Origin: an uncultured Gammaproteobacteria bacterium
GTDB taxonomy: Bacteria > Patescibacteriota > Microgenomatia > Daviesbacterales > UBA10151
Assembly (NCBI GenBank): GCA_964522265.1
Contig: CAZFVS010000034.1
Location: 1,501-9,410 of the forward strand
Direction of reading: 5' to 3'
Length of the DNA stretch: 7,910 nt
Below, piece after piece: positions 1-7,910 of this stretch. Within the stretch, counting starts at the first letter, position 1; every line of letters starts with the position of its first letter. The notes beneath the pieces are model-generated. The model did not search any database. It saw only the letters and a program-made list of their open reading frames with translations, and was not told the DNA's origin. The position numbers were made by a program, and so were the translations under genes.

Positions 1-580
1 GGACCCTTCCTGCAGAAAGACCTCTTTTGACTTTTTTCCAAAGCAGAGGAGAAAGTTTATACCCCACCAGTCTGTCCAGCACCCGCCTGGCTTGCTGCGC
101 ATCAATCAGCTGATAATCCAGATCGCGCGGGTGCTTAAAAGCCTCTTTTATCGCATCCTCTGTAATCTCATGGAAAATCACTCTCCGGATTTCGGATTTC
201 GGATTTCGGATTTCGGATTTTTTCATTTTGGCTTTTGACTTGCTTGTCTCGAGTCTTTCCGAGGGATGACTTTTGATTTCAGAGTTACACAGCAACTCTG
301 AAATATGCCAGGCAATCGCTTCCCCTTCCCGATCAGGATCTGTTGCCAGATAGAGGGTTTTAGCCGATTGGGCAAGTTTTTTTAATTCATTAACCTTTTT
401 CCTTTTATCCCTGGGAATGATATATTTAGGCTCAAAATTTTGCTCCACATCCACTCCAAGCTCGGATTTGGGCAAATCTCTGACATGACCCATTGAAGCT
501 TCTATCTGATATTTAGCTCCCAAAAACTTTGAAAGCGTCCGGGCTTTGGTTGGTGATTCAACAATAACTAAATTTTGCAT
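1..580 (-). CDS. topA: DNA topoisomerase I, N-terminal (TOPRIM) part; the ORF continues past the left edge of the window
   Basis: Hand translation of the minus strand from ATG at 580..578, with no stop down to base 2: [97 protein letters not shown]...[60 protein letters not shown]. It carries the type IA topoisomerase hallmarks VIVESPxKA, GHxRDLP, [12 protein letters not shown], NAQQARRxxDRxVGYxxSPLLWKK and GLSAGRV. It is absent from the supplied ORF track only because it has no stop inside the window. Confidence 0.9.
186..220 (-). repeat. Perfect heptanucleotide tandem repeat, (cggattt)x5 on the plus strand = (AAATCCG)x5 on the coding strand, inside topA
   Basis: Read directly: five identical head-to-tail 7-nt units from 186 to 220. 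In the topA frame they encode [12 protein letters not shown]. The unit length is not a multiple of 3. Confidence 0.95.
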
Positions 581-605
581 ATATTTACTTTCTGGTAATT
601 GTATC

Positions 606-635
606 TTGCTTGTCAAGTAGCAGGTATGCTAAATT
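606..635 (+). promoter_or_regulatory. Putative sigma70-type promoter for the 642..938 ORF: -35-like TTGCTT (606-611), 18-bp spacer, extended -10 TGcTAAATT (627-635)
   Basis: Motif match by eye only. Counting 7 nt from the last base of the -10 hexamer (635) puts +1 on A642, the first base of the ATG. No SD-like sequence lies between. Confidence 0.25.
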
Positions 636-640
636 AGCAT
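626..640. promoter_or_regulatory. Perfect 15-bp palindrome ATGCTAA-A-TTAGCAT (7-1-7), an operator-like site in the topA / 642-ORF divergent intergenic region
   Basis: Read directly: the reverse complement of 626-632 equals 634-640. It overlaps the putative extended -10 and ends 1 nt before the ATG at 642. On the other strand it lies 9 nt upstream of a perfect TTGACA (616..611). Confidence 0.5.
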
Positions 641-641
641 C

Positions 642-938
642 ATGTTAACTAAACAGGACTTGGAAAAAACCCTTGCTAAAATTCTGGATAAAAAGTTGGA
701 GCCAATAAATGAAAGTCTTAACAGTGTAGCGGAAAAGGTTGAAGGTTTAGAAGATTTTAGAACAGAGATGCAAGACTTCCAAGCGGAAACTAAGAAAGCT
801 GCAAAACGCATGGAAAAACGGATAAAGAAAGTCCAAAGAACTTTAGATAGCTATATCGAGGTTTCAGATGAAACTATTCAACAGACTCGAAGAAGGGTTA
901 ATAAAATTGAAGACCACCTCAAACTCCCTGCTGTTTAA
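642..938 (+). CDS. Hypothetical small (98 aa) highly charged, predicted all-helical / coiled-coil protein
   Basis: ORF track entry. The sequence is K/E/Q/R/L rich with heptad-like spacing (LEKTLAKILDKKLEPINESLNSVAEKVEGLEDF...RRRVNKIEDHLKL). It has no TM segment and no motif I recognise. It fills the whole gap between the topA control region and the 3' end of the ATPase gene. That it codes for protein is not proven. Confidence 0.5.
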   Translation: MLTKQDLEKTLAKILDKKLEPINESLNSVAEKVEGLEDFRTEMQDFQAETKKAAKRMEKRIKKVQRTLDSYIEVSDETIQQTRRRVNKIEDHLKLPAV

Positions 939-3472
939 GAATTATTTAAAAGGCTGGCGTCTGCTTTAAACAACTCACCTTTAACCAACCTGTTTTCCAA
1001 CATCATTTTGGAAAGATTTGCTTCTAAGGTATCCTGGATTAATCTGCGCATGGGACGAGCGCCCAAAACAGGGTCGAAACCTTTTTTGGCAAGTCCTGTG
1101 ATAAGATCCTGAGAAAACTCAAGCAGATACCCCTGTTCTTTCATTTGTTTTGACAAAGCATCAAGTTTCAACCTGACTATCTTCTCTAAATCAGGTTCTG
1201 ATAGGGGTTTGAATATGACAATATTGTCAAAACGGTTTACCAGCTCCGGTTTAAAAATTTTGAGCAGTTCACCCCGGACTGTTGTATCAATCTGATTCTG
1301 GATCCGACCCTCTTTCAGCTCCTGCGCTATCAGCAGGGATGCTGCATTCGAGGTAGCGATAATAATAGTATTTGTAAAATCTGTCAGTTTACCTGCTGCA
1401 TCAGTCAATCTCCCGTCATCTAAAACCTGCAGAAAAAGCGTCAAGATGCGCATATTAGCTTTTTCAAATTCATCAAGAAGTATTAATGCATATGGTTTAT
1501 TTTTAACTGCTTCCGTCAACTCTCCGGGATTTTCCAGCGTACCGATCAGACGGTTAACAGCTTCTTCTGTCTGGTACTCAGACATGTCAAAACGTATGAA
1601 AGCCGCCGAGTTTTTAAAATAAACACTGGCCAGAGTTTTTGCAAGTTCAGTTTTGCCTACCCCCGTAGGACCAACGAAAAGGAATGAGCCGATCGGACGC
1701 GATCCCTCCCTCAGCGCTGTAGCGGACCTTCGCAAAGTATCAGACACCACCTTAACAGCTTCTTCCTGATCAATCAATTTTTGGTGGATAATATTTTCAA
1801 GGTCAAGGAGGGTCTGTTTTTGGGAGGCGTCCAGCTCGATTACCGGCACATTAACCCTGCTTTGAAAGACTGCCTTCACCACCCCGGAGGTAATCAATCC
1901 GGTTTTTGCGGCAGCCTCACATTCAGTTAAAACAGACAGCGCTGAGTCAGGCAGAACCCGGTCATGAATCAGCCTGGCGCTCAAAGCTGCAATTTCCTTC
2001 AGAGCAATATAGGTTATTGTTATCCCTTTATTCCTGGCTAAACTTATTGCCTCGTTTTTAAGTATCAGGACCGTATCTGCCTCCGTTGCAGGAGAAAGCT
2101 CCACCTTATGAAAAACTCTGGCAAAACTCCCATTTTTCTCAATAATCCTGGCATAATTTTCCGGTTCAGTTGTGGCAAGAAACTGGAAGGTATTTGATTC
2201 TAAGTAAGGCAAAAGAAGTGAATACAGGTTAAAATTGCTACCCGCTTCCCCCAGCCCTAAATTATGAAGCTCATCTATGAAAATAATTATATCGCCTACA
2301 AATTGGACATCTTGAAAAATATCCTGAACTTTTTGGGCCAACTCCCCTTCAGTAGTAATACCGGATAGCAGTTTGGTAAAATCTATTTCAACCAGCCTCT
2401 TAATAGCCAGCGCCTCGGGGGCATCCCCTGCAATAATCAGTTTAGCCAGATATTTAACCAAGGCAGTCCTTCCCGAACCAGGAGAACCGACAATCAGCAC
2501 ACTTCTGTCTTTTTCCTGAGAAAGAATGTTTACTACTTCGGATACTATTGCATTTTGCCCCACAAAATCCGGGAAGCCTAAAGCTGCAGCATTGCGGGTT
2601 AAATCTTCTGAAACGCTGTCTAAATTCGGAGTCGGTGCAGACAACCAACCCCTGTTAACACCTCTTAAGTGCTTTACGGCAAAATCATCATCCCATATAA
2701 AAACTTTCCGCCATCTGTTTCTCTTAAATTCTAAAAATAGCAGTGCACCCTCAAGATCGCGGGAAGTCAGGTTAACTTTCAAAAGGTCATTCTGAATCCC
2801 CGGAATCTCCAACAGCATCGCCGTCCAAAAATAGGCCGGGGTAATAAACCTGGCTTGGGTTAATTTGGCAAGCTGCCAGACTTTTGCCAGAATATCATCT
2901 TTAAACTCCACCTGATGGCTGTCGAACCTATCCGGTTTAAGCTCTAAGCTAAAAAGAAAGCTGCTTACCTCATCGCTCTTCAACAAATTCTGCCAGATTA
3001 TATCTTTACGCTTCAGTTTAGTAGTCTGCCACAAATCTTCAGTTTTTTTAACCTGCCAAACAGATTTGGGCGGGCTGCTAAATAATCTGTCAATAAACAA
3101 AGCTGCACCAAGCAAAACAATAAAGGAAAAAGCGATCACTACATCAGGTTCAGACAGAAATGGTATCTGTTGAAAAAGGAGAGAAAATAGCAAAAGCGGC
3201 GGTGCCAAAAACCAGGCCAAAGCAACAATTACAATCACCATGCTTGCCAAAACAAAGGCCAGAATCCCCATTAGTATTCTGGATAGCCTGAAAACAAAAC
3301 TTAGAATTTTTCCAACAATGGACGAGTCATGAAAAAGAGGGACAAACAACAACTTAAGCATCAGCCCTACAGCCAGATCCTCTTCCAGAACCATGAGTGA
3401 GTTGTGGTAAACCCGGAGGAATACTATTAGCGCTTGCGGATACCAAAATTGTATTAAATATATGGGCAGCAT
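935..3472 (-). CDS. Membrane-anchored two-ring Clp/Hsp100-family AAA+ ATPase (ClpA-like D1-D2 layout, no M-domain, atypical D1 and pore loops)
   Basis: 845-aa ORF. The N-terminal ~130 aa are hydrophobic (ILMGILAFVLASMVIVIVALAWFLAPPLLLFSLLF, VVIAFSFIVLLGAALFI). D1 motifs: TPNLDSVSEDLTR, Walker A GSPGSGRT (aa 329-336, nt 2465-2488), Walker B IIIFIDELH, LPDSALSVLTE. D2 motifs: Walker A GPTGVGKT (nt 1649-1672, checked at nucleotide level), Walker B LILLDEFEKA, sensor-1 IIATSNA, NRFD, sensor-2 GARPMRRLIQ. The start at 3472 has no SD and M27 is an alternative, so the exact start is uncertain. Confidence 0.9.
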   Translation of the reverse strand: MLPIYLIQFWYPQALIVFLRVYHNSLMVLEEDLAVGLMLKLLFVPLFHDSSIVGKILSFVFRLSRILMGILAFVLASMVIVIVALAWFLAPPLLLFSLLFQQIPFLSEPDVVIAFSFIVLLGAALFIDRLFSSPPKSVWQVKKTEDLWQTTKLKRKDIIWQNLLKSDEVSSFLFSLELKPDRFDSHQVEFKDDILAKVWQLAKLTQARFITPAYFWTAMLLEIPGIQNDLLKVNLTSRDLEGALLFLEFKRNRWRKVFIWDDDFAVKHLRGVNRGWLSAPTPNLDSVSEDLTRNAAALGFPDFVGQNAIVSEVVNILSQEKDRSVLIVGSPGSGRTALVKYLAKLIIAGDAPEALAIKRLVEIDFTKLLSGITTEGELAQKVQDIFQDVQFVGDIIIFIDELHNLGLGEAGSNFNLYSLLLPYLESNTFQFLATTEPENYARIIEKNGSFARVFHKVELSPATEADTVLILKNEAISLARNKGITITYIALKEIAALSARLIHDRVLPDSALSVLTECEAAAKTGLITSGVVKAVFQSRVNVPVIELDASQKQTLLDLENIIHQKLIDQEEAVKVVSDTLRRSATALREGSRPIGSFLFVGPTGVGKTELAKTLASVYFKNSAAFIRFDMSEYQTEEAVNRLIGTLENPGELTEAVKNKPYALILLDEFEKANMRILTLFLQVLDDGRLTDAAGKLTDFTNTIIIATSNAASLLIAQELKEGRIQNQIDTTVRGELLKIFKPELVNRFDNIVIFKPLSEPDLEKIVRLKLDALSKQMKEQGYLLEFSQDLITGLAKKGFDPVLGARPMRRLIQDTLEANLSKMMLENRLVKGELFKADASLLNNS

Positions 3473-3491
3473 AGAAAAAATTTTGAACTTT

Positions 3492-3854
3492 TCACAAAAC
3501 CCTTATCACATTGCCTGTAGGGTCAAGCTCCACAAAATGTTTAGCCCGGCCTTCACGAAAAGCCTGGCATTGATTTTCCGGCAGGTCGTCAACCGGTTGC
3601 CTGGGACTATGGGCAATATCAGCAACCCAACCAGGTAAAAGGTCATTAGTAAGGCATGGCCCATCTGAAAAATCTACACCCAAATCTTTTTTTCGTTCAT
3701 AAACAACTCTGGCCTGGTTCACCACACGATCCAGCTCATTTGAAACTCCGGGTTTATAATCCATATCCTTTTTTTTATTGGTGGTAAAGATCACTATGGT
3801 TACGAAACCAATCACCACCAAAACCAACAATAACAATTTTGAATTAAAGTTCAT
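3492..3854 (-). CDS. Hypothetical small signal-anchored / exported protein (120 aa from the ATG at 3854) with two conserved-looking cysteines
   Basis: The ORF track gives 3492..3932. That start would overlap the dprA 3' end by 50 nt and add a non-descript 26 aa. The internal ATG at 3854 gives MNFNSKLLLLVLVVIGFVTIVIFTTNKKKD..., a classic short N-terminus plus one hydrophobic helix. A soluble ~90-aa domain follows (..DGPCLTNDLLPGWVADIAHSPRQPVDDLPENQCQAFREGRAKHFVELDPTGNVIRVL). It is 28 nt downstream of dprA and 19 nt upstream of the ATPase gene. Confidence 0.6.
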   Translation of the reverse strand: MNFNSKLLLLVLVVIGFVTIVIFTTNKKKDMDYKPGVSNELDRVVNQARVVYERKKDLGVDFSDGPCLTNDLLPGWVADIAHSPRQPVDDLPENQCQAFREGRAKHFVELDPTGNVIRVL

Positions 3855-3882
3855 ACCATAATTGTTGCATGCGGCAACCTGC

Positions 3883-4977
3883 TTAGCAAGTCCGGTTAAT
3901 ACAGTAATTGCCTCCACCCAAGTTTTTAACAAACCCCATTATCTCCATCTTTACCAATGCAGCGCTTACTTCTGACGATGATTTTTTAAGCTCTCTCACC
4001 ACATCATCTACATGCTTCTGCTCATTTTCCAAACACCCAAGTATTGCTTGCTCAACTGCTGATAAATTTTCATAATTTTTTTCTTTTTCCTTTTTACTTT
4101 TTACTTTTTCCATCCCCAGCTCTTCCAAAATATCCTCCACACAAGTCACAAGTTTTGCCCCCTGCTGGATCAGTTGGGCCGGACCTTTTGACAAATCTGA
4201 GGTGATAGGACCGGGGACGGCAAACACATCCTTACCCTGATCCACCGCTAATCTGGCAGTTATCAGGGAACCTGAATCCTGTGCTGCCTCTGTCACCAAA
4301 ACCGCCAAAGATAAACCGGAGATAATCCGGTTCCTGGAAGGAAAATTGCCTGCCAGGGAAGGATAGTCAGGCGGGTATTCGCTGATGAGTGTACCACAAC
4401 CATTGGCAATCAGTTCAGACAAACCGATGTTTTCCGGCGGGAAGATTGAATTTAGCCCTCCTCCCAACACAGCCAGAGTCCGACCCTTTCCGTCTAAGGC
4501 CGATTTGTGAGCCTGTGTATCTACACCCCTTGCCAACCCTGAGATAATTGTAAATCCGAAAGACACCAGCTCCCTGGTAAACCGCTCCGTCACCATCCTA
4601 CCATACCCTGTCATCTTCCTGGTTCCCACCACGCCAATGGCCCGTCTGTCTTCCGGTAAAATCTCACCCTTGTAATAAAATAGAACCGGCGGGTCATAAA
4701 TTTCTTTCAAAGATTTGGGATAATCCTCATCAAAAACAGTCATCCATTTTATGCCGGATTTTTTAATTGAATCTTCGTAGCTTAAAGGTTCTAATTTTTT
4801 GCGTGTTTCAATCAGAAGGTCAATAACTTTCTCCGGAATCCCCAACCCTAAAAACTCTTTTCTTTCCGCTTCCCAGGCAGTTTTAGGATCCTTAAAATAC
4901 TCCAACAGTGTTTTGAGCCTGATCGGCCCCAAACCATCTATGGAATGTAGAGCCAAAAGATATGAAATATTTTTCAT
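3883..4977 (-). CDS. dprA: DNA processing protein A (DprA/Smf), full length: N-terminal SAM-like domain, Rossmann-fold core, C-terminal winged helix
   Basis: 364-aa ORF with the characteristic DprA core: GLARGVDTQAHKSAL, GRTLAVLGGGL, FPPEN, GTLISEYPP, FPSRNRIISGLS, VLVTEAAQDSGSLITARLAVDQGKDVFAVPGPI. A K/E-rich linker comes next, then a WH-like tail (EQAILGCLENEQKHVDDVVRELKKSSSEVSAALVKMEIMGFV). Confidence 0.92.
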   Translation of the reverse strand: MKNISYLLALHSIDGLGPIRLKTLLEYFKDPKTAWEAERKEFLGLGIPEKVIDLLIETRKKLEPLSYEDSIKKSGIKWMTVFDEDYPKSLKEIYDPPVLFYYKGEILPEDRRAIGVVGTRKMTGYGRMVTERFTRELVSFGFTIISGLARGVDTQAHKSALDGKGRTLAVLGGGLNSIFPPENIGLSELIANGCGTLISEYPPDYPSLAGNFPSRNRIISGLSLAVLVTEAAQDSGSLITARLAVDQGKDVFAVPGPITSDLSKGPAQLIQQGAKLVTCVEDILEELGMEKVKSKKEKEKNYENLSAVEQAILGCLENEQKHVDDVVRELKKSSSEVSAALVKMEIMGFVKNLGGGNYCINRTC

Positions 4978-4985
4978 AACACATT

Positions 4986-5014
4986 AGCCTCACAAGGCGT
5001 CCCCTTTCGAGGCT
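4986..5014 (-). promoter_or_regulatory. GC-rich imperfect hairpin in the mrdA-dprA spacer whose 3' arm contains the dprA Shine-Dalgarno (GAGG)
   Basis: Minus-strand RNA reads AGCCUC-GA-AAGG-GGACG-CCUU-GU-GAGGCU. That is a 6-bp outer stem (4986-4991 / 5009-5014), one G.U, one mismatch, a 4-bp inner stem (4994-4997 / 5003-5006) and a 5-nt loop. GAGG (4991..4988) lies 10 nt upstream of the dprA ATG (4977). No U-tract follows, so it is not a canonical intrinsic terminator. Confidence 0.4.
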
Positions 5015-5021
5015 GTACAAA

Positions 5022-6881
5022 CTATTCCCCCAATTTGGCTGAATCTGAGGCAACATAATTTGTGTCTTTGATCAGATTAGTTTTATCAGTTGAGAGAAAC
5101 CACCTGTAAATCTCTTTGGCAACAGGGGCTGCAACTGATGAACCTTCCCCTCCACCCTCTATCAGTACTGTCATTACTAGCTTAGGCTCATCGATAGGTG
5201 CAAACGAGGTATACCAGGCATGTGTTTTCCCTTTAGCATCTCCATACTCTGCTGTCCCTGTCTTCCCTGCTGTTTGTATAGGGAAGGTAAAAAATGGCCA
5301 GGCTGTCCCCCCTTCTTTCGTCACTTCTTTCAACCCCTCTTTGACAAGCTCCAAATATTTGGGTTTAAATGCCTTTAAAACAGACTCACTGAACTTAAAT
5401 TCTTTGATAGTTTGACTATTACTGTTTGTGATCTTCAGGCCTAAGTGAGGGGGAAATTGTTTCCCGTCTGTTGCGATGGTTGAAACCAGGTTGTTGATCC
5501 CAAGCGGGGTCGCCAGAACAAATCCCTGCCCTATTGACATATGGAGTGTATCCCCGGGGTACCATATTTCACCTTTATTTTTCATCTTCCACTCCCTATC
5601 CGGCACTATGCCTACCGCTTCTCCGGGAATATCTATCCCGGTCTTCTTACCCAGCCCAAGTTGCTTGGCAGTTGATGCTAAAACCTCCTCTCCGACAGTT
5701 TGACCCAGCAGGTAGAAAAAAGTGTCATTTGAGCGTTTAAAAGCTTTAACTATATCCATCGACCCCTCAAGTTTGCCATACTGTGTAAAATACCAGTTGC
5801 TGAAACTAGAACTGCCAATATTTATTATCCCGATATCTTCAAACCTGGTCTTATCAGTAATTTTACCGGAAACAAGACCTGCTAGGGCAGAGACTATCTT
5901 AAATGTAGATCCGGGGGGATAAACTCCTGCCAACACCCTGTTTAAAATGGGGGAGTCTTCCCTATCCAGGGCTTCAGAAACCTTTTGTGGGTCAAACGAA
6001 GGATAAGAAACCAGTGTCAGGACTTCCCCGTTTAATGGTTCAACACCGATTAAACTACCGCAGCAACTTCCTGCTTTCTTAATAGCTTCCTCTAAGAGGC
6101 TGTATGCAACATCCTGCAGGTCAGCATCTATTGTAAGAAATAGATTTTGTCCGGGGATAGCATCATTTTTTCTCAAAGTCCTGACTTTTTTACCCTGAGC
6201 ATCAACTTCTATTATCTCACCCCCATCTATCCCCCGAAGCACCCTCTCATAAGCCTCCTCTATTCCACCTCTACCTATTAAATCTCCGCTTTTGTAATTT
6301 TTATAACTGGGGTTTTTTAACTCTTCTGCTGTAATTTCACTTACATAACCTAAGACGTGCGCCATTTTTGCACCTTTAGTGTAAGTTCTGATGCTATCTA
6401 TTTCCAGGTTTTCAAAGGCTGAATCACCTTTAATCTCCATTTTCAATGCATCATCCCGCGAAAGCCGAATAATTTTGGTATTTCCTATCAATCTAAAAGC
6501 CGGTTCATTTTGAGCCAGGATTTTACCATTTCTATCGTAGATTACACCACGGGGCGCATGGATTACCTTAGTTTGAATTCTGTTTGAGTCGGCCAGCTCC
6601 CGATTATTTTTCCCTTCAATTATCTGCAGGTTGAATAACCTGATAAGGAGTATCGAAAAAACTACCATTAAAAAGATTATAAATATCAGTCTTCTCCAGG
6701 GGCCTGAAAGCGGAGGGACAACATTGTCAATATAAGGATTATCTCTTTTTGAGAATTGCCCTGATAATAAAAGGTCGTCATAGGCTTCATTTTCTTTGGT
6801 GTGGGAATGGAAATGGCCGAATTTGAATGCAGCTTTTTTCAGAGTATCCGGAAATGCTTTTCCAAAACGGAATTTAGCCAT
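5022..6881 (-). CDS. mrdA: Penicillin-binding protein 2 (elongasome class B transpeptidase)
   Basis: 619-aa ORF with one TM helix (LIFIIFLMVVFSILLIRLF), a pedestal/dimerisation region (RGVIYDRNGKILA) and the transpeptidase motifs SxxK (GSTFKIV), SxD as in PBP2 (RSNDTFF) and KTGTA. It sits directly after mreC-mreD. Confidence 0.9.
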   Translation of the reverse strand: MAKFRFGKAFPDTLKKAAFKFGHFHSHTKENEAYDDLLLSGQFSKRDNPYIDNVVPPLSGPWRRLIFIIFLMVVFSILLIRLFNLQIIEGKNNRELADSNRIQTKVIHAPRGVIYDRNGKILAQNEPAFRLIGNTKIIRLSRDDALKMEIKGDSAFENLEIDSIRTYTKGAKMAHVLGYVSEITAEELKNPSYKNYKSGDLIGRGGIEEAYERVLRGIDGGEIIEVDAQGKKVRTLRKNDAIPGQNLFLTIDADLQDVAYSLLEEAIKKAGSCCGSLIGVEPLNGEVLTLVSYPSFDPQKVSEALDREDSPILNRVLAGVYPPGSTFKIVSALAGLVSGKITDKTRFEDIGIINIGSSSFSNWYFTQYGKLEGSMDIVKAFKRSNDTFFYLLGQTVGEEVLASTAKQLGLGKKTGIDIPGEAVGIVPDREWKMKNKGEIWYPGDTLHMSIGQGFVLATPLGINNLVSTIATDGKQFPPHLGLKITNSNSQTIKEFKFSESVLKAFKPKYLELVKEGLKEVTKEGGTAWPFFTFPIQTAGKTGTAEYGDAKGKTHAWYTSFAPIDEPKLVMTVLIEGGGEGSSVAAPVAKEIYRWFLSTDKTNLIKDTNYVASDSAKLGE

Positions 6882-6886
6882 ATTGA

Positions 6887-7336
6887 TTACGATTTCAGCC
6901 GCAGTTTAATATCCGGCCGGACAACAAACCTTTCCTCCCAAAAATTGATCAAAAGAAATGCCGGTATAAGCAGCACCATCTCCACTGCCACAATTTTCGG
7001 GTTGATATTTTGATGGTAAACTACGGACTCAACAATTGACACCAGCAGAATCAGCAATACGGCTGTTGTGACTGTAGCGAATATGTTGGCAAGAGGTGGA
7101 GATTTTTTAACAAACTGGCAGACGGCAACGACAATCAAGAAAACAAACGGCCAAAATCCCAAATTTACCGAAGATAAAACCCCCAGTAAAATACCCCCAA
7201 AAAATGCAGCAAATAAGTTAGAGCGCTCCTGAACTATTAAACTTCTGGCTATTAAAAGAATCAGGCAAAGGTTAACAGACAAAAATGAAGTCTGGATAAA
7301 CATAGCCAGTATCAGAAGCAATATAAATAATTTCAT
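6887..7336 (-). CDS. mreD: Rod shape-determining protein MreD (polytopic membrane protein)
   Basis: 149-aa very hydrophobic ORF with ~4-5 predicted TM segments. It lies 20 nt after mreC and 5 nt before mrdA, the canonical MreD size and position. The call rests on context and hydropathy, because MreD is poorly conserved in sequence. Confidence 0.7.
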   Translation of the reverse strand: MKLFILLLILAMFIQTSFLSVNLCLILLIARSLIVQERSNLFAAFFGGILLGVLSSVNLGFWPFVFLIVVAVCQFVKKSPPLANIFATVTTAVLLILLVSIVESVVYHQNINPKIVAVEMVLLIPAFLLINFWEERFVVRPDIKLRLKS

Positions 7337-7356
7337 AAAGCGGTCAGTAATGGAAA

Positions 7357-7910
7357 CTAATTTGTTATTATAAATAATATATCCAAATTCGAAATATCAA
7401 ACATAGGCTTGGCTTTGGCCTGTTTAAAAATCTGGTTGTCGGAATCTACAACCTCGGTAACCCGACCCAGTACCAACCCTCTCGGAGTTTCACCCTCTGT
7501 TCCTGCAGAATAAACCAGGTCCCCTTTATCGATAGGCTCCTGGTGCAAAATCTTATCAAACAGCATCTCTGAGCCAAACTGCCCCAGGAGCACCCCTTTA
7601 GCCCGCCCATTCGGATTGAAGCTATAGACAGCTATTTTAAAATCAGGATCCGAAGTGAGCAAGACTTTTGATTTTTTAGGACTCACCTCTTTTATCTGGC
7701 CTATAAAATTATCTTTGTAAACCACAGACATATTAATTTTCAATCCATCTTCCGATCCTTTATCAATAAATAAATATCTCGTTAGTCCGACCGGGCGGGC
7801 CGGTACCAGGTTAAAAGTTTTTGGGTTTAATGTTTTTTGTTGTTCTAAAAAACTTTGGGTTTCAGAAAGCTGGCGCCTCAGATTGGCATTTTCAGAAATA
7901 ATCTGAGCCA
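7357..7910 (-). CDS. mreC: Rod shape-determining protein MreC, 5' end outside the window
   Basis: The track starts this ORF at a TTG (7743), but the frame stays open to the right edge. Hand translation of 7744-7908 gives ..AQIISENANLRRQLSETQSFLEQQKTLNPKTFNLVPARPVGLTRYLFIDKGSEDGL, continuing into KINMSVVYKDNFIGQIKEVSPKKSKVLLTSDPDFKIAV... This matches the MreC coiled-coil followed by the IDKGSxDG / VVxxxxxxGxVxEV beta-domains. Confidence 0.88.
   Translation of the reverse strand, partial: AQIISENANLRRQLSETQSFLEQQKTLNPKTFNLVPARPVGLTRYLFIDKGSEDGLKINMSVVYKDNFIGQIKEVSPKKSKVLLTSDPDFKIAVYSFNPNGRAKGVLLGQFGSEMLFDKILHQEPIDKGDLVYSAGTEGETPRGLVLGRVTEVVDSDNQIFKQAKAKPMFDISNLDILFIITN

Follow-up and report, generated by a model that had tools for sequence, protein, structure and literature searches.

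The window (the whole 7,910-nucleotide stretch of DNA analysed here) comes from an uncultured, ultra-small Daviesbacteria/CPR bacterium and carries a complete gene for an ATPase that is an undescribed variant of the well-known Hsp100 chaperone family. The protein is most likely a ClpP-independent, membrane-embedded Hsp100 that is driven by its second ring (D2), with a mechanism that departs from the canonical one and may not involve threading. In the textbook picture of AAA+ machines, Hsp100/Clp proteins use conserved tyrosines to draw polypeptide chains through a central channel, and the characterized members are, to our knowledge, all soluble. From the N- to the C-terminus the protein comprises juxtamembrane helices, a predicted transmembrane (TM) hairpin, a putative Clp_N-fold domain, a linker, the D1 and D2 rings and a ClpB_D2-small domain (Table 1).

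Table 1. Positions in the window of the Clp-like gene, its parts and the neighbouring small gene.
Feature	Position	Strand	Basis
Membrane-anchored two-ring Clp/Hsp100-like ATPase	935..3472	(-)	Complete CDS, 845 aa, ATG start
Conserved membrane module, aa 5-101	3170..3460	(-)	Profile and hhalign homology to small membrane proteins
Predicted TM helix 1, aa 66-99	3176..3277	(-)	Kyte-Doolittle peak 3.0; within AF2 helix 52-99
Predicted TM helix 2, aa 109-132	3077..3148	(-)	Kyte-Doolittle peak 2.37; AF2 helix 109-132; K/R-rich segment after it
Putative diverged Clp_N-fold helical domain, aa ~140-255	2708..3055	(-)	Eight predicted helices, pLDDT ~90; Foldseek
Family-specific linker, aa 256-292	2597..2707	(-)	Motif directly before D1
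D1 AAA+ module, aa ~300-530	1883..2575	(-)	Pfam AAA, AAA_lid_9
D1 Walker A GSPGSGRT, catalytic Lys replaced by Arg	2465..2488	(-)	Column statistics
D1 pore-1 loop SGITTEGELA, no aromatic residue	2336..2365	(-)	ClpB counterpart AGAKYRGEFE
D2 AAA+ module, aa 592-751	1220..1699	(-)	Pfam AAA_2, E 1.6e-48; catalytic set intact
D2 pore-1 loop RLIGT------LENPGELT	1514..1552	(-)	Alignment to T. thermophilus and E. coli ClpB
Sensor-1 to Arg-finger segment, aa 709-742	1247..1348	(-)	Site of the ClpP-docking loop in ClpA/ClpC/ClpX; loop absent
ClpB_D2-small C-terminal domain, aa 757-833	974..1204	(-)	Pfam PF10431, E 9.7e-22
Single-TM protein, 120 aa, possible partner	3492..3854	(-)	Upstream of the Clp-like gene; conserved C-domain

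The N-terminus recurs in over 120 full-length homologues, at 55-75% identity, and at least 97 species in GTDB, mostly Daviesbacteria, encode the family with N-terminus and ATPase in one frame. More distant fused members occur in WWE3 and other Patescibacteria. As far as seen, this two-ring Clp/Hsp100 membrane family is confined to the Patescibacteria (CPR), where it is common: unrecognized, not rare. Full-text literature searches found no description of it in published papers. Column statistics were taken from 120 homologues, the ClpP-docking loop was sought by regular expression in 118 and the pore loops were checked in 40 full-length cluster representatives. Because the D2 motifs are invariant across the 120 sequences, the open reading frame is not a product of chance; all of the peptides quoted in the first-pass annotation of this DNA lie inside it. 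The AlphaFold2 (AF2) model of the protein has a pLDDT of 87.9 and matches ClpC and ClpB chains in Foldseek at E-values of 1e-47 to 1e-38.

Membrane anchor and N-terminal module

Kyte-Doolittle hydropathy has its two maxima at residues 66-84 and 109-127, and there is no further hydrophobic 19-mer in the remaining 685 residues. The AF2 model places helices in the N-terminal region at residues 2-33, 35-40, 52-99 and 109-132, and both TM segments are helical at pLDDT 88-97. The first-pass annotation had described '2-4 hydrophobic helices' in the first ~130 residues; by hydropathy and AF2, two of these hold as TM helices and the other two are conserved juxtamembrane helices. Across the 120 homologues TM1 is essentially free of charge, the connecting loop has a mean length of five residues, and ~6.7 Lys/Arg residues precede the hairpin and ~6.9 follow it. 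The K/R-rich flanks on either side suggest an N-in/C-in topology. This assignment, which is based on hydropathy, charge bias and AF2 and used no dedicated predictor, indicates that the ATPase would be an integral membrane protein held by a two-helix hairpin with both ends cytoplasmic.

The best-conserved stretch of the N-region is residues 29-69, and Glu31, Pro45, His48, Asp49, Gly54, Arg62 and Arg65 are invariant among the homologues. The module formed by residues 5-101 has the signature FWY...LEEDLAVGLM..LLF.PLFHD...GR.LSF.FR..RI..G plus TM1, and no Pfam family matches it. A profile search identified un-annotated, stand-alone CPR membrane proteins of 97-157 residues that are homologous to it (hhalign probability 99.8%, E 2.4e-27, 97 columns); module and small proteins have in common the signature W..(helix)..P-L-[FY]-x-D...G-R...R..R plus TM...W...P. 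In four of the four loci examined the small protein is encoded directly upstream of a Clp-like ATPase gene, with an overlap of 1-4 nt or a gap of up to 42 nt. The ATPases of this split form have a TM hairpin of their own, and their D1 has decayed still further, with GKE in Walker A and PD or PE in Walker B. As judged by these comparisons, the first ~100 residues are a separate evolutionary module, which in other CPR lineages is a small membrane protein encoded upstream. Together, the split and fused forms point to a new, un-annotated small membrane-protein family that would be a dedicated partner module of the Clp-like ATPase.

That the module is a separate gene in other lineages, and that the ATG is not preceded by an obvious Shine-Dalgarno sequence, might suggest that the N-terminal 130 residues were joined to a soluble protein through a frameshift or an error in start calling. 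Against such an artefact, a contiguous N-terminus that starts within a few residues of the ATG is shared by over 120 independent homologues drawn from different assemblies, the coding is in a single frame in 97 GTDB species, AF2 models the N-region confidently and even the split-form ATPases bear a hairpin. The artefact has practically no chance of being correct and is already refuted by the homologue set, and the membrane-tethered N-terminus proposed at first pass stands as a predicted hairpin within the same reading frame.

Clp_N-like domain, linker and rings

The region between the hairpin and the linker had been read as 'one Clp_N-repeat-like segment'. Pfam Clp_N does not match the 845-residue protein even at E<=10, and among relatives it matched one of 23 (E 0.17); two split-form relatives scored 21.9 bits (gathering cut-off 20.7) and 16.6 bits. 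In a Foldseek search of the PDB with residues ~140-255, the best ~28 matches are Clp N-domains, among them those of ClpB (1khy, probability 0.97) and ClpC1 (0.98), at weak E-values of 0.17-1 and TM-scores normalized by target of 0.43-0.48. The likeness to Clp_N is thus retained at the level of the fold; the region does not appear to be a single repeat and is probably a whole, diverged N-domain, recognized by fold comparison only. The linker that follows carries the motif W-D-[DE]-D-F...HL[KR]G[VI]NRGW...PTP.LD..S.D, in which Trp260, Leu269, Gly271, Asn273, Arg274, Gly275, Trp276 and Leu284 are invariant. The motif is kept in the distant fused and split members, and modelled without D1 the linker has low pLDDT.

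In D1, Pfam AAA matches residues 325-451 (8.6e-22) and AAA_lid_9 residues 464-524 (2.3e-8); with the AAA_2 and ClpB_D2-small matches in the second half, this bears out the Clp-type D1 and D2 modules read at first pass and makes the protein a two-ring class I Clp/Hsp100. The two rings together have a TM-score of ~0.8 to ClpC and ClpB (Foldseek). Position 335, in the D1 Walker A motif, is Lys in 103 and Arg in 17 of the 120 homologues; the Walker B DE pair is present in the 845-residue protein, in which catalysis by D1 seems doubtful. Other lineages have a Walker A GKE or the Walker B variants PD, PE, DA or DD. In most Daviesbacteria D1 is canonical (GK[ST] and DE), so it may be active there. 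Judged from its motifs, D1 is degenerate across the clade, by varied routes. In D2 the Walker A (GPTGVGKT), Walker B (LLDEFEKA), sensor-1 (TSN) and Arg-finger (NRFD) motifs do not vary among the 120 sequences, and nor does sensor-2 (GARP.RR, residues 804-810), which lies beyond 1220..1699 in the D2-small domain.

The pore-1 loops are altered in both rings. The D1 loop contains no aromatic residue in any of the 40 cluster representatives: KYR has become [RK]TE across the clade (TTE in the 845-residue protein), within a conserved, non-random SG[VI][RK]TEGELA. In D2 a six-residue deletion takes out the GYVG tyrosine motif, and the family columns at this loop (645-649) are variable and hydrophilic. 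The Daviesbacteria D2 loop is short, hydrophilic or acidic/neutral (not basic) and poorly conserved; distant members retain its length with Ser, Gln, His, Glu or Asn in place of the tyrosine, and a few of them keep a second aromatic residue in this loop. Neither ring retains its pore-1 tyrosine in this clade: the loss extends over the 120 homologues, the distant fused and split members and the 40 representatives. Such a loss does not prove that threading has been lost.

Family membership and gene neighbourhood

The first-pass annotation had also claimed that an M-domain is missing, that the D1-D2 junction is as short as in ClpA and that there is no ClpP-docking tripeptide, and all three claims are borne out. 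In the alignment to ClpB, residues 525 to 527 of the query span ClpB residues 404 to 531, skipping a coiled coil of ~125 residues, and the AF2 model contains no long coiled coil. The tripeptide [ILV]G[FL] is absent between sensor-1 and the Arg finger in the 845-residue protein and in 117 of 118 homologues, the sole match being one chance LGL, and the segment measures 32-44 residues in these homologues, a ClpB-like length. The close homologues are not ordinary ClpC or ClpA proteins with a docking loop that had been mis-aligned. It is from the absent loop alone that we infer independence of ClpP.

The nearest protein by sequence is T. thermophilus ClpB (1qvr, 6e-110), and D2 is most similar to that of ClpB. 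The NCBIfam models for ClpB (TIGR03346, 448.1 bits), ClpA (TIGR02639, 407.5 bits) and ClpV (337.9 bits) all score far below their equivalog cut-offs (1232.1, 993.15 and 884.95, respectively). ClpV/TssH of type VI secretion was rejected on this score and on the neighbouring genes, which are mreCD, pbp2, dprA and topA and include no T6SS genes.

In the source databases the homologues are named 'ClpC', 'AAA family ATPase' or 'ATP-dependent Clp protease ATP-binding subunit (ClpC)', and the best Foldseek matches include ClpC-ClpP complexes. Both would fit a divergent ClpC or ClpA that serves ClpP through a non-canonical docking surface. The names are automatic annotations, however, and the missing tripeptide, the ClpB length of the segment and the closeness of D2 to ClpB all argue against a ClpP partner; nor is there a ClpP gene in 1.5 Mb of flanking sequence (+/-10 kb per locus), a count that is uninformative for whole genomes. 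We consider this explanation highly unlikely.

The order dprA, small protein, Clp-like gene, topA is found in about 70 of 80 Daviesbacteria loci. The small protein, of 120 residues, has the C-domain GPC..D..W..D..H.PR..D..PENQC..F..G..HFVELD and no Pfam match, and its 621 homologues are without exception 'hypothetical'. Among the 74 Daviesbacteria loci that have sufficient flanking sequence, 70 carry its gene on the same strand as the Clp-like gene, nearly always immediately upstream; the distance from hit midpoint to Clp start has a median of ~190 nt (one outlier at 4.4 kb), and the estimated gap is <=25 nt in about two-thirds of loci. The protein is absent from the distant lineages, and outside Daviesbacteria the gene neighbourhood yields no consistent functional partner.

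A position between dprA and topA, in an AAA+ clade that also includes RuvB, could point to a DNA-handling motor for natural transformation or topology. The adjacency of dprA and topA is, however, a widespread ancestral synteny and the association is gone in distant lineages; the D2 loop is not basic, and domain searches detected no DNA-binding domain. A role in DNA handling is scarcely credible.

Candidate mechanism and related machines

To the best explanation as a whole, a membrane-level remodeller or switch driven by the D2 ATPase, we give about an even chance. The protein would form a hexamer at the cytoplasmic side of the membrane, anchored by 12 TM helices, with D2 as the hydrolytic motor and D1 serving mainly in nucleotide binding and ring stabilization. 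It would operate without ClpP and without coupling to DnaK through an M-domain, and its ATP-driven work would probably not be classical hand-over-hand polypeptide threading, since the whole clade has lost the tyrosines that canonically grip the substrate. Nucleotide-driven movements would be passed through the Clp_N-like domain and the linker to the conserved membrane module, and a membrane-embedded partner or client would be remodelled, gated or released. Every architectural element of the Hsp100-like, membrane-tethered machine suggested at first pass is upheld, and the loss of both pore-loop tyrosines favours its option of a non-canonical, ATP-driven switch over ordinary threading. That threading has been wholly abandoned, with the D2 cycle driving the protein's own membrane module as a gate or switch in some envelope process, or as a factor in its assembly, we regard as unlikely. 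On this reading the family member might also be the sole Hsp100 that these minimal genomes carry.

A somewhat unlikely alternative is a membrane-tethered but conventional Hsp100 unfoldase or extractase, which would thread membrane or envelope proteins using non-aromatic pore residues for grip; it may be likened to FtsH minus its protease, or to Msp1. The overall ClpB/ClpC fold, the intact D2 motor and the conserved D1 loop are consistent with such an activity, as are an anchor that brings the ATPase beside membrane clients and the presence of PBP2 or a class A PBP nearby in three lineages. The D2 translocation tyrosine, however, is missing in every member examined, and the poor conservation of the Daviesbacteria D2 loop is unlike that of a gripping element under selection. 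In ClpB (Tyr653) and Hsp104 (Tyr662) mutagenesis has shown the D2 tyrosine to be essential for translocation.

The protein resembles ClpB and Hsp104 in its two rings, probable Clp_N-fold N-domain, ClpB_D2-small domain, ClpB-length segment and lack of a ClpP loop. It differs from them in missing the M-domain coiled coil, and hence presumably DnaK coupling, in the absence of the pore-1 tyrosine from both rings, and in being predicted as membrane-integral, not soluble. With ClpA and ClpC it shares the two-ring layout and, for ClpA, the short junction, and it is a good fold match to ClpC/ClpC1 hexamer chains (Foldseek); unlike them it has a TM anchor, no IGL/VGF docking loop and no pore tyrosines, and unlike ClpC it has no short M-domain of the ClpC type.

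Torsins are AAA+ proteins of the eukaryotic ER and nuclear envelope that are akin to the D2 module of Clp/Hsp100. A hydrophobic segment at the N-terminus associates them with the membrane, their pore loops have no aromatic residues, and they are regarded as probable switches or remodellers, not threaders. The likeness to the Daviesbacteria ATPase is one of functional analogy, with homology known only as a shared AAA+ clade: Torsins are single-ring, lumenal proteins whose Arg finger is supplied by LAP1 or LULL1, whereas the Daviesbacteria protein has two rings, predicted to be cytoplasmic, and an intact Arg finger. An N-terminal TM anchor also puts the AAA ring at the membrane in FtsH and Msp1/ATAD1 (hexameric) and in Bcs1 (heptameric), all of them acting on membrane proteins; Bcs1 offers an earlier example of a machine that works without threading. 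These have a single classical-clade AAA ring with neither Clp_N nor ClpB_D2-small; FtsH has a protease domain and, like Msp1, has retained aromatic residues in its pore loops.

These results expose a systematic annotation error, in which members of the family are labelled 'ClpC' or 'ATP-dependent Clp protease subunit'. A clade without the tyrosines but with a pristine D2 is a natural test of whether the Hsp100 scaffold can work without canonical threading; if a non-threading mechanism is true, the family would be a prokaryotic counterpart of membrane AAA+ machines of the Torsin or Bcs1 type. The family also adds to what little is understood of the envelope and of proteostasis in the CPR/Patescibacteria, a group that may account for a large part of bacterial diversity.

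Family membership, pore loops and catalytic motifs

The 845-residue ATPase of the window (the window protein) belongs unmistakably, by sequence, to the Clp/Hsp100 family. Its Pfam domains are AAA (aa 325-451), AAA_lid_9 (464-524), AAA_2 (592-751, E 1.6e-48) and ClpB_D2-small (757-833), which bear out the two Clp-type rings, D1 and D2, of the first-pass annotation. The best relative of solved structure is T. thermophilus ClpB (6e-110). The NCBIfam scores, however, lie far under the equivalog cut-offs for ClpB (448 against 1232 bits), ClpA (407 against 993) and ClpV (338 against 885). In the alignment the equivalent of ClpB residue ~404 joins directly to that of ~531 with no insert between them, and the M-domain is therefore absent. 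The window protein is nearest to ClpB in sequence but lacks its M-domain and equivalog-level score; it is nearest to ClpA in layout, and it is set apart from ClpV by both score and gene context.

The stretch from sensor-1 (ATSNA) to the Arg finger (NRFD) carries no [ILV]G[FL] tripeptide in the window protein or in 117 of the 118 homologues, and it has a ClpB-like length of 32-44 aa. The ClpP loop of ClpA/C/E/X is thus missing, and the earlier claims that the protein has neither an M-domain nor a ClpP-docking loop both hold. This makes a role as a partner of ClpP very unlikely. ClpP was not found in 1.5 Mb of locus sequence with an approximate E. coli ClpP query, a search that covers flanks only and says nothing on whole genomes.

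A hallmark of the Hsp100 group is its pore tyrosines, and the window protein has neither, a loss that went unnoticed in the first-pass annotation. In the D1 pore-1 loop, AGAKYRGEFE of ClpB aligns with SGITTEGELA (family consensus SG[VI][RK]TEGELA), and the tyrosine position is occupied by T, S, N, G or V in 115 of the 120 homologues, with no aromatic among the residues listed. The D2 loop reads RLIGT------LENPGELTEAV, where a six-residue deletion takes out GYVG; the other D2 pore-loop positions are hydrophilic and variable. The same holds more widely. None of the 40 full-length proteins that represent 50%-identity clusters, WWE3 and other Patescibacteria among them, has the D1 aromatic, and their D2 loop is either shortened or of full length with S, Q, H, E or N in place of the key tyrosine; a few keep only the second D2 aromatic.

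The D2 tyrosine is essential for translocation in ClpB and Hsp104, as established by mutagenesis. In D2 the Walker A, Walker B, sensor-1, Arg finger and sensor-2 motifs do not vary across 120 sequences, and the clade-wide loss of the D2 tyrosine beside so perfectly conserved an ATPase site speaks for a changed way of working and against decay. D1 is less constrained than D2. Its Walker A motif, GSPGSGRT, carries arginine in place of the catalytic lysine, as in 17 of the 120 homologues; the second D1 arginine of ClpB (ERR) corresponds to ARV. Split-form relatives, in which the membrane part and the ATPase are separate genes, have GIGKE as D1 Walker A and PD or PE in Walker B, and other members have DA or DD. 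Several lineages seem, from these motifs, to be losing D1 catalysis, each independently of the others.

The membrane anchor and the probable Clp_N-fold domain

By hydropathy analysis two segments of the N-terminus are strongly hydrophobic, at aa 66-99 (KD peak 3.0) and at aa 109-132 (2.37); the other 685 residues hold no such TM-type segment. The membrane N-terminus of the first-pass annotation is therefore retained, its two to four hydrophobic helices becoming two strong segments. Across 120 homologues TM1 is essentially without charge, the TM1-TM2 loop averages five residues and the hairpin is flanked by ~6.7 K/R before and ~6.9 after. These features fit a predicted N-in/C-in hairpin with the ATPase rings in the cytoplasm. 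An AlphaFold2 model of the whole protein (116-sequence alignment; pLDDT 87.9, pTM 0.79) has helices at 2-33, 35-40, 52-99 and 109-132.

The 120 homologues listed are 809-897 aa long with 94-100% query coverage (nearly all >=97%), their N-termini start within a few residues of the window ATG, and in 97 GTDB species the N-terminal region and the ATPase lie in a single frame. This shared, contiguous N-terminus rules out a frameshift or a mis-called start, and the chance that the anchor is such an artefact is negligible; a separate upstream gene joined by frameshift, set beforehand as a refuting outcome, is not what the genomes contain.

No Pfam or NCBIfam family matches aa 1-300, even at E<=10, and Pfam Clp_N is likewise unrecognized in the window protein at E<=10; among 23 relatives a single one has a marginal Clp_N match. 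The region of aa 1-290 was modelled separately with AlphaFold2 (pLDDT 84.8) and compared with the PDB using Foldseek. The model has eight helices between aa 144 and 253, and the top ~28 matches are almost exclusively Clp N-domains (ClpB 1khy, ClpC1 6pbs, ClpC, HSP101 and ClpA), with probability up to 0.98, weak E values (0.17-1) and ~100-108 aligned columns. A split-form relative scores 21.9 bits against the Pfam Clp_N threshold of 20.7. On the basis of the predicted fold and this score, the middle segment is probably a whole, very divergent Clp_N-fold domain. The kinship with Clp_N noted previously is thus upheld at the level of predicted fold, but the single repeat then proposed gives way to a probable whole N-domain. 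The linker that follows is family-specific (W-D-[DE]-D-F...HL[KR]G[VI]NRGW..PTP.LD).

Split and fused forms and the gene neighbourhood

Searching 1.84 billion cluster representatives with a profile of aa 1-290 (E<=1e-3) retrieved 300 proteins. The best 150 include 40 full-length proteins (>=750 aa) and 72 small ones (<=200 aa), the latter typically 97-157 aa long and covering only profile positions ~5-100. With hhalign, the fused N-termini align with 59 stand-alone proteins at 99.8% probability (E 2.4e-27, 97 columns). No Pfam family covers the stand-alone proteins: PF22571 (PspC/LiaF TM region) matched two of 23 fused and two of 59 stand-alone members below the cut-off (best E 0.011), which we attribute to hydrophobic composition, and the Baculo_P15 matches (in nine of 23, best E 6e-4) were taken as spurious. 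The 97-157 aa CPR membrane proteins (P0195-P0270) share the signature W..P-L-[FY]-x-D...G-R...R..R plus TM..W..P and are a candidate new domain family (DUF).

In each of the four loci examined, the small gene has a Clp-like ATPase gene as its immediate downstream neighbour (see table). The partner ATPases at L090 and L006 each bring a TM hairpin of their own (aa ~24-66), and no TM segment was detected in the L004 and L005 partners, both incomplete sequences. The membrane module (aa 5-101 of the window protein) is thus, as judged from these alignments, an independent evolutionary unit. Nothing speaks more strongly for module and ATPase working together than this split-versus-fused (Rosetta-stone) pattern. 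At its start the L095/L005 partner has a zinc-ribbon-like CxxC...CxxC motif (MERLPFILCPTCKGTGVLP...CTTCGQSG); a hydrophobic segment and then the weak Clp_N match come next, and the partner is a further N-terminal variant of the ATPase family.

Features of the window and of homologous loci
Locus	Feature	Position	Strand	Remark
Window	topA N-terminus	2-580	-	80% identity to TopA of closest relative
Window	98-aa ORF	642-938	+	coiled-coil-like
Window	Window protein ORF (845 aa)	935-3472	-	
Window	D1 Walker A	2465-2488	-	aa 329-336
Window	120-aa protein	3492-3854	-	single TM
Window	dprA	3883-4977	-	
Window	PBP2	5022-6881	-	
Window	MreD-sized membrane ORF, 149 aa	6887-7336	-	polytopic; mreD position between mreC and pbp2
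Window	mreC	7357-7908	-	continues past right window end
L001	pbp2-dprA interval	7897-8504		
L002	pbp2-dprA interval	8144-8593		
L088	RF-1	5550-6641		
L089	RF-1	14194-15210		
L094	RF-1	9316-10347		
L004	Split pair			gap 42 nt; partner 33% identical to window protein aa 174-447, tyrosine-less D1 loop, Clp_N match
L006/L007	Split pair			gap 1 nt; partner with AAA, lid_9, AAA_2
L090/L091	Split pair			4-nt overlap; partner 838 aa
L005/L095	Split pair			1-nt overlap; partner with weak Clp_N match, cut by contig end
L095	Split partner	4421-5380		
L005	Split partner	767-1549		

The closest relatives are MAGs of Candidatus Daviesbacteria (Microgenomates, Patescibacteria/CPR). Dozens of Daviesbacteria-type GTDB representative MAGs (L009, L011, L012, L014 and others) bear binchicken_.../SRP... 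'uncultured Gammaproteobacteria bacterium' titles, evidently placeholder mis-labels. The order mreC-mreD-pbp2-dprA-small protein-ATPase-topA is nearly universal in 80 Daviesbacteria-type loci (small protein 70, DprA 67, PBP2 73, MreD 69, MreC 68, TopA 71), with all genes on the same strand bar one TopA match. The ORF in the mreD position has no Pfam match, is conserved in 69 of the 80 loci and is presumably a very divergent MreD. The opposite-strand 98-aa ORF runs 4 nt into the ATPase gene across its stop codon. The closest relative, L001, is the only one with a called counterpart (84 aa), and tblastn gives a match in just one of the 80 loci; the ORF may be a small gene peculiar to this lineage, or it may be spurious.

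The small protein of this order, 120 aa in the window and encoded 19 nt upstream of the ATPase gene, occurs in 70 of the 74 Daviesbacteria loci; it ends <=25 nt from the ATPase start in about two thirds of loci, with larger gaps (mostly 30-220 nt, estimated) in the rest. It has no Pfam match, and its 621 homologues, all 'hypothetical' and Daviesbacteria-type, yield no functional clue. Conservation is strong in its C-terminal domain (GPC..D..W..D..H.PR..D..PENQC..F..G..HFVELD), where two Cys are conserved, and the K-rich stretch after the TM segment suggests that this domain may be cytoplasmic. A scan of 400-5100 for sigma-70 promoters and intrinsic terminators found none on the minus strand between dprA and the ATPase gene, and its counts were no higher than in shuffles.

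Distant, non-Daviesbacteria members share no partner gene in their neighbourhoods. The WWE3 locus has an S24/S26 peptidase upstream of the ATPase; elsewhere the neighbours are Band_7/TetR, S8 peptidase/MFS or a class A PBP two genes off. Three distant lineages have RF-1 (PCRF/RF-1) at 0.7-2.6 kb downstream from the fused ATPase, which may be residual synteny or chance. PBP genes are adjacent or near in three lineages, and this proximity is not universal. Because of this, and because the neighbours differ outside Daviesbacteria, we take the Daviesbacteria order to be mainly inherited and the adjacency to dprA and topA to be a coincidence as far as function goes. A motor acting on DNA, which these neighbours might otherwise suggest, is accordingly a shade more improbable still than a ClpP partner.

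dprA and topA adjoin in many bacteria. Here, and likewise in ~70 Daviesbacteria species, the small protein and ATPase pair alone separates them, and it looks like an ancient insertion into a conserved pair. The pbp2-dprA interval is a variable spot in the otherwise rigid order: some relatives carry a toxin-antitoxin-like DUF433/DUF5615 pair there and some an opposite-strand 149-aa gene instead, and the window has neither.

Mode of action and relation to known systems

Architecture and motif status are established from sequence, membrane anchoring by prediction and the coupling of module and ATPase by gene fusion and fission. In the mechanism that we propose, the protein would form a hexamer at the inner face of the membrane, with D2 as the motor and D1 binding nucleotide and supporting assembly, free of ClpP docking and of DnaK/M-domain control. 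As the gripping tyrosines are missing, work would be passed on not to a threaded chain but to the Clp_N-like domain, the linker and the membrane module. We give this reading, a D2-driven, ClpP-independent and non-threading membrane hexamer, an even chance. A more conventional explanation, a membrane-tethered unfoldase or extractase with substitute residues gripping in place of the tyrosines, is possible but doubtful.

A non-threading membrane hexamer would recall several known systems. Torsins are Clp-D2-like and membrane-associated with no aromatic pore loop, and the window protein recalls them functionally but is not a member of their family. FtsH and Msp1 are TM-anchored AAA proteins and Bcs1 is TM-anchored and non-threading; the window protein recalls these too in function, but it belongs to none of these families. 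No account of a TM-fused or tyrosine-less Hsp100 from CPR turned up in full-text literature searches, and the homologues carry the database labels 'ClpC', 'ATP-dependent Clp protease ATP-binding subunit' and 'AAA family ATPase'. The membrane-anchored, tyrosine-less Hsp100 proteins are a family that is common in CPR yet unrecognized.

Follow-up and report, generated by a model that had tools for sequence, protein, structure and literature searches.

One gene in the window, the 7,910-nucleotide stretch of DNA analysed here, encodes a member of a large, undescribed ATPase family of the ultra-small Patescibacteria. We propose that this is a Patescibacteria-wide family of Clp/Hsp100 paralogues in which a threading unfoldase has been turned into a membrane-bound, ATP-driven machine that does not thread its substrates, a reading to which we assign a probability of about 0.55. 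Sequence comparison strongly backs the narrower claim that the window protein would hydrolyze ATP in its second ring (D2) and would be unable to thread polypeptides in the canonical way. No mechanical element of Hsp100/Clp unfoldases is more conserved than the pore-loop tyrosines. A clade that has dropped both loops, kept the D2 engine, moved to the membrane, and acquired an obligatory membrane partner points to a different use of the motor. The family comprises more than 100 clusters at 50% identity from several Patescibacteria lineages. The coordinates of all features are collected in Table 1.

Table 1. Features of the ATPase gene and its upstream neighbor in the window
Feature	Position (nt)	Strand	Residues	Description and basis
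Whole gene	935..3472	-	845 aa	Membrane-anchored two-ring Clp/Hsp100-type AAA+ ATPase; ORF list
N-terminal membrane module	3068..3472	-	1-135	WY-containing helix, conserved cytoplasmic motif, TM hairpin
Invariant motif LLFVPLFHDSSIVGKILSFVFRLSRILMG	3266..3352	-	41-69	Column counts
Predicted TM helix 1	3197..3277	-	66-92	Within AF2 helix 52-99; segment uncharged, 4 K/R on its N-side
Predicted TM helix 2	3080..3148	-	109-131	AF2 helix 109-132; chain returns to cytoplasm
Clp_N-like helical domain	2708..3055	-	~140-255	Foldseek and profile alignment
D1 AAA+ module, degenerate	1898..2620	-	285-525	Pfam AAA, AAA_lid_9; aligns to ClpB/ClpA D1
D1 Walker A GSPGSGRT	2465..2488	-	R335	Arg replaces catalytic Lys; sequence
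D1 pore-loop-1 equivalent SGITTEGE	2342..2365	-	T374 in Tyr slot	ClpB AGAKYRGE; alignments
D1 "RRF" pair	2114..2119	-	R452-V453	Second Arg lost; aligned to ClpB ERRF
D2 AAA+ module and D2-small domain	953..1870	-	535-840	Catalytically intact; Pfam AAA_2, ClpB_D2-small
D2 Walker A GPTGVGKT	1649..1672	-	K607	120/120; invariant in 94-sequence alignment
D2 pore-loop remnant RLIG-TLENPGE-LTEAV	1505..1552	-		6 aa shorter than canonical, GYVG deleted; alignments
D2 Walker B LILLDE (LLLDEFEKA)	1469..1486	-	D667, E668	120/120
D2 sensor-1	1346..1348	-	N709	120/120
D2 Arg finger (NRFD)	1232..1234	-	R747	120/120; invariant in 94-sequence alignment
D2 sensor-2 (GARP)	1055..1057	-	R806	120/120
Small signal-anchored protein	3492..3854	-		Directly upstream of ATPase, 19-nt gap; lineage-specific Daviesbacteria neighbor

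The ATPase consists, in order, of an N-terminal membrane module, a Clp_N-like domain, D1, and D2. Pfam placed AAA at residues 325-451, AAA_lid_9 at 464-524, AAA_2 at 592-751, and ClpB_D2-small at 757-833; D1 ends near residue 525 and D2 starts near residue 535, and ClpA aligns to the protein as a single uninterrupted stretch. The AF2 model (pLDDT 93.2, pTM 0.87) was superposed by Foldseek on ClpC and ClpB protomers with an rmsd of ~4 Å over ~570 columns and a TM of 0.8. By Pfam and Foldseek, the window protein carries two Clp-type AAA+ modules and a D2-small domain, and its succession of a Clp_N-type N-domain and Clp-clade D1 and D2 is that of the Clp/Hsp100 superfamily. The highest profile score was obtained with ClpC (768 bits). 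The NCBIfam equivalog cut-offs were not reached for ClpB (TIGR03346, 448.1 bits vs 1232.1) or ClpA (TIGR02639, 407.5 bits vs 993.15).

Two elements of the canonical proteins are missing from this architecture. The M-domain is the DnaK-coupling element of ClpB. This coiled coil is absent from the ATPase in the alignments, which leave ClpB residues ~425-528 and ClpC residues ~405-461 unmatched, and there is thus no obvious DnaK coupling in the window protein. In ClpC, a VGF tripeptide after sensor-1 ([LIV]-G-[FL]) docks ClpP. Profile alignment revealed no such docking loop after the D2 sensor-1 of the ATPase: where ClpC has its 6- to 7-residue insertion (kyVGFn), the family profile shows a gap, and sensor-1 and NRFD are spaced as in ClpB. 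The N-domain is kept, a point missed in the preliminary description of this DNA. When the N-terminal model (residues 1-285) was searched with Foldseek, the matches were almost only Clp N-domains (ClpB, ClpC1, ClpC, and ClpA), the best at a probability of 0.95-0.98 over ~100-114 columns with weak E-values of 0.26 and above. In addition, the family profile aligned the ClpC N-domain, and distant homologues carry Pfam Clp_N.

The D2 ring has Walker A, Walker B, sensor-1, the Arg finger, and sensor-2, in agreement with the preliminary description, which called the D2 catalytic motifs intact. Its best PDB match is the D2 of ClpB (268 bits). The catalytic residues are invariant in 120 close homologues and in nearly all distant ones, which is hard to explain without ATP hydrolysis. 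In the same ring, the pore loop is cut short. Translation of nt 1505-1552 (-) gives exactly RLIGTLENPGELTEAV, and phmmer alignment to solved ClpB (1qvr, 6oax) leaves a clean 6-residue gap over PPGYVG, between RLIGT and LENPGELTEAV. The loop had been described as about 6 residues short, with GYVG deleted and the RLIG and LTEAV anchors cleanly aligned, and the comparison with solved ClpB bears this out. In the AF2 model, the remnant is a tight turn (644-650), and DSSP assigns bridges at 644 and 649 and then a helix at 651-658, with a pLDDT above 90. The loop columns are gap-free in the close family, with G650 in 120/120 and an aromatic residue within the loop in only 7/120. The spacer from DMSEY to Walker B measures 31 aa in the window protein and all 120 close homologues, against a canonical 37.

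The D1 pore loop of E. coli ClpA and ClpB reads ..AG(T/A)KYRGDFE.., and its Tyr residues grip and thread the substrate. In the window protein, nt 2333-2371 (-) translate to LLSGITTEGELAQ, and phmmer pairwise comparison with solved ClpB (1qvr, 6oax) aligned LLSGITTEGELAQK to LLAGAKYRGEFEER. The alignments agree with the earlier statement that this loop has no aromatic residue; the string quoted with it, LSGITTEGELAQK, is off by one residue (aa 369-381), which is trivial. The loop has kept its canonical length. At the Tyr slot, no aromatic was found in the 120 close homologues (T76, S17, N11, G6) and none is listed for 72 distant representatives (S18, gap 15, T13, N7, G7), and an aromatic occurs anywhere within the D1 loop in 1/120 close homologues. 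When a family profile of 94 sequences was aligned to ClpC, ClpB, and ClpA, both loops fell in the same positions as first described, and no alternative aromatic-hydrophobic-Gly loop was found in that alignment. The window protein has neither of the conserved pore-loop tyrosines (D1 KYR, D2 GYVG), with the pore geometry read from alignment and secondary structure only.

D1 is degenerate in its active site as well (Walker A K335R and loss of the second Arg of RRF), which had escaped notice before. Position 335 is K in 103 and R in 17 of the close homologues, and R in the nearest one (P0002). The RRF pair holds what we take to be the canonical D1 finger (E. coli ClpB R332, Hsp104 R334); position 453 is L57, I47, or V15 in the close family and never R. 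In distant members, the D1 Walker B and R452 are often lost.

The close homologues (54-75% identity) belong to Candidatus Daviesbacteria, and the same 6-residue D2 deletion was present in 120/120 orthologues, all full length and with no frameshifts. On the question raised in the preliminary description, the deletion is a conserved trait and not a product of decay. As a control, 70 canonical Clp genes drawn from many phyla were scanned: 70/70 had G[YF][VI]G, and the distance from DMSEY to Walker B was 37 aa (38 in two genes), while the loops of 10 Patescibacteria-type loci in the same scan were all shortened, degenerate, or unscorable. Since every canonical gene sampled keeps the motif, its absence here is well beyond chance. 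The best 150 hits of a 1.84-billion-protein representative search were nearly all N-terminally hydrophobic two-ring proteins with D2 spacers of 25-38 aa and an aromatic at the Tyr slot in only about 6. In a rough neighbor-joining tree, built without the loop columns and without bootstrap, a single branch splits all 161 family members from all 70 canonical proteins, so that the family appears monophyletic apart from canonical ClpA/B/C/E. Under Fitch parsimony, the spacer measured 37 aa in the ancestor and changed length roughly 60 times, and the D2 loop would thus have been shortened or replaced many times independently across the clade. Together with the invariance of the active site, these many changes indicate that the D2 loop is unconstrained and the active site constrained, a pattern that loss of function in the loop, but not in the motor, would produce. 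Family members share their genomes with canonical Clp genes whose loops are intact. Next to the atypical module-ATPase pair of a Falkowbacteria genome stands a canonical Clp gene; locus L089 shows a canonical Clp (GSPPGYIGHEEGGQ) ~2 kb from the pair. Southlakia epibionticum encodes both ClpC (SEML1_0512) and ClpP (SEML1_0493) (PMC10633639 Tables S1/S2).

The membrane anchor proposed earlier proved to be real, with hydrophobic helices at residues 66-92 and 109-131. The distribution of K and R, with 0 in the inter-helix loop and 8 in the following segment (aa 132-165), fits a predicted N-in/C-in hairpin. Residues 1-135 matched no family in Pfam or NCBIfam and no fold in the PDB. Within the module, P45, H48, D49, G54, S58, F61, R62, R65, and G69 are each conserved in 120/120, and P45, G54, and R62 are invariant also in the alignment with split modules. 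The preliminary description had missed that this membrane part is a conserved module with its own gene in other lineages. Its consensus, [P-x-W-W-Y] ... F-x-P-[LM]-[FY] ... G-R-x-[IL]-S-F-x-x-R plus TM, is fused in the window protein (aa 1-100), and the module shares ancestry with small free-standing membrane proteins whose genes lie upstream of the ATPase gene in other Patescibacteria (alignment A4). Microgenomates have the two parts in one protein. Parcubacteria and Saccharibacteria have two genes, and in 8/8 split loci the module gene lies at most 4 nt upstream of the ATPase or overlaps it. A linked module, fused or directly upstream, is thus a mark of the family. The split-form ATPase loci have a DnaJ-type CxxCxGxG zinc finger.

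The small protein encoded directly upstream in the window has no Pfam family and is not the conserved module; its homologues occupy the same position in loci L001 and L003 (70% and 54% identity). In these three places, mreC-mreD-PBP2 is found upstream of the ATPase. In Parcubacteria, the module is followed by the ATPase, a WecA/MraY-family transferase, and DUF192, no gap exceeding 10 nt, and in L088 this run comes after mraZ-rsmH-FtsL-like. In S. epibionticum, SEML1_0700 encodes an atypical protein of 860 aa named "AAA family ATPase", and the upstream gene that overlaps it, SEML1_0701, encodes 127 aa (PMC10633639). Judged by length, domain layout, and gene arrangement, these are the probable counterparts of the ATPase and module, and MurT/GatD-like genes adjoin them. 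By guilt by association, the neighborhoods weakly suggest a link to cell-envelope biogenesis; this context is not universal, and L004, L005, L006, and L090 differ. In Tn-seq, SEML1_0700 and SEML1_0701 were both scored NE, NE, GD (PMC10633639 Tables S1/S2), the two showed the same mild fitness defect, and the ATPase is flagged as a core family in Saccharibacteria.

In the working mode we propose, D2 alone would be the motor, and D1 would be an assembly ring that either binds nucleotide or has a structural part only. The presumed hexamer would lie on the cytoplasmic side of the membrane, where the membrane module would hold it or serve as its docking site, and D2 would turn over ATP to do conformational work, either on the module or on a client close to the membrane. 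Instead of being pulled through the axial channel, this client would be contacted by the Clp_N-like domain and, in split forms, by the zinc finger too. Because these two elements are kept, the family probably still handles proteins. A more tentative suggestion, which we would not press, is that the pair applies the torsin principle in a bacterial system of two components: D2 would act on or through the small membrane protein to serve envelope assembly in CPR bacteria. If so, Hsp100 machines would have acquired a non-threading mode of working separately from the eukaryotic torsins.

Not every AAA+ ring that translocates does so with aromatic loops. The window protein could accordingly still be a threading translocase, gripping through non-aromatic residues (D1 G-I-T-T-E, D2 L-E-N-P) or through F414 in the D1 secondary loop; its substrates would then be already-unfolded chains or membrane-protein segments, and the protein a low-grip motor for membrane extraction or quality control. 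This would agree with the canonical length of the D1 loop, the conservation of F414 (F71, L27, Y13, M6) and Y417 in the close family, the retained Clp_N-like substrate or adaptor domain, the zinc finger of the split forms, and the superposition of the protomer on substrate-bound ClpB and ClpC protomers. However, only a 4-residue turn is left of the D2 loop, and some relatives have lost it altogether (spacer 25). Across the clade, the loop varies freely in both length and sequence, as no substrate-gripping element does, distant members do not conserve F414 (I18, S12, L11, A11, and others), and the sole full-length loop sits in the catalytically degenerate ring. In general, we consider continued threading unlikely. 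The loss of both loops and the degenerate D1 could also be read as those of a catalytically silent scaffold or regulator that uses the AAA+ fold only for binding, like plant SMAX1/D53, and SMAX1 is indeed a weak PDB match; with all D2 catalytic residues invariant as described above, this is very improbable.

The homologues are named "Clp protease ATP-binding subunit" in databases, and similarity to ClpC and ClpA is strong. That the protein is such a ClpA/ClpC-type subunit is nevertheless scarcely credible, given the missing VGF-bearing insertion, the ClpB-like spacing to NRFD, the NCBIfam scores below cut-off, the lost tyrosines, and the presence of canonical ClpC and ClpP as separate proteins in at least one genome of the Patescibacteria; the label is a systematic annotation error on proteins without a ClpP-docking loop. 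Specific common ancestry with eukaryotic torsins would account for the Clp/Hsp100-like fold, the membrane association, the absence of aromatic pore loops, and the membrane-protein partner. It is just as hard to credit, since torsins have one ring instead of two and borrow their Arg finger (PMC5425593) while R747 is the protein's own, and the partner here is a small helical membrane protein and not a degenerate AAA+ fold. With D2 alone, the top PDB matches were ClpB, ClpC, Hsp104, ClpA, Skd3, and ClpX, with no torsin among the 60 listed of 204. A role in anti-phage defense is suggested by PADLOC matches over D2 to DolB (115 bits) and PDC-M37B (117 bits), both ClpB-type ATPases. These scores lie far below that of ClpB (448 bits) and cover the generic D2 fold only, no DolA-like or other defense partner was found nearby, and the housekeeping context is conserved and the family core in Saccharibacteria; we give this reading almost no weight. 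Finally, loop sequences differ among subfamilies, as they might in a gene decaying by drift. This can practically be dismissed: nearly all of the close clusters listed have intact ORFs (809-897 aa) with invariant active sites and a fixed loop length, the AF2 model is of high confidence, and disruption of the probable Saccharibacteria counterpart causes a growth defect.

Like ClpB/Hsp104, the window protein has two AAA+ rings of the same protomer fold, a D2 closest to that of ClpB among all solved structures with identical catalytic residues, and a Clp_N-type N-domain without a ClpP-docking loop; it differs in the missing tyrosines, the shorter D2 loop, the degenerate D1, the membrane anchor, and the lack of an M-domain. 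It resembles ClpA in its short D1-D2 junction and ClpC/ClpA in an N-domain homologous at profile level, but lacks their docking insertion, the UVR/M-motif, and both tyrosines. FtsH, Msp1/ATAD1, and Bcs1 likewise have an N-terminal TM anchor that puts the presumed ring on the cytoplasmic membrane face. These are single-ring classical-clade AAA proteins, and two of them, FtsH and Msp1, thread their substrates and have kept the aromatic pore loops. SMAX1/D53, the plant double-Clp-N repressors, share the Clp-derived double-ATPase architecture and a use other than unfolding; SMAX1, which matched only weakly (33 bits), is a soluble nuclear protein whose ATPase motifs are far less well conserved.

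A further parallel is with torsins, a likeness that the preliminary description rightly gave as an analogy. Torsins share the Clp/Hsp100-derived fold, the membrane association, the lack of aromatic pore loops, and the dependence on or linkage to a membrane partner, and they are considered unlikely to thread substrates (PMC5425593). They differ in their single module, very low ATPase activity, and lack of an intrinsic Arg finger, which is supplied by LAP1/LULL1 (PMC5425593), cofactors with a degenerate AAA+ fold. As there is no specific sequence affinity, the resemblance appears convergent. With this family, the small core proteome of CPR bacteria gains a conserved, uncharacterized machine associated with the membrane. 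With S. epibionticum as a genetically tractable relative carrying the probable counterpart, the family offers a bacterial system for how a Clp-type ATPase works without pore loops, a question it shares with the torsins.

The 845-aa ATPase of the window carries Pfam domains AAA (residues 325-451), AAA_lid_9 (464-524), AAA_2 (592-751), and ClpB_D2-small (757-833). The NCBIfam ClpB and ClpA models matched it strongly, at 448 and 407 bits, respectively, far under their equivalog cut-offs of 1232 and 993. Public data contain an identical protein and a 75%-identical homologue named Candidatus Daviesbacteria. The protein is a member of a large, apparently undescribed variant within the Clp/Hsp100 family. 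The preliminary description had claimed that the pore-loop aromatics of both AAA+ rings, D1 and D2, are missing. Nucleotides 1505-1552 (minus strand) were translated as RLIGTLENPGELTEAV, in exact agreement with the D2 loop quoted there. Nucleotides 2333-2371 (minus strand), LLSGITTEGELAQ, were correctly identified as the D1 loop, although the quoted string was off by one residue. When solved structures were searched with phmmer, LLSGITTEGELAQK of the window protein was paired with LLAGAKYRGEFEER of ClpB, and the D2 loop was aligned with a gap, as RLIGT------LENPGELTEAV, to the canonical segment of ClpB. A profile of 94 family members versus ClpC, ClpB, and ClpA placed the loops at the same positions as the pairwise alignment and offered no substitute aromatic-hydrophobic-Gly loop. 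As had also been stated, the D2 catalytic motifs are intact, with Walker A, Walker B, sensor-1 N709, Arg finger R747, and sensor-2 R806 all present.

As a control, 80 loci were collected by a profile search of genome contigs with the family alignment. This search was driven by GPTGVGKTE-type patterns and was dominated by canonical ClpC/ClpB; about 10 family loci were recovered, none from Daviesbacteria. The G[YF][VI]G element was kept in all 70 canonical Clp genes, from Firmicutes, Proteobacteria, Actinobacteria, Chloroflexi, Cyanobacteria, and other phyla, and the spacer from DMSEY to Walker B in D2 was 37 aa in these genes (38 in two). In contrast, all 10 Patescibacteria-type loci had shortened, degenerate, or unscorable loops. 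Thus, the pore-loop loss is real and far from chance.

A word-indexed search yielded 430 homologues, and columns were counted in the best 120 of them, which were nearly all full length (809-897 aa) and 54-75% identical; those with names were Daviesbacteria or Patescibacteria. Among these 120, the D2 spacer was always 31 aa, columns 641-656 were free of gaps, and G650 was invariant. The slot of the D1 Tyr was occupied by T (76), S (17), N (11), or G (6), and an aromatic residue anywhere in the loop was found in 7/120 for D2 and 1/120 for D1. The D2 catalytic residues were kept in 120/120, which, together with the constant spacer, identifies the deletion as a conserved trait rather than decay. 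The conditions that the preliminary description had named as refuting it do not hold: the orthologues show neither an alternative loop nor frameshifts nor variable indels. The interpretation in the preliminary description is supported as far as sequence analysis allows.

For a wider view, 1.84 billion cluster representatives were searched exhaustively with HMMER, and the top 150 matches were considered. These were 32-62% identical and nearly all two-ring proteins of 780-940 aa with hydrophobic N termini. Their D2 spacers measured 25 aa (5 proteins), 26 (1), 31 (18), 32 (13), 33 (47), 34 (3), 35 (10), 36 (7), 37 (32), and 38 (2), and the canonical Tyr slot was still aromatic in only about six. 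A rough neighbor-joining tree of D1 plus D2, computed with the loop columns removed and without bootstrap, split the 161 family members cleanly from the 70 canonical proteins at a single branch. By Fitch parsimony, the ancestral spacer is reconstructed as 37 aa, with roughly 60 changes of length inside the family, and the D2 active site was invariant across the family alignment. Thus, loop erosion has occurred many times, independently, with no change in the D2 active site, which is the pattern of a motor in use and a loop out of use.

The taxon names attached to family members included Daviesbacteria, Saccharibacteria, Parcubacteria, Buchananbacteria, Magasanikbacteria, and Falkowbacteria. 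Three metagenome-assembled contigs titled "uncultured Gammaproteobacteria bacterium" (L007, L015, and L021) also encode family-type proteins with degenerate D2 loops, and that of L015 aligns to residues 9-844 of the query; either the family reaches past Patescibacteria or these bins are mislabelled. Two homologues of about 1020 aa (P0149 and P0150), which align to the query in three separate segments, are hydrophobic only at the extreme N terminus and lack the internal transmembrane (TM) hairpin. In the tree, both group with the family, and SPPGYVNHEEGGQ is retained in one of them. They may be an early-branching relative or one that is built differently.

The first ring is degenerate in other respects. 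The Arg in its Walker A motif (see the table) occurs in 17 of the best 120 of the 430 homologues, including the nearest one (76% identical in that alignment), and Lys in the other 103. The second Arg of the RRF motif, which is the Arg finger of canonical D1 rings (E. coli ClpB R332, Hsp104 R334), is present in 0/120 of the same set, with L, I, or V in its place. Among 72 distant members, the Walker B Asp/Glu of D1 and R452 are frequently lost. This suggests a D1 without its canonical Arg finger, and we infer that D1 serves as a structural or nucleotide-binding ring, with D2 as the only motor.

A confident AlphaFold2 model of the ATPase was built from the 94-sequence alignment (pLDDT 93.2, pTM 0.87). 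Its two rings superpose on those of ClpC/ClpB protomers in substrate-bound hexamers, with an rmsd of about 4 Å over about 570 columns. The D2 loop is modelled as a tight turn, in which bridges at 644 and 649 precede a helix at 651-658. A separate model of residues 1-285 (pLDDT 92.9) retrieved almost only Clp N-domains from the PDB, with best probabilities of 0.95-0.98 and weak E-values. The ClpC N-domain also aligned with the family profile, and Pfam Clp_N was found on distant members; residues ~140-255 are a Clp_N-like domain. Residues 1-135 matched no known family in Pfam or NCBIfam and no fold in the PDB. This membrane module carries an invariant motif (P45, H48, D49, G54, S58, F61, R62, R65, and G69) and two hydrophobic helices. 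Lys/Arg residues number 4 before, 0 between, and 8 after the helices, so an N-in/C-in hairpin is predicted.

In Parcubacteria-type members, the motif-bearing module has a gene of its own (107-146 aa), which either overlaps the start of the ATPase gene or ends no more than 4 nt before it; this was so at all eight loci examined (L002, L005, L006 [uncalled ORF], L014, L087, L088, L089, and L090). These split modules align to residues 1-100 of the window protein, and P, G, and R are invariant in that alignment. Each split module has a single TM helix, and the fused form has a second that brings the chain back to the cytoplasm, a difference that makes topological sense. Parcubacteria-type ATPases have a TM segment of their own, together with an N-terminal DnaJ-like CxxCxGxG zinc finger, possibly a protein-binding element. 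A profile search for the split module found 71 small proteins, among them a few pieces of fused forms; every named one was from Patescibacteria. Neither the membrane module nor the split modules nor the small upstream protein had a significant match in Pfam or NCBIfam, and a homologue search with the N-terminal 146 aa returned only same-family fragments and no new architecture. Since module and ATPase are fused in one lineage and tightly operonic in others, which is classic evidence, they are considered to work together.

Coordinates of the features in the window and at relatives' loci
Feature	Locus	Position	Strand	Remarks
topA start	Window	1-580	-	Flanks ATPase and small genes
98-aa coiled-coil-like ORF	Window	642-938	+	Convergent; 4-nt overlap with ATPase stop codon
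ATPase ORF, 845 aa	Window	935..3472	-	ORF list
D1 RRF of ClpB, here R452-V453-F	Window	2114-2119 (aa 452-453)	-	phmmer alignment to ClpB
D1 Walker A GSPGSGRT	Window	2465-2488 (aa 329-336)	-	Sequence; Arg for catalytic Lys
Small signal-anchored protein, ~120 aa	Window	3492-3854	-	Conserved GPCLTNDLLPGWVADIAHSPRQ...ENQC...EGRAKHFVELDP; 19 nt upstream of ATPase
dprA	Window	3883-4977	-	Flanks ATPase and small genes
Two CxxCxGxG motifs	L002; L005; L087; L088	8001-8200; 4001-4200; 4388-4600; 4366-4560	+	Ahead of TM segment and Clp_N
Stand-alone module ORF, …FPVWWYSRGL…GRPMYGDYTRSGRIISFFFRL…	L006	~3630-3995	+ (third frame)	Directly upstream of ATPase; uncalled by gene caller
WecA/MraY-family polyprenyl-phosphate sugar-phosphate transferase and DUF192	L002; L087; L088 (Parcubacteria)	10783-12293; 7158-8384; 7158-8363		2-10 nt after ATPase
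Canonical Clp gene	L089 (Falkowbacteria)	1-2241	-	Spacer 37, GSPPGYIGHEEGGQ, intact GYIG loop; Pfam Clp_N/NBD_SMAX1
Atypical module-ATPase pair	L089 (same contig)	4374-7022	+	~2 kb from canonical Clp gene

VGF is the tripeptide by which ClpC docks to ClpP. In the 94-member profile versus ClpC, ClpB, and ClpA, the insertion with VGF that follows sensor-1 in ClpC is absent from the family, so the database label "Clp protease ATP-binding subunit" is unsupported. An M-domain was also lacking; ClpB ~425-528 and ClpC ~405-461 found no counterpart in the phmmer and family profile alignments. PADLOC matches to DolB and PDC-M37B reflect generic D2 similarity, and an assignment to anti-phage defence was dropped. 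Canonical and atypical genes coexist on the Falkowbacteria contig. In Southlakia epibionticum, SEML1_0512 encodes a canonical ClpC (two Clp_N repeats, UVR motif) and SEML1_0493 a ClpP, and both are non-essential (Wang et al. 2023, PMC10633639, Tables S1/S2). The same genome has a separate 860-aa "AAA family ATPase" with AAA, AAA_2, and D2-small and without Pfam Clp_N (SEML1_0700), and a hypothetical gene of 127 aa (SEML1_0701) overlaps the start of this ATPase; the two genes were scored NE, NE, GD, with read counts going from 4124 to 1638 and from 258 to 51, respectively (PMC10633639). Judged from length, domain layout, and gene arrangement, this pair is probably orthologous to the family, which is a paralogue of the canonical Clp system.

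Besides the ATPase, the minus strand of the window carries mreC, mreD, dprA, the 5' end of topA, and genes for a PBP2-type transpeptidase and a small signal-anchored protein. Daviesbacteria share the order mreC-mreD-PBP2-dprA-small protein-ATPase-topA. The small protein, which is not the same as the conserved membrane module, recurs at this position in two further Daviesbacteria loci, with 70% and 54% identity. The convergent 98-aa ORF is probably a real gene, since it is kept at the matching position in the Daviesbacteria locus L001 (12532-12783, minus strand; 52% identity). No minus-strand terminator was detected in the stretch from dprA through the small ORF to the ATPase, and the promoter/terminator scan was otherwise uninformative. 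All long ORFs in the window (1-7910) lie on the minus strand, one small ORF excepted, and the GC skew stays negative along its whole length (cumulative -1.9), which fits a single co-oriented gene block on one replichore. Adjacency of dprA and topA is widespread in other bacteria; thus, in Daviesbacteria the ATPase block seems to have been inserted between the two. Because this adjacency is widespread and is not kept in Parcubacteria or Saccharibacteria loci, a functional link of the ATPase to dprA/topA was rejected. In Parcubacteria, the genes for the module, the ATPase, a WecA/MraY-family transferase, and DUF192 follow one another in this order, no more than 10 nt apart, and at L088 this block comes after mraZ, rsmH, and an FtsL-like gene, resembling a division/cell-wall cluster. 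In S. epibionticum, MurT/GatD-like genes adjoin SEML1_0700/0701 (PMC10633639). The other loci examined had different neighbours. In general, the neighbourhoods point weakly but recurrently to the cell envelope.

At the sequence level, the best-supported reading is that the protein would be a D2-powered, membrane-bound Hsp100 derivative in which polypeptide threading has been abandoned. D2 would power the membrane-bound ATPase, and its action would be exerted via the Clp_N-like domain and the membrane module. The main rival is residual threading by non-aromatic loops. However, the D2 loop drifts freely and is in places deleted outright, and the only full-length loop, that of D1, belongs to the degenerate ring. 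A literature search of incomplete coverage found no paper describing a membrane-anchored or pore-loop-less bacterial Hsp100, which is absence of evidence only. A comparison with eukaryotic torsins had been offered in the preliminary description as an analogy. Torsins resemble the family in having no aromatic loops, in membrane association, and in a membrane cofactor (PMC5425593), and on these shared features the analogy holds. Membership fails, since the window protein differs from torsins in ring number, intrinsic Arg finger, and sequence affinity.
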